NCBI GenBank assembly: GCA_964013405.1
Contig: CAXGWI010000008.1
Span: 1 to 63,464, forward strand
From: an uncultured Myxococcales bacterium
GTDB lineage: Bacteria; Myxococcota; UBA4151
DNA: 63,464 nt
Direction of reading: 5' to 3'
The first letter of the stretch is position 1, and each line of letters opens with the position of its first letter. A program made the translations under genes and the position numbers. Shown here one piece after another: positions 1 through 63,464 of this stretch. The notes under the pieces were generated by a model. The model was given only the letters and a program-made list of their open reading frames with translations. It had not been told where the DNA came from and did no database searches.

Positions 1-127
1 GGGCCGACACCTTCTCTTCGTCGATGTCTAGGCCAAGGACGCTGCAGCCCCCCCGAATGAAACTTAAGGCCAATGGCAAGCCTACATAGCCCATGCCAAC
101 GATCAGGACACGTTCGTCGTTTGCCAC
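1..127 (-). CDS. Nucleotide-sugar (UDP-glucose/GDP-mannose family) dehydrogenase, N-terminal part only; runs off the window edge
   Basis: Not in the ORF track. Manual minus-strand translation from GTG at 127 gives MANDERVLIVGMGYVGLPLALSFIRGGCSVLGLDIDEEKVSA: Rossmann GxGYVGLP motif plus the G.DID..KV signature. GAGGGGG RBS upstream. Confidence 0.85.
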   Translation of the reverse strand, partial: MANDERVLIVGMGYVGLPLALSFIRGGCSVLGLDIDEEKVSA

Positions 128-240
128 GGAATTTCCCCCTCACTCAGCGGAGGGGGCTTTTAGGGGAGAGCAGGGCCAAATTAAAGGACGAATCCTGGGA
201 TCTTGCTGAGCCGGCTCCGGACCTCCATGATCAGCCAACA

Positions 241-1440
241 ATGAAGCCTGCTTTTCTATCCCTCAGCTTGATCGGATTGGGTGCCCATTTCGGCGTCGCC
301 CTCATCCAATTGGGCTTCTTTGCAACGCTGGCTCTCATCGCCGTCAAAGCCCATCGAGAGCGCATGGATCGGTCCCTCCTGTGGCTGATTCTCGCCTTCG
401 GGCTGCTGGCTCTGGGCCACAGCCTCTTTGGGCGGCAGCCGGCGGCCGAAGCCGACTACCTGTTTCGCTGGCGTTATCTCCTGTTGCTGCCCTTCGTCCC
501 CGCCATGCTGGATGCGGACGAGTCGAAGCGCCTGCTGTCCGGTCTCCTCGTCTTGACCGGCCTGTCGGGTTTGTACGGAATCGCTCAGGTCCTAACCGAC
601 TCACCAGGCTGGCTAGGCTTCTTGCATCCAGAGGGTACGGTGAGACCCCTCTGGCGCTATGTCTGGAGCCCGGAACAGAACCAATGGGTCCGAGATGGTC
701 TTAAGGCCACTGGCACCATCCACAACATTGCAGCCTTCGCCCATGGAACCGTATTGATCCTCCTTTGGCCCCTGGCCAGTGGTCTACTCGACGCCAAGCG
801 GGTCCGCCCCTGGCAGGTCCTTGCGGCGCTCCTCGCCTTGGCCGGACTCACCCTCAGTGGTGCGCGGGCAGCTTGGCTGGGCCTTGGCGGGGGGCTCCTG
901 ATTCTCGTCTGTTGCCGTTGGCGCCCACTTTGGATTCGTAGCCTCAGCCTCGTTCTCGCTGCTTTCATCGGCACCATGGGCCTCGGCCTGGTTGCGTCGC
1001 CATCGCTGCAAAAGGCAGCTGGCTCATTGACCGGCCGGGCCCAGATCTGGTCCCACTGCCTTGAAACAACAGGGGATACCTTACCCAAGGGCCTGGGGTT
1101 TGGTGGTCACGCCCAGTACGCCGAGCAGGTCTATTCGCAGACGCCAGAACTTGCGGGAAAGGTCGAGACTTGGTGCCACCACTTGCCCTTGAGCTTGGCC
1201 GTAGAAGCCCCCCTCACCTTGATCCCGGCCCTCCTCCTGATGGTCTTTCTCATCCTGACCCTGACCCGCGACCCGCCCGGCCCTCTCCAAGGTTACGCCC
1301 TGGCCTGCGTGATCGCTTTTTGGGGGATCGCCCAACTCCACGACCCCCACTTCCAACGGGAGTTCTTCCCCCTTGCCATGCTTGTCATCGGCTGCGGTCT
1401 CAGGCCTAAGGAGGGCAGCGATGACACCGACGCCAGCTGA
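241..1440 (+). CDS. O-antigen ligase / Wzy_C-family polytopic membrane protein
   Basis: Many hydrophobic segments; motifs ATGTIHN, LTLSGARAAW, LTGRAQIW..C, GLGFGG, HH/H(N) region typical of WaaL/Wzy_C. Start trimmed to ATG 241; polysaccharide-gene neighbourhood. Confidence 0.7.
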   Translation: MKPAFLSLSLIGLGAHFGVALIQLGFFATLALIAVKAHRERMDRSLLWLILAFGLLALGHSLFGRQPAAEADYLFRWRYLLLLPFVPAMLDADESKRLLSGLLVLTGLSGLYGIAQVLTDSPGWLGFLHPEGTVRPLWRYVWSPEQNQWVRDGLKATGTIHNIAAFAHGTVLILLWPLASGLLDAKRVRPWQVLAALLALAGLTLSGARAAWLGLGGGLLILVCCRWRPLWIRSLSLVLAAFIGTMGLGLVASPSLQKAAGSLTGRAQIWSHCLETTGDTLPKGLGFGGHAQYAEQVYSQTPELAGKVETWCHHLPLSLAVEAPLTLIPALLLMVFLILTLTRDPPGPLQGYALACVIAFWGIAQLHDPHFQREFFPLAMLVIGCGLRPKEGSDDTDAS

Positions 1441-2131
1441 ACTCTATCGAGCGCTGCACCGGGGCAGTCCTGGTGATCTGAGCTTCTATCGCCAGGCCTG
1501 TGAGGGGGCGGAACACATCCTTGAGTTGGGTTGTGGCTACGGCCGCCTGGTCCAGGCCTTGGCCCAACCCGGCCGCCAAATCATCGGCTTAGATCAGGAC
1601 GAAGACCTGCTCAAGCTGGCTGCCCGAACCGAAAGCAACCAGGCCGAGCTGCGATGGGTCTGTGGCGACATGTGTGCGTTGGACTTGGAGGAACGCTTCG
1701 ACCGGATCCTGCTGGCTTTCAACACCTTCTACTGTGTCCCTCAGGAGCAGAAGCGCCCGTTACTTGAGTCGATCTATCGCCATCTTCGCCCCGGCGGGCA
1801 CTTCATCATGGACGCCTATTCGGTCTCCCAGAGCGAATTCTCGGGCATCGAGCAATTCTGTCCCCCTGAACCCATCGTGACCCTGAGCCTAGAAGCGGGG
1901 GTCATCGATGTCTTCGAGGACAGCCAAGAAGACTACGACCGGAAGACGATCCAGGTGACCTATGGCTTCTACGCAGGCCAACTGAAGGTGGGTAGCCAGT
2001 CCATTCAGCATGCCTACTGGTACGATCACGAGTTCCAGCCCGCATTAAAGGACTGTGGCTTTGAATCGGTGGCCCAAACCCTTGGCTTTGGCGCCGAACT
2101 CACTCAGGTCGTCATCACCGCCCGGCGGTGA
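1421..2131 (+). CDS. Class I SAM-dependent methyltransferase
   Basis: ILELGCGYGR (motif I), IGLD, GDM, HLRPGGHFIMD. AAGGAGG RBS before ATG 1421. Confidence 0.85.
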   Translation: MTPTPAELYRALHRGSPGDLSFYRQACEGAEHILELGCGYGRLVQALAQPGRQIIGLDQDEDLLKLAARTESNQAELRWVCGDMCALDLEERFDRILLAFNTFYCVPQEQKRPLLESIYRHLRPGGHFIMDAYSVSQSEFSGIEQFCPPEPIVTLSLEAGVIDVFEDSQEDYDRKTIQVTYGFYAGQLKVGSQSIQHAYWYDHEFQPALKDCGFESVAQTLGFGAELTQVVITARR

Positions 2132-3399
2132 AGAGCTAAGATCACCAGATGGCTCACGGTGAGGAGTGCCTCACTCACCGCCGACATCGCGCCGGCACAC
2201 AGGCCCGCATCCTCCGGGTGATAAATGATACCGTAAGCGTTTCCCGCAACGTTCAAGCCGAGGGAGATCAAGGCACCAATCAGTCCCCAGACCTCACGCC
2301 GGCAGGCGAAAACCGCCGTCCCGAGGGCAAAGTTGAGAAAGGTAAACGGCACGGTGAAGGCCAGAGCTTGTAAGTACGGCGCCCCCGGGGAGAATGCTGC
2401 ACCGGCTAAGAGGGAGAGCAGCGGTTGGGCGAAAACGAACAGGAAGAGGCCACCGAAGACCCCCAGGCCAAAGAGCCAAAAGGCTGCTTTTTTGAGCAGA
2501 TCGAAAGGGATCGATCCGTCTTCCGCTCGCCGGCGCACGAGGGCTGGAAAGAGGGCTGCAGCCACCGATGCAGCGACAAAATGCCCCGATTCCATCAACC
2601 GATATCCAGCCCCGTATAGACCGGCCATTTCATCACCGCCCTGGGGTAGTAACTCCCGGAGCATCACCACATCGATGCGGAAGACCATCGTGCCCAGAAT
2701 CCCTGCGGCAGCGAAGGGCCAGGCTTCGATCAGGGCTGCGCGGAGGTCCGCCTTGCTCGGCTTGGCCGGCATGAGGCTCAAGCCCAAGCCCCCCATCCAC
2801 CGAGCGGTCACGATGAGCCCCAGCACCTCCCCCAACAGGAAGGCGAGGAAGGCCACATGAAGGGCTTGCTCTTGGGGCACGATCCAGACACCCACACCAC
2901 CCACGACGGCAAATACGAATCGAGCGGCGGTCCGCGCCCATGCCTCACCCCGAGCGTCTTCCAGGCCTCGCAGCCCGGAAGCACCCAGTTGGCTGGTGCC
3001 CTGCATCAAGATGGCTACAAACATGAGACCGTGCAGGACCACGGGAAAATCGGGCGGGGCAATCGTGAGCCAGCCGGCGACGCCGAGACCAACGATCAGA
3101 CTGCCCAAATGCTTCGCCCACACGGCCGCTTGAGCCTGGCCTAGATCACCAGCGGCCACATGACGGGTGTAAATGATGGGCAAACCGAGCGTCGCCGCGA
3201 AGCCCAAAATCTCCATGAGCGAGAAGGAATAGATGAAGAGGCCGAAGCCTTCTTGCCCCAAGCGCCGCGTCAGAGATGCATAGATGCCCAGGTTGAGGAC
3301 TTTAGCCAGGAGTTGGGCAATTCCCAGCCAACTGGCGTTCGCCCGAATGCTCAGACGGTCTTGGCTCAATGGACGGGCAGCATCGGGCCTGGAATCCAT
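2104..3399 (-). CDS. Polysaccharide/oligosaccharide flippase (Wzx/MOP family)
   Basis: TRRLGQEGFGLF, LGLP..YTR, RIDVVML, AGLYGAGYRL and ALFPAL motifs; about 12 TM segments. Start trimmed to ATG 3399. Confidence 0.85.
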   Translation of the reverse strand: MDSRPDAARPLSQDRLSIRANASWLGIAQLLAKVLNLGIYASLTRRLGQEGFGLFIYSFSLMEILGFAATLGLPIIYTRHVAAGDLGQAQAAVWAKHLGSLIVGLGVAGWLTIAPPDFPVVLHGLMFVAILMQGTSQLGASGLRGLEDARGEAWARTAARFVFAVVGGVGVWIVPQEQALHVAFLAFLLGEVLGLIVTARWMGGLGLSLMPAKPSKADLRAALIEAWPFAAAGILGTMVFRIDVVMLRELLPQGGDEMAGLYGAGYRLMESGHFVAASVAAALFPALVRRRAEDGSIPFDLLKKAAFWLFGLGVFGGLFLFVFAQPLLSLLAGAAFSPGAPYLQALAFTVPFTFLNFALGTAVFACRREVWGLIGALISLGLNVAGNAYGIIYHPEDAGLCAGAMSAVSEALLTVSHLVILALHRRAVMTT

Positions 3400-5852
3400 T
3401 CCTGGAGATCCGAACCGCCGCCTAGGTTCCCCTGCCCCGAATAGCCCCAACAGAAGACCTGTCCGTCATCAGCTAAGGCACAAGAGCCGTAACGCGTCAG
3501 CGCCAAGTCCTTCACAGGCGGCAGGTTCACGACAGGCACACTGGCTCGACGGTTGCGACTGAAGCCATCACCTAACTGACCGTAAACCCCCCAGCCGACA
3601 CAGCGGGCAACGCCCGGTCCAGCACCTGGATTCGTTCGATTGATGAGACAGGAGTGGTAGAGCCCCAAGCTGAAATCCACCAGGTTACTAAAGGCACCTA
3701 CAGGCGTCGGCTGCAGCCTTCGGTCCGTCGTCATATCGCCCAACTGCCCTTCCGAGTTACGTCCCCAACAGTTCAAGGATTGATCCATGAGTTCGGCACA
3801 GACATGCTCCCCACCCGTGACCACTCGGCGCACCGCGGGTTGAATACCTTGGGCATGGAATTGGACGACCTCGGGCTCCCAGACCCCCTGCGTCGCCCCT
3901 GAGCCCCGGGATCCGATACCCACTTGTCCCTGTCTGTTATCCCCCCAGCAATAAAGTTGCCCTGCCCCGGTGACCGCGCAGACGGTGCGGCTCCACATCG
4001 ACACCTGAGTCACACCGGTCAGCCCAACCACCGGAGAGGGTGTCGATCGAGTCTGGGCGCCTTCGACCTGGCCGGTTTGGCCGTAGTTGTCGGACCCCCA
4101 GCAGTAGAGAAGTTGGTCCTGACCCACAGCGCAGGTCGTATCCTGACCTGCGGCGACCTGACTCGCTGCCGGCATCGCTGCCACCCGTGTTGGGCTTGGC
4201 ACCTTTTCATCAGCGATGCCTAGACCGAGTTGTCGCTGTTGGTTGTCCCCCCAACAGTAGACCTCGCCGTTCTGCAGGCGAGCGCAGCTGTGACGACCAC
4301 CCGCCGCCACCTCTTCAACAGCCGTGAGCGTTCCGGCTCGCTTGGGGGTGAAAGCGACAGAGACCGTGCCATCACCGATCTGTCCGTCCGGATTAATTCC
4401 CCAACAGTAGACTTTACGATCCGTCCCCACCCCACAGGAATGCCGATTTCCCCCACTGAGACTTAGAAAGCGACGACCGGTTTCCATGGGGTTCGCCTCG
4501 GGAATGATCCCACCGGCTTGGGCGCGCCCCAAAGCGCCGAACGGGTTCATGCCCCAACAAAAGACCCGACCATCAAGGCCCAGGCTGCAGACCGTAAATC
4601 GGCCCATAAACAAGCGAACAGACTGATGCGCTCCCTCGTCAACGGCCGGGTCGTGGGGGGTACGAACCTTGCGCCCCGTTGGCTCACCCACCTGCCCGAA
4701 GTCGTTCCAGCCCCAACACCGAAGCCCCAGTTCGGGGCCGATGGCACAGGTCTGGTGATAGTTGGCGATGATCTGAGTCACTCCGCTCAAGCCTTGGACG
4801 ACCTGGGGTTGACGGCTGTTTGGCCCCCGGCCGACCCCGAGTTGCCCAGCCCAATTGACCCCCCAACAACTGACGACACCTTCACCGTGTAGCGCACAGG
4901 TGTGATCATCACCCACAGCCACTTGGGTGACGTTGTCGACAAACTCGACCTGGAAGGGCACCGTCGAACGGGCCCGACTATCCCCTGTGCCGATTTCGCC
5001 GCCGGTCCCATTCCTGCCCCAACACCAGAGTTGCTGTTCCCCATCGATGCCACAGACGTGCTGAGTCCCCACGACGATCTCGGTGAATGGGTCGAGGTTA
5101 GGACTGGGGATGAAGACCAGTTCTCTCGCCTCTCGGGTATCCGCACCGCACTGGCCATCGTTGTTGTTGCCAGCACACCAGGTGCTGCCATCGGCCTTAC
5201 GAGCGATCGTCGTGTTCCCACCGGCCCAGACGTCGGCGATTTCCCCTTCCATACCCGCTGGAATTGTGGGCTCGGTGCGATTGTCTCGCGCCCCCCCACC
5301 CAATTGCCCAGCCCAACTGCTCCCCCAGCATTTGAGCGTCCCGCTCTCTTCGAGGGCGCAGGTGTGGGTTCCGCCAGTCCCTACAACCTTGGTGACTGGC
5401 CCCAGATTTCGGACCCGAGCGAAACCATACTCCCAAGGGGTTGGGTCGCCCCGTCGACCTAATTGCCCAGAGGTATTTTGGCCAACGCATCGGACCCTGC
5501 GATCCGCCCCAAGGACACAACTGTGATAACTTCCGACCGCCATCCCCAGAACCGGGCGACGGCAGGCCGTTGTACAGCCGTCGGTCTCATCGTCGTTGCC
5601 ATCGTCACATTCTTCGTAGCGCTCGTGGATCGGCAAGCGATTGCCCTGATGGATGCCGTCGCCACAGCGCCCGGCGCCCCCATCCGGAGGCTCGGGGCCC
5701 CAATCCCGCAATCCGGCGGCGCCGGCATCCTCGACGGGGCTGATGACGAGGCCTGGATCGGGCACTGGCCCCGCATCATCACCGTGGCCCGGTAGCCCAG
5801 TGAAGCTACAGGCATTCAACACGATAAAGAAGAGGCTCAGCAGGCGGTACAT
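3366..5852 (-). CDS. Lipoprotein with one Myxococcus Cys-rich repeat and a long RCC1/BLIP-II repeat array (about two beta-propellers)
   Basis: Lipobox-like MYRLLSLFFIVLNAC; CGDG...EECDDGNDDETDGCTTAC; many G..H(T/S)CA...G.V.CWG.N..GQLG repeats. Confidence 0.8.
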   Translation of the reverse strand: MYRLLSLFFIVLNACSFTGLPGHGDDAGPVPDPGLVISPVEDAGAAGLRDWGPEPPDGGAGRCGDGIHQGNRLPIHERYEECDDGNDDETDGCTTACRRPVLGMAVGSYHSCVLGADRRVRCVGQNTSGQLGRRGDPTPWEYGFARVRNLGPVTKVVGTGGTHTCALEESGTLKCWGSSWAGQLGGGARDNRTEPTIPAGMEGEIADVWAGGNTTIARKADGSTWCAGNNNDGQCGADTREARELVFIPSPNLDPFTEIVVGTQHVCGIDGEQQLWCWGRNGTGGEIGTGDSRARSTVPFQVEFVDNVTQVAVGDDHTCALHGEGVVSCWGVNWAGQLGVGRGPNSRQPQVVQGLSGVTQIIANYHQTCAIGPELGLRCWGWNDFGQVGEPTGRKVRTPHDPAVDEGAHQSVRLFMGRFTVCSLGLDGRVFCWGMNPFGALGRAQAGGIIPEANPMETGRRFLSLSGGNRHSCGVGTDRKVYCWGINPDGQIGDGTVSVAFTPKRAGTLTAVEEVAAGGRHSCARLQNGEVYCWGDNQQRQLGLGIADEKVPSPTRVAAMPAASQVAAGQDTTCAVGQDQLLYCWGSDNYGQTGQVEGAQTRSTPSPVVGLTGVTQVSMWSRTVCAVTGAGQLYCWGDNRQGQVGIGSRGSGATQGVWEPEVVQFHAQGIQPAVRRVVTGGEHVCAELMDQSLNCWGRNSEGQLGDMTTDRRLQPTPVGAFSNLVDFSLGLYHSCLINRTNPGAGPGVARCVGWGVYGQLGDGFSRNRRASVPVVNLPPVKDLALTRYGSCALADDGQVFCWGYSGQGNLGGGSDLQEWIPGPMLPVH

Positions 5853-5931
5853 TGGGTTTTCCCATGGCTTCCTTACTGCATCCTTGGGACCCGTGCCAAC
5901 GTCCTGCCTGAGCTCTTGTCGATGCGGCCGG

Positions 5932-5960
5932 TTGCCCTTCTCGGGAGCAGGGCCTAGTCT
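5932..5960 (+). promoter_or_regulatory. Putative sigma70-type promoter, probably giving a leaderless transcript
   Basis: TTGCCC-N17-TAGTCT, then 7 nt to ATG 5968, with no SD in between. Confidence 0.4.
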
Positions 5961-5967
5961 CCCAACC

Positions 5968-7377
5968 ATGAGATCATCGAATCCTGCAGAGATCCTCCTC
6001 CTCGATGCCGACAATCGAAGGCGCCTCGAATTGTTCGAGCGGCTCCAGGCCGCCGGTTTCACGGTCCTGCAGGCGGCAAACGCGCAAGATGCGGCCGATC
6101 TCCTTGCCCACACTGGTCCCGAGGCGACGGTGGTTGAGGCCGATCAACTCACCAGTTTCCTCGAGACCTGTTTGCATGTCGAAACACCGCCCCCACTCTA
6201 CCTGATTGGCCTGCCCCCGCTCGGTACGAAGATTCCCCACCTTGGAGCGGTCATCCCCGAGGGCCGACTCGACCTCTTGGACAGCCTCTTGTTTGGCCTG
6301 AGGCAGCGCATCATGCTGCGCGCCCAACGGGAAGATCTGGAGCGGGGCTTGGTGGAGTTAGCGCACCTCGCCATCGATCTGGGGCGTAGCGCTCGCAGCA
6401 TTCCCGACGATGCGCTCCTGGGACAGTCACTCAGAGAAGTCGTCGAGATGGCTCAAGCGCGATTCACCACCCAAAAAGTACAGGTCTCGGGGCTCCTCTT
6501 CGCCCGCCAGCCTGGCACGCCTCTAACACTACGAGCCAGCATCGGTGTTGATGACGAGTCCAAAGCATCCGCCCGCTATCTTAGCCTTGCCAGTGATTCC
6601 ATCCGGCAGGATGAGATCGTCAAAGACACCGGTGGTGCCATTGCGGTCCCCCTTCCCACCCTTCAGTTCCAAAATGGGGCCATTGTGCTGTTGGGCATTG
6701 AGGCGGCCGATCTAAGCAGCTTTCAACGCTTGCTGGTCACCGCCGCGGCCGAAGTCAGTTTAGCCCGCGATGCAAACACGCTCTATCATTTGGCGATGAT
6801 CGATGGGCTCACAACCATTTACAATCACGGTTACGGACAGTCTCGCCTGATCAAGGAGCTCAGACGAGTCTCCCGTAGCCGACTGGCGATCACCTTGGCG
6901 ATTATCGACCTCGATCATTTCAAAGAGATCAACGACCGCCACGGCCACATCGCTGGCGACCATTGTCTACGGTCCACGGCCAAGGCGCTAGGAAGCGCCA
7001 TGCGAAGCACCGATATTTTGTACCGAAGTGGTGGTGAAGAGTTTGTGGTTGTCCTGCCGGGCTCCGGGCCTCAGCAGACCGAATTGATCGGCTCAAAACT
7101 CTGCGACACGCTGCGGCAGTTGCAGGTGGAGTGGAACGAGATGCCCATCCCGATCACGGCGAGCGTCGGCTTGGCGAGTCTGCCGGCCCAGGCACTGGCG
7201 GACCGCTACACGGCGGGGACCGGCTGGACGGACCTCGCCCATCGGATGCTCGAATTGGCCGATCAAGCCATGTATCAGGCGAAAGCGCGAGGACGAGACT
7301 GTTTCGAGCGCGCCGGCCACGTGGGTGATGTCAGCAATCACCCGTCGGTGGCTAAACTCTTACAATCGATGTCCTAA
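5968..7377 (+). CDS. Diguanylate cyclase (GGDEF) with degenerate N-terminal receiver domain
   Basis: DGLTTIYN, IIDLDHFKEINDRHGHIAGD, RSTD I-site, RSGGEEF active site, ADQAMYQAKARGRD. N-terminus is REC-like (ILLLDAD...GFTVLQAAN...PEATVVE). Confidence 0.9.
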   Translation: MRSSNPAEILLLDADNRRRLELFERLQAAGFTVLQAANAQDAADLLAHTGPEATVVEADQLTSFLETCLHVETPPPLYLIGLPPLGTKIPHLGAVIPEGRLDLLDSLLFGLRQRIMLRAQREDLERGLVELAHLAIDLGRSARSIPDDALLGQSLREVVEMAQARFTTQKVQVSGLLFARQPGTPLTLRASIGVDDESKASARYLSLASDSIRQDEIVKDTGGAIAVPLPTLQFQNGAIVLLGIEAADLSSFQRLLVTAAAEVSLARDANTLYHLAMIDGLTTIYNHGYGQSRLIKELRRVSRSRLAITLAIIDLDHFKEINDRHGHIAGDHCLRSTAKALGSAMRSTDILYRSGGEEFVVVLPGSGPQQTELIGSKLCDTLRQLQVEWNEMPIPITASVGLASLPAQALADRYTAGTGWTDLAHRMLELADQAMYQAKARGRDCFERAGHVGDVSNHPSVAKLLQSMS

Positions 7378-7450
7378 GGGACGAGCGACCATGACCAGGG
7401 ACTTTCCCCTCTCTCCGTCCTCGCCTATCCTGCCACCGTCAGGAGCGAAG

Positions 7451-8725
7451 ATGCGCCACCTTCTCATCGCAGTATTTACCTTGTGGGGCCTACAGGCCCA
7501 GGCTGCTGGAACACTGGTATGGGTGGATTCGTCCGAAGCGAAAACCACCGCGTTAGCCGAAGAACTCCAGGCCTTGGCCGGTCCGATGAGCTTGTTTCAA
7601 CTGGCCGGTGGAAAGGCCAGCAGCAACCAAACTGCGCAACTCGCCATCGGTGCCGCGGAGGAAGCCTGGCGGCAAGTTCGCCCTGATCTGATGGCCTCCG
7701 CATTACAGCAGGCTCGGGCTGCCCTTCGCAATGACCCGGCCCCCGGCGACGCCGCCCGCATGCGCCGCTTACTGTGCTTGGAGGCGGCCTACGAAGTCGG
7801 CGAGTTTCGAGCTGAGAAAGCACGGGCCCTCTTAAAGCAAGCCCTTGGATTAGGGCTCAAATCACTGCCGACGGATTTAAGCCATACACTCAGTCCCTTG
7901 GTCGACGAGCTACGAGCCCAAACGATCGCCAGCGTCGAACTCAACTTTCGCGTGCCACCGGGCGCTCGGGTTTTCGTCGACGACCAACCCCATGACCAGA
8001 GCGGTCCTGTCCAGGTCGCTGAAGGGCTCCATTTGGTCGGCAGCAGTCTGCAGGGGCATCGCCCCTCCTACCGCTGGATCGAGGCCAGTGGCCTGGGCAG
8101 CCACATCGACCTTCTCCCCACAGCAGCTCCGGAACTGGCGACCCTCAAAGTCACGCTCACGGCAGCAGCCCGTGGCGATGCGCTCCAAGCAGATGCCCTG
8201 CGCCGAAAGTTAGGATTGCAGGCCCTCGTCCTGTGCAGCCTACGGATGCTGGGGGGGCGCTACGATGGACGCTGTATGCGCCATGCCGATGATGGCTCGA
8301 AACGGGAATCTGTGGTGTCGTTTCATGAGGAAGAGCCTCTGTCCGGTCCCGCTCAACGCCTTTGGCAAGGCCTTCAGGCGGCTCCGACCGTCACCGTCGG
8401 ATCGGTGGAGCCCACCGAGCGAATCGATCCGGGGCGTCGACACGCCCTGGCTGGGGGGAGCCTGCTCACCCTTGGAATCATCGGTCTGGGCACGGGGGGC
8501 TACTACGGCCTGCGTGCAGCAGACGCTCACGAAGCCTACCTGGCAACACCGCAGACCGATACCGAGGAACTCGAGCGGCTCCGGGTCAACGGAAAGTCAG
8601 CCGCGCTGGGTGCTGATGTGGCCGTGAGCGTCGGCGCGATCTTTACAGCCATTGGGTCAGGCCTGTTGTACCAGGCCCGTCAGAAGCGTCGCGGGGTGGC
8701 GGCTTTCGTTGGAGCCCAACCATGA
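7451..8725 (+). CDS. Secreted/membrane protein with PEGA-like domain and C-terminal hydrophobic helices
   Basis: Signal peptide; VPPGARVFVDD...GLHLVG..LQGHRP PEGA-like segment; two C-terminal hydrophobic stretches; AGGAG RBS. Confidence 0.55.
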   Translation: MRHLLIAVFTLWGLQAQAAGTLVWVDSSEAKTTALAEELQALAGPMSLFQLAGGKASSNQTAQLAIGAAEEAWRQVRPDLMASALQQARAALRNDPAPGDAARMRRLLCLEAAYEVGEFRAEKARALLKQALGLGLKSLPTDLSHTLSPLVDELRAQTIASVELNFRVPPGARVFVDDQPHDQSGPVQVAEGLHLVGSSLQGHRPSYRWIEASGLGSHIDLLPTAAPELATLKVTLTAAARGDALQADALRRKLGLQALVLCSLRMLGGRYDGRCMRHADDGSKRESVVSFHEEEPLSGPAQRLWQGLQAAPTVTVGSVEPTERIDPGRRHALAGGSLLTLGIIGLGTGGYYGLRAADAHEAYLATPQTDTEELERLRVNGKSAALGADVAVSVGAIFTAIGSGLLYQARQKRRGVAAFVGAQP

Positions 8726-9765
8726 GACTTCTTTGCCTTGTCCTCAGCCTGTCCATGGCCTGCACCGGTCTCTACGACTTCGACTCGGTGGAAAATCTGC
8801 CCTGCAATGCCGCCAACAACTGTGCGGCCGGTTATACCTGCCTCACCGATGCAGAGGGGGCTCGCTGTGTCCCCGACGCCATCCGCGGCGACGGCGAGAG
8901 TTGCAGCCGAACCAGTCAGTGCACGGCCGGTTTGATCTGTGATGACAAAGACTGCCCCGCAGACCAAATGAACTGCCCAAGCCGGCTCTGCCGCCAGCCC
9001 TGTAATCCGGCCGACCCCACCAGTTGTGCGGCGGACAATCAACTGTGCTGGACGGCCAATACACTCGATCCAGCCCATGCTGGGGGTAAGGGGTTTTGCG
9101 AGGAAGGCGATTGCGTCGACGATGCCTCCTGCGAGGGCGATGCGCTCTGTCTTCGGATTGGCGCTGTGACCACGGGTCTGTGTACCCCACGATGTGACCC
9201 CATCGATGTGGACGCCTGTGGTGCCGGCCAAAGCTGTCGGCCCCATGGCTCTGATCCGCGGCAAACCGCCTGTGCGCCGGAAGGTCGGGCCCAAGCGGGG
9301 GAAGCCTGTGGGCAAGAGGCCTGTGTGAAAGGCATGATCTGTATTCAAGATCTGCAAAACGTCGAGCGCTGTGCCCAGGTCTGTGATCCGCAGCAGCTGC
9401 GGGGGGTCGGTTGCGAAGGCCCCAATCCCACCTGCTTTGGCATCGAGGGTACCACCTATGGAGTGTGCATCGGCATCTGCGAGGGCTGGAACCCGGATCA
9501 GTGCGGTCTTGGCTTTAGCTGTCAGCCTCTCGATGCGGAATGGCTCCAAGGCTATTGTGGTGAAGCTGGCTCCAGCGGGCGGGGCGAAGCCTGCCCAGGG
9601 GGGCACGTCCACTGTGAGCCGGGCCTTCTCTGCTCCCCCCGTTCAGCAACCTGTCAGCCGGTCTGCCAGGTGACCCAGGCGGGCGAGACGTGCCGGGCCT
9701 TCGGTGCCAACCTGAACTGCATTCAGGCGGCCGCCGGTCGCAGCCTCTTTGGAGTGTGCGAGTGA
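8722..9765 (+). CDS. Cysteine-rich lipoprotein (disulfide-rich repeats)
   Basis: Lipobox LSMAC; 44 Cys counted in 347 aa; recurring C..G..C and GEAC units; ATGA overlap with the upstream gene. Confidence 0.75.
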   Translation: MRLLCLVLSLSMACTGLYDFDSVENLPCNAANNCAAGYTCLTDAEGARCVPDAIRGDGESCSRTSQCTAGLICDDKDCPADQMNCPSRLCRQPCNPADPTSCAADNQLCWTANTLDPAHAGGKGFCEEGDCVDDASCEGDALCLRIGAVTTGLCTPRCDPIDVDACGAGQSCRPHGSDPRQTACAPEGRAQAGEACGQEACVKGMICIQDLQNVERCAQVCDPQQLRGVGCEGPNPTCFGIEGTTYGVCIGICEGWNPDQCGLGFSCQPLDAEWLQGYCGEAGSSGRGEACPGGHVHCEPGLLCSPRSATCQPVCQVTQAGETCRAFGANLNCIQAAAGRSLFGVCE

Positions 9766-11291
9766 GCACGCTACAAGGCGCGCTGCGTCGCAACCCGCTC
9801 CCTGAGTTAATGATGGAGGTCCGCTCTCTGCGTGCGACCGGCCCCCTTGAACTGCTCACGGGTGGCGGCATGAAGTTGAATACGCTGCACCTCCGCAGCG
9901 GGCGTCTTATGCGCATCGACGGTCGGATTACCGATTTTGAAGCCGAAGACCTCGGGGTTGTGCTCACGACCCGTTTCGATGTCTCACCCTCGCTGATCGA
10001 TCAGGCTCGAGCCCGCATCCAAGGCGTTGAGGGCTTCACGCTGAGTTCGGCCCTCATCGAAATGGGCGGCGTCAAGCGGGGTATTATTCACCGGGCCCTC
10101 GATGAGAGTCTGCGGCAACAAGTGGAGGCCTTGCTGCTCGATAAAGGCGACGCCATGCGGTATGCTTTTTCAGCCCTCACGGAAGGGCCTCCCACAGCCT
10201 ATCAGGGGCTCGACCTGGCACTCCCGGTAGCCGCCCACGTTTTGCTGCGCGGTGATTTGGACGAGTGCCGTTACCAACTCAGGCAGGTCGCAGCCCTGCA
10301 GCGCCATCCCAAACTGGTGGTCGAATCCCTGGCGGATCGCTTTCAATTGGGTATCCAGGATCGGGTGCTATTGGAGCTCCTGACGGTCCCCAGACGGCCC
10401 AGCGACCTCATGGACGCCGATCTAGAGGACCAAGATCGTACGGCTCGGCTGCTACGAGCGCTCAAGTTGATCGGCATGCTCCGGTCCGCCCCAGAAGACC
10501 GGGTCCGGGCCGTCGTGCCATTAGAGATTCGCAGGATCTACAAAGCGCTGCCTCAGTGGGTCAAAAGCGGCCCGACTGCGACCGAGGTCGAAGAGATTCT
10601 CACCGAGGAGCAGGCGGCCTTTCTTGAGGAGGTCGAGGGGAAGCAAGCACTGGATCTCTTCACCCTCTTCGATGTGCCTCAAGATTGTACCGAACGGCAG
10701 GTCAGCGAGGCCTTCGTCGAACTGGCTCAGAAGTGGCACCCAGACCGAGGCGTCGACCTCCCCTATGTCATCAAAGATGCGCTGACGAAACTGTTCGCCA
10801 AAATCAATGACGGTCGGGACATGCTCTTAGATGAAACGACCCGAAACAACTACATCGGCACCCTCGAGAATCGGGCCGGTGCTGCAGAAGCGATGCACGT
10901 GGAGCAGAGTCCCGAAGTGTCAGCGCTCGAGACAGCAAAAGCCAAGGTCTTCATTCGCAAAAAGGACTTTCGCTCAGCCCGAGCCCACCTTCGCCGGGCC
11001 CGCCAACTCGATACGAGCAACCGGGAGGCGCAACGACTCCTCGCCGTGGTGGTTCTCACCGACGACAGCAGCCGCCCGAAAGCCCGAGAAGATGCACTGG
11101 CCTTCTTGACGGAGCATTTTCCCAGCCACCACGACACCAGTTATTATGCGGGTCTGGACGCGATGAAAAAGGGTCTACAGAAGAAGGCGGAGCGCCTTTT
11201 TAAAGACACTCTAGAGACCTACCCGGGTCACCGAGAAGCTGCCCGCTATCTCCGACTCTTTAAGATGCGGGACGCTCAGGGTCCGGGATGA
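9762..11291 (+). CDS. J-domain (DnaJ-like) protein with DUF4388-like N-terminus and TPR-like C-terminus
   Basis: DLFTLFDVP...EAFVELAQKWHPDR...FAKINDG is a J domain with an intact HPD motif. GTGA overlap start; helical repeats at the C-terminus. Confidence 0.7.
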   Translation: MSTLQGALRRNPLPELMMEVRSLRATGPLELLTGGGMKLNTLHLRSGRLMRIDGRITDFEAEDLGVVLTTRFDVSPSLIDQARARIQGVEGFTLSSALIEMGGVKRGIIHRALDESLRQQVEALLLDKGDAMRYAFSALTEGPPTAYQGLDLALPVAAHVLLRGDLDECRYQLRQVAALQRHPKLVVESLADRFQLGIQDRVLLELLTVPRRPSDLMDADLEDQDRTARLLRALKLIGMLRSAPEDRVRAVVPLEIRRIYKALPQWVKSGPTATEVEEILTEEQAAFLEEVEGKQALDLFTLFDVPQDCTERQVSEAFVELAQKWHPDRGVDLPYVIKDALTKLFAKINDGRDMLLDETTRNNYIGTLENRAGAAEAMHVEQSPEVSALETAKAKVFIRKKDFRSARAHLRRARQLDTSNREAQRLLAVVVLTDDSSRPKAREDALAFLTEHFPSHHDTSYYAGLDAMKKGLQKKAERLFKDTLETYPGHREAARYLRLFKMRDAQGPG

Positions 11292-11994
11292 TCGCCCTTC
11301 GCATGGGCCCCGGGAGATAAGGCCCGAGTCGCAGCCCCCGCAGTTGCACGGCTGCGACGCCAAAGCCAAGCACCCCGCCGACCACGACATCTGCTATCCA
11401 GTGTTGTTTCACGAACATGGTGGAAATGGAGATTGCGATTCCCAGGATGAAATAGGCCACCCCTGGTAGGCGACGGAAGCGGCAAAGCCCCCACAGGCCG
11501 GAATAACAACACAAAGAGACATGGAGGCTGGGCAAACAGTTCCCCCGCCCGTCCACGGTGTAATAAACACTGAGCCCCCAATTGCTCCAACCGGTCCCGA
11601 GACTCTCGGGGCGGAGGCCCGCCGTCGTCACGGGAAACACCAGGAAGATGGCGAATGCGATCAAGCAGATCAAAGTAAAGCCAGCGGCTAACTCAGCGTA
11701 TTCTCGCCCCTCCCGCGTGCCAAGGATCAAGGCCATCGGCATGGGCACGTTCAAGGCGTAGATCCAGACCCAGGCTGGGGTCAGCGGGATGGCGTAGTCC
11801 CAGGCTGTCGAGACATCGAAGGCCCGACTCGAGTCGGCCGTAATACCGTGATTGATGAGCAAATAGATCGCGATCAGAACGATCATCAGTGTGAGGCCCA
11901 CCACAAGGCGCTGTTTCAGTGATGGCTCAGGTCGGGCTAGACTCTCATCAGATTCGGGCCGATGAACATCATGAGGAGCTTCCGCTTGCCACAT
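11260..11994 (-). CDS. PAP2-superfamily membrane phosphatase/phosphotransferase (Aur1/IPC-synthase-like)
   Basis: NCLPSLH and STMFVKQHWIADV motifs; several TM segments. Start uncertain because it overlaps the divergent gene. Confidence 0.75.
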   Translation of the reverse strand: MWQAEAPHDVHRPESDESLARPEPSLKQRLVVGLTLMIVLIAIYLLINHGITADSSRAFDVSTAWDYAIPLTPAWVWIYALNVPMPMALILGTREGREYAELAAGFTLICLIAFAIFLVFPVTTAGLRPESLGTGWSNWGLSVYYTVDGRGNCLPSLHVSLCCYSGLWGLCRFRRLPGVAYFILGIAISISTMFVKQHWIADVVVGGVLGFGVAAVQLRGLRLGPYLPGPMRRAIIPDPERPAS

Positions 11995-12975
11995 TTTCGC
12001 CTCATGTTTCTCAGTCTAGGATGCCTCAGCACAGCCTGTGCGAGTACGGGGCCTGTGGAGTTCAGTGTCCAACAGCCGCAGAATTCGGTCAACTCATTGC
12101 TCGTGCTTCCTGCTCAGTTCACGAGCTTCCCCGTGGGCGGGCGAGAGTTGTGGCAGATCAACCGGCTCATTACACGGGGCTTAGCTCGCCACGGTTCGCT
12201 GGCGATCATCGACAGCCGAGAACTGACTCTGAAGGAGGACCAGGACCTCCCCATGCCGGTCGCGAACTTGCTCACGCAGTCGGACCTTGAGAGCCTGCTC
12301 TCATGGGCCGAGACGTCTGCGGCAAAGACCCTTGTCGTCAGTCCGCTGGTTGTCCGTCACACGCGGCGGGTGACACGAAAGCGGTCTGGAGCGGTGCAGG
12401 CCGGCATGGAGGTCACCGTGTCCGTCACTCTTGAACTTCGCCAGATTTCAAGCCCAGAGCAACTGCTGGGTGTCGTGTCTTTTGAGTCGAAAACCCCGGC
12501 ATTTTACATCCCCGCCGAAGGGGAAGACCCGGCCGAGTCTCTGTTCGCGGCTGTTCGAGGAGCTACTCAAGAATTGGTCCGGCGACTGCGCCCCCTGCGA
12601 GGCCCCTCCCAAGCCAAGGTCAACTGGCTGAAGGACAACTTGGCGCTGATGGCCCGCATGGACAGCACCCAGGTTCGTTCGGTCTTGGCTGTCCCCAATG
12701 AAATCGAGCGGCTGACTCAGGTCTCCTTTCTCGCAGACCTCGCCTTCGGTCAGTTGCGGGGACGGGAGGTCGAAAAGCGCTTAGAAAGCCCGCCAGGGCT
12801 GCGGGTGGTCGTGCCTTACGGTCAGCACCTAAAGGTCGGCGATGTGATCACAGAGATCGGGGGCAGACCCGCTGTGAGTCCCTTTCAAATGGCCCGAATG
12901 GTCAAAGTTCGCCGAAGCCACCTTCAAGTCCTGCGGGAAGACAAATTGGTCGACGTCACCCTGCCGCAGGAATGA
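11962..12975 (+). CDS. Hypothetical lipoprotein with C-terminal PDZ-like segment
   Basis: Lipobox-like LSTAC; C-terminal LKVGDVITEIGGRP...LQVLRE resembles PDZ. Start uncertain. Confidence 0.5.
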   Translation: MNIMRSFRLPHFRLMFLSLGCLSTACASTGPVEFSVQQPQNSVNSLLVLPAQFTSFPVGGRELWQINRLITRGLARHGSLAIIDSRELTLKEDQDLPMPVANLLTQSDLESLLSWAETSAAKTLVVSPLVVRHTRRVTRKRSGAVQAGMEVTVSVTLELRQISSPEQLLGVVSFESKTPAFYIPAEGEDPAESLFAAVRGATQELVRRLRPLRGPSQAKVNWLKDNLALMARMDSTQVRSVLAVPNEIERLTQVSFLADLAFGQLRGREVEKRLESPPGLRVVVPYGQHLKVGDVITEIGGRPAVSPFQMARMVKVRRSHLQVLREDKLVDVTLPQE

Positions 12976-12993
12976 TCGAAACGGCCTGATCGA

Positions 12994-13590
12994 CTAGAGA
13001 GGCTGTCGCCCCTCAAGAGCCCGTTGCAAGGTGGGGCCATCGACGTACTCCAGATCCCCACCCGCTGGCAGGCCCCGGGCCAAGCGAGTGACTTCGACCA
13101 TCGGGCTCAGGAGTCCGGCCAAGTAGATCGCTGTCGCTTCGCCTTCCACACTCGCCCCGGTGGCGACCACGACCTCTTCGATGGGTACTTCGCCGGGAAA
13201 CCGGGCGAGCAGCTCACGAATCTTCAGTTCCTCGGGCCCCACCCCATCGAGGGGAGCGAGGACCCCATGCAGCACATGATAGACACCGTTCCAGGCACCG
13301 CTGTTTTCGAGGACGGTCACATCTTGGGGCCCTTGAACCACGCAGATCCTCGCCTGGTCCCGGCGCCCATCAGCGCAACGACTACAAAGACTCGCCCGAG
13401 CATAGTTCTGACAGCGAGTACATAGATTGGTTTCTTGCACCAACTCGGTCAGCGCATCGGCCAACTCGAGGCCGTAGCCCTCGCCCTTGCGGAGCATGTG
13501 ATAGGCATGCCGAGTCGCGGTCTTTCGGCCCACACCAGGTAGCCGGCTCAGGAGCTCGATCACCCGCTCGAGGGGTTCGCCACCGGACAC
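12994..13590 (-). CDS. recR: Recombination mediator RecR
   Basis: LPGVGRKTATR HhH, C4 zinc finger, YHVLHGVLAPLDG, EGEATA, G.DLEYVD..TL..AL.GR. Confidence 0.97.
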   Translation of the reverse strand: MSGGEPLERVIELLSRLPGVGRKTATRHAYHMLRKGEGYGLELADALTELVQETNLCTRCQNYARASLCSRCADGRRDQARICVVQGPQDVTVLENSGAWNGVYHVLHGVLAPLDGVGPEELKIRELLARFPGEVPIEEVVVATGASVEGEATAIYLAGLLSPMVEVTRLARGLPAGGDLEYVDGPTLQRALEGRQPL

Positions 13591-13601
13591 TTAGGCTGAT
13601 C

Positions 13602-15239
13602 CTAGTTGATGGCCAGTTGTGCCTGTTCGAGCCCAGTCGAGCCTCGGTCGCCCACCGCGGGCTCAGCGCTCAACACCGCCTCGCTGCAACCTTCTGCAAA
13701 GCTGGCGAAGTTCTCGATGAACATCTGCGCGAGGCGGTCGGCCTGAGCGTCGTAGGCAGCCCCCGAATCCCAGGTCTTGCGAGGATGCAAAATCTGACTC
13801 GGCACACCGGGGCAGGCCGTCGGGATTTCAAAATCGAAGCGCTCAAAACGCTGGAAGCTTTGGGCGTTCAACGTGCCATCAAGGCAGGCGTTAAGGAGTC
13901 GGCGCGTCCACTTGATGCTGATCCGCTCGCCGTCACCATAGGCCCCCCGAATCCAACCGGTGTTGAGGAGCCAAACCTGGGCTCCACTCTCCTCGATCTT
14001 CTTGGCGAGAAGGTCCGCATAGACGCTGGGGTGACGAGGCATAAAGGGTGCACCAAAGCAGGCAGAGAAGGCCGGCTGGGGCTCTTTCACGCCGATCTCG
14101 GTGCCGGCGACTTTCGCTGTGTAGCCACTGATGAAGTGATAGGCCGCTTGATCGGCGGTGAGGCGACTCACAGGCGGCAACACACCAAAGGCGTCACAGG
14201 TCAGAAAGACGACGTTTTGGGGAACTCCCGCCCGTCCGCTCGGCTCACGATTCTCGATGAACTCCAGCGGGTAGGAGCCTCGAGTGTTCTCCGTGAGGCG
14301 CCCATCGTCGAAGTCCGGTACGCCGTTGGCATCCAAGATCACATTTTCAAGCACGGTGCCGAATCGGCGGGAGGTGGCGAAAATCTCGGGCTCTGCCTCA
14401 GCGGAGAGGCGAATCATTTTGGCGTAGCAGCCGCCCTCAAAGTTAAAGACACCATCGTCGGACCAGCCGTGCTCGTCGTCACCGACGAGGGCCCGATGCG
14501 GGTCGGCGGACAAGGTGGTCTTCCCCGTGCCCGACAGACCGAAGAAGACCGCCGTATTGTTACCCGTGGTATTCGCAGAGCAATGCATGGGTAGAACGCC
14601 TTCGCCCGGCAGTTGCAGGTTCATGGCGCTGAAGATGCTCTTCTTGATCTCGCCGGCGTAGCGGGTCCCACAGATCAGGACGAGCTTCTCACCGGGGTGA
14701 AAGAGCACAGCAACTTCACTGTTGAGGCCCAAGTCCTGCCAATCTTCGAGACGGAGCAACGGCGCATGAAGCACCGTGTACTCGGGCACGTGGGTCGCCA
14801 AATCTCCGGTGGAGGGGGCGATGAACATGTTGCGAGCGAAGGCGTTGTGCCAGGCCGTATGGGTCACGACCCGACACTTGAGGCCGTAGGTCGTATCAGC
14901 GCCACAGAGGAGATCCTGGACGAAGAGGGTCTCTTTGGCGTTCAGCACATCGAGAACCCGCTGCCGAATCACATCGAATCGCTCTTGGGTGAAGGGACGA
15001 TTCACGGTGCCATCCCACCAGATCAGATCTTCGGTTCCTGGCTCAACGACCGTGAACTTGTCCTTGGCGCTGCGCCCAGTCCGGTCACCGGTTTCTGTGA
15101 CGAATGCGCCATGACGGCTCAACGTGCCCTCGCCCCGCTCGATGGCCAGGTTCAGGAGTTCAAATTGCTGCAGGTTCCAGCGTACGTCGCCACTGGGCTC
15201 AAGACCATGATTCTCGAGGCCGTAATTGCTGTGTTGCAT
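13602..15239 (-). CDS. pckA: Phosphoenolpyruvate carboxykinase (ATP)
   Basis: TGRSAKDKF, YAGEIKK, MHCSAN, FFGLSGTGKTTLS, GDDEHGW, FNFEGGCYAK, ENTR. Confidence 0.97.
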   Translation of the reverse strand: MQHSNYGLENHGLEPSGDVRWNLQQFELLNLAIERGEGTLSRHGAFVTETGDRTGRSAKDKFTVVEPGTEDLIWWDGTVNRPFTQERFDVIRQRVLDVLNAKETLFVQDLLCGADTTYGLKCRVVTHTAWHNAFARNMFIAPSTGDLATHVPEYTVLHAPLLRLEDWQDLGLNSEVAVLFHPGEKLVLICGTRYAGEIKKSIFSAMNLQLPGEGVLPMHCSANTTGNNTAVFFGLSGTGKTTLSADPHRALVGDDEHGWSDDGVFNFEGGCYAKMIRLSAEAEPEIFATSRRFGTVLENVILDANGVPDFDDGRLTENTRGSYPLEFIENREPSGRAGVPQNVVFLTCDAFGVLPPVSRLTADQAAYHFISGYTAKVAGTEIGVKEPQPAFSACFGAPFMPRHPSVYADLLAKKIEESGAQVWLLNTGWIRGAYGDGERISIKWTRRLLNACLDGTLNAQSFQRFERFDFEIPTACPGVPSQILHPRKTWDSGAAYDAQADRLAQMFIENFASFAEGCSEAVLSAEPAVGDRGSTGLEQAQLAIN

Positions 15240-15371
15240 CCCACCCTCCCCCTTCGTGTGACACGAAGTGTAAGGCGCCTATCAGGGACCTAAGAAAAGG
15301 CAACGCTGAAGCGACAGGATGGTGTCACGAGTTGATCAGGACCTGGCCCCCTGGGCCCTCAGCCCAGCGAT

Positions 15372-16160
15372 CTATGCCGGTGATGCCTGACCTTCTGCTG
15401 CCAGAATATTAAAGCCTGCATCCACGTGGGTGACTTCGCCGGTGATCCCCGTGTTGGCCAGCAGGAAGGCTGCCGCCTGGGCGACCTCCTCCGTCGTGAT
15501 ATGGCGGCGCAACGGCATCACATGTTCCGATTTTCGCATCAACTCCCGGAAGCCAGGGATGCCGGCCGCTGCCAGGGTTCGGACTGGGCCTGCGCTCAAG
15601 CAATTCACCCGGATGTTTTCCGGGCCCAGGTCGTTGGCAAGATATCGGGCTGTGATCTCAAGACTGGCCTTCGCCACGCCCATGAGACTGTACATTGGCA
15701 CCACCTTCTCGGCGCCGAAGTAGGTCATTGCCAGGACACTGCCACCGTCACCTGCGGCCAGCAGCGGACGCAGGCTTCGGCAGAGCGGAATCAGGCTGTA
15801 GGCACTGATCTGATGGGCTTGGAGAAAGTCGGTCTCGGTGATCTCGTGGAAGGGGCTATCGAAGGCCTCCTTGTTGGCAAACGCGATGCTGTGCAGCGCG
15901 TAATCCAGGCCTCCGAAATCCGAAGCCAAGCCTGCTGCCAGGGCATCAAAGTGCGCTTCGTTGGTGACATCTAACTCGTAGTAATGGGAGACGCCGAGGC
16001 TTTCGCCCAGCTTCCGGACGCCCCCTTCCAGGCGCTCCGTTTGGTAGGTGAAGGCCATCTCACAGCCCGCGCTGTGCAGGGCCTGGGCGATGGCCCATGC
16101 AATGCTCCGCTTGTTGGCAACACCCGTCACCAGCGCCTTTTTTCCCGTCAGGTCTAGCAT
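15372..16160 (-). CDS. fabI: Enoyl-ACP reductase (NADH)
   Basis: GVANKRSIAW, HSIAFA, ISAYSL, MGVAKASLE, RVNCLSAGPVRTLAA. Start trimmed to ATG 16160 (AGGAGG RBS). Confidence 0.95.
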   Translation of the reverse strand: MLDLTGKKALVTGVANKRSIAWAIAQALHSAGCEMAFTYQTERLEGGVRKLGESLGVSHYYELDVTNEAHFDALAAGLASDFGGLDYALHSIAFANKEAFDSPFHEITETDFLQAHQISAYSLIPLCRSLRPLLAAGDGGSVLAMTYFGAEKVVPMYSLMGVAKASLEITARYLANDLGPENIRVNCLSAGPVRTLAAAGIPGFRELMRKSEHVMPLRRHITTEEVAQAAAFLLANTGITGEVTHVDAGFNILAAEGQASPA

Positions 16161-16330
16161 CGCAAATCCTCCCTTTTGCTGGGGGCCCCTATCGCCCTGT
16201 CCCATGGGCAGCAAGGAGGAAGAAGACGTCGGTGAAACCGGCGCCAAAACCGGAATCGACGATTCGAGCGCATCTCGCTAGGCGGCCCCTGTGCTTGCGG
16301 CTAGTATGCCCTCAGGAAAGGACAGCTTTC

Positions 16331-19300
16331 ATGCGAATCCACCTCATGAGCGTTGTAGCGTGTGTCGCTGCCTGTAGCGCCCCGTTGCCCGAGCTCGTTA
16401 CGACTCCGACCCCTGGGCTGGCATCCCTTGACCTGCGGGGTCAGTATGAAACTGGCGTAGAGGGCACCATCGCGACCCTGCCGCTGAGCGGCGCCCGGGT
16501 GGAGCTGGTTGGGGTCGGACTGGTGACCCACACAGACGCCTACGGTGAATTCAGTTTTCTCGGCATTCCTGTCGAGGCTTTGTCCCATCGACTCGAGTTC
16601 CTTGTCTTCGATGCTCAGGCTCTGGAGTCGGACCCGCCGATCGGCCGTTTCGTTGAAACCATCAGCAGCACCGCAGTTGGCTCGGTGACCTTTACGAAAA
16701 AGGTTGTGAACCCCCGAGGTGCCGTCACCGGCCGGGTGGACTTGGTGGGTGACGACAACGATGGCGGCGTTCTGGTCTATGCCGAAGGCTTCCCCGGTGT
16801 TGACGACTTGACCGGACCCGACGGCAGCTTTGTTCTGCTGGGAATTCCCGCCGGGAGCGTTCAAATCCGCAGCAATCGGGAGGGCTTTCTTCCGAGCCCA
16901 GAGGTGGTGGATTTTGAGGCCCAGGCCTATCTTCAGCGCACACTCGACAACCCCATCATCCTCAACCCCGTGCCGGGGCAACCGGCGACAGCGATCACTG
17001 GCGGGCGGGTCCTCACCGTCGATGGGACGATCCCCGACGGGACCGAAGTCTGGGCCATCCCCCAGATTAGTGGTGGCGTGGGCCAAGCGATGGTTCGCAT
17101 GCCGGTGAGCAGCGACGGCCGCTTCGGGGCCGCTTTACACTTCCCCGAACCCCACCAGTTCGTGCTCAAGTCCGGTGGTCAGTTGACCGCTGCACGGCGC
17201 TTGCACGTCCAGCCCGGGCGCCAAGACCTCGTGCTGGTCGGGCTCCCCCTTGGCGACAGGGAGGAAGACCGAGATGGCGATGGACGCGTGGGGGCCGAGG
17301 ACGTGGATGACACGGACCCCCACACTTGGTCCGATCTGGATGGCGACGGGCTTGGGGATATCCATGACTGGGACGACGATGGCGACGAGGTGGCGGACAT
17401 GGAGGAGCTGTGTCCGGGAAGGGACAATCAAACCTCCGATCCAGAGGAAGCTGACACGGGCGCCTTCAGGGGCAACCCGGGCGACGATGTGACCGTCCGC
17501 TTAGCCGGTGGCGAGGGCCATTTTTGGGGTAACGGCCGAGCCCTACTAAGCGAAATCACTGACCCCACAGCCGGTTTCCTGGAGCCCTTCCAAGTCCGCC
17601 TCGACAAGCGACGCGATGATTTTGGTACCCGGCTGCTTCATGGGCCCTATCGAATCGCTCCAGTGGAGGGTGGCCGCCTTGAATTCCGAGCCTTTGGCTA
17701 CCTTGGGAATGCCGACGACACGATCGAAGCCGTCACCATGCCTGCCGAACTCTGCGATGAATGGTCCGAGCGCCGCTGCAGCCCAGCGTTCGGGGATCTC
17801 AACATCAGCGCCTCGGGCCAGGGGATTGCCCAGCATCCACTGACCTTATCCCCTACGGGACGGGGACGTTTCAAAATACAAATGCCCCTGGAGTTGACCG
17901 AGCCAACACTCATCTGGGTCTGGTTACCCGGTGGCGGCGCCATAACGCCCCTCTGTGGCAACGGCACGGTCGATGCCGGCGAGGTCTGCGATGACGGCAA
18001 CGATCAGGAGGACGATGATTGCACCACTGTATGTCGACGCCCCACCTGTGGCGACGGCCTCATGCAGCCGGGCCTGGAGGAGGGCTGTGACGATGGCAAT
18101 GGGGATCCCAGCGATGCTTGCACCAACCAATGCCAGCCAGCCCGCTGCGGCGATGGCATCCTGCGAACGGGACTCACGGAGGATGATCCAGGCTACGAGG
18201 CCTGCGACGATGGGAACGCGGACGATGGCGATGGCTGTGACGCGGAGTGTGCCTTAGAGGCAGGTGGTGAGTGCATCGATGCCGATGGGGATCAGCATGG
18301 AGAGGGCTGTGAAAATGGTCCCGACTGCAATGACAATGAGGCGTCTCTGCAGGACAATTGCGATGAGTGCGGCAATGGCGTTCTTGAAGTCCGTGCCGGT
18401 GAAAGTTGCGATGATGGCAACCAAGCCGACGGCGATGGTTGCTCCTCCAATTGTCGAGTTGAAGAAGCCCAGCAGTGTGTTGATCCTGACGGCGATGGCT
18501 TCGGCCATGGCTGTGCCAATGGTCCCGACTGTAACGAACAAAACCCAGAACAGCATGACGACTGTGACCGCTGCGGCAACGGCTTTGTCGAAGACGGCGA
18601 AACCTGTGACGATGGCAACGTCGTCGCCAACGATGGCTGCGATCCAGACTGTCAACTTGAGCAGGCTTGCGGCAACGATGTGATCGAGGGGGATGAGTTT
18701 TGCGACGACGGCAACACGCGGGATGGGGATGGCTGCGCTTCCGACTGCTCTAGCCCCGTCTTGGTGCCGCTCTCCGTTGGGGCCAGCTACAGTTGTCGAG
18801 TTGGTGATGGTAGCCAGCCTGCCCCCATCAGCTGTTGGGGCCAACTCTTTGGCGATGGGGGACAGCCCGACAGTTCCCCTGTGGTGAAGAGCGAATGGCC
18901 TGTTCATCAGGTCAGCTTAGGGGGCGATCACGGCTGCGTCATTAGAGCGGGAGGCGGGCAAAATGGCCAAGTCTACTGTTTTGGTATCAATCTCCAGCGA
19001 CAACTCGGTCAGTCTGGGCAGGGCGGTCGAGACCTCGGGAACCTCCCCCTCTACGCCGAGCACATGGAGGAGCCAATGGTCGCGACGAAGGTCGCCTCCG
19101 GTGCAAACCACAGTTGCGCACTGACGCCCGCGGGTGATGTCTATTGCTGGGGCGCCAACGACGAAGGCCAATCGGGTCAATTCGATGGAGACGGGGAGCC
19201 AAGCCCTGCATCCAACGTGCCGGTTCCAACAGGCGTCGATCTGAACGGAGAGGCGGTCGACATCGCCGTCGGCGCCAACCACAGTTGCGCCCTCATGAGG

Positions 19301-19984
19301 AGTGGCGTGATGAAATGCTGGGGCTTCGCTGAAACCAACGCGCTGGGGCGCCCCGCAGCGGGGCAAGACGCCTGCGCAGGGCGAACAGACGAACGCACGG
19401 TCGGCGAGGTGGAGGGCTTGCCCGAAAACGACGCCGTCCACATGATGACTGGCGGCGCAGCCCACACCTGCACACTCATGGTCAGCGGCAGCATCTACTG
19501 CTGGGGTGATGATTCGTCCGGTGCGCTGGGCCACGGCCAAGGTGGCTGTCAGACAGACCCAGTCCCCCAGCCCGTCACCATGGACACCGGCTGGGAGCAG
19601 ATCGCCCACTTCAGCCATGTTTCTGCTGGCAATGAGCTCACCTGTGCCCTGGGCTGGTGGGATCAGGATGCCAATGCGGAGAACAACGACGAGGATTTCG
19701 CCTGGTGCTGGGGGAGCAATCAATCGGGCCAGCTGGGTGTGGCCATCGATGATCCAGATCTTGCCGTTGATGTCCCTTGGGCAGTCGGCGGTGCAGAGAA
19801 CCGGCTACTGCACACGACGTTTCTGGCAACAGGGCTTGGCTTCCATGCCTGCGCGATCACACTGCCGAATCCTGGGGCGGAGACCTCTTGCTGGGGGATG
19901 AGCAACGCGTATCAAGTGGGTAATTGCCAACTTGCGTCGGTTGATCGCCCGGCGAGTGTCACCGAGGTCGCTTGCGGGTTCTAG
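16331..19984 (+). CDS. Giant lipoprotein: carboxypeptidase-regulatory/Ig-like domains, DxDGDG Ca-binding-type repeats, six Myxococcus Cys-rich repeats, C-terminal RCC1 propeller
   Basis: Lipobox VAAC; DRDGDG/DLDGDG/DDDGD motifs; CG(N/D)G...E.CDDGN...DGC...C repeats; HSCA...CWG.N..GQ repeats. Confidence 0.8.
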   Translation: MRIHLMSVVACVAACSAPLPELVTTPTPGLASLDLRGQYETGVEGTIATLPLSGARVELVGVGLVTHTDAYGEFSFLGIPVEALSHRLEFLVFDAQALESDPPIGRFVETISSTAVGSVTFTKKVVNPRGAVTGRVDLVGDDNDGGVLVYAEGFPGVDDLTGPDGSFVLLGIPAGSVQIRSNREGFLPSPEVVDFEAQAYLQRTLDNPIILNPVPGQPATAITGGRVLTVDGTIPDGTEVWAIPQISGGVGQAMVRMPVSSDGRFGAALHFPEPHQFVLKSGGQLTAARRLHVQPGRQDLVLVGLPLGDREEDRDGDGRVGAEDVDDTDPHTWSDLDGDGLGDIHDWDDDGDEVADMEELCPGRDNQTSDPEEADTGAFRGNPGDDVTVRLAGGEGHFWGNGRALLSEITDPTAGFLEPFQVRLDKRRDDFGTRLLHGPYRIAPVEGGRLEFRAFGYLGNADDTIEAVTMPAELCDEWSERRCSPAFGDLNISASGQGIAQHPLTLSPTGRGRFKIQMPLELTEPTLIWVWLPGGGAITPLCGNGTVDAGEVCDDGNDQEDDDCTTVCRRPTCGDGLMQPGLEEGCDDGNGDPSDACTNQCQPARCGDGILRTGLTEDDPGYEACDDGNADDGDGCDAECALEAGGECIDADGDQHGEGCENGPDCNDNEASLQDNCDECGNGVLEVRAGESCDDGNQADGDGCSSNCRVEEAQQCVDPDGDGFGHGCANGPDCNEQNPEQHDDCDRCGNGFVEDGETCDDGNVVANDGCDPDCQLEQACGNDVIEGDEFCDDGNTRDGDGCASDCSSPVLVPLSVGASYSCRVGDGSQPAPISCWGQLFGDGGQPDSSPVVKSEWPVHQVSLGGDHGCVIRAGGGQNGQVYCFGINLQRQLGQSGQGGRDLGNLPLYAEHMEEPMVATKVASGANHSCALTPAGDVYCWGANDEGQSGQFDGDGEPSPASNVPVPTGVDLNGEAVDIAVGANHSCALMRSGVMKCWGFAETNALGRPAAGQDACAGRTDERTVGEVEGLPENDAVHMMTGGAAHTCTLMVSGSIYCWGDDSSGALGHGQGGCQTDPVPQPVTMDTGWEQIAHFSHVSAGNELTCALGWWDQDANAENNDEDFAWCWGSNQSGQLGVAIDDPDLAVDVPWAVGGAENRLLHTTFLATGLGFHACAITLPNPGAETSCWGMSNAYQVGNCQLASVDRPASVTEVACGF
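17954..18748 (+). repeat. Intragenic array of six Myxococcus Cys-rich repeats interrupted by two C.D.DGD..G.GC.NGPDCN units
   Basis: Counted in the translation; degenerate at the DNA level. Confidence 0.8.
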
Positions 19985-20102
19985 TTCCTTCCTGCTCCCA
20001 CCGACGATCCCGCTGCTTCAGCGGCCCCCATAATGCCATCCGATGAACGGGGTCCTTGCGTCGAAGCGATCGGCCCTCTAAGCGGGCGCAGGAGTCGAGA
20101 TC

Positions 20103-21200
20103 ATGGGTTTCTCTTGCGGCATCGTCGGCCTGCCTAACGTGGGCAAGTCCACCCTCTTTAACGCCCTGGGTAATGCCCGGGCGGAGAGTGCCAACTTCCC
20201 CTTTTGCACCATCGAGCCCAACGTGGGTCAGGTGGCTGTGCCCGATGCCCGCTTGGACAAGCTCGCCGCCATGGTCCAGCCCCAGCGGGTGGTGCCGACT
20301 CAGATGACCTTCGTGGACATCGCCGGTCTCGTCGAGGGTGCCAGCAAAGGTGAGGGACTGGGAAATCAGTTCCTGGCAAACATTCGCGAGTGTAATGTGA
20401 TCGCCCATGTTGTTCGCTGCTTTGAGAACGAAGATATCCATCACGTGAGTGGATCTGTAGATCCGATCCGGGACATTGAGGTCATCGATACGGAGCTGCT
20501 GCTGCGGGATATAGAGAGTGTTCAGAAGCGTCTGGATCGGGGGGAGCGAGAAGCGAAGACTGGGGATCCTGAAAAGCGAAAGTTAGTCTCCCACTTAAAA
20601 GAAGTGATGGCCGCTTTTGATGAGGGCACACTGTATCGGGCGCTGCCCGAAGACCCTCAGCGAGACGAGGCTTTGAAAGAACTCCATCTCCTCACCTCCA
20701 AGCGAGTCCTCTATGTGGCGAATGTGGATGAAGCCGGTGCCGCTGAGGGCAACGCCCATTTGGCGGCGGTCCAAGCCCGGGCAGAAGCCGAAGGCGCTGA
20801 TGTGGTCGTCATTTGCGCAGATCTCGAGAGTCAGATTGCGGAACTCGATGACTTGGAAGAGCGCAACATGTTCTTGGAGGAGGCTGGTATTTCCGAGCCA
20901 GGCCTCCACCGGCTGATCGGCACAGGCTATCGGCTTCTCGGCCTACAAACCTACTTCACAGCTGGTGAGAAAGAGGTTCGGGCCTGGACCGTGACCGGCG
21001 GCTCCAGCGCCCCCCAGGCGGCTGGCGTCATCCACACCGACTTTGAGCGCGGCTTCATTAAGGCTGAGGTCATGAGCTACGACGACTTTGTCAGCCATGG
21101 CGGTGAGAAGGGCTGCCGCGAGGTAGGTAAACTCCGCGTCGAAGGCAAAGAATACATCGTCCAAGACGGCGATGTGATGCACTTCCGGTTCAACGTGTAG
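20103..21200 (+). CDS. ychF: Redox-regulated ATPase YchF
   Basis: GIVGLPNVGKSTLFNAL, ANFPFCTIEPN, DIAGLVEGASKGEGLGNQFL, C-terminal TGS domain ending FRFNV. Confidence 0.98.
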   Translation: MGFSCGIVGLPNVGKSTLFNALGNARAESANFPFCTIEPNVGQVAVPDARLDKLAAMVQPQRVVPTQMTFVDIAGLVEGASKGEGLGNQFLANIRECNVIAHVVRCFENEDIHHVSGSVDPIRDIEVIDTELLLRDIESVQKRLDRGEREAKTGDPEKRKLVSHLKEVMAAFDEGTLYRALPEDPQRDEALKELHLLTSKRVLYVANVDEAGAAEGNAHLAAVQARAEAEGADVVVICADLESQIAELDDLEERNMFLEEAGISEPGLHRLIGTGYRLLGLQTYFTAGEKEVRAWTVTGGSSAPQAAGVIHTDFERGFIKAEVMSYDDFVSHGGEKGCREVGKLRVEGKEYIVQDGDVMHFRFNV

Positions 21201-21445
21201 AGCCCTGGTCTGAAAAGCTGATTAATACACTTGGCGCATCTGTCCTCGGTCTCCCTTGAGCCATCTCGGCGTCTGTCCTGAACCGTATAGGGCGTCTTTT
21301 TTGAGCGTCCGGCTTGTCTACCGAGCTTAACCGTATTGTAGACTTGGCAAAGAGACCTTGAACTCCCCCTCCTCAGATTTTACGACTGTTGAGCCACTTT
21401 TTGCACCAATACGAGTGCCATGGATGAAACCCAAAAGACTGAGTC

Positions 21446-23149
21446 ATGCCAAACAGCGTTCCCCCTTCAAATGCGGTTGAAACCAAAACCTTTTCAGACT
21501 TCGTAGCGCACTCAAATTATTCGCTGATGGATTCGCTCAATGCGGACCCAGAAGCGACTAAAGATGGCAATGACCATCACCCTCGACAAGTGCGATCTGG
21601 CCATTATGTCCCGGTGAGACCCACACCCATAGGGTCTCCTGACTACGTCGCCCACAGCAGCGCCTTATTCAACGAATTAGGTCTGAGCCATACGCTCGCT
21701 CAGGATGACGCATTCATGCGTCTGTTTTCCGGCGATCTAAGTGTGGCGCAGGCGCCAATGCACCCCTTTGGATGGGCGACCGGGTACGCGCTTTCTATTT
21801 ATGGGATGGAGTACACCGAACAGTGCCCTTTCAGAAACGGTAATGGTTATGGTGATGGTCGAGCGGTCTCGGTGTTCGAGGGCTGTTTCAAGGGTGTGCG
21901 TTGGGAAATGCAGCTTAAAGGCGGTGGCAGAACGCCATACTGTCGTGGCGGCGATGGGCGCACCGTGCTGCGGTCAAGCGTACGCGAGTTTCTCGCGCAG
22001 GAGTTGATGCACGCCCTCGGTATACCCACCTCGCGCTCTTTAACGCTGTATATGTCCCGAACCGAGACGGTAAGCAGACCCTGGTACAGTGCAAATTCGA
22101 GATCCTTCAATCCCGATGTCATGGTCAGTAATCCCGTCGCCATCTCAACCCGTATCGCCCCCTCATTCCTCCGTGTAGGTCAGCTTGAGTTGTTCGCTCG
22201 GCGCGCCCGCGGTGGCGCCCATCCCAACGCGCTCAAAGAACTGAGGATGATTGTCCAACATCTCATGGAGCGGAATTACCGACGGGAGATTGATTCGACC
22301 CTTGCCTTTGGCGACCAAGTGGTTGAGCTGGCTCGACTGTTTCGAGGACGACTCGTACGCCTCGTGGCGAATTGGATCCGAGTGGGCTACTGTCAGGGGA
22401 ATTTTAACAGCGATAACTGTGCGGCAGGTGGCTTCACCCTCGACTACGGCCCCTTTGGATTCTGCGAACAATTCGACCCTAGATTCCAGCCCTGGACCGG
22501 AGGCGGTGACCACTTCTGTTTTTTCAATCAGCCGGCTGCTGCCGAGACCAACTTTCAGATGTTCTGTACAGCGCTTCGACCACTACTCAGCGACAACAAC
22601 GCGGCCTTGGCGCAGCTCGATGACACTCGAGGCGGGTTCGGAGAGGCGATGGAACACGAGCTTGAACGGATGTGGACCCGTAAACTCGGTCTGACAACGT
22701 TTGATCCCACGCTGCTGCGCGACTTGCTGCATCTGATGGTTCGTACCAAGGTCGACTACACGATCCTGTTCCGACAACTTTCAGACATTCCAGACTCTCT
22801 CTCTCCATTGAAACAAAGTTTTTATGAATCCGGCTCAGCGCAGCGCGACGCGCAATGGACAGACTGGTTACGCCGATGGCGCGATCAGGTAATGCGTAGC
22901 GGCGACGTCGGAGAAACCTCGGCGTCCATGAAGCGGGCGAACCCCAGCGTGACTTGGCGGGAGTGGTTGATCGCCCCGGCCTATCAAGAGGCAGAACGGG
23001 GCAATCACGGCTTAGTTCATGAGATTCAAGAGGTATTCAGCACACCATATGGTGAATTATTACCGAAGCTTGCAGCCAAGTACGATCGTCTTAAACCCAA
23101 AGAATTCTTTAATGCCGGCGGCGTGTCCCACTATAGCTGCTCATCCTGA
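21446..23149 (+). CDS. selO: Protein adenylyltransferase SelO (YdiU family)
   Basis: GDGRA, QLKGGGRTPY.RGGDGR.VLRSSVREFL, QGNFNSDN, DYGPFGF; C-terminal SCSS. Confidence 0.92.
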   Translation: MPNSVPPSNAVETKTFSDFVAHSNYSLMDSLNADPEATKDGNDHHPRQVRSGHYVPVRPTPIGSPDYVAHSSALFNELGLSHTLAQDDAFMRLFSGDLSVAQAPMHPFGWATGYALSIYGMEYTEQCPFRNGNGYGDGRAVSVFEGCFKGVRWEMQLKGGGRTPYCRGGDGRTVLRSSVREFLAQELMHALGIPTSRSLTLYMSRTETVSRPWYSANSRSFNPDVMVSNPVAISTRIAPSFLRVGQLELFARRARGGAHPNALKELRMIVQHLMERNYRREIDSTLAFGDQVVELARLFRGRLVRLVANWIRVGYCQGNFNSDNCAAGGFTLDYGPFGFCEQFDPRFQPWTGGGDHFCFFNQPAAAETNFQMFCTALRPLLSDNNAALAQLDDTRGGFGEAMEHELERMWTRKLGLTTFDPTLLRDLLHLMVRTKVDYTILFRQLSDIPDSLSPLKQSFYESGSAQRDAQWTDWLRRWRDQVMRSGDVGETSASMKRANPSVTWREWLIAPAYQEAERGNHGLVHEIQEVFSTPYGELLPKLAAKYDRLKPKEFFNAGGVSHYSCSS

Positions 23150-23235
23150 AGCGGAAACTTGCTGACCAACGGGGTGGGTGATTTTGAAAGTCTTTTGTTT
23201 ACGGATACTTACCAAAAAAATTAGAGTTCTGTTCA

Positions 23236-24108
23236 ATGTTTAGCGATGTGATCTACGCCCGTCCTTTGGTCACAGGTTGCATCTTTTGTAGCCTTCTCAT
23301 CGGGCAGGTGAGACCGGCCGTGGCGACTTCCGGCGACCGCCCCAGGAAGGAGACGGCCGCCGTGACCAAGGTCACCCAAACGGACCCCGACCGGGTGGCG
23401 GTGACCGACTTCCTGAAGACCGCGAGAGCGGCAGCAGAGGCGCAAAATAAGCGAACTCCGGATTCTGGCTACGGCGTCGATCGCCGCACTTTCTATCTCG
23501 CGGAGGCCTGGTGTGTTCAGCGAGTCAGCCTACCCAGGAACATGGTGCTTGAACGCTGCAAAGTGCTCGACGTCTCGGACGGCCGTGTGGCCGTGCTGGT
23601 CGTGACCAGCAATTGCGAAGTCGAACACTGTGATGCCGATTACTGGATCTTCTCGGATCGTCGTGGCCTGCGCCGATCGCCGATTAACCTAGACTTTGAG
23701 CTCGTCGTCTCACCGGATCACCAATTCATGTACGTGGGTGAGGTCCAATCCGGTCCTGAAGGCCCAAAAGCGCACCTCATGCGCATCGAGTTGAAGACCA
23801 TGAGCCTTCGAAGAGTGGCCAACTGCGCAGCGCCCGTGCTGTCCCCGTCCAAGCGCTCCATCGGCTGCCGAGATGCTTCGGGTAATGTCCACAGGTTCCC
23901 GCTACCTGACGGTCCCCTTACCCTGGTCCACACCATCGATCTCGGCAAGAAGCGGATCTACAGCGATGCCCATAGTGGAGTGACCCTGCCTGCGGTCCGG
24001 TTCATCGCAGACAACCGCATACGAATCGTCACATTGACTCAAGGCGGAGACGAAGAGGATATCGAAGAAGCCAATTGGGTCGAGTCACCGCGCCCCCCGC
24101 CCAAGTAA
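23236..24108 (+). CDS. Hypothetical exported protein (beta-rich, possibly propeller-like)
   Basis: 290-aa ORF with N-terminal hydrophobic segment and VVSPD/LSPS turns; no family recognised. Confidence 0.5.
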   Translation: MFSDVIYARPLVTGCIFCSLLIGQVRPAVATSGDRPRKETAAVTKVTQTDPDRVAVTDFLKTARAAAEAQNKRTPDSGYGVDRRTFYLAEAWCVQRVSLPRNMVLERCKVLDVSDGRVAVLVVTSNCEVEHCDADYWIFSDRRGLRRSPINLDFELVVSPDHQFMYVGEVQSGPEGPKAHLMRIELKTMSLRRVANCAAPVLSPSKRSIGCRDASGNVHRFPLPDGPLTLVHTIDLGKKRIYSDAHSGVTLPAVRFIADNRIRIVTLTQGGDEEDIEEANWVESPRPPPK

Positions 24109-24328
24109 AGAGGGCGCCGGCCCTGAAGTACTATAGGCAGGCTCGTCACTCTGACGTGGAGCGTGCGGTTCGATGGGCGGCGCTTGTGCAACGGGGAAAC
24201 AGTAAGCTCATCAAGCTCGAAGATCGGTTGAGGGAAAATCGACCAAACGGCACAACTTGACCCGGACAAAAACCGTAAGATACTGTTCTTGCGCTGTTTT
24301 TTTGCTTCGACTCAAGGTGAAGGTCCCC

Positions 24329-24682
24329 ATGTCAGCCAACCACCTTTCTGTTCTCCTCCTCCTGTTCGTTGCCGCCTGTGCGACCAAGGGGTCTTCAGGC
24401 TTCCAACTCGCCCAATCCCCCCGGTGTGCCCCCGACCTTTGCGAGATTCATTCGGCCGAACCCACTTGGCTCAGGGAACCCTGCATCGAACGATGTCCCG
24501 ACGGATGGATTCGGAGCTGTTGCGGCAGGGGCATGGCGTTGGCTGACGGAGAGCAGTGTCCCTGCGTGCCCAAGAAGCACAACGACGCATGCCGCAGGAC
24601 CATGATGCCTCGGATCGAATGTAAGCCGGGGGGTGACCCCCTTGAAGCCTGTAAACGGCATGATCCGGGCCCCCCCCCCTGA
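24329..24682 (+). CDS. Small Cys-rich lipoprotein
   Basis: MSANHLSVLLLLFVAAC lipobox followed by about 11 further Cys; C10 run just before the stop. Confidence 0.55.
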   Translation: MSANHLSVLLLLFVAACATKGSSGFQLAQSPRCAPDLCEIHSAEPTWLREPCIERCPDGWIRSCCGRGMALADGEQCPCVPKKHNDACRRTMMPRIECKPGGDPLEACKRHDPGPPP

Positions 24683-24994
24683 GTGTGAGCTTATGAGGCA
24701 ACCCGAACGTGCTGGTCGCTTCCTGATTTTTTGTCCGCAAAGCCTTCGGAACCTAGCGCTCTCGACGGAGCGGAAACAATGCGGGTCTCTTCACCGTCGA
24801 GTGCCGCCATTGTGTATTGATATGAACCGGACGAGCGAAGTACTTAGCTGCTGCAAAGTGCTCCACTGAACACGGCCCTGTCGACAAGAGACACGCATGA
24901 ACTCAACTGCAGAGATGATCCGCATGCGGCAACGCAAGCAACGCCTCCCCAGAGCAGAGCTGCTGCTGAGGTCTCTCTAAGAGGCTCAGATCCC

Positions 24995-25549
24995 ATGCCA
25001 AATCTGACAAGCGAGCGTCTCCGAATCGAGCCCATTAGGTCAACACACGCGCCGTTGGTCTTCTCCCCGTTACAGGACCCCGCGATCTACACCTACCTGC
25101 CCGAGGACCCACCCACGTTCGAGGCCTTGCAAAATCGCTACGACTATCTGGAAAGTGGCTGCAGTCCAGATGGAGAGGCCTTGTGGCTGAATTGGGTTGG
25201 GTTTCTTCGCGACTCCATGACGCCGGTCGGCACCTTTCAGGCGACACTCCCAAAGGGCAAAGCGGGCTCGTTCGCCTACGTCGTGTTCCCACCATTCTGG
25301 CGACAAGGCTACGCTCGGGAGATGGCACGTTGCGTCATCAGTCATGTGTTCGAAGCCCATCAAACCACCAGTCTGTATGCGGAGATTGATACGCGCAACA
25401 CCGGCTCAATTCGCCTCGTTGAGTCCCTCGGACTGACTCGAACAGCGACCACCCAGGCTGCCGATTTCTTTAAAGGTGCTTCGAGCGATGAGTATACCTA
25501 CTCGGTATCCCGAGAGGACTGGTCTGCCCAGCAGAGTGCGGACGGTTGA
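24995..25549 (+). CDS. GNAT N-acetyltransferase (RimJ/RimL-like)
   Basis: LTSERLRIEP, FWRQGYARE, DTRNTGSIRLVESLG. Confidence 0.85.
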   Translation: MPNLTSERLRIEPIRSTHAPLVFSPLQDPAIYTYLPEDPPTFEALQNRYDYLESGCSPDGEALWLNWVGFLRDSMTPVGTFQATLPKGKAGSFAYVVFPPFWRQGYAREMARCVISHVFEAHQTTSLYAEIDTRNTGSIRLVESLGLTRTATTQAADFFKGASSDEYTYSVSREDWSAQQSADG

Positions 25550-25666
25550 GCGAAGCAAGGTCACCCAATACCGGGGCCCCCCTGACGAGGCGCTTCAAGT
25601 CGTGTCGTCATTGGATGCCCATGGAAAAGACGTGATACAAACCGTCAACGTTAGGGGCCCTGTGCC

Positions 25667-26008
25667 ATGACCCGAATTGAACAATTAGCTCAGCAACAAT
25701 TAGATGCTTACAACCGGTCCGATCTCGATGCCTTTGTCGCCTGCTATCATTCAGATGTCCGGGTATTGAATGGCGATGAAGAGAGCGTCTGCGGCATCGA
25801 AGGATTTCGAGAACGCTACCGAACATTGTTTAATGACTGGGAGTTTGGTGCGACGGTGCCGCAACGCATGGCACTCAACACCCACTGCATCGACTTTGAA
25901 GCATGGTGGCGGATTGACCCCCAAACCCAACAACGCAGCGAAGGTCAGGTTTTGGTACGCTACGAAGAACGAGATGGGCTCATCGGGACCGTTCAATTTT
26001 TAGCCTGA
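25667..26008 (+). CDS. SnoaL/NTF2-like protein
   Basis: QQLDAYNRSDLDAFVACY..D; Y...DGLI..V.F C-terminus. Confidence 0.8.
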   Translation: MTRIEQLAQQQLDAYNRSDLDAFVACYHSDVRVLNGDEESVCGIEGFRERYRTLFNDWEFGATVPQRMALNTHCIDFEAWWRIDPQTQQRSEGQVLVRYEERDGLIGTVQFLA

Positions 26009-26122
26009 AGCGGCTCCCCTCAGCCCGTTCTTACCGGCCCCTGCGGCAAAAATGATCGTCATCCAATTGAAGAGGCAGAAACCCGATCGACAGATCGCCT
26101 AGAATGGAGTCCCAATACCCAT

Positions 26123-26151
26123 TTGCACATTTGCGCAAATATGCATAAGGT
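26123..26151 (+). promoter_or_regulatory. Promoter with embedded palindromic operator (probable ArsR autoregulation site)
   Basis: TTGCAC-N17-TAAGGT, 7 nt before ATG 26159. The spacer holds the perfect palindrome ATTTGCGCAAAT (26129-26140), extending to TGCACATTTGCGCAAATATGCA (26124-26145, one mismatch). Confidence 0.7.
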
Positions 26152-26158
26152 GCTGTCC

Positions 26159-26467
26159 ATGGATACTGAAACCGTCGAAAACCTGGCTGGACTGCTCAAA
26201 GCCTTGGGAGAGGTCAACAGGCTCTCTTTGGTGTGCAGGCTCTGTGACTGCAACACGCCCCAGAATGCGATGTGCCTGTGCGAGTGCTGCAGTGTGGATG
26301 CGTCAGGCGTATCCAGACATCTCAAACTGCTCTCGAAAGAGGGAATCGTGAGCGTTGAGAAGCGAGGCAGAGAGCGAAGCTATTCGTTAAATAGATCGTA
26401 TGTTGCGAGTCAGTTGAGAGTGCTCGCAGACAAGATTGAATGGACTGAAAATGAGGAGGCATCATGA
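26159..26467 (+). CDS. ArsR/SmtB-family metalloregulator with a 7-Cys cluster
   Basis: LKALGEVNRL, SGVSRHLKLL.KEGIV..EKRGRE..YSL winged HTH; CRLCDC...MCLCECC lies just before the recognition helix. Confidence 0.88.
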   Translation: MDTETVENLAGLLKALGEVNRLSLVCRLCDCNTPQNAMCLCECCSVDASGVSRHLKLLSKEGIVSVEKRGRERSYSLNRSYVASQLRVLADKIEWTENEEAS

Positions 26468-26559
26468 GCGAAGAACCCTGTAAGTGTGACTGTGCTAAAG
26501 ACGATTGCTGTGCGAATCGGACGTGTTCCTGCTGCGAAAAGGCTTGTTGCTGCGACTGA
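26464..26559 (+). CDS. Metallothionein-like peptide (31 aa, 11 Cys)
   Basis: Not in the ORF track. Translates to MSEEPCKCDCAKDDCCANRTCSCCEKACCCD*. ATGA overlap with the arsR stop; GAGGAGG at 26453-26459. Confidence 0.75.
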   Translation: MSEEPCKCDCAKDDCCANRTCSCCEKACCCD

Positions 26560-26611
26560 GCCGGAAGTTCTGACAAACTCTGAGCGTCAGGGTCCGTTCG
26601 ACTCCACCAAA

Positions 26612-27589
26612 CTAGGCTGGAGACGTCTGAGCGGTGGCCTGATGCATGCATGCCTCTAAGCCACTCTGCAGGGCTTCGGCGTCAAGGCCTTTGCCGATGA
26701 AGACAAGTCGGCAAGATCGCTTGTCATCAATCCAGAGGCGGTCTGGCTTCACATCCACAACGTCTCGAACCCCGTTGAAGACAAACGCGCGCGGCTGGTC
26801 CGCAACTGCGATCATGCCCTTCATCCGAAGAACGGCTCCCTCTTGACGGCGAACGAGCCTGCCAAGCCAGAGATCAAGTGCGTCGAGATCAACGTTCCCC
26901 TGAGCCTCAAGGCCCACAGCACGGATCGCCTCATCGTGGACATGGGAATCAGTGGTCATTGTATCCACAGACCCAAGGCCCATGCCACCAGCGGCTCCCC
27001 CCATTTCCAAGACGTCGGAGACATCGACTTGCCCGAACTGGGCTCGAAGAATCCTCGCAAGCGGATTGATCTTTCCAATCTCTATCTCCACCGCCTCGAG
27101 CCCTTGATCGGTCATGCGGTCCATCTTGTTGAGAATAACCATGTCGGCGTAAGTGATCTGTTCGAGGCAGGCATCGACCTCAGTTAACGATCGACTTAAG
27201 TGCTCCGCATCGACCACCGTGACCACACCGTCCAGGACAAAGGGCGCCCTGATCTCGGCTCGATCGAAGAGCCGCATCACGGGTCCTGGCTCGGCCAATC
27301 CCGTGGTTTCGATGATCACATGGTCGAAGTCGGCTCGCCGCTGCGCAATTTGTTGCAGGGCAGCCAAAAGATCAGAGCGAACCGAACAACAAACACAGCC
27401 ACCGTTGAGTTCGAAAAGAGTCTCACTGGGCTGCAGCATCCGCAAACCATCGATGCCCATGCCAGCAAACTCATTCTCGATTACAGCGAATCGGTGACCT
27501 GTTTGGGCCTTCAAGACATGCTCAAGGAGCGTGGTTTTACCAGCCCCAAGAAATCCCGTGATCAGCGTAACGGGGATCGGAGTGCTCAC
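26612..27589 (-). CDS. COG0523/CobW-family G3E GTPase metallochaperone
   Basis: GFLGAGKTT, ENEF, GCVCC, IETTGLAEP, NKMD, CobW_C domain (LRMKG...LVFIG); GGAGG RBS. Confidence 0.93.
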   Translation of the reverse strand: MSTPIPVTLITGFLGAGKTTLLEHVLKAQTGHRFAVIENEFAGMGIDGLRMLQPSETLFELNGGCVCCSVRSDLLAALQQIAQRRADFDHVIIETTGLAEPGPVMRLFDRAEIRAPFVLDGVVTVVDAEHLSRSLTEVDACLEQITYADMVILNKMDRMTDQGLEAVEIEIGKINPLARILRAQFGQVDVSDVLEMGGAAGGMGLGSVDTMTTDSHVHDEAIRAVGLEAQGNVDLDALDLWLGRLVRRQEGAVLRMKGMIAVADQPRAFVFNGVRDVVDVKPDRLWIDDKRSCRLVFIGKGLDAEALQSGLEACMHQATAQTSPA

Positions 27590-27722
27590 TTTTACCCTCC
27601 GTAGGCTCGGATCCTTGGCGACATCTTTAAAACTGGAGCCGCTTCATTCCATTTCCACGCTGCGCTGCCCCAAATACAGGGCCGGTCCGAAGCTGTTCAT
27701 TCCAGTCTTTAATGGAAGGAAA

Positions 27723-28436
27723 TCACCCTGACTGGATCCCGAAATCTGCTTGCTCAGAATCGACAGCCATCGCCTGCTCCACATCATAGCCAGGCTGCTC
27801 TCCCGAGTCACCAGAACGGACAGCTCCCGTCAGGATCGAGATGGGGATGCGCCCTCCATCTCCCCTGAGCAGAGTCGCATCGGGATTCATCGCTTCAATC
27901 GCACGAACCACAGAGGTTTCTACATCCGCATCGAGCGTCGTGGCACCATCCACCCAAACCTTATGAGCCGTGCCCACGCGCTCCATCAGAGTCGCCGCTG
28001 CGTCGCTTCGCAGGGTGTCGAGAAAGCTTGGTCCATCCACCATCGTGACCACCTGCTGAATCTGGGCCACGTCCTCAAGGACCGCGCCTGTGTCATCGGG
28101 CACGGTAAAGGTCTTTGCCAACGAGTCCAAATCGCTCTGAGGAGGTACCTGAATCACCACATGGTCGGCCCGCCCCTCTTCAGCCAGTCGTCTGACCTTG
28201 GTCAGCACATCCCAGCGAACCGTGCAGCAAGAACATCCCTGCCCCAGGCGCTTCAGGCGCTGTGTCGTCGGCAGTAGGGTCAGGCCGGTTCGAGATGCAG
28301 CCCGCTTTGAGGCTTTCCAAGGCGTAATCGCCGCGACTCGAAGCCCCCCGCAATCGTTGGTCAGTCGTTCCAGCAGTCCTGTACCTCGGGTACCAGGAGC
28401 GCCAATAAAGATGGTCACAGAAAGAGGCTTTGTCAT
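27723..28436 (-). CDS. Degenerate COG0523-like protein (GCSCC kept, GTPase motifs eroded, no CobW_C domain)
   Basis: GQGCSCCTVRWD, DHVVI, VVTMVDG and MNPDA align with CobW. Walker A position reads GAPGTRGT; ETTG and NKxD are absent. Confidence 0.7.
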   Translation of the reverse strand: MTKPLSVTIFIGAPGTRGTGLLERLTNDCGGLRVAAITPWKASKRAASRTGLTLLPTTQRLKRLGQGCSCCTVRWDVLTKVRRLAEEGRADHVVIQVPPQSDLDSLAKTFTVPDDTGAVLEDVAQIQQVVTMVDGPSFLDTLRSDAAATLMERVGTAHKVWVDGATTLDADVETSVVRAIEAMNPDATLLRGDGGRIPISILTGAVRSGDSGEQPGYDVEQAMAVDSEQADFGIQSG

Positions 28437-28648
28437 GGGTCTGCTCCGTGAATTCAATCACCCGATTAGCGGGCGACAAAAAGCATTTTTAGCGGTCACG
28501 CTCTCGATGATCCTCAGTGTTTATATATGTTCATAGGACGTTTAAGAAGGCTTGGATTCGCACGAATCATTTCGTGGACTAAAGTGAACGACTTTGGTCA
28601 TGACGAAGGCTTGCCAAAGGCCTGGCGAGCATAAGAGGAGATCCATCC

Positions 28649-29074
28649 ATGTTCAGTTCCATTCTCGATGCCATCATTGGCGGCGCCATCATTGGCCTTG
28701 CCGCCTCGTGGCTCCTGCTGGCGAAAGGACGAGTTGCCGGGATCAGCGGTATCGTCGGGTCCCTCTTGACCCCCTGGAGTGACGACTCCGTATGGCGGCT
28801 GAGCTTCGTCGGCGGTCTGCTTGTTGGCGGCGCGCTTCTCGTCCTCATCTTACCCACCGCAATCGTTGCACCCAGTGGACGGTCACTGGCCTTGCTTGCC
28901 GCCGCCGGCCTCGCCGTCGGCTATGGCACCCAGTTGGGGAGCGGCTGTACCAGCGGTCACGGCATCTGTGGGCTGAGCCGGTTCTCGCCCCGATCCCTCG
29001 TCGCAACGCTCACTTTTATGGCGACGGGTTTCGCCACCGCGACCGTGATCGGTCTGATGGGAGTTGGCTCATGA
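28649..29074 (+). CDS. YeeE/YedE-family sulfur-compound transporter subunit
   Basis: GRVAGISGI and GSGCTSGHGICG..R.SPRS motifs. Confidence 0.9.
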   Translation: MFSSILDAIIGGAIIGLAASWLLLAKGRVAGISGIVGSLLTPWSDDSVWRLSFVGGLLVGGALLVLILPTAIVAPSGRSLALLAAAGLAVGYGTQLGSGCTSGHGICGLSRFSPRSLVATLTFMATGFATATVIGLMGVGS

Positions 29075-29520
29075 ATCGCCCTCTTGCCGCCTTTCTCGGT
29101 GGTGTCATCTTCGCAGTGGGCTTGGGTATCTCGGGGATGACAGACGCCAATAAAGTGATTGGATTTTTGAACCTTGCTGGACCGTGGGATCCAAGCCTGG
29201 CTTTTGTGATGGTCGGCGGGATTGGCGTCCACTTGGCCCTCTACCGACTGATCTTACGCCGTGAAAGCCCACTGTTGAGTACTCGGTTCCACCTACCCAC
29301 CCGCCGGGACATCACCCCTCAGTTGGTGGGAGGAGCGGCCCTCTTTGGTATCGGCTGGGGCGCCGGTGGGTTTTGCCCCGGCCCTGGCATCGTCTCTGTG
29401 GTCGGATTCGGCTCCCCCGCTGTCGTCTTTGTTCTCGCCATGATCGGCGGGATGGGCTTGCATCGATTTCTCCACCCCCCAGTGACGACCACCGCAAATC
29501 CAACGGAGGCACCATCGTAG
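29071..29520 (+). CDS. YeeE/YedE-family partner subunit
   Basis: GLGISGM....KVIGFL....WDPSL.FVM and FGIGWG..GFCPGP; ATGA overlap gives the start at 29071. Confidence 0.9.
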   Translation: MNRPLAAFLGGVIFAVGLGISGMTDANKVIGFLNLAGPWDPSLAFVMVGGIGVHLALYRLILRRESPLLSTRFHLPTRRDITPQLVGGAALFGIGWGAGGFCPGPGIVSVVGFGSPAVVFVLAMIGGMGLHRFLHPPVTTTANPTEAPS

Positions 29521-29848
29521 TCGTCGCCCTCCTCGCCGGCCTGATCATTCTACTCTCACTAGACCTGTCGGTTTGGTGTCTGGCCCGCGACCGATCGCTT
29601 CCCCCTCGACCTTCCAATCTCGAGCCACCGACACAGCAACGGCCCATGCCCAGGACGTCATGCCCCGCCATGACCCCAGATATGAGGCCCCTTAGCACCT
29701 GCATTTTGGCGGCGATGATGAGCCACAAAAAAACTTTTTTTGGCCCCTTGGCGGCCACTCCACTTGCTCATAGGCTCCGCCTCCATAGGAACCAAATCAA
29801 AAGGCTGCGAACGCAGATTCGCACAGAAAATCCCTAAAGGAGTTTACC

Positions 29849-31954
29849 ATGAGCACACTGGTCCAGAACCGCCTTCAAGAAGCTGGCTACGCCCTTGTTT
29901 ATCCCTCGGAAAGAGAGGGCAAGACCCTGTTAGAGATGTTTGGCATCCGGGGGATGATTTACCCTGCGGCGAACAGTCCCGGGAGCGGGGAAAACCCCAG
30001 TAGCTTTATCGGTTCGCTCGGCAATCTTTTCGGTGTCCCCGATGACTTTGTGACCGATCGAACGGTCGGAATATTTGTCAATTGGCCGCTGCAGGCAACC
30101 TCGGCCGTGGACTTTCTCGCACGCAACGGTTCGGCCACTGAGAACAACGCCGACGACTTCTACCGACTGGCGACTTACTTGGCCAAGTTCGAGTCGGCCA
30201 CCATGGATGACGAGGAAGTGGCGGCGCTCCGCAGTTTCCTTGAGGCGGGTATCGGCGCGAGTAATTGGGTGGTCCGGTGTCAGGCAGCCATCGGGCTCGG
30301 ACACCTAGGCGGTGACGAGAGCGCCGCTGCCATGGCCAGTCAGCTTGCGGACGACGACAAGGACGTGGTGGCCGATACCCTTGCAGGGCTCGCCTATTGT
30401 GGTGGAATCAAGGCACTGGCTGCGGACGGCTCCATCGATCGCTATGTGACCGGTGACCACAGCGACTTTGTGGAGCAGGCCTTACCCTATATCTTAGACG
30501 GCGATCTCGACGCTGCCGAGGTCATCAGTGAGTTTGGCGTCAACGATACTCGCTCTGTCCGGTTGCTTGCCGCCGGTGCCACACCCTCCGCAGATTTGTT
30601 CGAGTACTTTACGGACAAACTCGCGAACGAAGATTGGAATTCAACCAAGCACCTGATCGAAGCCCTGCTTCGGTCTGCACCGGCCGATGGGGACGTAGAT
30701 GTCTCCCGATTCTTTGCGATCCTAGATGACGTCTCGGAAGGGGGAAGCACCTATTCACAAACACAGGTCCTGCTCGGCGCGCTGCCCCTATCTCCCGAGG
30801 CCGCCAACGAGGTCGTTCAGGACCTGTTGAGCCGGGACGTGTCTGATGGCGACGCCAAAAAGTCCCGTGCGCTGGCCGTCGGCAAGTTAGCACCCAATGA
30901 ATTCGGCCGCTGCGGCGTGGACGCCCACGAGTTACTGAGCTTCGGCTACAGCCGCATGGAGACCCTCGTCGAAGGCTGGTCCTCCTCGCCAGCCTTCGAC
31001 CTAGTGTATGGCAGCACACCCAACCAGACACAAAGGAACCTGCTCACGTCCTTGCTCGTTTCGAACCAACGGCAGCTGGGGGAGATGAGCGTGCTCGCTG
31101 CCACGATCCTGGCCCGCTATCCAGAGTGCCAACCCTTCATGGAGAAAAAGATCGTCGAAACAAACACCGCGACCGATGTGCGCAGAGCCTGTGCCAGCGC
31201 GCTCATCGCAAGCGATACCGAGACGGTTGTGCCCACCGCATTGCTGCGCACGCTGTTGTCGACCAAAGGCGGTCCCTTGGCACCGTCACCGGAAAACTTC
31301 GGCCTGCTCCTGGCCCAACTCGGCGACTACGACTGCAATGAACATGCTGCGCAGTTGCTGAGTACGGCCACCCCAGAACAACGGAGGGCAGTCCGCGCCT
31401 TCGTCGATTTCAAGCGGTCGCTGGGAGAATCCAACGCGGGTCTCATCGCGGCTGGCTTGCACGTTGGCGGCAAGCCGGTCAGCTACTTCGACTCGTCTCA
31501 GGTCAATCGGGCGGTCAATGAGAACACATTGCTGGCCTTGAAATGGGAAGAGGACGTGCCGGCTGGTCGGCTTGCGGGCCTCCTGAACCAAGAGGATTCA
31601 GCCCTCGATATCTTCCAATCGGCCTTGGTTGAAGGCAACGACCGGGAAGATATGGAAGCCCTTGCGCGGGCAGCGGGCGACTCCACCATTTTGACAGATG
31701 AAGACCTGGCGAATGGTGTCCTGGCTCTGGGTCGAAAGAGCGGCTGGGTTGCGAAGGAGGCTGCTGGCCGCTTGGCAAAGGCAGCGGGCGAACGACTCAC
31801 CGAAACGCCGCAGTTTGACGATGTTGCCAGCTTGTTGATCGAGTTGACACAAGACAGCGACACCGACGTCGAGCGCGACAGCAAAGCAGCCTGCGCTGTC
31901 TTGGGGATCGAGTGGGATTCCGAGTCCGACGAAATAGAGAACGAGGATGGCTAG
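29849..31954 (+). CDS. Acidic alpha-helical HEAT-repeat protein
   Basis: WVVRCQAAIGLGHLG, LADDDKDV, DVRRACASAL, LTQDSDTDVER HEAT-like units; AAGGAG RBS. Confidence 0.65.
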   Translation: MSTLVQNRLQEAGYALVYPSEREGKTLLEMFGIRGMIYPAANSPGSGENPSSFIGSLGNLFGVPDDFVTDRTVGIFVNWPLQATSAVDFLARNGSATENNADDFYRLATYLAKFESATMDDEEVAALRSFLEAGIGASNWVVRCQAAIGLGHLGGDESAAAMASQLADDDKDVVADTLAGLAYCGGIKALAADGSIDRYVTGDHSDFVEQALPYILDGDLDAAEVISEFGVNDTRSVRLLAAGATPSADLFEYFTDKLANEDWNSTKHLIEALLRSAPADGDVDVSRFFAILDDVSEGGSTYSQTQVLLGALPLSPEAANEVVQDLLSRDVSDGDAKKSRALAVGKLAPNEFGRCGVDAHELLSFGYSRMETLVEGWSSSPAFDLVYGSTPNQTQRNLLTSLLVSNQRQLGEMSVLAATILARYPECQPFMEKKIVETNTATDVRRACASALIASDTETVVPTALLRTLLSTKGGPLAPSPENFGLLLAQLGDYDCNEHAAQLLSTATPEQRRAVRAFVDFKRSLGESNAGLIAAGLHVGGKPVSYFDSSQVNRAVNENTLLALKWEEDVPAGRLAGLLNQEDSALDIFQSALVEGNDREDMEALARAAGDSTILTDEDLANGVLALGRKSGWVAKEAAGRLAKAAGERLTETPQFDDVASLLIELTQDSDTDVERDSKAACAVLGIEWDSESDEIENEDG

Positions 31955-31994
31955 AACAGTGGCCGACGGATGGCTTGAAGCAAGCTAGAGGAGT

Positions 31995-33539
31995 GTGATG
32001 ATGGAAACAGAGACAGTAGAGAGCAGCGGAACGGTGACCTTGCGAGGTCGGTGGAAGGACAAACCAGGCGTCGTCGAGCGTCTCGAAGAGGCTGGTATCA
32101 CCATCGTCAAAAGTGCGTCTTCGGCCGATGTCTTTTTGGTCGAAGGCACGCCGGCTCAATACATCGTCAACCAAGCTCGGCGAGCCAACAAGGAAGTCCT
32201 CGACATCGAGGTCTACCTCGCCGGTCTATCGGTCCTAGAGAATGCCCAGGCTGCGCCGATGGTGGACTTCCCACGCCGGTCGGCCATCGAAGTCGGCGAT
32301 GGTTGGGTGCGCATCTTGGACATCACACTGGCACGGAACAACGATCCGGGCCCGCTCTGCCCTCCGGCCTCGAGATTCGCTTCATTTACCTTCGACAGCC
32401 CCACCCTGCTCGCAGCCCGAACGATTGCTTTGGGTGTGCGCTATGGCTTGCCGGTGCTGCTCGAAGGAGAGACAGCGACGGCGAAGACATCGGCCATTCG
32501 CTGGGTCGCCCATCTGACCGGCAACCAGCTCACGCGCATCAACCTCAATGGTCAAACCGACACCTCGGAGTTGGTGGGGCGTTATGTTCCCTCTGGTGGA
32601 CTGCCGGAGATCGATATCTGGGCTTATAAGGCCTTCATCGAAGAAAACGCCGACGATTCCGGTGTGAACCTCAGTCCAGAGACCGAGGCATTGATCCTGA
32701 AGGCCTGCGCTGCCAACGAGGGCCGAGGCCGCCCGCTGACCCAAGTAGAGGTCCAGCAGATCATGGCCAATGAGACACTGCAGCAGCCCCAGTGGGGCTT
32801 CTTGGAGGGGGCCGTACCACGGGCTCTACGGGAGGGCCATTGGGTCATTCTTGACGAGGTCAACCTGGCCGAAGCCCAGGTCCTCGAACGGCTAAACCCC
32901 GTCCTTGAGAACCCCCCGACGATGGTGCTCACCGAAGGTCACGGCACTCGCTTCGGGGGCGGGGGCGGTGTGCCCGTCCATGGGGACTTCCGCATGTTCG
33001 CAACCATGAACCCAGCCTCCTACGCTGGGCGTACCGCACTGTCTCCGGCCTATCGTGATCGCTGGCGCCTCTCCAGCTTCCTCACCTCTCCAGGGGAGCG
33101 GGAGATGCACCAAATGCTGCGGCGGCTCGTCTTTGGCGAGCAGCCGGAGGTGATCTGGCGCGGTGTCGTCTATCAAGCGGATGCGGGCGAATCCCTCTAT
33201 CCGGAACTCAAGGAAGTGGAAGGGATCGACGAACTCCTGCGGAACTTGTCCGTGTTTCATGCCTCGGTGTGCGCTGCAGCCGGTTCAGGGGGTAGTGCCT
33301 CGATCGGTCGGACCCGTCGGGAACGCTACACCTTCACCCGCCGAACCATGCTTGCGGCGATGGATTTGTTAGGCCGGCTGACGACCGAGCCCGAGAAGCC
33401 GGTCACCGGGGCGGCCGACGTGGCGACCATCATCGAAGATATTCTTGAGGCACTCTACGTGTCGCGCTTGCAGGACCAGGCCGACCAGCAGTCCGTCCGG
33501 ACCGCCATGCGCGCAGCCGGGCTGGCGCAAGAGCGGTGA
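31995..33539 (+). CDS. MoxR/midasin-like AAA+ ATPase with N-terminal BRCT-like domain
   Basis: LLEGETATAKT (Walker A), RINLNGQTD, GHWVILDEVNLA (Walker B), FATMNP (sensor 1), LSPAYRDRW (R finger). Start may be ATG 31998 or 32001. Confidence 0.85.
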   Translation: MMMETETVESSGTVTLRGRWKDKPGVVERLEEAGITIVKSASSADVFLVEGTPAQYIVNQARRANKEVLDIEVYLAGLSVLENAQAAPMVDFPRRSAIEVGDGWVRILDITLARNNDPGPLCPPASRFASFTFDSPTLLAARTIALGVRYGLPVLLEGETATAKTSAIRWVAHLTGNQLTRINLNGQTDTSELVGRYVPSGGLPEIDIWAYKAFIEENADDSGVNLSPETEALILKACAANEGRGRPLTQVEVQQIMANETLQQPQWGFLEGAVPRALREGHWVILDEVNLAEAQVLERLNPVLENPPTMVLTEGHGTRFGGGGGVPVHGDFRMFATMNPASYAGRTALSPAYRDRWRLSSFLTSPGEREMHQMLRRLVFGEQPEVIWRGVVYQADAGESLYPELKEVEGIDELLRNLSVFHASVCAAAGSGGSASIGRTRRERYTFTRRTMLAAMDLLGRLTTEPEKPVTGAADVATIIEDILEALYVSRLQDQADQQSVRTAMRAAGLAQER

Positions 33540-35257
33540 GCGATCCCTCCATTCCGGTGAATGAGGACGGTCTGCCGGAGCGTACACAAGTCCATGAGCT
33601 CATGGATGAACTGGACGATTTAGTCTGCATGCTCTCCATGCGGGACGAATTGGTGCTGCAGGCAGGCCCCCCGGGCTCCGGGTGGTTCTTCCAACCGGCG
33701 ACGCGCATCGTGAACGCCGACCGGGGCGACCTGGAAACCCGCGAGCCAGACTTCTGTCGTGGCCTCATCACCCACGAGGCTGCCCATGCCGCGGTGACCC
33801 GTTACTTCGATATGATCCCGAGACGGTTGTTTGAGGGGCCGCACCTGCCCACCTTGCTCAACGTCATCGAGGACTGTCGCATCGAAGAATGGTTGCAGCG
33901 CCGCCTCCCCGGCTGCAAGCCGATGGTGGAGCTCTACAACAACATCCTGTTCGCGCCCTTGCTTGAGCCGGACCAACTTCCCTCATCGGCCTGTGGCCAG
34001 TTCTGCATGTCGATCCTGGGCCGCTGGTGGTACGGCGATTTCCCTGAGGGGGTTGAACCCGTCGTCGAGGATGCGCTCGAAGAGGCTTGGCCCGAGATCA
34101 GCAAAGCCATCGCCCTCCAACCCCCAGCGGTCTTCGTCGACGCAGAGCCGGTCCGGGCGCTCTACCTACGGCACCCTGTCTCCCGGGTTTACCTCACCAA
34201 GGATTTTGGCAACTCCCCCACCGGCATCGAAATGATGGTGCGCATGTACCAGTACAATATGTGGGGCCAGGTCTATCAACAGGTCCTGCCGGTCTTTCAG
34301 CGCCTCCAAGAGCATGACCGTAAGCAAATGGGCGAGAAGGCAAACCAAGACCTTGCCCAACTGCTCTCCCAGATCCGTCCCGTGCCAGATCCCAATTCGC
34401 TGCCGCAGACCGGCGGTGGTCGCCAGGTCATGGGAGCCCCAGCGTGGAGCCAAGCGGCGGGTCCAGGCCCCGGGGGTGCGGCAGGCTTGTCTGCAGCCAT
34501 TGCCAGCGCACTCGCCGCTGACCCCCACGATAAGTACCTCCAGACCTGGCAGAGTCTTTCAAGTCTGATCGATCAACTCGCCCAGGACCTCATCCGCTTG
34601 TTCGAGGCCACCCTGCGGTCAAAATGGTTGCGTTTCCAATCCAGTGGCACACGGCTCGATGTCCGCACTGTGATGCAGTTTGAAGCCGACAAACGCTTGT
34701 ATGACCGGATTTGGCGACGGCGCACCGTGCCCAAACGGATCGATCCAGCCTTCATCCTGTTGATGGATGTGTCTGGCTCCATGGGGGGAGACCCCATCGA
34801 GCACGCCTTCGAAGGTGTCGTGCTGATGACCGAGGTCTGTGCGCGACTCGGGATCCCCGTCGATATCTGGACCTTTGGCAACAAAGCCCAGCACCTGCAC
34901 AGTTGGGAGACCCCCATCAGCGCCGAGACCCGGGCAACCCTGGGGCGAGTGGTGCAGCAATGCGGTGGCGGTACCGACATGGCCGGTGGGATCGAGGCTG
35001 TCACCGATGCCCTGGGGGAACTCCCCCACAAGGACAAGGTCTGCTTCGTTCTTGGCGATGGTGAACCAAACGACGAACGTGCGACCCGCAAAGCGGTCCG
35101 AGTCCTTGAGAATCAGGACTGCACGGTCCTGGGTTTAGGCATCGGAAACTCAACGGAGAATCTGGGCCGGTTCTTCAACGACGGCCTCTACAATGTGCCC
35201 GTGGAGCGCATCGCCACGTCGCTGGCCCGCATGCTCCGCAAATACTTTCTCAACTGA
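33536..35257 (+). CDS. vWA-domain protein with N-terminal HExxH region (CobT/NorD-like MoxR partner)
   Basis: HEAAH and NVIEDCRIE; MIDAS DVSGSM, GGGT, LGDGEP; GTGA overlap with the AAA gene. Confidence 0.85.
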   Translation: MSDPSIPVNEDGLPERTQVHELMDELDDLVCMLSMRDELVLQAGPPGSGWFFQPATRIVNADRGDLETREPDFCRGLITHEAAHAAVTRYFDMIPRRLFEGPHLPTLLNVIEDCRIEEWLQRRLPGCKPMVELYNNILFAPLLEPDQLPSSACGQFCMSILGRWWYGDFPEGVEPVVEDALEEAWPEISKAIALQPPAVFVDAEPVRALYLRHPVSRVYLTKDFGNSPTGIEMMVRMYQYNMWGQVYQQVLPVFQRLQEHDRKQMGEKANQDLAQLLSQIRPVPDPNSLPQTGGGRQVMGAPAWSQAAGPGPGGAAGLSAAIASALAADPHDKYLQTWQSLSSLIDQLAQDLIRLFEATLRSKWLRFQSSGTRLDVRTVMQFEADKRLYDRIWRRRTVPKRIDPAFILLMDVSGSMGGDPIEHAFEGVVLMTEVCARLGIPVDIWTFGNKAQHLHSWETPISAETRATLGRVVQQCGGGTDMAGGIEAVTDALGELPHKDKVCFVLGDGEPNDERATRKAVRVLENQDCTVLGLGIGNSTENLGRFFNDGLYNVPVERIATSLARMLRKYFLN

Positions 35258-35345
35258 TCGCCAGCTCCCCTGGCTGTGATGCGTCTCTCTTGCCACCGAG
35301 CAACGACGTTGTAGGGGTCTCGCACGAGCCAAAGGGGGAGGCGCC

Positions 35346-36281
35346 ATGAGTGGCAGATTCGTCGATGGAAAATGGCTAAGCAAGGAACATTGGGAGGCCG
35401 ATCAAGGAGGGGCTTTCAAGCGTCAAGAAAGCCGTTTTCGAGCCTGGGTCTCGGAACCCGAAGCCCATCGCTATCACCTCTATATCTCCCATGCCTGCCC
35501 TTGGGCTCACCGCACGCTCATCGTGCGCCGATTGATGGGCCTAGAAGCGGTGGTGGGTTGCTCCACCGTCCACCCCCTCATGGGTGGGGATGGCTGGCAT
35601 TTCGATGGCTCAGATCCCCACTTTCCCTCGGCGGATCCGCTCTATGCTTCGGGCCACCTCAAGGAGCTCTACCTACGCAGCGATGACCGAGTGAATGGCC
35701 GAGTCACGGTCCCCGTCCTTTGGGACCGAAAAAAAGAATGCATCGCAAACAACGAAAGCAGCGATATAATCCGTATGTTTTCGACTGATTTCAGATCTCT
35801 AGGCAGGCCTCTTCTCGACCTCTACCCTGAGGCTTTGAGATCCGAAATCGACCTCGTTATGGATGGGATCTATCAGCCCATCAACAACGGCGTGTATCGA
35901 TGCGGCTTTGCCCAGACCTTTGAGGCCTACACCGATGCCCTCGAATCCCTCTTCTCTGCTCTTGATCACTGGGACCGGATCCTGAAGCAACAACCCTTTC
36001 TCTGTGGCTCTACACCCACGCTGGCGGATGTCGCCCTGTTTACGACCCTCATTCGCTTCGATGCAGTCTACTACGTCCACTTCAAGACCTCGAAGCGCCA
36101 CATCTACGAGTTCGAGGGCCTTTGGGGCTTCGTGAAGCGATTTTACCGGCTCCCAGGAATTGCTGAGACCCTTCACATGGATCACATCAAGACCCACTAC
36201 TTTGCGAGTCACCGACAACTCAACCCCCGGGGCTTCGTGCCGCCGGGACCGGATGTCGAGGCGATGCTCGGCCTTCAGTGA
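35346..36281 (+). CDS. yqjG: Glutathionyl-hydroquinone reductase (GST Xi/omega-like)
   Basis: RYHLYIS.ACPWAHR, TVPVLWD, NNESSDI, INNGVYRCGFA, RFDAVY..HFK, HIKTHY..SH..LNP. Confidence 0.92.
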   Translation: MSGRFVDGKWLSKEHWEADQGGAFKRQESRFRAWVSEPEAHRYHLYISHACPWAHRTLIVRRLMGLEAVVGCSTVHPLMGGDGWHFDGSDPHFPSADPLYASGHLKELYLRSDDRVNGRVTVPVLWDRKKECIANNESSDIIRMFSTDFRSLGRPLLDLYPEALRSEIDLVMDGIYQPINNGVYRCGFAQTFEAYTDALESLFSALDHWDRILKQQPFLCGSTPTLADVALFTTLIRFDAVYYVHFKTSKRHIYEFEGLWGFVKRFYRLPGIAETLHMDHIKTHYFASHRQLNPRGFVPPGPDVEAMLGLQ

Positions 36282-36368
36282 GCCCAGGGCTGCCCTGAGC
36301 AGCCACAGTTGAGGCTTGCCCTAGGCAGGCACCGCCTGGTTCAGCCATAAGCGAGTCGAGGAGGGCCT

Positions 36369-37115
36369 ATGGTGAGGACCAAGCCGAGAGGCATCATGGG
36401 GGCCATGATTGCCACGTCGATGCTGCTCGCCTGCGGTCTCACCGAATCGGTCACGCCTGACGGGGGACCACCGGAACGGCAAGAGCTGACGACCGATGCC
36501 GCGGTGGGCGATCCCGTTCCCGAGCTGCGCTTCACCCATAAGATGTTCAAAAGCACCGGTGAGAACATGTTTTCGACCTTGGGCTACGAGTGCTTCGAAT
36601 GCACCTTTGAGCAATTCCTAGCCATCGACCCACCAGAAGGCTGGTCAAAAGGCCCCACCCAGGTCGTACTTCCCGTTGGCGAACTCCGCAGTCGCCCCTC
36701 CTTTGAGGGCGTGCCCGATGCGGTCGACTTCGTGCCTGAGATTCCCGGCGACGAATATCTACTGATCGTCAAAAATCTTGATGCCCGCTTCGTAGAGACC
36801 GGGCCCAATGGCATCATCGTGGAAGCCCAGGTCATGCGCGATACGGTCCTGCGCTATGCCGCGGGTCAGCGGGTCCATGAACTCACCGCTCCCGACGGCG
36901 ATATCTTCACGCTCTTCGCCTATGAAGTGGATCCTCGGAATGTGAATCCACCGGACTTTCAGGCAGCCGATGCACTCGGCGACTTTACGGGCCCCGAAGG
37001 CTGGACCTATTCAAGCCGCATCCTCGAGGAGGAGATGGCCCTCGACACCCCGGAAACTGCCACCGTCCTCGCCATCCGTGCAGAGACCCAATCGGGATGG
37101 CAAAAACGAGAGTAA
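36369..37115 (+). CDS. Hypothetical lipoprotein
   Basis: Lipobox LLAC; GAGGAGG RBS; no family recognised. Confidence 0.6.
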   Translation: MVRTKPRGIMGAMIATSMLLACGLTESVTPDGGPPERQELTTDAAVGDPVPELRFTHKMFKSTGENMFSTLGYECFECTFEQFLAIDPPEGWSKGPTQVVLPVGELRSRPSFEGVPDAVDFVPEIPGDEYLLIVKNLDARFVETGPNGIIVEAQVMRDTVLRYAAGQRVHELTAPDGDIFTLFAYEVDPRNVNPPDFQAADALGDFTGPEGWTYSSRILEEEMALDTPETATVLAIRAETQSGWQKRE

Positions 37116-37157
37116 GAGCCGGTACAGCCCCAAACGCATCGGCCGAGGAATCACTTC

Positions 37158-37574
37158 ATGCAGAAATTGCGAGTCGCCCGCCCCACCGACCAACTCGAAG
37201 CCATCGCAGCCATGTATGTGGAAGGTCTCAACCTGCAGGTCATCGGCCATTTTGAGGATCATGACGACTTTGACGGCGTGATGGTGGGAGACTTCGGGGC
37301 CCCCTATCACCTCGAGTTTACTTCCGCGCGAGGTCATGAAGCCGGGCGAGCCCCGACCGAAGACAATCTGTTGATCTTCTACATCCCGGACCCCCTCGAT
37401 TGGGAGGCAGCCTGCGCACGGATGGAGGCTGCCGGCTTCCAGCCCGTCCCCTCCTTCAACCCCTACTGGGACCTCAGAGGGCGTACTTTTGAAGATCTGG
37501 ATGGCTACCGGGTCGTCCTTCAAAATACGCCATGGGACCGCCGAGAGGCTTTGCAGGAGTTCCCATCACTTTGA
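37158..37574 (+). CDS. VOC/glyoxalase-family protein (YycE-like)
   Basis: LRVARPT, FEDHDDFDGVM.G, HLEFT, NPYW...G.TFED.DGYRVVL. Confidence 0.88.
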   Translation: MQKLRVARPTDQLEAIAAMYVEGLNLQVIGHFEDHDDFDGVMVGDFGAPYHLEFTSARGHEAGRAPTEDNLLIFYIPDPLDWEAACARMEAAGFQPVPSFNPYWDLRGRTFEDLDGYRVVLQNTPWDRREALQEFPSL

Positions 37575-38389
37575 AACGCGTTCATGTGCTCGAATTTGAA
37601 GACCTTGACTGGTTCCCAGGCTGGCTCCGCACCTGTATAACCAACAACATCGTCATCATGGCTCGTTTCCTCGGGGTTCGCCACGCGCTGAGCCCACTGA
37701 TTACCACCGCGTTGCAGCGGAGCGAGGCTCGGCAAGTTGTCGATCTGGGCTCCGGGGCCGGCGGCGTGATGCCCGAAGTGATCCAGACGGTACGCACTGC
37801 GTCGGGCATGGAGGACGTGACACTCCTCCTTTCGGACAAATTCCCCGACCGGCCGATGATCGAACGCTTGGCGAGCGAGCCGCAAGAGGGGCTGCGATAC
37901 CTCCCTGATTCGGTGGATGCCACCCGGCTTGAAGCAGCGCCGGAAGGCCTCAAAACCATGGTGAATTGCTTTCATCACATGCGGCCCAACGAGGCCCGAG
38001 CCATCTTGGCCTCAGCCATCGAGCAGCGGCAGCCGATCTTAATCTATGAGATGGGCGGTCACCAAACCGTACCCTTCATCCTCTGGTTACTGACCCTTCC
38101 TCTCGGACTCACCCTGGTCTTTCTCATGGCCTTCGTGAAGTCCGCCTTCGTCCGGCCGGTCACCCCCCAACAATTGATCTTCACCTACCTCATTCCGCTG
38201 ATCCCACTCTTTTACGCCTGGGACGGTCAGGCTTCGATGCCCCGGATCTACAGCGCTGACGACCTCGACGAGTTACTCTCAGGCCTCGAAGACTCGAACT
38301 ATGTCTGGGAGAAGGGTTACGGCCAGTCTCGAAGCGGCGGCAAGCTGGGCACCTATCTCATGGGCTCGCCAAAACAGGAATGCCCGTGA
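37571..38389 (+). CDS. Class I SAM-methyltransferase-like protein
   Basis: EFEDLDWFP, VVDLGSGAGG, FHHM, WDG..S..R.Y; TTG start overlapping the upstream TGA. Confidence 0.7.
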   Translation: MKRVHVLEFEDLDWFPGWLRTCITNNIVIMARFLGVRHALSPLITTALQRSEARQVVDLGSGAGGVMPEVIQTVRTASGMEDVTLLLSDKFPDRPMIERLASEPQEGLRYLPDSVDATRLEAAPEGLKTMVNCFHHMRPNEARAILASAIEQRQPILIYEMGGHQTVPFILWLLTLPLGLTLVFLMAFVKSAFVRPVTPQQLIFTYLIPLIPLFYAWDGQASMPRIYSADDLDELLSGLEDSNYVWEKGYGQSRSGGKLGTYLMGSPKQECP

Positions 38390-41300
38390 ACCGCTGCCCC
38401 TTCCTCTTCCTTTTGCTGCCGTTCGCATCCTGTGCGGACTGGGTCGCTCCGGCGTTCTCAGTCGCGCTTCCCTGCGAAGCGAGCAGCGACTGCGAGGCCG
38501 GGCTGATCTGCCACCGGGGATATTGCCTGACCCGCTGCGGTGACGGGGTCCTGCAGGAGGGCGAGGGCTGCGACGATGGCAACGCCAACCCCAACGATGG
38601 CTGCACCAATAGCTGCCAGCCCGCGCGCTGCGGTGACGGCGTGGTTCAGTTGGGGGTGGAGGCCTGCGACGACGGCAATGAGGAGGCAAAAGACGCGTGC
38701 AGCACGAGCTGCCGGCTGAGCTTTTGTGGCGACGGCATTATCCGCACCGACTTGCCCGTGGAGCATCCCGAGTTCGAGCGCTGCGACGACGGCGATACCC
38801 GCGACGACAACATCTGCACCTCCTTGTGCCGTCCGGCCGTCTGCGGCGACGGCGCTGTCTTTGCGGGCGAAGAGAACTGCGATGATGGCAATGAACAGAA
38901 CCAAGACGCTTGTCGCAACGACTGCGAGCCCGCGGTCTGCGGCGATGGCGTGCTGCGGCTCGACCTCGGGCCTGAGCACGAGGGCTTTGAAGCCTGCGAT
39001 GACGGTAATGAAGACCGATTGGACTCCTGCACCAACGACTGCTCGCTCGCTCGCTGCGGCGACGGCCTGCTGCGGACGGACCTCGCCCGGGGTGAGGAGG
39101 GCTTCGAGGCCTGCGACGACGGTAATGAGGTCGACGGCGATGACTGCACCAACAGTTGTCGCGTCGCCGGTTGCGGCGACGGGGTGGTCCTCGCTGGGGT
39201 TACCGAGGACGATCCCAACTACGAGGCCTGCGATGACGGCAACGACGACAACGAAGACGCCTGCACCAACAATTGCCGCCTCGCCTTCTGTGGTGACGGT
39301 TTCACGCGCCAGGATTTAGCGGTTGGCGAGGCCGGTTATGAGCAATGCGATGATCGCAACGAAGATGACCTCGACGGGTGCAACAACGCCTGCGAGGGGA
39401 CCAGTTGTGGCGACGGGGTCGTGAATCGACTTGAGCATTGTGATGATGGCAACCGCGTCGATGGCGATGGCTGCTCGGCGCAGTGCGGCTTGGGCATCGT
39501 GTCGCTTCACACCGCCACCGCCCGCAGTTGTGTCCTGCTCGAGCGCGGCTGGGTCTATTGTTGGGGCACCAATTATCAGGGGGGCGCGGAGCGGGTCGAG
39601 GGGCTTGAACAAGTCTCACAACTTCGGACGAGCAGCTACCTCACTGCGGCTCTTGAAGGGGAGCGCGTCTACCAATGGGGACGCTTGATGCCCAACCAAG
39701 ACCCGGTGCGCAGCCCCGCTGAGATCGAAGGGGCCCGCGGCGCCACCTGGCTGGCAATCCACAACCGGGAGAGCTGTGTGGCCCTGTCCTCGGGACGAGT
39801 GAAGTGCTGGGGGCCCCGTTGGGGAGTCAGTCCGATCGAGATCATTGGCCTTTCGCAGATGGTGCAGTTGGATGTGGGCGGCGATTACGGCTGTGGGCTG
39901 GATGAGTCCCGCCGCGTCTGGTGCTGGGGCAGCAACGAATTGGGCCAACTGGGACAGGGGGATCGAGCGCCGAGGGACGAGCCCGTGGAGGTGCTCGGCC
40001 TCGGCGAGGTGCGCTCGGTCTTTACGGCCTATGGCCTGAGCTGCGCGTTGAATGAGGCCGATGAGTTGTGGTGCTGGGGGGATCCCAAGAGCATGCCGGT
40101 AGCACCCAACCAGGCGGCCGATTCCCCCCGCCATGCCCAGGCCCTCGGGCCCGTGGACCGCTTGCAAAAAGTGACGAGTTCGAGCTTTCGCGTCCTCGAT
40201 GCCCAGGGGCGCAGCGCAGTTTGGGCCCGTGATGCCCGCCGTGACCAAGACGTGGAGATCAACCCACAGCAGGTGGGCTCTCGGCTCTCGTCTGTGGGCT
40301 CCAGCTTTCATTGCTGGCTCGATGAAGAGGAGCAGATGCGCTGCCTGTGGAACACGGCGAGCAACCGCAGTTACGGCGGACAGTTAGGCAACGGCGTCGA
40401 TCCTCTCATCACCCGCCCGCGCCAGCTCTTGCATACGCCCTTAGCGAGGCATTTTAGCGGCACCTCCGCGCACATGTGCCTGGTGGACCGAGACGGGAGC
40501 GCCTGGTGTCGCGGCGACAATCGTTACGGACAACTTGGCGACGTCAACCAGGCTGGAACGAGCTTCCGAAACCCCTGGTCGCCAAGCCATGATTTTGATG
40601 ACCTCGTGACGATCTCCACCTCGGGCAATCACGTCTGTAGTCTCAGTGCAGGGGGCCAGGCCCATTGCTGGGGCCGCGGCCTGGAGGGACAGTTGGGTGG
40701 TGGACTCGCCGAGAACAGCCCAAGCCCCATCCTCATCTCGGGAACGCCGGTCCACAAGATTGAGGCGAAGCTCAATTTCAGCTGCGCAATCCACGGTGAG
40801 GACCGACGAATGAGCTGCTGGGGTGACAACCAGGGCCAGCGACTGGGCGGCGGCATGGATGTGCCCCAATACGACGTGCCCATCCGAGTCGGCAGCTTAG
40901 CAGGGCTGAAGGACTTTGCCCTGGGCGATGGCGCGAGCTGCGCCATCGACGCTCAGGATCAGCTTCAGTGCTGGGGCCGCAGCGATCATCTCTTTTGGGA
41001 GCTTGACGAAGCCGTCCCCGGCGAGCCGCTGCTGCTGAGCTTGCCGAGGGCTTTGCCTCAGGCCGGTAGCCTCGCCAAACTGCGACTGGTCGGCAACCGA
41101 GCCTGCGCAGCAGGCCTCGATGAGCGCCTCAGTTGCTGGGGCAACTGGGGGCAGGGCCGTCCCAGTGGTACGGGCAACGTCGACTACAACCCCGCGCCGA
41201 CCCCCGACGGTGCCCAAGACCTTGGGATTGGCAGCAAGCATGGCTGCGTCCTCAGCGGCGACGGCAGGGTGAACTGTTGGGGGCGAAACACCGCCGGCCA

Positions 41301-41514
41301 GATCGGCAACGGACGGATCCACAATAGCACCTATCCCATGACGCTCCTTGAGCTTGAAGGAATCGAACAGCTTGAGGTCAATGGATACAACAGCTGTGCC
41401 CGTGACGAGCAGGGCCGGATGTTCTGCTGGGGCCCCAACGGACGCCCGCTGAAGTACTTAGAGGTCTTTGAAGACGGCTACGACTGGGAGTTGGTCCGCG
41501 GGCTGCCGCGCTGA
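38380..41514 (+). CDS. Lipoprotein with nine Myxococcus Cys-rich repeats and an RCC1 repeat array
   Basis: Lipobox FASC; nine CGDG...CDDG(N)...C...C units; many CWG.N..GQLG repeats. Confidence 0.82.
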   Translation: MPVNRCPFLFLLLPFASCADWVAPAFSVALPCEASSDCEAGLICHRGYCLTRCGDGVLQEGEGCDDGNANPNDGCTNSCQPARCGDGVVQLGVEACDDGNEEAKDACSTSCRLSFCGDGIIRTDLPVEHPEFERCDDGDTRDDNICTSLCRPAVCGDGAVFAGEENCDDGNEQNQDACRNDCEPAVCGDGVLRLDLGPEHEGFEACDDGNEDRLDSCTNDCSLARCGDGLLRTDLARGEEGFEACDDGNEVDGDDCTNSCRVAGCGDGVVLAGVTEDDPNYEACDDGNDDNEDACTNNCRLAFCGDGFTRQDLAVGEAGYEQCDDRNEDDLDGCNNACEGTSCGDGVVNRLEHCDDGNRVDGDGCSAQCGLGIVSLHTATARSCVLLERGWVYCWGTNYQGGAERVEGLEQVSQLRTSSYLTAALEGERVYQWGRLMPNQDPVRSPAEIEGARGATWLAIHNRESCVALSSGRVKCWGPRWGVSPIEIIGLSQMVQLDVGGDYGCGLDESRRVWCWGSNELGQLGQGDRAPRDEPVEVLGLGEVRSVFTAYGLSCALNEADELWCWGDPKSMPVAPNQAADSPRHAQALGPVDRLQKVTSSSFRVLDAQGRSAVWARDARRDQDVEINPQQVGSRLSSVGSSFHCWLDEEEQMRCLWNTASNRSYGGQLGNGVDPLITRPRQLLHTPLARHFSGTSAHMCLVDRDGSAWCRGDNRYGQLGDVNQAGTSFRNPWSPSHDFDDLVTISTSGNHVCSLSAGGQAHCWGRGLEGQLGGGLAENSPSPILISGTPVHKIEAKLNFSCAIHGEDRRMSCWGDNQGQRLGGGMDVPQYDVPIRVGSLAGLKDFALGDGASCAIDAQDQLQCWGRSDHLFWELDEAVPGEPLLLSLPRALPQAGSLAKLRLVGNRACAAGLDERLSCWGNWGQGRPSGTGNVDYNPAPTPDGAQDLGIGSKHGCVLSGDGRVNCWGRNTAGQIGNGRIHNSTYPMTLLELEGIEQLEVNGYNSCARDEQGRMFCWGPNGRPLKYLEVFEDGYDWELVRGLPR
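38536..39486 (+). repeat. Intragenic tandem array of nine Cys-rich repeats (short and long variants)
   Basis: Recurring DNA tgcgg(c/t)ga(c/t)gg ... tgcga(c/t)ga(c/t)gg(c/t)aa; counted in the translation. Confidence 0.85.
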
Positions 41515-41701
41515 GCCCCGTGCAAAGGCACCCTTTTTCTGTGCGCGCTTTATGAGCAGCAACCGACTTCGACTCTTTTCAGCCCCAGCATCCCAGGGCA
41601 ACTTGCCCCAGGAATCGATCCGGCGTGAACAACACCGCACAGCAAGCAGTTGAGGAACGGGCCCTGGAGGATCGGCGGATCATGGGCCTGGGAACGGCTT
41701 C

Positions 41702-42436
41702 ATGAAGCGCTATTACGAAGCCCACGAAGACGCCTATCGCCGGCTGTCCGAGCAAGGGGCAGACTGCTGGGGCGGAGATGACTTCGATCATGTCTACATG
41801 CTTTCGTTTCTCATTCAGGCCCTGGAGCACCCTAGGGTGATCGACCGCTCCCTGAAACAAGCCTTGGTCATCGGCTGTGGGACGGGCCCTCTCGCCTGTG
41901 CCCTCGATCAACGGGGCTTTGAGGTCAGTGGCGTCGACATCGCACCCACGGCGATTGAGATGGCGAGACAAGAGGCGGCCCGGCGAGGGCGACACATTCA
42001 CTACTGGGTGGGGGACCTGTGCCAAGATGAGCTCGGCTGCGAAGATTACGACCTGATCGTCGACAGTCACTGCCTCCATTGCATCGTCCCCGAAGCCGAC
42101 CGCCAAGGGGCGCTTCGCGCCATCCATCGGGCCCTTCGTCCCGAGGGTATTTTCGTCCTCGAAACCATGGTTGGGCCCCTGCCCAAGGGGCCCGTCTCCT
42201 GTGACGACGAGGGGATCGTCTGGAGCCGTTACGGTGAAATTGAGCCAGCCTTTGAGCCCCGGGTGCAGCGAGCAGATGGCGACTGGTACGTCCCCCAACG
42301 GCGCCTTCGGCCCAACAAAGCAGCGCTCGACCAAGAACTGAGCGCGGCTGGATTCCAGATCCATTGGAGTGAGGACCTGCCATCAAGGGACACAAACGGT
42401 GCCCGAGATTATCAGGGGATTTGCGGGCGGCGATGA
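41702..42436 (+). CDS. Class I SAM-dependent methyltransferase
   Basis: ALVIGCGTG, GVDIAPTAI, DSHCLHCI, ALRPEG. Confidence 0.85.
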   Translation: MKRYYEAHEDAYRRLSEQGADCWGGDDFDHVYMLSFLIQALEHPRVIDRSLKQALVIGCGTGPLACALDQRGFEVSGVDIAPTAIEMARQEAARRGRHIHYWVGDLCQDELGCEDYDLIVDSHCLHCIVPEADRQGALRAIHRALRPEGIFVLETMVGPLPKGPVSCDDEGIVWSRYGEIEPAFEPRVQRADGDWYVPQRRLRPNKAALDQELSAAGFQIHWSEDLPSRDTNGARDYQGICGRR

Positions 42437-43290
42437 GCTGGTCTCTGTGCCCCAGCCTTGACGCATTCCTCCAGCGCTGCGGTTCGGCATTGTTGGCGAA
42501 CGAGTCCGAACACAACCTCACGTGGGGTGCGATTGCCCGGGCTCGCTGTGAGCATGCCGATGAGGTCATTACCCGCTTCTTCGTCCTCGAGGACCCGCGC
42601 CAGAACATGCCCTACGCTGTCGTTGATCTGGAGCGAGGCAGCCTGGTGATGGACACCATGTCCGTGGCGCAAGCCCAGTCCCTCGCCGAGTTTCTTCACC
42701 AGCAGGGCATTTCACTTCGGAGCCTCAAAGGCACACCTGAAGCGGGCATCGCCTTTGCGGAGGCGTGGTCCAAGAGCAGCGGTCATCCCTACAGAGTGCA
42801 ACTTCGCCAGGCCCTCATGAAGTTGACGGACGTGATCATGCCCGACCCAGCCGGTGGTGCGATGATCCCGGCGACCGAAGACCACCGGTCCCTCCTTGAA
42901 GCATTCCTCACCGGCTTTGCGCGAGACTGCTTCCCCCAGGAATCCTTCAGTCAGGAACAGATCTGCGCCCAGGCCGACCGACTCATCGGCAATGATCAAG
43001 GGTATCTGTGGCGGAATGCCGCTGGCGATTGGGTCGGGATGGCTGGGGTGGTTCGAACCACTCCGCACACATCGTGCCTCTCTTTGGTGTACACGGCGCC
43101 CAAGCACCGATCCCGCGGCTATGCCGCTCGACTGGTCGGCACGCTCTCGCAAGCTCAACTGCAGGAGGGAAAGAAGGCATGCAGCCTTCATACGGACCTG
43201 GCAAACCCCACATCAAACGCCGTCTATGAGCGAGTGGGTTACGAGCGCATCGGTACCTTCGTAGCCCTCCGACTGACGACTGAGACCTAA
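42433..43290 (+). CDS. GNAT N-acetyltransferase
   Basis: VYTAPKHRSRGYA, LHTDLANPTSNAVYERVGY; ATGA overlap start. Confidence 0.85.
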   Translation: MSWSLCPSLDAFLQRCGSALLANESEHNLTWGAIARARCEHADEVITRFFVLEDPRQNMPYAVVDLERGSLVMDTMSVAQAQSLAEFLHQQGISLRSLKGTPEAGIAFAEAWSKSSGHPYRVQLRQALMKLTDVIMPDPAGGAMIPATEDHRSLLEAFLTGFARDCFPQESFSQEQICAQADRLIGNDQGYLWRNAAGDWVGMAGVVRTTPHTSCLSLVYTAPKHRSRGYAARLVGTLSQAQLQEGKKACSLHTDLANPTSNAVYERVGYERIGTFVALRLTTET

Positions 43291-43323
43291 ACCCCTCACC
43301 CCCATCAGAGATTCGATCCACCC

Positions 43324-44037
43324 ATGACTGAGAACCGACCTAAAGAACCCACGATCTTCGCCATCGGCGGCGGCGGCTTTTCCCCCCTCCTCGATGGCTA
43401 CAGTCTGAATTTAACGGGCAAAGCGGACCCAAAGGTTTGCTTTCTACCCACCGCCAGTGGTGATGCCGAGGGCTACATTGAGAACTTCTATGCTGCCTTT
43501 CGCCCCTTGGGCGCCCAGTGCAGCCACCTCAGCCTGACCCGCTACAATCAGCCGGACCCCATCGCCCATCTGCTGGACCAAGATCTGATCTATGTGGGGG
43601 GCGGCAATGCCTTCCAAATGCTGTTGGTGTGGCGGGCTCATGGCATCGACAAGGCCCTGCGGCAGGCCTGGAATCAGGGCACTGTGCTCACGGGGCTCAG
43701 TGCCGGGTCGATCTGCTGGTTCAGTGGCGCGACCACCGACTCGTGGGGTTTGCCCTTAAGCGTGCTTAACGATGGGCTCGGTTTCCTTCCTGGAAGCCAC
43801 AGCCCCCACTACGACAGCGAAGCCGAGCGCCGAGTCACCTACGAACACAACATCGCCGCCGGCGCCTTGCCCGACGGCCTCGCCATCGATGACCATTGCG
43901 GCGTCCTCTTTCGGGGAACCCAACGCATCGAATCCGTGTGCTCGGTGGCAGGAAAGGGATCCTACTTGGTCACTCGAGAAGGTGAACGAGCCAAAGAAAC
44001 ACCGCTGCCCACCCGCTGCTTAGGGCCCGAGTCCTAG
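43324..44037 (+). CDS. Peptidase E / S51 family (class I glutamine amidotransferase-like)
   Basis: FLPTASGD, IYVGGGN, GLSAG nucleophile elbow, PHYDSE. Confidence 0.88.
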   Translation: MTENRPKEPTIFAIGGGGFSPLLDGYSLNLTGKADPKVCFLPTASGDAEGYIENFYAAFRPLGAQCSHLSLTRYNQPDPIAHLLDQDLIYVGGGNAFQMLLVWRAHGIDKALRQAWNQGTVLTGLSAGSICWFSGATTDSWGLPLSVLNDGLGFLPGSHSPHYDSEAERRVTYEHNIAAGALPDGLAIDDHCGVLFRGTQRIESVCSVAGKGSYLVTREGERAKETPLPTRCLGPES

Positions 44038-44130
44038 GCGCCCCCAAGGCCGACCTCGATCCGTTCATCCATACGGAGGGGCCTAAGCTCTCCTTGCCAG
44101 GGGCCCCGACGGGCCCTTAGGAACGCCACC

Positions 44131-44703
44131 ATGGAAAGACAACTAAGCCCCACTGAAGCCCCGTGGGTCGAGGCAGTCCTCGCCGACTTTGACGCGTTTC
44201 TCCTCGATCACGCCGCCTGTGAGCGGAAGGCCTCAGCCATGGCCATGACCTTTGTGGTGCGTTATCCCGACCGAGAGGCGATTTTGGAGCCCATGATCCG
44301 TCTCGCCAAGGAGGAGTTGGGGCATTTCCATCAGGTCTTTCGGCTCTGTCAGGAGCGAGGGCTTCGCTTCACTCGAGACCAGAAGGATCCCTACGTGAAC
44401 GCGCTGCTCGGCAAGGTACGCCAAGGGCGAGACATCGAGTTCTTGGATCGGCTGGTGATGGCTGGCGTGGTGGAGGCCCGAGGCCACGAACGCTTCGGCT
44501 GCTTGGCCGAGGCCTTACCGCCAGGCGAGATGAAGGAATTCTACGAGCAAATCACCCTGTCCGAAGCTCGCCACTCCGAACTGTTCTTCGACTTAGCGAA
44601 GACCTATTTTGCCGATGACGAGGTCGAGGCGAGAGTGCGTTTCTTTCTCGACGAAGAGGCCCAAGCGATCGCCGCCATCCCCCCCCGGCCCGCACTGCAT
44701 TGA
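44131..44703 (+). CDS. miaE: tRNA-(ms2io6A37) hydroxylase MiaE
   Basis: LLDHAACERKAS, LAKEELGHF, EARGHERF, SEARH di-iron motifs. Confidence 0.9.
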   Translation: MERQLSPTEAPWVEAVLADFDAFLLDHAACERKASAMAMTFVVRYPDREAILEPMIRLAKEELGHFHQVFRLCQERGLRFTRDQKDPYVNALLGKVRQGRDIEFLDRLVMAGVVEARGHERFGCLAEALPPGEMKEFYEQITLSEARHSELFFDLAKTYFADDEVEARVRFFLDEEAQAIAAIPPRPALH

Positions 44704-45923
44704 GCCCCAGCAAGGCCATCCGAAAGTACCTTGAGCGCCATGGCGAGGATGCCCTCGCCGGCCGCCCCAAACTCGCCCGCCGGTATCGGCATGTCGCCTG
44801 CATTCCTGCCTGTGACGAGTTGGAGACATTGCCCCAAACCCTCGCGAGCTTGAGCCAAGCCAGAGAAGCGGAGGATGCCCTCGTTATCGTCGTCGTGAAT
44901 GGTCGAGTGGATGGCGATATCCGAGTCCACGACGCCAACGAAAAGCTGGCCCAGCAACTCCAAGACATCGGGAGCCTGGCCAAGGAACCCATCGCCGAGG
45001 GCTCCTTCCAAAACCTGGGCCTGGTGCTCGTCGATCGATACAGCGACGGCTTGAGGCTGCCTGCGGACCAGGGGGTAGGCCTGGCGAGGAAGCTGGCTGC
45101 CGATCTGGCTTTGGCTTGGATCGCAGATGGCTCGATCGACGGGCCCTGGATCCGCTCCACAGACGCCGATGTGTCTGTGCCACCTTCTTACTGGGAAGCA
45201 CCCCGCAAGGCGGCCGGCGACCGTTCGGCGGTGATCTATCCCTTCGCCCATGTCCCCGAAGGCGACGCCCTACAGCGACAGGCCCTCGCCAACTACGAGG
45301 CTTACCTTCGCTACTACGTCCACGGGCTGAAACAGGCGGGGTCCCCTTACGCCTTTCACACCATCGGCAGTCTCATCTGCTTTCACCATGAGGCCTACGC
45401 CCAAGTTCGCGGCATGCCCAAGCGGCAGGCGGGCGAGGACTTTTATCTGCTCAACAAGCTGGCGAAGGTCGGCCGGGTGGAGACGCTCACCGGCGAGCCC
45501 ATCCGACTCTCCGGGCGCACCTCCGATCGGGTCCCCTTTGGCACGGGCCTGGCCGTGGCGCAGATCCGCGACCAGTTGGCGAAGGGCCTGCCTTACGAAG
45601 TCTATGACCCGCGAATCTTCACCGCCCTGAAACATTGGCTCGATGCCCTCACGGTGGCTGCGGAGACGGGCAGCACCGATCGGTTTCACCAGGCCTTAGC
45701 CCAGGTCTCATCACCGCTCGGGCCGCCCCTACGACAGGCTGTCGAACGTCTCAATTACCGGCAACCTGTGGAAGCGGCCCTCGCGGCGGTCCAAGGAGAC
45801 GTCCTCGGCAAGCGCCTCCACGATTGGCACGACGCATTCCGGACCTTAAAAATGGTCCATGCGCTTCGGGATGAGGGCTTGGGCACGGTGGCCTCAAGTG
45901 AGCTCCTTGGAGCGCTCCACTGA
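44700..45923 (+). CDS. GT-A fold (GT2-like) glycosyltransferase-family protein
   Basis: CIPACDE, GVGLARK, STDAD (DxD), AFHTIGS, RQAGEDFY.LNKL, R.SDRVPFGTG; TTGA overlap with miaE. Confidence 0.65.
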   Translation: MSPSKAIRKYLERHGEDALAGRPKLARRYRHVACIPACDELETLPQTLASLSQAREAEDALVIVVVNGRVDGDIRVHDANEKLAQQLQDIGSLAKEPIAEGSFQNLGLVLVDRYSDGLRLPADQGVGLARKLAADLALAWIADGSIDGPWIRSTDADVSVPPSYWEAPRKAAGDRSAVIYPFAHVPEGDALQRQALANYEAYLRYYVHGLKQAGSPYAFHTIGSLICFHHEAYAQVRGMPKRQAGEDFYLLNKLAKVGRVETLTGEPIRLSGRTSDRVPFGTGLAVAQIRDQLAKGLPYEVYDPRIFTALKHWLDALTVAAETGSTDRFHQALAQVSSPLGPPLRQAVERLNYRQPVEAALAAVQGDVLGKRLHDWHDAFRTLKMVHALRDEGLGTVASSELLGALH

Positions 45924-46007
45924 CAAAGACGGAGCCATCCCGTCGGCAACAGATCGCCCTTTTAAACCACTTGGCGTGACTCGCTCGAAGCCCTAACCAG
46001 GCAAGCG

Positions 46008-46412
46008 ATGCGTGCTGAAACCGATCTGGACACCTTGCTCCGCAACCTGCAGCCCGAGCTGCGAGCGGACACCTTCGTCTTTTGCAGCCTGCCCAACGAG
46101 CACTATGGTGCGCTGACGCGAGCACGCCCCATCGCCTGTATGGCCGAAGATGAAGGGCTCAGCCTCGTCCTCGCCAAGGCGACCGCAGACGAAGAAGGTC
46201 TGACCTACGAGGGCACCTTTCGCTGCATCAGCCTAAGGGTCCACTCGAGTTTGGTGGCTGTGGGATTGACGGCTGCGGTGAGCCAAGTGCTCGCAGAGCA
46301 CGGAATCAGCGCCAACGTCATCGCTGGCGCCTACCACGATCATCTCTTCGTCCCATGCGACCACAGCCAAGAAGCACTCCGGCTCCTCAACAACATAGGC
46401 GCCCAAGCCTGA
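46008..46412 (+). CDS. ACT-domain protein (DUF2241/ACT_7 type)
   Basis: ETDLDTLL..LQP, EDEGLSL, VHSSL.AVGLTAA, ISANVIAG.YHDHLFVP. Confidence 0.85.
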   Translation: MRAETDLDTLLRNLQPELRADTFVFCSLPNEHYGALTRARPIACMAEDEGLSLVLAKATADEEGLTYEGTFRCISLRVHSSLVAVGLTAAVSQVLAEHGISANVIAGAYHDHLFVPCDHSQEALRLLNNIGAQA

Positions 46413-46553
46413 TCTCAAGGCCTCGGGTCGAGCCCCACAACCAGCGTCAAATGGCCCTCGGCTGCCAAGCCGTTGCCAGGGCACAAAAGGCTGTGCCAAG
46501 GACTGCCTGCCCCCCGGCGCTCTGGCCGGCTAGGGCGAAGAAAAGAGGTAAAA

Positions 46554-46763
46554 ATGGGTCGAGATGTCGAGAGAGATTGCAGTGTCGAAGAGTTCGTCAG
46601 CACCTTGCGGAGAATCGCCGATTCTCTGGAGCAGGATGAGAGCTTCCGAATCCAAGTCCGTGGTCTGAGGTTCACCGTCCCGAAGACGGCCGAACTGTCC
46701 ATCGAGCACGAGGTCGACGACGGTGAAGAGGAGTTGGAACTCCAGCTCAAGTGGTCTTCCTAA
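46554..46763 (+). CDS. Amphi-Trp domain protein
   Basis: RDVE...LRRIADSLE..E.FRIQV.G.R..VP....SIEHE....EELELQLKW; GAGG RBS. Confidence 0.8.
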   Translation: MGRDVERDCSVEEFVSTLRRIADSLEQDESFRIQVRGLRFTVPKTAELSIEHEVDDGEEELELQLKWSS

Positions 46764-46897
46764 GATCGCTGTGGGGCCAAGCCCCTCACGGGCTATCTCC
46801 TATTGCTGCCATCCCACGCCTCGCCGTGGCGGGCCTGCTCGTTGCGGCCTCATGGAGCGCCCATGCACAGACCGCCGGGCCGGGGTTTGAGCCGGCC

Positions 46898-47608
46898 ATG
46901 AGCGAGACACAAGCCGACTTGCTGGAGCGACGATCGGTCCAAATCGTCGGCGGCGCGGCTTTAGTGGTTCTTGGTGGCCTGCTGGTCCACGCGCTGATCC
47001 CCGAACCGCACATCGACGACCACCATCATCCCATCGTTGGCGATGTCTTGGTAAACAAGGCGGCCGGGGAACGGGTCGTCTTTCGTGCGGTTCCCAAGCC
47101 CAATGAAGAGGGGCCCACCCGCATCGATGTTCACCTGGCTCCTGGCGGTGCGGTCCCCGTTGCCCATGTGCACCCGGAGACCGAGGAGGTCTTCAAGGTC
47201 ATCCAGGGAACCGTCTACCTTGTGGTCGATGGTGAGCGCCGTCTCGCCAAGGCCGGCGACTCAGTGACGGTGCTCGCAGGCCAGTCCCATGGCCTGTGGA
47301 ATGGGGCCGACCAGCCGGCCCATGTGCAGGTGGATATGAAACCCACGAGAGGCTTGGATCTGGCCCTGACCCAGGTGCACGGCTTTCTCAATGAGACGGG
47401 ACAGCAAGGGGGCTTGGGCGAATTCCTGCAAATGGCTCGCTTTGCCGAACGCTATGAAGTCTATCGGGCCGGTCCGCCCATCTGGTTCCAGCAGTTTGGT
47501 ATCGCCCTTGTCGCACCCTGGGCCCGCCTCGTGGGGTTTCGCTCCTTTTACGAGCGCTACGCGAAAGATGCCCGCCAGCGAAACAGCGTCCACGAAGAGA
47601 CACCATGA
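46898..47608 (+). CDS. Cupin-domain protein with N-terminal TM helix
   Basis: HVHPETEEVF.V..G and GDSV.V.AGQSH...N cupin motifs. Start uncertain. Confidence 0.75.
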   Translation: MSETQADLLERRSVQIVGGAALVVLGGLLVHALIPEPHIDDHHHPIVGDVLVNKAAGERVVFRAVPKPNEEGPTRIDVHLAPGGAVPVAHVHPETEEVFKVIQGTVYLVVDGERRLAKAGDSVTVLAGQSHGLWNGADQPAHVQVDMKPTRGLDLALTQVHGFLNETGQQGGLGEFLQMARFAERYEVYRAGPPIWFQQFGIALVAPWARLVGFRSFYERYAKDARQRNSVHEETP

Positions 47609-48447
47609 AAATCCTCAAAGACCGAATCGCCATCATCACCGGTGCATCCCGAGGTATTGGCAGCCACATCGCCGAAACTCTGGCAGCCCAAGGCGTCCAC
47701 TTGAGTCTCGCCGCTCGCAACGAAGCAGCCTTAGAGGAAGTGGCCGAGACGCTGCGAACCCGTCACGGCGTACGGGTGCTGGTCGTCGCCACGGATGTCA
47801 GCGAGCGACTCCAACTTGAGCGCCTCGTCCAGCGAACCCAGGACGAACTCGGCGCCATCGACTTGCTGATCAACAATGCCGCTCTGGAGCGCATGGAGGA
47901 CTTCGTCGAGAGCGATTGGAATCAGACCGCAATGGACTTGGCTGTGAACGTTCAAGGGCCCATGGACCTCACCCGGCTGGTCCTGCCCGGCATGCTGGAA
48001 CGCAATCGCGGTCACATCGTCAACCTAGCGTCACTGGCTGGCTTCGGCGCACACCCCCATGCCGAATCTTATGTGACAACCAAGCACGCCATGATCGGCT
48101 TCACCCGGGCCCTTCGGGCTTCATTGAAGGCCAGAGGAAGCCAGGTCAGTGCCTCCTCGGTCTGTCCAGGCTTCGTTCGGGATGTGGGGATGTTTGCCCG
48201 CAAGCAAAGCAGCGCGGGGGTCCGCTCTCCTGCCTTGTTGGGAAGTTCGAGTCCCTCTGCGGTTGCCCATGCGGTGGTTCAAGTCATCCGCAAAGATCGA
48301 ACCGAGAAGATCGTCAACCCCATGCCGGTTCGACCGTTTCTGCTGCTGGCACTGCTCTGGCCCCGCCTGGGCGAGTGGATCATGGGAAAAGCCGGGATTC
48401 AGCGAATCAGTGAGCGAGTCATCCACGTGGAGCGCCAAAACCACTGA
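47605..48447 (+). CDS. Short-chain dehydrogenase/reductase
   Basis: TGASRGIG, LINNA, S..., YVTTK (YxxxK), CPGFV. Confidence 0.92.
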   Translation: MKILKDRIAIITGASRGIGSHIAETLAAQGVHLSLAARNEAALEEVAETLRTRHGVRVLVVATDVSERLQLERLVQRTQDELGAIDLLINNAALERMEDFVESDWNQTAMDLAVNVQGPMDLTRLVLPGMLERNRGHIVNLASLAGFGAHPHAESYVTTKHAMIGFTRALRASLKARGSQVSASSVCPGFVRDVGMFARKQSSAGVRSPALLGSSSPSAVAHAVVQVIRKDRTEKIVNPMPVRPFLLLALLWPRLGEWIMGKAGIQRISERVIHVERQNH

Positions 48448-48497
48448 GGCTTTAATGGCCCCACGCGACAATTCTTTGAGGGTGAATCTTAACCCAG

Positions 48498-50201
48498 TTA
48501 CCGGAAACGTTTCCGCAGCACCTTTTTAAAGTCTGCTGCCTCCCGGATCCCATCAAAGTCTGGGTCCCTCTTAATCCGTGACCGGGCCCGGGAGCGACGA
48601 TCAGGCTCTGTTAAACGCAGGAAGGTCGTGAGCAGTCCAATCACCTGCTCAACATCCCCGCAGCGAGCAAAGATGCAGGCGTAGTTGTAATGGGTCTGCT
48701 CATTGTCGGTGGGCGGAATCGAGGTCATGACCTGAACAAGCAGATCCCGGGCCTGCTCCACTCGCCCTGTCTCGATCAAAGCGATGCACGCACTGTCGAT
48801 CAATTCTTCCATGTGTCTCGTGTCTGAAGAATGCAAAAGGCCGAGAAGCTCTCCATCCGAAAAGAACTGCTGAATACGATCGAGCGCTTCCTTTGGTTGC
48901 TCCGCAGTGCGCCAAAGGGCGATCCAAATCAGGGTTCCTACACACACGAAATGGGTATCCTTTATGTGCCGCGGCCACTCGGCTTGAGGCCGCCCATGCC
49001 AGTGACTGTTCAGTTGATCCTCCAACTCAAGCAGCCGCTGAGCCGTGTCGAGGTGCTCGAAAGCAACCGTTCGAGTCGAACGACCAGCAATCGTCCAATA
49101 AAGCGCTCGCAATTCCATCTGCCAGGCACGCACTTCCTCTGAGAACCCCAGTGACTCAAGCCGCTGGGCGACCCCCTCCGCTCGATCGGTTTGCCCCTGA
49201 TGACGAAGGGCCGGCAACAAATGGAAGAGATGCTCGGTGGTCTCCCCCACCGCATCCATCGCCCCATCGATTAACCTAATGATCGCCTGAGCCATCGGCT
49301 CCGGTTGGATCAACGCCGCATAATGGAACCACCGATCAGGGCGGGCTTTGGCTTTGAGGGCTTCATCGACCCACACGGCCATCACTTTTGGACTTTTGAC
49401 CGTTCGTAACCACTCAAAGAAGCGGCGCCGGGCCGAGTCTCCCCAATACGGCTTGCCGTCCTCATAGGCATGCAACTTGGCCATGGGGGCAGGCATCAGT
49501 TCAGCCCAGAAGGCTTCGTCATGCTCAATGAGTGGGGGCAGGAGTTCTTGGACCCCCTTGTTGCACATGGCGAGACAACTGAAGCCCTCGGGGAAATAGC
49601 CATCGGTGAAGCGGGCAGTCCGTCGTTTCACCTCGTCAACATCGCCGAGTTCCAGGGCACAGCGAGCAAGCCCGAGGGTCACTTCCCATGCCTCCTCCTC
49701 CGTGGAGTCGGAGATTCCGGACATCAACTTTCGTTCGTCCGGTTCAGGCAATTCCTCCTCCCAGCCCATTCGCCGTTCCGCCTCCAACAAGAGGCTCTGA
49801 ACTGTGCGCCAGCCCTCCTCATCTTTGGGCGGCCGATCTTTGATTTGAAAGATGGCGCGTCGCAGCTCAAAACGAACAAAACGAGTGATCATCCACTGCA
49901 GTTGATCGAGAACCCAATCCTCAAACGGGTAAGGCACCGGCGGCGAATCCGGCATGTTGTCATCCCAAGCATGACCCACCCGCTCATGATCGTTGGCCTG
50001 GATCTGCCAACTCATGCCACTGTCGTGCATTCCCGTTCGTTCCCTAAGGTTTAAATGCAAAACCGTATCAGTCTCAGCATTAGGCTCTGCTCCCGTGTAG
50101 ACACAGAGGGTGTAGCCAGATTGCGATGAGCGCCCCAGCTTGAGTTCGTGACCATAATGCTCACCCAGGAGGTGACTAAAAAAGTAGGACTTCTCGCCCA
50201 C
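48498..50201 (-). CDS. Hypothetical helical protein with C-terminal TPR-end motif
   Basis: 567-aa ORF; HYNYACIFAR...DPDFDGIR C-terminus typical of TPR end-of-group domains. Confidence 0.6.
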   Translation of the reverse strand: MGEKSYFFSHLLGEHYGHELKLGRSSQSGYTLCVYTGAEPNAETDTVLHLNLRERTGMHDSGMSWQIQANDHERVGHAWDDNMPDSPPVPYPFEDWVLDQLQWMITRFVRFELRRAIFQIKDRPPKDEEGWRTVQSLLLEAERRMGWEEELPEPDERKLMSGISDSTEEEAWEVTLGLARCALELGDVDEVKRRTARFTDGYFPEGFSCLAMCNKGVQELLPPLIEHDEAFWAELMPAPMAKLHAYEDGKPYWGDSARRRFFEWLRTVKSPKVMAVWVDEALKAKARPDRWFHYAALIQPEPMAQAIIRLIDGAMDAVGETTEHLFHLLPALRHQGQTDRAEGVAQRLESLGFSEEVRAWQMELRALYWTIAGRSTRTVAFEHLDTAQRLLELEDQLNSHWHGRPQAEWPRHIKDTHFVCVGTLIWIALWRTAEQPKEALDRIQQFFSDGELLGLLHSSDTRHMEELIDSACIALIETGRVEQARDLLVQVMTSIPPTDNEQTHYNYACIFARCGDVEQVIGLLTTFLRLTEPDRRSRARSRIKRDPDFDGIREAADFKKVLRKRFR

Positions 50202-50357
50202 AGTGATCTCCCCATTGCGTCGGAGCTTCTGCTTTAACCACAGGTTGGCGCTGATTGAGAATGTTTCTGGTCAGGCGCTGGTCGGAATTCAAGCAATGGA
50301 TTAGAAGCTCTTCGCAGCGTCGCCCCCCTTAAGACCCACGCTGAACTAGGAGTAAAA

Positions 50358-50690
50358 ATGTCTGTCTACGATCAATGGTCCCGCGGTGTTCAGGAGCGCA
50401 ACGCAGACGCACTCATCGCCTGCCTTCACACCAACTACCGCTTTGTCCGCCACCAATCCGGAACAGAGATGAACCGAGATCAGATGGCCGAGATGCTACG
50501 GGGCTTCATGAGCAGCGATCGTGTGGTCGTTAACAACCAACGCTGCCTCTATGAAAATCAAGAGATCATGGTGGAACACACGGTCATGGACTTTGCAGAC
50601 GGCACCCGGGAAGCGGTTCTCAGCTTCAACCGCTTACAAGACGGGCTGATCATCCTCACCGAGTCGGGGGCGACACCGATTGAGCGGTGA
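50358..50690 (+). CDS. SnoaL/NTF2-like protein
   Basis: FVRHQSG, RCLYEN.EI.VEH..MDF.DGTREAV, DG.I...E.GAT; AGGAG RBS. Confidence 0.75.
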   Translation: MSVYDQWSRGVQERNADALIACLHTNYRFVRHQSGTEMNRDQMAEMLRGFMSSDRVVVNNQRCLYENQEIMVEHTVMDFADGTREAVLSFNRLQDGLIILTESGATPIER

Positions 50691-51099
50691 ACTCGCCAAC
50701 TGGCCTAGACACCTCGCCCCGGAAGCCCATTCTGAAGACTATGTTTTCTGTCACCTCAAACAAGGTGCTTATGGAGCACTCGCATCCTGCAGCCCCCTGG
50801 CATCAATCCTTGAAGACGATGGGCTCAGCCTCATTTTGCCACAAGCGGAGGCCGACCGCGAAGGGCTCAGTTACCGTGGCGTTTTCTGTTGCCTGAGCCT
50901 GCGGGTTTATTCGTCCCTTGAGGGGGTCGGCCTGACCGCTGCCATCGCCACCGAGTTGGCCCATCACAACATCAGCGCCAACATGATTGCTGGGACCCGT
51001 CATGACCATATACTGGTGCCCAAAGCCGATAAAGAACGGGCTTTGGCGGCCCTCAAGACCCTCAGCGCTCGACACCTGCCAGAGGATGAGGGCTCATGA
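50680..51099 (+). CDS. ACT-domain protein, paralogue of 46008..46412
   Basis: EDDGLSL, VYSSLEGVGLTAA, ISANMIAG.RHDHILVP. Confidence 0.8.
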   Translation: MSGELANWPRHLAPEAHSEDYVFCHLKQGAYGALASCSPLASILEDDGLSLILPQAEADREGLSYRGVFCCLSLRVYSSLEGVGLTAAIATELAHHNISANMIAGTRHDHILVPKADKERALAALKTLSARHLPEDEGS

Positions 51100-51461
51100 G
51101 TGGCGATTGCCTTTATCGAGTGATCACGGCCCTTGAATGGCAGCGAGCCCAAGAGACCGGATGGATCCCCAGAAGTGAGGTAGACCAGAGGGATGGCTTT
51201 ATCCATCTCTCATCAGCGGAAAGCTTTCTGGAAACAGCAACTCGTTACTTCAGCCCCGCCGACCGGCCCCTGGCACTCGAGTTGGACCCAAGCCGACTCC
51301 CCGGAGCGATTCGCTGGGAAGCTGTGCCCAGCCGGGAGCAACGCTTTCCGCACTTCTATGGCTCCAGCCTCCCCCTTTCGGCTGTCCGCTCCATTGTCGA
51401 ACTCCATCCAGGGGGCGATGGCTTCGCTGTCGGTAGGCGGCAGGAACTCAATGCGCCCTAA
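51096..51461 (+). CDS. DUF952-family protein
   Basis: S.VD.RDGFIHLS, RWE, FPHFYG..LP..AV. Confidence 0.85.
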   Translation: MSGDCLYRVITALEWQRAQETGWIPRSEVDQRDGFIHLSSAESFLETATRYFSPADRPLALELDPSRLPGAIRWEAVPSREQRFPHFYGSSLPLSAVRSIVELHPGGDGFAVGRRQELNAP

Positions 51462-51562
51462 GGTTTCGTCTTAAAGAACTGCACCGGCGCGACTTTTGCC
51501 CGGGTTACTGTTCGGGTAGCTTTCAAGCAGGGGAGCCTTCGCTCCGAAGGAGCGTATCGGTC

Positions 51563-52084
51563 ATGAGCGAAGACAAGGAACCGATCGCACCGCCGTCCCC
51601 AGAAGCTCCCACTGCCGGTCTCATGAGACGTCTTCTCAGCCGACGCTGGGTTCGGTGGACCCTCGGCATCATGGCCAGTCTTTTTGCGGCCTTCGTCTTG
51701 CTGATCTGGACGATCTTGATGCCGGTGGGGCTACTGGATCTGACGGTCAATGGTAGCCGCTACAACCGAGTCATCGAAAAGGCACGGAGCCTCACTAAAA
51801 ACACCAGCGACTCGGTTTGGTTTCATGGGGACTGGGAACATGACCGCGGTGGCTTTGGAGCGCCGAACATCTGCGCCCGTCGTACAGAAAGTGGCGAACT
51901 GTTCGTCCGAATCCTGGTGGTGGATCGCCACCGGCTTGGAAAGTTTGGATACGTCTACTCGGAATCGTCCTACGCATCCGGTAATGAACTGGAGCGAGCC
52001 ATCGACTTCTATGACTGCGGCGAGTGGTATTTCTCGGGCGATCTCGGCGGCGGTTGGTGGGCGATTGAGAACAACCTCGGATAA
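51563..52084 (+). CDS. Hypothetical membrane-anchored protein
   Basis: One TM helix; AAGGAG RBS; no family recognised. Confidence 0.5.
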   Translation: MSEDKEPIAPPSPEAPTAGLMRRLLSRRWVRWTLGIMASLFAAFVLLIWTILMPVGLLDLTVNGSRYNRVIEKARSLTKNTSDSVWFHGDWEHDRGGFGAPNICARRTESGELFVRILVVDRHRLGKFGYVYSESSYASGNELERAIDFYDCGEWYFSGDLGGGWWAIENNLG

Positions 52085-52105
52085 GGCGGCAGCAATTCCC
52101 AAGAC

Positions 52106-53377
52106 GTGGCGAAAGGCCAAATGCAACGGCTTCTTCTGTGGATTTTCGTTATCATTCCGGTCCTTGTCGCCGGCGTCGGCACTGCTTTTTTCTCAGCGCT
52201 CTCCAATGAAGCCCTCGTTATGGCCTGTGTGGATCCCGTCTTCCGCCAACGGGAACAGAGCAAAGGCCCCCTTGTCCCCCTGCCGCCGCAGTGGATGTGC
52301 AGCTATCTGAAATCGGTCCGCGACCCAGATCCCAATGTGCGAGACCCCAAAAGCCAGAAGACGCTCTTTGGCTTTACGGTCTCAGTCTTTGGTACCCCCC
52401 GGAGTGAACGAGCAAAGGCCCTTCTCCAGCATTTCATCGACCACGGCGTGCAGTGGGACGAACCGCACAGCGGCTTACTCACTCCACTGCACTTAGCGGT
52501 GTTTTATCGCTCAGAACCTCTGGTGAAACGGTTCCTCACAGCCGGTGCCAACCCACGAACCCCCCTCAACGCACCAGGGCGGCTTATGGATGGTCTGGAT
52601 GCCTTCGATTTTGCCCGCTTCCTGCGGAACGCAGGGAGCCAAGACGCCAATCCTAGAATACAACATGATGGACTGAAGCGGTTACACCGACTGGAAAAAT
52701 TACTGTGTGATGATCCCTCGGTGAATACGCGCGCGAGCATCCAGGAGATGCCCACGGTCTCTATTCCTTCTGGGAGTCATCGAATGCTTGGCTATGCAGC
52801 CTTTGATGAAACCTACATCTACGCGGCCGACAATGCCGAACAGATCCCCCTGGGTCGCGACCCGACCCCGCCACCCACCGATCTCGACCCGCTCGACGAT
52901 GACGGCAGCAACGGCGTTTGGGGCGGGGTCTCAGGTCCGTTAGGCGACCAATCAAAGGCGAACTTTGGCTTCTCCAGCGTCTGGGACTTCATCACTTCCT
53001 CAGTGCCATGCGATGCCAAGCCAGGGAACTCTCCAAGCCCCGAGCATGACGAATGTGCCCTCGATATCTTACAGGGTAAATTGCCCTCTTCGCTCGAGGC
53101 AAATCTCGGGGTCCAGGACCCTGAGATGGAAGAAGGAGGATTTCAGTATTCCGCTCTCCGCATTCACAGCCGTCAGAGCCGCCCAGAAAAACCAGCGCGG
53201 CTACTTCGCCTGGAATCCCTAAGTATCGAAGACGTGGACAAAGATGGACAGTTCGAAGTTCGCGCCCGCGCAAAGTTTGCGATCGGCTGCCATGGCAAGC
53301 CCTACAGCGAAGACTTCATCCTCGAGGTGCGCGGCCCCACGATGCGGGTCCTCGGGCCCGCCGGTAAGAAGCACTAA
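52106..53377 (+). CDS. Membrane-anchored protein with ankyrin-like repeat(s)
   Basis: N-terminal TM; GLLTPLHLAV...LVKRFLTAGANP ankyrin consensus. Confidence 0.55.
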   Translation: MAKGQMQRLLLWIFVIIPVLVAGVGTAFFSALSNEALVMACVDPVFRQREQSKGPLVPLPPQWMCSYLKSVRDPDPNVRDPKSQKTLFGFTVSVFGTPRSERAKALLQHFIDHGVQWDEPHSGLLTPLHLAVFYRSEPLVKRFLTAGANPRTPLNAPGRLMDGLDAFDFARFLRNAGSQDANPRIQHDGLKRLHRLEKLLCDDPSVNTRASIQEMPTVSIPSGSHRMLGYAAFDETYIYAADNAEQIPLGRDPTPPPTDLDPLDDDGSNGVWGGVSGPLGDQSKANFGFSSVWDFITSSVPCDAKPGNSPSPEHDECALDILQGKLPSSLEANLGVQDPEMEEGGFQYSALRIHSRQSRPEKPARLLRLESLSIEDVDKDGQFEVRARAKFAIGCHGKPYSEDFILEVRGPTMRVLGPAGKKH

Positions 53378-53380
53378 AAC

Positions 53381-54019
53381 ATGAGACTTCCAACCACAGC
53401 CTACACGCTCATGATCGTGATTCTGACCAATGCTTGTGCCGATGGATCCGCCCAGCGCCTCTATCACGAGCCCTTCGAGGAAACCGGCTCGTGGAACCTG
53501 AGCGTCGAACAACCCGGTCCAGACGATCTCTCTCCTTCAGGCAGTTCCGCAACCGCAAGGATTGAAGGAGGGCAACTGCAACTAAGCGCCTGGCAAGACG
53601 GCCCCTGCACGCGAGCCCAAGCAAGGAACGAACTGCCTCTGAACAGCCCACGCGCAAATGGCATTACCTGGCGCTTCGTCTTTGAGATCAGCCAACAGGA
53701 CCACAATGCAATGGGCCGCTCCGATGTCATGATCGCCAGCGACAACCGGGACGTCCGAGTCAGTCTCTCCTCATTCTCGGTCCCACCAGGACCGATACGC
53801 CTGGAGATCGACTTCAACGATACCGTGACAGTTCGACGAGGTGAAACGCCCCTAGGAGACACCGCCTTCCAGTTGGAGGAATCGTCGGAGTCAGCATCGG
53901 CGGTGAACCTCATCGCTCATGGTTGCAGCCCCGACAATTGGGGCAGCGCAGAACTGACCGTCGAGCATCTTGAACTTTGGGAACTCACAGACATCTCCAT
54001 GCCCCTCCCGGAGGAATGA
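53381..54019 (+). CDS. Hypothetical lipoprotein
   Basis: Lipobox LTNAC; beta-rich; 3 nt after the upstream stop. Confidence 0.55.
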   Translation: MRLPTTAYTLMIVILTNACADGSAQRLYHEPFEETGSWNLSVEQPGPDDLSPSGSSATARIEGGQLQLSAWQDGPCTRAQARNELPLNSPRANGITWRFVFEISQQDHNAMGRSDVMIASDNRDVRVSLSSFSVPPGPIRLEIDFNDTVTVRRGETPLGDTAFQLEESSESASAVNLIAHGCSPDNWGSAELTVEHLELWELTDISMPLPEE

Positions 54020-54097
54020 GGTCGAAGATATCAGCCTGGCAAAGCCAAGATCACGAACTGCTGTATGCTCTCTACGTCAGCCCGAAACCATCTGCTT

Positions 54098-54721
54098 TCA
54101 GAGTTCTGTCGCGTGCTCCGAGAGGTAGCTGGCCACCCCTTCTGGCGTGTTGACCATGCCCGAGTCACCTTCTTGCCAGCCTGCCGGGCAAACCTGGCCA
54201 TTTTCCTCAAAGAACTGCAGTGCCTCAACGATTCGGACCACCTCGTCCATGTTGCGGCCCAGGGGCTCATCATTGACCACTTGATGTCGAACGACACCGG
54301 AACGGTCGATGACAAAAGTGGCCCGCATGGAAACACCCAAGGGATAATAGGAGTCTGAAGAGTCGGCGAGGATCCCGTAGGCCTGGGAGATTGTGCGCGT
54401 CATGTCCGCTGCGAGGACGTAAGGCACCTGGCCAATACCCCCCTCTTTCACCGCCGTATTTCGCCAGGCATTGTGGGTCCAGTGGCTGTCGACTGACACA
54501 CCAACGACCTCACAACCCAATTCCCGAAGCCGAGCCGTTCGATTGGCCATGGCCAGCAACTCTGAGGGACAGACGAAAGTGAAATCCAGCGGATAAAAGA
54601 AAAGGACCGCATAGGAATTATCGATCGCTGCGCCAAAGTCGAACGCATCCACGACATCGCCATTGGGCATGACCGCTTGCGTCTCGAAAAGGGGGGCTTG
54701 TCTACCAACTAATATACTCAT
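54098..54721 (-). CDS. ahpC: 2-Cys peroxiredoxin (AhpC/Prx1)
   Basis: FFYPLDFTFVCPSE, GRNMDE, QVCPAGW. Start set at ATG 54721 (AAGGA RBS). Confidence 0.93.
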   Translation of the reverse strand: MSILVGRQAPLFETQAVMPNGDVVDAFDFGAAIDNSYAVLFFYPLDFTFVCPSELLAMANRTARLRELGCEVVGVSVDSHWTHNAWRNTAVKEGGIGQVPYVLAADMTRTISQAYGILADSSDSYYPLGVSMRATFVIDRSGVVRHQVVNDEPLGRNMDEVVRIVEALQFFEENGQVCPAGWQEGDSGMVNTPEGVASYLSEHATEL

Positions 54722-54796
54722 TTTGAGTTCCTTCATTCATGGGTGGTGCCCTCGTTATCACTGGCGGTGACGGAACACAATTCTCTGTTTGCGCTT

Positions 54797-54815
54797 GATG
54801 TTGAGAGTCATTATC
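54797..54815. promoter_or_regulatory. Fur-family (Fur/PerR-like) box between divergent ahpC and DUF3501 genes
   Basis: GATGTTGAGAGTCATTATC matches the Fur consensus GATAATGATAATCATTATC at 15 of 19 positions. Confidence 0.65.
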
Positions 54816-54847
54816 AATAACAAACTAGTGTCTCAACGGAGAAAATC

Positions 54848-55468
54848 ATGATTACCGCACGTTATCTGATCGACCGTCTAGAACAGGACAAAGGACCCAT
54901 CACCGCCGGCCATTTGCTGAGCAGTGGATCCTACGAAAGGCACCGGAAAAAACTGCTAGATTGGGCCCAAGGGCTCCGGTCTGAACGACGCATTTCTCTC
55001 GGCCCCGACTTTACCTTGCTCTTCGAGAACAGGGCCACCGTCTGGATGCAAATCCAAGAGGAATTACGCTGGGTCCAAACCCCTCCAAGTCCCTCGTGTC
55101 TTGGGGAATTACTCTCGGAATACAATCGCCTGATCTCATTCCCTGGAGAACCTAGAGGCTGCCTTTTTATGGACAGTTCCGACGGCTTTCGAACCAAGCA
55201 GTACCTCACGAAATCCTCGATTGCTGAACTTGGGATCCAACTTCACCTGAATGGTCGAAGTTACCGTGCCGTGGCCATGAAAGGTGGAAAGCACCTGATC
55301 GAACCCGTCACCTACATCCGATTCGCCTATCAAGGACCTCACCTCCGTGGCCAAAACCAGTTGGAGTGGTGCCTTCCGGTACCCGAGCGCAAGGGCTTGC
55401 CCTCGGGTTTAACCCAGTCGCTCTTAAAACCAACCTGGCCAAAACAAAGTCCTCAGGCGGCAGCCTAA
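54848..55468 (+). CDS. DUF3501-family protein
   Basis: YE..R, RRISLGP..TLLFENR.TV..QIQE.LR, E...YN.L, V.YIRF. Confidence 0.7.
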   Translation: MITARYLIDRLEQDKGPITAGHLLSSGSYERHRKKLLDWAQGLRSERRISLGPDFTLLFENRATVWMQIQEELRWVQTPPSPSCLGELLSEYNRLISFPGEPRGCLFMDSSDGFRTKQYLTKSSIAELGIQLHLNGRSYRAVAMKGGKHLIEPVTYIRFAYQGPHLRGQNQLEWCLPVPERKGLPSGLTQSLLKPTWPKQSPQAAA

Positions 55469-55478
55469 GCACCAACCA

Positions 55479-56699
55479 TTACCGCGACCTGCCTATTCTG
55501 AGGACGAGGTCTCCTTCTCCACAGTCACCGCGGCCATCGCAGTTACTTGTGGTGACGTACATCCCCCCATCCGGCCCCATAACCACGTCACGCAGTCGGC
55601 CGTAGCCCCCAGCGCCGCGCAAATAGACCTCGTTTAGGGTCACGTTGCCGTCGTCGGCCAGCCTGACCCGGTGCAACTGGCCCACATCGGCGCCAAAGCC
55701 GAGCACGCCGATGAACAGATCCCCCTCGAACTCCGGGATCTCGGTGCCCGTATAGCGCACAGTGCCGCCGGGGGGCAGGGCCCGGGCCCACGTCATCGAC
55801 GGCGAGACCATGCCGGCCTGGGTCTCACATTTGTAGATCTCAGGCCAGCCCAGGTTGTCGCCGGGTTCGGCCACGTTCAACTCATCGTGGTTGCGGCGCC
55901 CACCCTCCGGCCGCAGTCCACTTGGCCCGTGATCGGTAATGACGATGCGGCCGTCTTCGCGCCAGTCGAAACCCTGGGTATTGCGCAGGCCGATCAGCCA
56001 CGCTGCCGAGCCAGGCCAGGGGTTATCGGCCGGAATCGTGCCATCGTCATTCACCCGCAACAACTTGCCCGCCAGGCTCTCAGGATCTTGAGATAGATCG
56101 GGATCCCCTGCGTCCCCAGTGCCGATGTAGAGTTTGCCATCGGGGCCAAAGCGAAGCCTGCCGCCATTGTGGTACTGCCGAGCCGGGATCGCAGCGACGA
56201 CCGTTGACTCGAACGCCGGGCTGCCGCCGTTCCAGGTCCATCGCTCCACCCGGTTCTCACGGCCCCGAGCACCGTCAGCCGTGTAATAGAGATAGAACCA
56301 GTCGTTGGACGCAAAGTCTGGGTGGATCGCCAGCCCGAGCAAGCCGCCCTCTCCCGACGAGGTGACGTCGACCTGGGCCGCCGCAACGGCCCGGGAGGAC
56401 CCGGGAGCGACCGATGCGAGGCGACCATCGCGCTCGGTCACCAGCAGCGTACCATCGGGCATCCAGTCGATGCTCCACGGGATGGACAGGCCGGACACGA
56501 CCACATCCACATCAAAGGTCGTCTCACCCACAGGACCAAAATCTTCACTTCGCTCCAGGATACAGTCCACGGCCAACTCGGCGGGCTCCGGCTCAGGCTC
56601 GGGCGAAGGCCCAGGCTTGTTGCCGGACGGCCCCTCGGGCGTCTCAGCAGGGCCGCAAGCACCCAGCGCGCAAAGGATCAGCAGCAGACGAAGAGCCAT
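55479..56699 (-). CDS. PQQ-dependent sugar dehydrogenase-family lipoprotein (GSDH/YliI)
   Basis: Lipobox LGAC; PWS..W.PDG, GEGGLLGLA.HPDF, HNGGRLRFGPDG.LY, GLRN.QG, GRLRDV..GPDG. Confidence 0.9.
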   Translation of the reverse strand: MALRLLLILCALGACGPAETPEGPSGNKPGPSPEPEPEPAELAVDCILERSEDFGPVGETTFDVDVVVSGLSIPWSIDWMPDGTLLVTERDGRLASVAPGSSRAVAAAQVDVTSSGEGGLLGLAIHPDFASNDWFYLYYTADGARGRENRVERWTWNGGSPAFESTVVAAIPARQYHNGGRLRFGPDGKLYIGTGDAGDPDLSQDPESLAGKLLRVNDDGTIPADNPWPGSAAWLIGLRNTQGFDWREDGRIVITDHGPSGLRPEGGRRNHDELNVAEPGDNLGWPEIYKCETQAGMVSPSMTWARALPPGGTVRYTGTEIPEFEGDLFIGVLGFGADVGQLHRVRLADDGNVTLNEVYLRGAGGYGRLRDVVMGPDGGMYVTTSNCDGRGDCGEGDLVLRIGRSR

Positions 56700-56841
56700 G
56701 GGACCTCCCAGAAAAAACAGCGAATATATTCGAGGCAAGGCCTTGCTCGTCTGGCCCATTCTCTGCTTCTGAACCCAGAGAGACATGATCTTATAGACCA
56801 GTAAAGCGATGACTTGGAAGACTTAGGTGGGAGACGAGCAC

Positions 56842-57291
56842 ATGAACCATCCGACGGCTGTCGCTGACTATTACACCGAGCTCCCCGCGGACCGAAGGGA
56901 GGCGATGGAGCGGCTTCGTGACAGCATTGAGGCGAACCTCCCCGGTGGCTTCGAAAGCCGTATGAACTACGGCATGCCCAGTTGGGTCGTCCCCCACGAC
57001 ACCTATCCGGCCGGCTACCATGTGAAGCCCGAACTCCCCTTACCCTTTTTGAGCATCGCCTCCCAACGTAGCCACATCGCTGTCTATCACATGGGGATCT
57101 ATGCCAGTCCCCCGTTAATGGCGTGGTTTGTCGGGGAGTTTCCGAAGCACTGCAGCAGGAAACTCAACATGGGCAAGAGCTGCATCCGCTTCAAAAATAC
57201 GAAGCATATTCCCTTCGACCTCATCGGTGAACTCTGCAGCAAGATGTCGCCGCAAGACTGGATCGAAATCTACGAAAGCGAAGTGAAATGA
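56842..57291 (+). CDS. DUF1801/YdhG-like protein
   Basis: YGMP.WVVPH..YP.GYH..P..PLPF, MGKSCIRFK. Confidence 0.85.
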   Translation: MNHPTAVADYYTELPADRREAMERLRDSIEANLPGGFESRMNYGMPSWVVPHDTYPAGYHVKPELPLPFLSIASQRSHIAVYHMGIYASPPLMAWFVGEFPKHCSRKLNMGKSCIRFKNTKHIPFDLIGELCSKMSPQDWIEIYESEVK

Positions 57292-57923
57292 CACCTGCGC
57301 TCCGGCTCATCTATTTCGATTTCCCCTTTTGGCGGGCAGAACCCAGCCGCATCGCCCTCTTTATAGGCGATATCCCCTTTGAAGACGTGCGGCCGAGCCG
57401 GGAAGAGTTCCTGCGGATGAAGCGCACAGGCGAGCTCCCCTATGGGCAGCTTCCTGTTCTCGACGTCGACGATGTGCGCATCGCCCAATCCGTAGCGATC
57501 GCCCGCTACTGTGGCAAGGTCTCCGGGCTGTATCCATCGGATGCCCTGCAGGCGGCCCGCTGCGACGAACTGCTCGATACCGCGACCCAAATCACCCAGG
57601 ATCTGGGCCCTTCGATGCGGAGCAAGGATCCGGAAGAGAAGGCCCGGCTGAGGCAGAACTTGGCCCAAAAGATCTTCCCGCGCTGGCTGGGCATGCTGGA
57701 GGCTCGGCTGGAAGCCAACGGCGACAACGGCTTTTTCGTGGGCGAGTCCCTGACGATGGCTGACCTGATCATCTGGCGCCTGTTGGGCTGGCTGCGAGGC
57801 GGTATCCTCGACGGCATCCCCACCGACCTTCTCGATCCATTCCCCGGACTCCTGGGCCACCAAGAGACCGTTGGTCAGCACCCGGGGGTGGTGGCCTGGA
57901 TGACGCGGGATACGACCCCTTGA
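57288..57923 (+). CDS. Glutathione S-transferase (sigma-like)
   Basis: LIYFD.P.WRAE..R, PYGQLPVL, QS.AIARY, VGESLTMADL. Confidence 0.9.
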   Translation: MTPALRLIYFDFPFWRAEPSRIALFIGDIPFEDVRPSREEFLRMKRTGELPYGQLPVLDVDDVRIAQSVAIARYCGKVSGLYPSDALQAARCDELLDTATQITQDLGPSMRSKDPEEKARLRQNLAQKIFPRWLGMLEARLEANGDNGFFVGESLTMADLIIWRLLGWLRGGILDGIPTDLLDPFPGLLGHQETVGQHPGVVAWMTRDTTP

Positions 57924-57963
57924 GGCAACGGCCTCGAAGGAACAGCCCATCAAGCCAGGCCTT

Positions 57964-58629
57964 ATGGGGCTGATGCACATGGGTTTACGAAAGATCCCAA
58001 GACTCTTGGCCCTGCTCCTTTGTTGCAGTTGCGCCTCAGCCCAAGAGCGAAGCGCGGAAGCCCAGGAAGTGGCTTTCAACCCCCCGGTTTCCCTGGAGTT
58101 GGAGCATTGCCCCCAGGAGCACCTTCTGCGCTGGCGAGCGGCGATCGGCCTGCGTGATGGTGTCGATCTCAGTGGGGACCTGCCGACCTGGCCTAGTGGT
58201 TATATGGGTTTCATTTATGGGGGTGCGCCTGCCTCCGGCCATGGCATGGGCGGCGGCACGAGCCATCCCAGTTGTGCATGCCCAGAGGGGCTGTGCCCTT
58301 GTCGTCAGGCCATCGAAGCAGGCCGGATCACAGGCTGGCAGTTGAAGGGAGAGAACCCGGGCATTGTCACGCCGCCCACCGGCTTCGACCTCCGGTTCTC
58401 CGTACCCCCCGGCTACGAGGTCCTGCTTCCCCAGGGACCACCGGAAGGCTCGAAGCGGCCCGTCCGCCAGCTTCGATTCGCCTTTCGATTGGACCCACCA
58501 AGAACCGACCCTCGCCGGACCTGCCACGTGATTCCTGTACGCACCGTCACCGTGGCAAAGGGTCGCCTGACCCCAGCCCCAAGCAATGGCTCACCGGCGG
58601 AAACGAAGCGCCTGGCCCCCGAGCCCTAG
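57964..58629 (+). CDS. Hypothetical lipoprotein
   Basis: Hydrophobic N-terminus ending CCSC; internal CACPEGLCPC; no family recognised. Confidence 0.45.
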   Translation: MGLMHMGLRKIPRLLALLLCCSCASAQERSAEAQEVAFNPPVSLELEHCPQEHLLRWRAAIGLRDGVDLSGDLPTWPSGYMGFIYGGAPASGHGMGGGTSHPSCACPEGLCPCRQAIEAGRITGWQLKGENPGIVTPPTGFDLRFSVPPGYEVLLPQGPPEGSKRPVRQLRFAFRLDPPRTDPRRTCHVIPVRTVTVAKGRLTPAPSNGSPAETKRLAPEP

Positions 58630-58671
58630 CGAGCGTCCCCGGGTCGAAGGCCTGGCAAACCTCCGAGCGAA

Positions 58672-59097
58672 CTAGATGTAGTGAACCTCTGGCCCCAGAG
58701 GAATCTGACTGCGAGCAAAATGCCCCTTTCCCCGAGCGAGAATCTTGCCCTCGCCATCATGGAGTTCACCCTCCGCATAGATGCGTCGGTCGTCCTCTCC
58801 ACTGACCCAAGCGGTGGCCACCAAGCTTCCTTTCGCCACGGGCGCGAGCAGATCCAACTCGAAGCGAGCGGTCAGGACAAAGACCGACTCCACCAACGAG
58901 TTGGCCGCAAAGAAGGTCGCGTCGTCGAGGGCCTTAAAGTATAAGGAACCGTGGACCGCTCCCGCCGAGTGGTGAAAGTCGTCTCGTAGCGGAATCCGCA
59001 CCTCTGCCCTGCCCGAAGCGACGGTCAGTACCGGTTGGAAGTGCTCGTTGATGGGCGCACTTGCATACATGCGTTCCAGCTTACGAAAATGCTCCAC
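58672..59097 (-). CDS. PaaI-family hotdog thioesterase
   Basis: AVHGSLYFKALDD, ARG.G.F. Confidence 0.85.
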   Translation of the reverse strand: MEHFRKLERMYASAPINEHFQPVLTVASGRAEVRIPLRDDFHHSAGAVHGSLYFKALDDATFFAANSLVESVFVLTARFELDLLAPVAKGSLVATAWVSGEDDRRIYAEGELHDGEGKILARGKGHFARSQIPLGPEVHYI

Positions 59098-59106
59098 GTC
59101 GGTCTC

Positions 59107-60390
59107 CTAGAGGCTCGAGAGCCCCCGACGGGACCGCCGGGCCAAATAGAGGGTTGCGATCACACCGAGGGCGCTGACCCCCACGAGCAGATTGAAGACC
59201 GAATTATAGCCGTGGTGATCGAGTAGATAGCCGATGATTTCTTCTTGAAAGATCGGACCGATGGATCCCAAGCCATTGATGATCCCGGCCGCCAAGACCG
59301 CCTTGTCGCGCCCGGCCACATCGATAGCACCCACCCCGGAGAGCAAGGAGTCCGGGCCCATCAACATGAAACCGCAAAGGGAGAGACCGATGGCAAAGAG
59401 CCAGACCGATTGCACACCGACCACCGCGAGGAAGGCAAAGGCCCCCAACATGCCCACCGTCATCCACACCACGGTCTGATAGCGCCTTCCGGCGAAGAAG
59501 CGGTCGGAAAACCAGCCGGCGAAGAGGACGCCGAGAAAGCCCACCCAGTCGAAGGCCGTGGAAATATAACCTGCCTTCGCCTCGGTCAGACCAAAGAGTT
59601 CCTTCAAGGCCAGAGGCGACCAACTATCGAGGGCATAGCGAAGGAATTTGAAGACGAAATAGGTCGCCCCCATGAAGATGATGCTGAGCAGCACCTGCCG
59701 TTGCCAGCCCCCGGTGGTGGCAGCTTCGACCTGAGCTTCGTACTCGTCGGTCACCTCCACTTCCTCGATCATCGGTGTCAGGCCAACGTCTTCCGGTCGG
59801 TCCCGCTCGAAGATTAAGAAGACGATCCAGACCCCCATGAGAATGATCGCCGCGCCCCAGAAGGACCAGGCGGCACTGGCGATGGCCAACATGAGGGTTG
59901 CGAAGGCTTTCGCTAGGATGCTGCCCAGCTGATAGCAGGTCGCCCACAGCGCCATGACGCCGCCGCGCTCTTTCCGGCCGAGCCAGTTGCCGAGAATGCC
60001 CACGTTGCCGGCCCAGCCCGTGGCCTGGGCAAAGCCATTGATCACATTAAACAACAGCAGTGGCCAGTAGCCTGCAGGCCCCGAGAGGTAGGCAAAACCA
60101 AAGACCACATTGCAGCCCAAGCTGATCATCATACCCACGAGGAGCAACAGCCGGGAGGCATAGCGACGGCTTAACGCCGCGGTCAGAAACTGGCCCAGCA
60201 TGTAGGCCAGCAGATAGGCGCTCACGATATGAGCGAGATCGCTTTTTTCGATCTGCAGGGATTCCAGCAGGGAACTCTTGGCGATGGCAAAGTTCTTACG
60301 GCAGAAATAAAATCCCGCATAAGAGAGCCATGTGGTGGTCAGGACACGGACGCGCCACACTTTCATCTGACGGCTGGTCTCTTCGCTCAC
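59107..60390 (-). CDS. MFS transporter, organophosphate:Pi antiporter (GlpT/UhpT/OPA)-like
   Basis: YAGFYFCRKNF, NGFAQATGW, W...ERG, RDRPEDVGL, AGIINGLGSIG OPA-family motifs. Confidence 0.85.
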   Translation of the reverse strand: MSEETSRQMKVWRVRVLTTTWLSYAGFYFCRKNFAIAKSSLLESLQIEKSDLAHIVSAYLLAYMLGQFLTAALSRRYASRLLLLVGMMISLGCNVVFGFAYLSGPAGYWPLLLFNVINGFAQATGWAGNVGILGNWLGRKERGGVMALWATCYQLGSILAKAFATLMLAIASAAWSFWGAAIILMGVWIVFLIFERDRPEDVGLTPMIEEVEVTDEYEAQVEAATTGGWQRQVLLSIIFMGATYFVFKFLRYALDSWSPLALKELFGLTEAKAGYISTAFDWVGFLGVLFAGWFSDRFFAGRRYQTVVWMTVGMLGAFAFLAVVGVQSVWLFAIGLSLCGFMLMGPDSLLSGVGAIDVAGRDKAVLAAGIINGLGSIGPIFQEEIIGYLLDHHGYNSVFNLLVGVSALGVIATLYLARRSRRGLSSL

Positions 60391-61043
60391 CGGGCCCCCA
60401 ATGCGGCGACAAAGCCAGCCGGCAACTCGTTAAAATGATCGATAGCCCAGGGCGCGAGTCGTGCGCCAGGCCCCTGTTTACCCACAGCGATGACTCGCAT
60501 GCCAGCGGCTTGGCCTGCTTCCACTCCCGCTTGACTGTCCTCAAAAACAAGACAGTTCTGAGGTGCTAACTCGAGCCGCTTTGCGGCTTCCAGGTAACAG
60601 GCTGGATTGGGCTTCGAGGGGCCGACATCCCCCGCACAAACCCACAGCGAAAAGCCCTCATCAAGCCCCAAGCGAGCGACCACCGCCGCCACACTCTCTC
60701 GATGGCTCGACGAGACCAAGGCGGTGGGGCAGCGAGCGGCAACATGGCGAACAAACGCGACGGCTCCAGGGATCTCCTGGGGGGGCGCCCGCAACATCTC
60801 GGTATGGAAGCTCGCCTGGAGGTCCTCCACCAAGTTTGGGTCATCGAGCCGGGGCTCTAGCCGGATCAGTGTCTCGGCGGTCTCTTGCCAGGTCACCCCA
60901 TGGAAACGACTGCAATCCACCGCTAACTCTAGCCCCTTCGCCTTCGCCACCTGCTCGATGGCCCCATCCGTGAGGTGCTCGGAATCCAGCAGGGTGCCAT
61001 CCATATCGAAAAAGACCCCCTGGATGTCCCCTGCCCAGTCCAC
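60387..61043 (-). CDS. HAD-family phosphatase (beta-PGM/CbbY-like)
   Basis: FDMDGTLLDSE, SS, KPNP, VFEDS..G..AG.AAGM. Confidence 0.9.
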   Translation of the reverse strand: MDWAGDIQGVFFDMDGTLLDSEHLTDGAIEQVAKAKGLELAVDCSRFHGVTWQETAETLIRLEPRLDDPNLVEDLQASFHTEMLRAPPQEIPGAVAFVRHVAARCPTALVSSSHRESVAAVVARLGLDEGFSLWVCAGDVGPSKPNPACYLEAAKRLELAPQNCLVFEDSQAGVEAGQAAGMRVIAVGKQGPGARLAPWAIDHFNELPAGFVAALGAR

Positions 61044-61046
61044 GTT

Positions 61047-62678
61047 TCAGTCCCCTTTGCGATAGAAGGGCGCGTCTTGCGGCGGCAGCGGATCTTTGCC
61101 GAGGATCAGATCCGCTGCCTTCTCCGCGATCATCAGTACCGGCGCATGAATGTTGCCGTTGGTAATGGCAGGCATGACCGATGCGTCCACAACCCGCAAG
61201 CCCTCCAAACCATGAACCCGGAAATCCGGACCGACGACGGCCGCTTCATCGAGCCCCATCTTGCAACTGCAACTGGGGTGGTAGGCGCTCTCGACCTGGC
61301 GGCGCAAAAAGGCCAAAATCTCCTCATCGCTTTGGACTTCGGGGCCGGGAGCGAGCTCCTCAGCCCGATACGGGTCAAAAGCCGGCTGGGCCATGATATG
61401 CCGGGTCACCCGAACCGCCTCCAACCACTCCTTCTTCTCGTTGGCAGTTCCCAGGTAGTTAAAGATGATCTCCGGCTGGTCGCTCCGGGAAGGCCCGCTG
61501 ATCCGTACCCAGCCGCGCACATCGGTGTTCATGGGTCCGACGTGCACTTGGTAGCCATGACCCGCTTCTGGGCTGCTGCCATCGTAGCGAATCGCGAGGG
61601 GCAGGAAGTGATACTGCAGGTTCGGATAGGGCACCTCCTCGTTGCCCCGGATGAAACCGCCGGCTTCGAAGTGGTTGCTCGCCCCGATGCCGCGCCGCCC
61701 AAACAACCACTGCATGCCGATCCATGGGGCCCGCCACCATTTGAGGGCCGGATAGAGACTGACCGGGGCCTTGCAGGCATACTGAATGTAGACTTCGAGA
61801 TGGTCCTGGAGGTTCTCGCCCACCCCCGGGAGTTCGTGAACGACGGGGATGTCATAGGCCCGCAGTAACGCGGGGTCACCGACGCCTGAGCGCTGCAGTA
61901 GCAGCGGCGAATTGATGGCCCCACCACAGGAGATCACCTCCTTCGCAAAGATTTTCTGCGATCCCACCTGGACGCCCACCGCCCGGCGCCCCTCAAAGAG
62001 AATCCGATCCACCTCAATGCCCGTGCGCACCGTTAAATTGGCCCGATGCAGTACCGGGTGGAGATAGGCCCGGGCCGCGTTCACGCGCCGGCCCCGATAG
62101 GTCGTGCGATCAAAGCGACCAAAACCCTCTTGCTGATAGCCGTTCACATCATCGGTCAAGGGAAAGCCCGCCTGCTGAACGGCTTCGAAGAAGGCATCGA
62201 AAAGGGGATTCTCGCACCGAGGCGTCGTCAGAACCAAAGGCCCCGAGTCACCATGATAAGCATCGGCTCCGGCCAAACGGGTTTCGATCCGTTTGAAGTA
62301 AGGCAATACATGGGCATAGCTCCAAGACTCCAGGCCAGGCTCGGCTGCCCATTTCTCGAAATCGAGGGGATTGCCACGGATGTAGATCATGCCGTTGATG
62401 GAGCTCGAACCCCCCAGCACCTTTCCTCGAGGCTGTTCGATGAATCGTCCGTCGAGGTGGGGCTCAGGCCCCGATCGATAACGCCAGTTGTAGGTGGAAC
62501 CGGCCAAGGGATAGGTGAGTGCCGCAGGCATGTGCAGGCGAAAGTCCAAACGGTGATCGGGGCGCCCGGCCTCTAGAAGGAGGATCGACTCGTCACTATT
62601 TTCGCTGAGTCGACGGGCCAAAACGCAGCCCGCGGAGCCCGCTCCAATGATGATTTTTTCGTAGGTTTTATCTGCCAC
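61047..62678 (-). CDS. betA: Choline dehydrogenase (GMC oxidoreductase)
   Basis: IGAGSAGCVLA, DFR.HMPAAL..PL, RGKVLGGSSSINGM, NGYQQEGFG, GENLQDHLEVY.QY.C, HPSCSCKMG. Start trimmed to GTG 62678. Confidence 0.92.
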   Translation of the reverse strand: MADKTYEKIIIGAGSAGCVLARRLSENSDESILLLEAGRPDHRLDFRLHMPAALTYPLAGSTYNWRYRSGPEPHLDGRFIEQPRGKVLGGSSSINGMIYIRGNPLDFEKWAAEPGLESWSYAHVLPYFKRIETRLAGADAYHGDSGPLVLTTPRCENPLFDAFFEAVQQAGFPLTDDVNGYQQEGFGRFDRTTYRGRRVNAARAYLHPVLHRANLTVRTGIEVDRILFEGRRAVGVQVGSQKIFAKEVISCGGAINSPLLLQRSGVGDPALLRAYDIPVVHELPGVGENLQDHLEVYIQYACKAPVSLYPALKWWRAPWIGMQWLFGRRGIGASNHFEAGGFIRGNEEVPYPNLQYHFLPLAIRYDGSSPEAGHGYQVHVGPMNTDVRGWVRISGPSRSDQPEIIFNYLGTANEKKEWLEAVRVTRHIMAQPAFDPYRAEELAPGPEVQSDEEILAFLRRQVESAYHPSCSCKMGLDEAAVVGPDFRVHGLEGLRVVDASVMPAITNGNIHAPVLMIAEKAADLILGKDPLPPQDAPFYRKGD

Positions 62679-62906
62679 GGCGAGGACACTAGAACCGCTG
62701 TCATGGAGGGGGGTCAAGGCGTCTTGCTCACCGGCGCCAAGCCCCTTGATGGCCAAATATTTTCGCCCTCAATTCTCGATGAAGATGAAAAAGTTCTACC
62801 CGTGGTCCGGGAAAGGTCGTAACGGTGCGGCGCTTGTTGAGGTTCAGGGCGGTTACGTCATGCACTTCTGCCCTTTGTTGAACCCTAACTCGAATAGGAA
62901 AACGAG

Positions 62907-63227
62907 ATGAGTTCTAAGCTTTTTGTTGGTGGGTTGGCCTGGGCCACCCGCGATGATTCCCTTAAACAGCACTTTGAGCAGTTCGGTGAAGTGACTGACG
63001 CCAAGGTCATTACCGAACGTGACACCGGTCGCTCCCGCGGCTTCGGTTTTGTCACCTATGCTGAAGAGAGCAGCGCAGTTGAAGCCAGGGATGCCCTGAA
63101 CGGCACCGAGCTCGACGGCCGCACCATTCGCGTGGACACGGCCACCGAACGTCCCGCCCGTGGTGGTGGTGGCGGCGGTCGCGGCGGACGCGGCGGCTTC
63201 GGCGGTGGTGGCGGACGCGACTACTAG
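62907..63227 (+). CDS. RRM RNA-binding protein with Gly/RGG-rich tail
   Basis: RNP2 LFVGGL, RNP1 RGFGFVTY, tail GGGGRGGRGGFGGGG. Confidence 0.95.
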   Translation: MSSKLFVGGLAWATRDDSLKQHFEQFGEVTDAKVITERDTGRSRGFGFVTYAEESSAVEARDALNGTELDGRTIRVDTATERPARGGGGGGRGGRGGFGGGGGRDY

Positions 63228-63267
63228 CCAAAATCGAGAGCCCTCCACGCCATTGTGGAGGCTTGAG

Positions 63268-63302
63268 CAAAGCCCGGGTCACTCCGGGCTTTGTCTTTTT
63301 TT
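63268..63302 (+). terminator. Rho-independent terminator, possibly bidirectional, between convergent genes
   Basis: Stem CAAAGCCCGG/CCGGGCTTTG with a 6-nt loop, followed by a T7 tract. A second hairpin CCTCCAC/GTGGAGG lies at 63242-63261. Confidence 0.8.
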
Positions 63303-63464
63303 AACCAAGGCGCTGTAGGTAGCTTCGGTCTAGGTCCCTGGGGCGCCGGCAGCCGCTCAACTGCAAAGCCCGTTGCGTTTCCTGGCGCAGGATCTCAAGG
63401 GCTCGATCCACGCCCGCCTCACCGCCAGCCCCCAGACCAAAGAGATAGGGACGCCCCACCATGC
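63301..63464 (-). CDS. FMN-dependent alpha-hydroxy-acid dehydrogenase (LldD/glycolate oxidase family), C-terminal part only
   Basis: Not in the ORF track. Minus-strand translation ...MVGRPYLFGLGAGGEAGVDRALEILRQETQRALQLSGC...LG* matches the family C-terminus. Confidence 0.8.
   Translation of the reverse strand, partial: MVGRPYLFGLGAGGEAGVDRALEILRQETQRALQLSGCRRPRDLDRSYLQRLG

Follow-up and report, generated by a model that had tools for sequence, protein, structure and literature searches.

Positions 26123 to 29520 of the window (the whole 63,464-nucleotide stretch of DNA analysed here, from an uncultured Myxococcales bacterium) hold six genes whose products all carry cysteine motifs. An ArsR-type repressor gene and a gene for a very small Cys-rich peptide converge on two COG0523 genes, which are divergent from a yeeE/yedE pair. 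Do these genes form one module in which a metal sensor, a metal store, a delivery chaperone and a sulfur supply act together, as the first-pass annotation proposed? Our comparison across related loci shows that the conserved core is arsR plus the peptide gene, here called mt, and that the six genes are no single module.

A conserved pair in a six-gene neighbourhood

An ORF and profile check recovered all six genes in the order and on the strands first described, within a genome of 3.9 Mb (G000). Every Cys motif quoted for the six products is also present. As evidence for a shared module these motifs are weak, because CxCC and the Cys residues of YedE1 and YedE2 are family standards: CxCC is an invariant COG0523 motif (excerpt of PMC11052692) and one conserved Cys per half is usual in YedE1/YedE2 (excerpt of PMC10812762). 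RNA-library contigs from two studies, which show neither strand nor level, span arsR-mt and leave cobW2, yeeE and yedE uncovered, the uncovered parts proving nothing. A promoter and terminator scan of the locus gave nothing beyond chance.

The arsR gene (26159..26467, + strand) encodes an ArsR/SmtB-family repressor of 102 aa, scoring 55.3 bits with the winged-HTH profile NF033788 (cut-off 55). A TTG at 26123 had been taken as its start; since this position falls within the operator, and since in 84 of 98 loci the homologous gene begins 21-25 nt away from the middle of the operator, ATG 26159 is the likelier start. The mt gene (26464..26559, + strand) encodes a His-free, metallothionein-like peptide of 31 aa with 11 Cys (MSEEPCKCDCAKDDCCANRTCSCCEKACCCD). 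A GAGGAGG ribosome-binding site (26453-26459) precedes the gene, which has a 4-nt overlap with the arsR stop and is translationally coupled to arsR. A ribosome-binding site precedes mt-type genes in 84 of 86 loci, and the 4-nt overlap with arsR recurs in 55 of the 86.

The proposed pairing of sensor and store is borne out by this tight conservation. An mt-type peptide lies downstream of arsR in all 100 close loci with at least 150 nt of downstream sequence (one copy is decayed), compared with none of three distant ArsRs. The pair occurs in four phyla, for example in a RefSeq cyanobacterial genome (L064), and the ArsR and the peptide co-occur in the same 6 of 401 genomes of the phylum. Cyanobacterial and gammaproteobacterial sequences share a 98/98 branch in the ArsR tree, in which most forks are open; this grouping suggests transfer. 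In contrast, none of the 86 loci and none of five related genomes combines all three parts of the six-gene arrangement.

Regulatory sequences also separate the parts. The palindromic arsR-mt operator (26121..26148, no strand assigned; family consensus ATTTGCATATTTGC followed by GCAAATATGCAAAT) has a 12-nt core found with at most two mismatches in 84 of 100 loci. It overlaps the inferred -35/-10 region, whose match is weak (6/12 here, 8/12 in 33 of 82 loci). A matrix scan of the 3.9-Mb genome returned a single site, ahead of arsR (score 43), and no such operator precedes cobW or yeeE, the best score in the gap between cobW2 and yeeE being -6.9. Among 86 loci, sites above 18 bits outside the arsR promoter were found only in L153 and L102; in L153 the mt-type gene is detached from arsR, yet is preceded by a copy of the operator. 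In G000 and its relatives a second palindrome, TTATTGMGAA-N4-TTCKCAATAA, lies upstream of zigA-like, fur, merC-like and hupE-type genes. In the relatives the COG0523 pair sits after a merC-like gene bearing a Fur-family-like box, unlike the ArsR operator. In G000 the Fur-family box is weakly defined: four matches exceed 16 bits, three of them training sites, versus eight once the genome is shuffled. Nor is Zur the NCBIfam name of the Fur protein. With the ArsR operator at arsR only and a different box at the relatives' COG0523 pair, the idea of one regulatory unit is not supported.

Zinc-handling genes are enriched among the neighbours. Across the 86 loci we counted 17 with COG0523 genes, 10 with ZnuA/AztC-like, 5 with HupE/UreJ_2, 5 with MerC-like and 3 with CDF genes. 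At least one of six classes (COG0523, ZnuA, ZnuB, HupE, MerC, CDF) is present in 27 of the 86 loci and in 16 of the 38 that have 6 kb or more of flanking DNA; the 59 loci lacking all six include many short ones. In the closest relative, G001, a FieF-like CDF gene follows the mt-type gene on the same strand. Other neighbours hint at a different role, among them AhpD/CMD proteins in four loci and glyoxalase-fold proteins in five. For COG0523 the 17 of 86 loci compare with 0.16-0.63 expected, although the loci are related, so that their independence is overstated. The COG0523 neighbours come in several arrangements, are drawn from four or more branches of their family tree and occur in both Myxococcota-type and cyanobacterial loci. 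The proposed tie between arsR-mt and COG0523 thus survives as the commonest neighbourhood, but a loose one with no shared operator.

The Cys-rich peptide and its repressor

Several lines of evidence bear on whether mt is a real gene. Two ORFs of the 3.9-Mb genome pass a Cys-rich filter, and mt alone has the CxCxC-x4-CC-x4-CxCC-x3-CCC-type pattern, which is kept in 78 of 86 distinct peptides. In these 78 peptides the Cys codons vary at position 3 only, and between G000 and G001 mt has a dN of 0.31 versus a dS of 1.5. Conservation, Cys codon pattern, dN/dS and ribosome-binding sites together rule out a chance ORF. A secreted disulfide peptide or RiPP precursor was likewise rejected: mt lacks a signal, a leader and a hydrophobic core, and no modifying enzyme recurs among the scanned neighbours.

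The 86 family members average 34.5% Cys, with aromatic residues in 3 and His in 2. Small size, about one third Cys in CxC and CC motifs and few aromatics are the features by which metallothioneins are classed, and the mt family has them. Known metallothionein families are a poor match. Cores of the 78 peptides contain no His and no Tyr, and so lack the His ligands and conserved Tyr of the zinc-finger fold described for BmtA and SmtA (excerpt of PMC3323870). A scan of 53 members, admitting E values up to 1, gave no metallothionein profile in Pfam or NCBIfam, the sole Pfam match being the unrelated PF05624. No metallothionein structure in the PDB matched mt, and two hits with E about 1 were judged to be chance. 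An Atlas search gave weak leads only (0.79-0.82), the best named one being a ciliate-type metallothionein at 0.79.

Gene callers mostly overlook mt-type genes. None of ten family peptides looked up in a 15-billion-protein collection was present, and the four family representatives recovered are all without a name. None of five short core motifs occurs in the four supplementary files of PMC11705764. The literature searched held no description of the mt-type peptide family, nor of a cobW2-type pseudo-GTPase clade (see below), which does not prove their absence from print. Taken together, mt is likely to be an unannotated gene for a new metal-storing peptide.

The repressor has six near-invariant Cys (C29, C31, C39, C41, C43 and C44, forming CxC-x7-CxCxCC), present in 188-191 of 191 aligned sequences; C26 is variable. 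Its 16 matches among solved proteins are all ArsR-type by name, with CadC and CzrA nearest. The resemblance to the alpha3N sensors of Cd, Pb and Zn, CadC and AztR, lies in these best matches (E 3e-9 to 1e-7) and in Cys at or near alpha3, where HMMER aligns CLC with the CVC motif of CadC. Unlike those sensors, the protein has a CxC near alpha3 and no N-terminal Cys pair, carries CxC-x7-CxCxCC within one subunit, and would regulate a peptide gene rather than a P-type ATPase. The alpha5 motif DxHx10Hx2(H/E) of the zinc sensors SmtB and CzrA occurs in 0 of 195 ArsR sequences. The alpha2/alpha5 Cys pair of SqrR/BigR is also absent, Cys beyond the recognition helix being found in only 3 of the 195. 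Of the RexT-type features, vicinal Cys in alpha3 and a thioredoxin gene next door, C43-C44 is present, in a region modelled with low confidence, and an adjoining thioredoxin domain was seen in L119 only among the ORFs scanned.

The AlphaFold2 model of ArsR (pTM 0.50, Cys region pLDDT < 50) is too poor to locate the site. Foldseek returned no match for it at E 0.001 or better, and the plasmid collection no match to the protein at 1e-10. The Cys site, with neither the alpha5 motif nor the N-terminal Cys, matches no characterised type, so we infer the metal from the neighbouring genes.

The COG0523 pair and the split sulfur transporter

The two COG0523 genes differ markedly. cobW1 (27589 down to 26612, - strand) encodes a canonical COG0523 GTPase (PF02492, E 3e-54; PF07683, E 5e-22) with GFLGAGKT, GCVCC, ETTG and NKMD motifs and a CobW_C domain. 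It thereby shares all G motifs, CxCC and CobW_C with ZigA, ZagA, YjiA and CobW, but falls under both the CobW and the ZigA equivalog cut-offs. A remnant of cobW1 is left in G002, the gene is missing from the corresponding place in G005, and G003, which has the two COG0523 genes, gave no match to arsR-mt. We judge cobW1 to be a frequent neighbour outside the ArsR regulon.

cobW2 (28436 down to 27723, - strand) encodes a truncated protein in which Walker A, G2, G3 and G4 are replaced and CobW_C is absent. Walker A GxxGxGKT, G3 ExxG and G4 NKxD are likewise replaced in 13 fully aligned members of its clade and in five genomes of the family, whereas GCSCC is invariant (14/14). Its AlphaFold2 model (pTM 0.75) has YjiA as top Foldseek match (E 5e-9), a G3E fold, and a dN/dS of 0.11-0.19 indicates purifying selection. 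A clade of cobW1 and cobW2 was rejected (AU p 0.0067), with cobW2 grouping with ZigA-type proteins. A pseudogene or a tandem duplicate of cobW1 is excluded by these dN/dS and AU values. The gene was found in only 5 of the 401 phylum genomes, all of one family, and contig C42 carries another gene of ZigA type, whose motifs are intact. The alignments, fold match, dN/dS and tree identify cobW2, earlier described as a degenerate paralogue, as a conserved, ZigA-type predicted pseudo-GTPase and not a decayed copy of cobW1.

A close parallel is mycobacterial Mrf, a Zur-regulated ZigA paralogue without canonical GTPase loops (excerpt of PMC11052692) that binds Zn via CxxC (PMC7431043). Like Mrf, cobW2 is ZigA-type, has no G-loops and keeps its Cys motif. 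It differs in scoring 31.2 bits against the NF047431 cut-off of 375, in lacking the C-terminal domain and in having no ribosomal-protein context at the loci seen, Mrf having a role in ribosome hibernation.

yeeE (28649..29074, + strand; PF04143) and yedE (29071..29520, + strand; DUF6691, PF20398, E 2e-38) encode the YedE1-like and YedE2-like halves of a split sulfur transporter. Like YedE1E2/PmpAB, they are two small adjoining halves, each with its conserved Cys motif (GCTSGH and FCPGP). The pair adjoins arsR-mt in 1 of 86 loci and in 0 of 5 other cassette-bearing genomes of the phylum; in an unrelated locus, L094, yeeE/yedE lie directly downstream of the mt-type gene. In G001 (93% complete) the pair was not found with this query, and the slot between cobW2 and a GST gene holds a merC-like gene and an amidohydrolase gene. 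MBL-rhodanese (persulfide-dioxygenase-like) genes adjoin yeeE/yedE homologues in 22 of 29 loci, and none of the 29 lies by an arsR of this type or by cobW. In published work, pdo is also present in 83.5% of the genomes that have yedE1E2 (excerpt of PMC10812762). Relatives have ECF-sigma and MBL-rhodanese genes ahead of the pair; G000 lacks orthologues of these (best 24-28% identity), and the pair is orphaned here. We judge yeeE/yedE to lie outside the conserved unit, most likely as chance neighbours of arsR-mt, and likely as a local insertion. A palindrome, CACGAA-N4-TTCGTG, lies between cobW2 and yeeE, with nine such matches genome-wide.

A probable metal store beside zinc-chaperone genes

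The reading that we favour, with moderate confidence, is that arsR-mt is a repressor-metallothionein cassette sensing and storing excess Zn or Cd, embedded in zinc islands and placed head-to-head with a separately controlled COG0523 pair and with yeeE/yedE as a local insertion. An apo-ArsR dimer would sit on the palindrome over its own promoter and repress arsR-mt; a thiophilic metal bound by the alpha2/alpha3 Cys cluster would release the DNA, and the peptide would then be made. Metallothionein domains with 9 to 11 Cys serve as a model for its ion count. By this analogy it may fold about ~3-4 divalent ions through Cys thiolates only. The COG0523 pair may ancestrally belong, with a merC-like gene, to a low-zinc regulon of a Fur-family regulator, probably Zur. 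In this scheme cobW1 would function as a Zn chaperone, and cobW2, after Mrf, would bind or sense Zn independently of GTP. Zinc would then be buffered from opposite sides by the two halves, with no need for contact.

All-thiolate sites prefer soft ions, and the cassette might instead mainly detoxify Cu(I), Hg(II), Cd(II) or As(III), zinc being incidental. Sites with alpha3 Cys sense Cd/Pb or As(III) (excerpt of PMC11672702), the CLC of ArsR aligns with the CadC motif, and mt lacks the His that biases SmtA towards Zn (excerpt of PMC3323870). Some neighbours fit as well: an arsC and aquaporin pair convergent on arsR-mt in L052, an ArsP/SO_0444-type permease in L131 and an HMA-thioredoxin in L119. 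We nevertheless regard this as rather unlikely, as zinc-uptake and chaperone genes dominate among the neighbours (27 of 86 loci), arsC was seen in a single lineage, and a Pfam scan of 165 of the 469 neighbouring ORFs showed no copA, cadA or merA cluster. A redox or sulfur role is highly improbable; as in the six-gene proposal taken whole, YeeE/YedE would supply mt, which would buffer sulfane sulfur or act as an antioxidant, and the ArsR Cys would form an H2O2 or persulfide thiol switch. C43-C44, in the alpha3 region, recalls the vicinal Cys40-Cys41 of RexT, and in ArsRs metals are seldom bound by adjacent Cys (excerpt of PMC8960804); the nearby yeeE/yedE and the AhpD/CMD neighbours would also suit such a role. 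The alpha2/alpha5 arrangement of known persulfide sensors and the neighbourhoods of yeeE/yedE, including the G001 slot, speak against it.

The COG0523 neighbours, with their varied arrangements, also raise the possibility that mt is a reservoir handing zinc to the chaperone or the pseudo-GTPase within one functional system. ZigA has been proposed to draw Zn from buffered pools (excerpt of PMC11052692). A complex prediction for cobW1, three Zn and the mt peptide scored 0.00, with controls not folded, and speaks neither for nor against such a hand-over. We consider the hand-over distinctly unlikely: the available DNA of 69 of the 86 loci has no COG0523 gene, arsR-mt and the COG0523 genes have no common operator, the two come apart in G002, G003 and G005, and clustering of zinc genes accounts for the link without contact. 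A bolder version, which we hold to be unlikely, would make the cassette a mobile zinc capacitor in marine bacteria of at least four phyla. It would combine the smallest all-Cys bacterial metallothionein with an ArsR bearing a new six-Cys site, bank zinc in pulses and feed adjoining COG0523 proteins in scarcity, which would be why it recurs beside their genes; in this lineage the catalytically dead, CxCC-only COG0523 would be a GTP-independent zinc sensor or hand-off partner.

Under the favoured reading of a zinc- or cadmium-responsive cassette, the nearest known systems are SmtB-SmtA of Synechococcus PCC 7942 and BmtA with AzuR, BxmR or Zur, in which a small Cys-rich peptide is controlled through a promoter inverted repeat (excerpts of PMC8790569 and PMC3323870). 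Like SmtB-SmtA, the cassette joins an ArsR-family repressor, a small Cys-rich peptide and an inverted repeat at the promoter. It differs in that arsR and mt are in tandem and usually overlapping, the operator is spacerless and of different sequence, the repressor lacks the SmtB alpha5 site, and mt is all-Cys and ends in CCC. The combination had been thought undescribed, but SmtB and BmtA with a COG0523 gene nearby have already been noted on Acaryochloris plasmids (excerpt of PMC3323870).

The sulfur-supply element of the original proposal contributes little to this picture. cobW2 would add a second example from nature in which a COG0523 protein is retained for its Cys motif alone. Few bacterial metallothioneins are characterised, namely SmtA/BmtA, MymT and the Pseudomonas types (excerpt of PMC13578184), and for marine bacteria that have no SmtB or efflux pumps the handling of excess zinc is an open question (excerpt of PMC3323870). 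arsR-mt offers a complete, testable unit of sensor, operator and store and, because it is repeatedly found beside COG0523 genes, is a candidate supplier of zinc to these chaperones.

The arsR-peptide cassette

All six open reading frames of the first-pass annotation were found with the orientations and motifs it described. ArsR, whose most likely start is 26159 because 26123 falls within the operator (arsR, 26159-26467, +), matches the ArsR/SmtB model NF033788 (55.3 bits, cut-off 55), and the 31-aa peptide encoded by mt (26464-26559, +) has no family match in Pfam or NCBIfam. CobW1 (26612-27589, -) carries CobW and CobW_C domains and cobW2 (27723-28436, -) a weak CobW domain only, while the yeeE (28649-29074, +) and yedE (29071-29520, +) halves match PF04143 and DUF6691.

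The conserved core of this locus is arsR plus the peptide. A homologue search with ArsR returned 751 proteins, the best 120 of them at ≥74% identity. Alignment-based scans gave 33 genome and 75 metagenome loci (108), of which 105 are at least 60% identical to the window ArsR and 100 have at least 150 nt downstream. A Cys-rich small ORF follows arsR in all of these 100 close loci, though one ORF is decayed and interrupted by an in-frame stop (L150) and another is shortened (L071), and in 0 of 3 distant ArsRs; these counts are not independent because loci overlap between collections and with relatives. Among 401 genomes of the phylum, ArsR is found in six and the peptide in the same six (five by HMM, G060 by pattern). 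Cassette record titles cover Myxococcota, Cyanobacteriota, Pseudomonadota and Bdellovibrionota.

The 100 loci encode 86 distinct peptides, of which 78 follow CxCxC-x4-CC-x4-CxCC-x3-CCC exactly. Their Cys codons vary at the third base only, and dN/dS of mt against the closest relative (G001) is about 0.2. A ribosome-binding site precedes the peptide in 84/86, and its gene overlaps the arsR stop by 4 nt in 55/86. RNA-library contigs from four runs (two studies) cover arsR-mt, one beginning at 26161 and another ending at 26561, which shows presence in RNA libraries and gives neither strand nor level; the 20 kb around the cassette are covered in patches. One peptide (L165:1800) has an enlarged N-terminal CxC repeat with 15 Cys, which suggests modular growth.

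None of 53 peptide members matched metallothionein models in Pfam/NCBIfam at E up to 1, and none matched metallothionein structures. A collection of 15 billion proteins contained none of ten peptides looked up, and among 1.84 billion representative sequences an HMM detected four family members, all without a name. Membership of BmtA also fails: the BmtA zinc finger has His and Tyr (PMC3323870, section 10), whereas the peptide has neither. With 34.5% Cys and a remainder of mainly K, E, T, D and S, the peptide would by composition bind metal and work like a metallothionein.

Repressor and operator

Six ArsR cysteines (C29, C31, C39, C41, C43 and C44) are conserved in 188-191 of the 191 sequences aligned. 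None of 195 ArsR sequences has the alpha5 Zn site, and a Cys past the recognition helix occurs in 3/195; the Cys site therefore fits no alpha5, alpha3N or alpha2/alpha5 type, as these are described in PMC11672702. Among proteins of solved structure, CadC and CzrA are the closest.

Ahead of arsR lies a 28-nt palindrome whose 12-nt core occurs with at most two mismatches in 84/100 loci. A matrix derived from 78 of these sites, scanned with a short prefilter on the core, identifies a single site in the window's own genome (26121-26148); the best scores are -17 before cobW1 and -7 between cobW2 and yeeE. Outside the arsR promoter, the 86 loci have only two sites that score over 18 bits, one before a detached peptide gene in L153 and one in L102. 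This distribution suggests that the regulon is likely arsR-mt alone. In L153 (326-513) the peptide gene lies 246 nt apart from arsR with its own operator copy. Tandem operator copies, spaced 24-33 nt, precede arsR in L098, L102, L104, L110 and L119.

COG0523 neighbours and the cobW2 clade

The neighbour set comprises 469 ORFs in 86 loci. Of these ORFs, 165 were scanned against Pfam, chosen to represent most shared clusters and to include the singletons closest to the cassette. COG0523-like genes form the largest cluster: they occur in 17/86 loci, compared to 0.16-0.63 expected by chance if a genome of 3.9-6 Mb is taken to hold 2-5 of them, and in 12/38 loci with at least 6 kb of flank. Their several orientations and at least four family branches argue for repeated clustering, and we consider the link to the cassette real but loose. 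A COG0523 gene near SmtB and BmtA has already been published for Acaryochloris plasmids (PMC3323870). Cyanobacterial COG0523-like proteins convergent on the peptide (L069:1479-2660, L080:5300-6490, L145:6633-7814, all -) keep Walker A, lack GCxCC, ExxG and NKxD by pattern and sit on a long branch, roughly the reverse image of cobW2.

CobW2 is a conserved, predicted pseudo-GTPase: its clade (14 clusters) has an invariant GCSCC and replaced Walker A, G2, G3 and G4. Its dN/dS is 0.11-0.19 (three pairs), and its predicted structure keeps the G3E fold (pTM 0.75, best match YjiA). It occurs in 5/401 genomes of the phylum, all of one family; six weaker matches are canonical ZigA-type genes. A careful tree places cobW2 with ZigA-type proteins, and a cobW2-cobW1 clade was rejected (AU p 0.0067; quick tree of 28 rows, with 13 duplicate, partial or redundant rows left out). 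Two members, P0012 and P0014, are full-length (371-372 aa) and keep CobW_C, pointing to a series from ZigA-type through full-length dead enzyme to truncated form in which they would be the intermediates. Mrf, a ZigA paralogue without GTPase loops, is a precedent (PMC11052692, PMC7431043), but cobW2 is not Mrf by profile.

Arrangements vary among relatives. The order in G001 is merC-like, cobW2 and cobW1 facing CDF, mt and arsR. In G002, cobW1 persists as a ~105-aa in-frame remnant (L018:2480-2840) with two large internal deletions and GCVCC retained; it is either a decaying gene or a mini Cys-motif protein. CobW1 is missing at this place in G005. In G003 the two COG0523 genes lie on different contigs, and the cassette has no match. 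A FieF-like CDF gene follows the peptide in the same orientation after 191 nt (L086:2398-3312), likewise in G001, in one lineage only.

Another palindrome, TTATTGMGAA-N4-TTCKCAATAA, lies ahead of zigA-like, fur and merC-like genes in the window's genome (contig sites C42:18798, C155:4765 and 4814, C61:7876). In relatives, sites outside the training set score 28-32 bits and stand before fur, hupE-type and flavoprotein genes. Sites at other loci are L018:4340, L021:2181/2716/4613, L017:8888 and L128:1284. It is absent before cobW2 in the window's genome (4.5 bits), where the shuffle control is unimpressive (8 shuffled versus 4 real matches above 16 bits). It is probably a Fur-family-like box of a Zur regulon in the window's family; we infer its identity as a Zur box. 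The first gene of the COG0523 operon in relatives encodes a MerC-like membrane protein that carries a long His-rich insert (L016:10750-11466; C61:7879-8553 in the window's genome) and is a candidate permease for zinc uptake or zinc binding.

Sulfur transporter genes and the reading of the locus

YeeE/yedE are found in 127/401 genomes of the phylum. Within 1.5 kb on each side of the 29 closest yeeE loci, an MBL-rhodanese (persulfide-dioxygenase-like) gene is present in 22 and an ECF sigma gene in 14, and neither cobW nor this arsR in any; the MBL-rhodanese context agrees with the yedE1E2-pdo link in PMC10812762. YeeE is beside the cassette in none of the five other cassette-bearing genomes: G002, G060 and G112 carry it on a different contig, and the query used did not recover it from G001 (93% complete) or G005 (59%). 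The interval between cobW2 and a GST gene holds merC-like and amidohydrolase genes in G001 versus yeeE-yedE-HEAT-AAA-vWA in the window's genome, so it is a variable slot. Nonetheless, one locus (L094) points the other way: there yeeE-yedE follows the peptide in the same orientation at a distance of 219 nt, so a genuine link keeps a small probability. We conclude that yeeE/yedE are most likely passengers. The HEAT-repeat, MoxR-like AAA and vWA genes after yedE (29849-35257, +) are absent from the G001 slot; RNA contigs from three runs cover parts of 31545-32021.

The first-pass annotation had joined all six genes into one sensor, store, chaperone and sulfur-supply module. Its Cys motifs are present in all six products, but those of cobW1 (PMC11052692) and of YeeE and YedE (PMC10812762) are standard within their families and therefore no sign of a common module. 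With yeeE/yedE as likely passengers and a regulon likely confined to arsR-mt, we reject the six-gene module.

Recurrent neighbours of the cassette are ZnuA/AztC-like (10), HupE/UreJ_2 (5), MerC-like (5), WD40 (5) and CDF (3) genes, and a flavoprotein gene (11), often alongside a FeoB-like gene (5). Counting against a pure zinc reading are arsC-like reductase and aquaporin genes convergent with the cassette (L052:6530-8306, -), an ArsP/SO_0444-type permease in L131, AhpD/CMD genes in four loci and glyoxalase-fold genes in five; another soft metal or arsenite as inducer is nevertheless unlikely in our judgement. Direct transfer from peptide to chaperone seems improbable, and a redox or sulfur system very improbable.

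We consider it reasonably likely that the repressor would block its own promoter, that Zn or Cd occupying its Cys cluster would lift this block, that the peptide would then store the surplus Zn or Cd, and that the adjoining COG0523 pair would act in low zinc under other control, the sulfur transporter being unrelated. The arsR-mt cassette is a system of the SmtB-SmtA type in a new form.

What the first reader, a model, noticed from the sequence alone, without database searches (positions are those of the whole stretch)
26464..26559. Hidden 31-aa, 11-Cys metallothionein-like peptide unlike known bacterial metallothioneins
Seen: an ORF below the track's length cut-off, MSEEPCKCDCAKDDCCANRTCSCCEKACCCD, with 11 Cys in 31 residues arranged CxCxC, CC, CxCC, CCC. 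It has no His, no aromatics and no large aliphatics, a GAGGAGG RBS, and an ATGA overlap with an ArsR/SmtB gene. Known: cyanobacterial SmtA/BmtA and mycobacterial MymT are about 50-60 aa and contain His; SmtA is controlled by the ArsR-family SmtB. A roughly 30-residue, 11-Cys unit is the size and Cys count of the animal MT alpha-domain (four divalent ions), and CCC motifs are typical of ciliate MTs. Inference: a minimal, eukaryote-like bacterial metallothionein that standard gene callers would miss.
Basis: partly seen in the sequence, partly recalled or inferred. Interest (0 to 1): 0.9.

Follow-up and report, generated by a model that had tools for sequence, protein, structure and literature searches.

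The report
Overlooked all-cysteine marine bacterial metallothionein family
This tiny 31-residue gene, mostly missed by gene callers, is conserved behind its own repressor gene in marine bacteria of eight phyla and likely encodes a new, histidine-free kind of bacterial metallothionein that is predicted to soak up zinc or cadmium.

Summary
Confirmed, and wider than reported. The ORF is real: the most Cys-rich of 51,828 short ORFs in its genome. Selecting loci by the ArsR alone, 42 of 43 close relatives (eight phyla) carry the peptide directly downstream, 41 with exactly 11 Cys; 0 of 30 distant ArsRs do. Silent changes far exceed replacements (pS 0.93, pN 0.22). The ArsR has six near-invariant Cys and a 12-2-12 operator found once in the genome. 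Zinc-homeostasis genes flank 17 of 42 loci against 0 of 30 controls. ArsR-less copies occur in Methylophilaceae-type contigs and a phage. No Pfam, NCBIfam or PDB family fits, it fails the BmtA definition, its Cys spacing matches no animal 11-Cys domain compared, and 7 of 8 peptides are absent from a 15-billion-protein collection. Best reading: a new His-free Zn/Cd metallothionein family with its own sensor (0.7; about 0.9 for some thiophilic metal or metalloid). Metal binding and translation are untested. The scan earlier noted only a different ArsR-plus-micropeptide pair.

The parts
26464..26559 (+). 31-aa, 11-Cys peptide gene (CxCxC-x4-CC-x4-CxCC-x3-CCC); likely metallothionein
26453..26459 (+). 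Shine-Dalgarno-like GAGGAGG inside the last arsR codons, 4 nt before the peptide's ATG; the ATG overlaps the arsR stop (ATGA, 26464-26467)
   Evidence: SD-like motif before 38 of 42 family ORFs
26159..26467 (+). ArsR/SmtB-family repressor, 102 aa, six near-invariant Cys (C29, C31, C39, C41, C43, C44); C39-x-C41 aligns with the alpha3 CxC of CadC; no N-terminal Cys and no alpha5 His site
26122..26147 (.). 12-2-12 imperfect inverted repeat (10 of 12 symmetric); likely operator overlapping the promoter; ends 11 nt before the arsR ATG (9 nt in 27 of 43 loci), which suggests a leaderless transcript
   Evidence: the sigma-70 consensus scan found no site here at its threshold
26612..27589 (-). COG0523/CobW-type putative zinc metallochaperone GTPase, convergent with the peptide gene; context only, not part of the conserved two-gene unit
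27723..28457 (-). second, shorter CobW-domain gene; context only

Best explanation
The peptide gene is a conserved coding sequence lying directly behind a six-cysteine ArsR repressor gene, and it likely encodes a histidine-free metallothionein that is predicted to bind about four Zn(II) or Cd(II) ions in one all-thiolate cluster when the repressor likely senses those metals. Steps. Shown by sequence: a two-gene unit operator-arsR-peptide, conserved across eight phyla; 11 Cys held constant; purifying selection; one operator in the genome. Inferred from ArsR/SmtB family behaviour: the metal-free ArsR dimer sits on the 12-2-12 repeat and represses its own, probably leaderless, transcript; a thiophilic divalent ion binds the Cys cluster around helix alpha3 and releases the DNA; the peptide is then made by translational coupling at the ATGA overlap. 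Inferred from metallothionein chemistry: the unfolded peptide folds around an M(II)4Cys11-type cluster, lowers the free ion and so resets the repressor. Inferred from neighbourhood: the unit serves zinc homeostasis, buffering zinc surges and capturing cadmium that enters through high-affinity zinc uptake in zinc-poor seawater.
For: Linkage: 42 of 43 close-ArsR loci versus 0 of 30 distant ones (the 43 include the window and one duplicate). Cys count conserved apart from position: four variants (L039, L041, L042, L046) move one Cys out of the central CC into the N-terminal group and still have 11, as a fixed cluster stoichiometry would require. Published 11/12-Cys MT domains bind four divalent ions (PMC8476144 Table 1). 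Composition of 96 distinct peptides: 35% Cys, 17% Lys, 11% Glu, 1 with His, 3 with an aromatic residue, no signal peptide-like hydrophobic run; metazoan MTs average 31.65% Cys and 0.15% His (PMC11705764). CCC, CxCC and CxCxC clusters mark Tetrahymena Cd-MTs and are almost absent from its Cu-MTs (PMC4862169). Best PDB relatives of the ArsR are CadC-type proteins, with the alpha3 CxC aligned; such Cys sites prefer Cd/Pb-like ions (PMC11672702; PMC8790569). The operator model finds one site above 12 bits in 3.9 Mb, so the peptide is the only target visible; in L119 the operator stands directly before the peptide with no arsR. COG0523, ZnuA, CDF or DUF1826 genes lie within about 3 kb in 17 of 42 loci, 11 of 42 against 0 of 30 at equal 1.5-kb flanks, base rate 0.4%. 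Marine metatranscriptome contigs cover arsR and the peptide gene.
Against: No metal-binding, induction or translation data exist here. The AlphaFold model is uninformative (pTM 0.34, no metals; no Foldseek match). 25 of 42 loci show no zinc gene in the flank held, the zinc queries were chosen after seeing the loci, and the loci are not independent. COG0523/ZnuA genes answer zinc shortage whereas ArsR repressors usually answer excess, so the link does not name the inducer. The six-Cys sensor site matches no described alpha3N or alpha5 site, so its metal is extrapolated. 3 of 5 cyanobacterial carriers also hold a BmtA, which argues that the peptide is not simply their zinc store.
Confidence: 0.7

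Rival explanations
1. It is a metallothionein, but for Cu(I), Ag(I) or Hg(II) rather than Zn/Cd.
For: All-Cys peptides bind soft ions more tightly than Zn (PMC3323870); a CCC-containing, His-free fungal MT binds four Cu(I) (PMC13107397); a multi-Cys ArsR senses Hg in Streptomyces lividans (PMC11672702); a MerC-domain gene follows the peptide in L039.
Against: No CopA, CopZ, multicopper oxidase or MerA family appeared among 80 + 110 + 52 flanking ORFs scanned; zinc genes did; the cluster types are those of ciliate Cd-MTs, not Cu-MTs.
Confidence: 0.13
2. The ArsR senses As(III)/Sb(III) and the peptide sequesters arsenite, three thiolates per ion.
For: C39, C41 and C44 sit at the alpha3 motif with an extra Cys close by, the layout of canonical As sensors (PMC11672702 section 30); no Acr3 was found in the 94%-complete genome; L032 has ArsC-like and aquaporin genes nearby on the other strand.
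Against: Only 1 of 42 loci has recognisable ars genes nearby; the motif is C-L-C, not C-(V/A)-C; 11 Cys is not a multiple of three; zinc genes dominate the neighbourhoods.
Confidence: 0.08
3. It is not a metal store: a thiol/persulfide redox sink, a partner peptide of the repressor, a cysteine-sensing attenuator, or a RiPP or disulfide-peptide precursor.
For: YeeE/YedE-type sulfur transporter genes lie 2 kb away in the window and in L135; partner proteins of ArsRs exist (SrnQ); weak PDB likeness to disulfide-knotted spider peptides, E 0.6-1.3.
Against: No alpha5 Cys as in persulfide sensors (that site is recalled, not tested); 25 copies lack both ArsR and operator, so the peptide works without the repressor; the next gene is on the opposite strand in 25 of 38 loci, so there is nothing to attenuate; no conserved modifying enzyme in the flanks and no YcaO found in the genome; an odd Cys number and no signal peptide argue against a disulfide peptide; the PDB hits are not significant.
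Confidence: 0.09

Closest known systems
SmtB/SmtA, BxmR/BmtA and AzuR/NmtA (cyanobacterial ArsR-family repressor plus BmtA-type metallothionein; Pfam PF02069)
   Same: An ArsR/SmtB repressor, a 12-2-12 operator overlapping the promoter and a small Cys-rich gene that annotation often overlooks (PMC3323870, PMC8790569).
   Different: About 30 aa and 35% Cys against about 60 aa and 16% Cys; no His, no aromatic residue, none of the zinc-finger residues; no PF02069 match in 71 members; arsR and peptide are in tandem and often overlap; the sensor has a six-Cys site and no alpha5 His site.
Animal 11/12-Cys MT domains (vertebrate alpha, echinoderm alpha, cephalochordate 11C, mono-modular tunicate MTs)
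   Same: 11 Cys, Lys-rich, His- and aromatic-free, one-domain size; these bind four divalent ions (PMC8476144 Table 1).
   Different: Cys spacing shares only 2-3 of 10 gaps, forwards or reversed; the Cys core spans 25 residues against 28-32. No sequence match to any solved MT.
Tetrahymena Cd-metallothioneins (family 7a)
   Same: Built from CCC, CxCC, CC and CxCxC clusters (PMC4862169).
   Different: Those are 99-191 aa multimodular proteins with six-residue spacers (C2-3X6C1-2X6); here one module with spacers of 4, 4 and 3.
Mycobacterial MymT (Cu-metallothionein)
   Same: A small bacterial Cys-rich metal-sequestering gene (named in PMC11672702).
   Different: No NCBIfam or Pfam match for any of 71 members; its length, His content and regulator are recalled, not checked here.
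CadC-type (alpha3N) ArsR sensors
   Same: Best PDB matches of the repressor (E about 1e-7), alpha3 CxC aligned.
   Different: No N-terminal Cys pair; instead C29/C31 at the end of alpha2 and C43/C44 after the CxC; the regulated gene is a peptide, not an efflux ATPase.

Membership tests
Metallothionein superfamily | Small (<100 aa), Cys-rich (about 15-30% or more), Cys in CxC/CC/CCC motifs, no catalytic fold | tested here: met
   29-45 aa, 35% Cys in 96 peptides; definition from PMC8476144 and PMC9781358 passages
Metallothionein superfamily | Binds several metal ions in a metal-thiolate cluster | not testable with these tools
   Only indirect: constant 11 Cys
Metallothionein superfamily | Metal-responsive expression or metal tolerance phenotype | tested here: inconclusive
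   ArsR linkage, unique operator and zinc neighbourhoods; RNA contigs present but no condition data
BmtA/SmtA (PF02069, MT family 14) | Profile match to Metallothio_Pro | tested here: not met
   0 of 71 members at E <= 1; none in the genome
BmtA/SmtA (PF02069, MT family 14) | His ligands and zinc-finger fold with a conserved Tyr | tested here: not met
   1 of 96 peptides has His, 3 an aromatic residue; features from PMC3323870 section 10
Vertebrate, echinoderm or cephalochordate 11-Cys domains | Cys spacing pattern | tested here: not met
   2, 3 and 2 of 10 gaps identical
Tetrahymena family 7a | Multimodular C2-3X6C1-2X6 architecture | tested here: not met
   Single module, spacers 4/4/3
ArsR/SmtB metalloregulators (the upstream gene) | Winged-HTH profile | tested here: met
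   NF033788 55.9 bits, cut-off 55; PDB hits to CadC/CzrA
ArsR/SmtB metalloregulators (the upstream gene) | 12-2-12 inverted repeat over the promoter | tested here: met
   Found before all 43 close arsR genes, 6-10 of 12 positions symmetric
alpha5 (SmtB/CzrA) or alpha3N (CadC) sensor classes | DxHx10Hx2(H/E) in alpha5, or alpha3 CxC plus N-terminal Cys | tested here: not met
   The only His is H54; no N-terminal Cys; alpha3 CxC present with four further conserved Cys
Thiazole/oxazole RiPP precursors | Leader peptide and a linked YcaO cyclodehydratase | tested here: not met
   About 5 residues before the first Cys; no YcaO found in the genome or in scanned flanks

The most novel reading that the evidence does not exclude
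A bacterial metallothionein family independent of BmtA and MymT: a His-free, single-cluster M(II)4Cys11 peptide with a 25-residue core, shorter than the animal 11-Cys domains compared, reached by convergence. It comes with an undescribed six-cysteine ArsR sensor class, has moved between at least eight marine phyla as a 0.45-kb cassette, is used without the sensor by streamlined Methylophilaceae and is carried by a phage. It would be a hidden cadmium/zinc sink of ocean bacterioplankton.
Probability: 0.55. Interest if true: 0.87.

Novelty: new variant of a known kind. Interest (0 to 1): 0.78.

Why it matters
Characterised bacterial metallothioneins are few and 2026 papers still call the knowledge limited (PMC13578184); His content is treated as their hallmark (PMC11705764). 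A His-free, animal-like 11-Cys family would change that picture and give an independent test of whether M4Cys11/12 clusters are a convergent chemical optimum, as proposed for animals (PMC8476144). It is cheap to test: 31 residues, synthesisable, with about 100 natural variants including Cys-shifted ones. It also offers a new Cys-only metal sensor and operator for biosensors, and a candidate answer to how marine bacteria without efflux pumps or BmtA handle zinc and cadmium.

Tried and rejected
Family and structure searches: Pfam (only a non-specific LSR Cys-rich match in 38 of 71 members, best E 0.0028), NCBIfam (0 of 71), PHROGs (none), PDB by sequence and profile (only E >= 0.6), ESM Atlas (best 0.82, a Drosophila-type Metallothio_5 cluster at 0.79, below the level the tool calls a lead worth trusting), AlphaFold plus Foldseek (no match). 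The wider structural search had not finished when I stopped. The 5.8-billion-protein word search needs 40 aa and could not take the peptide. The DNA pattern is not specific alone: 55 of 124 metagenome and viral loci, including all 6 IMG/VR hits, were simple repeats or poly-Cys frames, as were 10 of 16 genome hits in the phylum sample. The sigma-70 and terminator scan found nothing and the 3' region folds no better than shuffles (z -1.5). Lack of RNA cover upstream of 26161 is not taken as a mapped start. The ArsR tree shows Pseudomonadota in several places, but support is low and MAG bins can be contaminated, so single transfers are not claimed. Rejected readings: chance ORF, opposite-strand artefact, eukaryotic contamination (bacterial operon, SD, operator, eight phyla), attenuator, RiPP precursor.

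Full report
Observation. The ORF at 26464-26559 (+) gives the stated 31-aa peptide. It starts 4 nt after GAGGAGG and overlaps by ATGA the stop of a 102-aa ArsR/SmtB gene at 26159-26467. In the whole 3.9-Mb genome it has the highest Cys fraction of 51,828 short ATG ORFs; among 16,219 ORFs of 25-40 aa the counts fall to 8 ORFs with 6 Cys, 1 with 8 and this one with 11. The same-genus genome G001 carries the same ArsR and peptide as a named marine Myxococcales MAG (L002 = L031), so the host is a Myxococcota lineage.

Is it a gene? I collected loci using the ArsR only and then looked downstream. Of 43 loci with a close ArsR (56% identity or more; these include the window and one duplicate, so 41 other distinct loci), 42 have a Cys-rich short ORF starting between -26 and +98 nt of the arsR stop; the one miss, L067, ends inside arsR. 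41 of the 42 have exactly 11 Cys; L048 stops after 8. None of 30 loci with a distant ArsR has such an ORF. 33 of 42 share the window's spacing; four have longer or shifted loops; four move one Cys from the central CC to the N-terminal group and keep 11. In 32 distinct canonical cores every Cys column uses both TGT and TGC, mean pS is 0.93 (saturated) against pN 0.22, pN is lower in 496 of 496 pairs, and 38 of 42 ORFs have an SD-like motif. The Cys columns are invariant by my choice of canonical cores, so pN is a lower bound. Titles place the loci in Myxococcota, Cyanobacteriota, Pseudomonadota, Chloroflexota, Calditrichota, Planctomycetota, Nitrospinota and Bdellovibrionota; nearly all are MAGs, one is a cultured cyanobacterium (L037). 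Within the window's phylum it is patchy: 6 true copies in 401 genomes.

Reciprocal search. 69 of these 124 are family members by fixed criteria (46 aa or less, 11 Cys, 5 or more K/E/D); the other 55 are repeats. 42 of the 69 have the ArsR directly upstream. Of the other 27, 23 form a low-GC subfamily without ArsR or operator, often beside tmRNA/SmpB, SelO and a SEC-C protein; the SmpB of one (L093) is named Methylophilaceae, and the rest are assigned only by likeness. Two (L099, L144; 2390 of 2400 nt identical) lie between phage DNA polymerase, GroES and clamp-loader genes; 0 of 9 related IMG/VR phage loci carry the peptide. L119 has the operator directly before the peptide; L147 begins too close to tell. 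Pooled, 96 distinct 11-Cys peptides are 29-45 aa, 35% Cys, with 1 His and 3 aromatic residues in all.

The sensor and operator. Across 159 ArsR sequences C29, C31, C39, C41, C43 and C44 are 99-100% conserved. C39-x-C41 aligns with the alpha3 CxC of CadC, the best PDB match. There is no N-terminal Cys and no alpha5 His motif, so the site fits neither class as defined in PMC11672702 and PMC8790569. All 43 close loci have a 12-2-12 imperfect inverted repeat whose left arm is TTGACA-like and which ends 9 nt before the start codon in 27 of 43; overlap with the promoter and a leaderless transcript are inferences. A model built without the window's site finds exactly one site above 12 bits in the genome, at 26122 (41 bits). 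So the only visible target of this repressor is itself and the peptide.

Which metal? Immediate neighbours vary, so the unit is a stand-alone cassette; the next gene is on the opposite strand in 25 of 38 loci. Pfam scans of 80 nearest and 110 further ORFs from the genome loci and 52 ORFs from metagenome loci showed recurring COG0523/CobW, ZnuA, CDF and DUF1826 genes. A uniform tblastn count gave 17 of 42 close loci (five or more lineages), 11 of 42 against 0 of 30 controls at equal flanks, and a 0.4% base rate in this genome; the queries were picked after the fact and kin are not independent. No copper or mercuric reductase family appeared; one locus has ArsC-like and aquaporin genes. The genome shows no BmtA, Acr3 or YcaO with the models used (94% complete). 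3 of 5 cyanobacterial carriers also have BmtA, which suggests a different job, for instance cadmium capture: His sites in SmtA raise Zn over Cd preference (PMC3323870), and an all-Cys site would not.

Expression. Twelve marine metatranscriptome runs from 9 studies hold part of the stretch; I laid five. X1 has one 906-nt contig, 26161-27065, with no differences; X2 (same sample) and X4 (same study) also cover the peptide gene; X3 and X5 (two other studies) cover arsR into the first half of a related peptide. Most of the surrounding 19.9 kb is uncovered, which fits RNA rather than DNA carry-over, but the runs were found with this stretch, contigs give no strand or start, and the X1 contig runs into the convergent cobW. 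This is weak support for transcription and none for translation.

Comparison with what is known. No Pfam MT family, NCBIfam, PHROGs or PDB entry matches. Seven of 8 peptides are absent from the 15-billion-protein collection and the eighth is unnamed; the profile finds only 2 representatives among 1.84 billion, both family members, while the ArsR has 751 relatives on record. It works like SmtB/SmtA but is not a BmtA. It resembles animal 11-Cys domains in count and composition but shares 2-3 of 10 Cys gaps and has a shorter core, 25 against 28-32 residues (three motifs compared). Ten literature searches, one with literal family motifs, found no description, nor did the four held supplements of PMC11705764; its full candidate list is hosted elsewhere and was not seen. 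The library lacks most subscription papers: the soil-metagenome bacterial MT study (not held), the 2018 MT diversity review and the ArsR motif classifications are recalled only and could bear on novelty.

What I read. Passages: PMC13578184, PMC8476144 (with Table 1), PMC11705764 (plus supplement search), PMC13107397, PMC4862169, PMC9781358, PMC8790569. Passages and named sections: PMC11672702, PMC3323870 (section 10, part 1). All others: search listings only.

Verdict. A real, conserved, mostly uncalled small gene with a dedicated sensor. Most likely a new His-free Zn/Cd metallothionein family (0.7), some thiophilic metal or metalloid sink at about 0.9. The kind of system is known, the family and the sensor site are not. 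Interest 0.78.

Noticed in passing
L093, L088, L081, L089, L145 and other low-GC loci: A 60-66-aa SEC-C-type protein with an extra N-terminal CC-x3-CC motif often lies beside the ArsR-less peptide gene, with SelO nearby; possibly a second small metal-binding protein.
   Followed up: no
L099:1498-1590 (-) and L144:1486-1578 (+): The peptide inserted in a phage replication and head-assembly region; 9 related phage loci lack it. A phage-borne metallothionein candidate.
   Followed up: partly
L093, L110, L157, L161 upstream of the peptide: The low-GC copies follow what looks like the 3' end of tmRNA, a common integration site; their promoter region has its own conserved TTGACA-led motif and no 12-2-12 operator.
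   Followed up: partly
L219 (G060) around 1461-1580: A 39-aa variant in which a four-residue two-Cys unit is repeated, giving 15 Cys; repeat expansion as seen in modular MTs, or an assembly slip.
   Followed up: no
L048:3317-3406: Peptide ends after 8 Cys; possible recent truncation.
   Followed up: no
window 26159-26467 and 26464-26559: The repressor's alpha3 stretch ends in CECC, which is also the commonest form of the peptide's CxCC cluster; shared ancestry or matched metal preference is untested.
   Followed up: no
window 21446-23149; L048, L049, L060, L093: SelO genes recur near the cassette in unrelated hosts.
   Followed up: no
window 24257-24682: A 141-aa ORF with a lipoprotein-like N-terminus and many Cys, no Pfam match.
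   Followed up: no
window 28649-29520: YeeE/YedE-type sulfur transporter pair 2 kb from the cassette; also in L135.
   Followed up: partly
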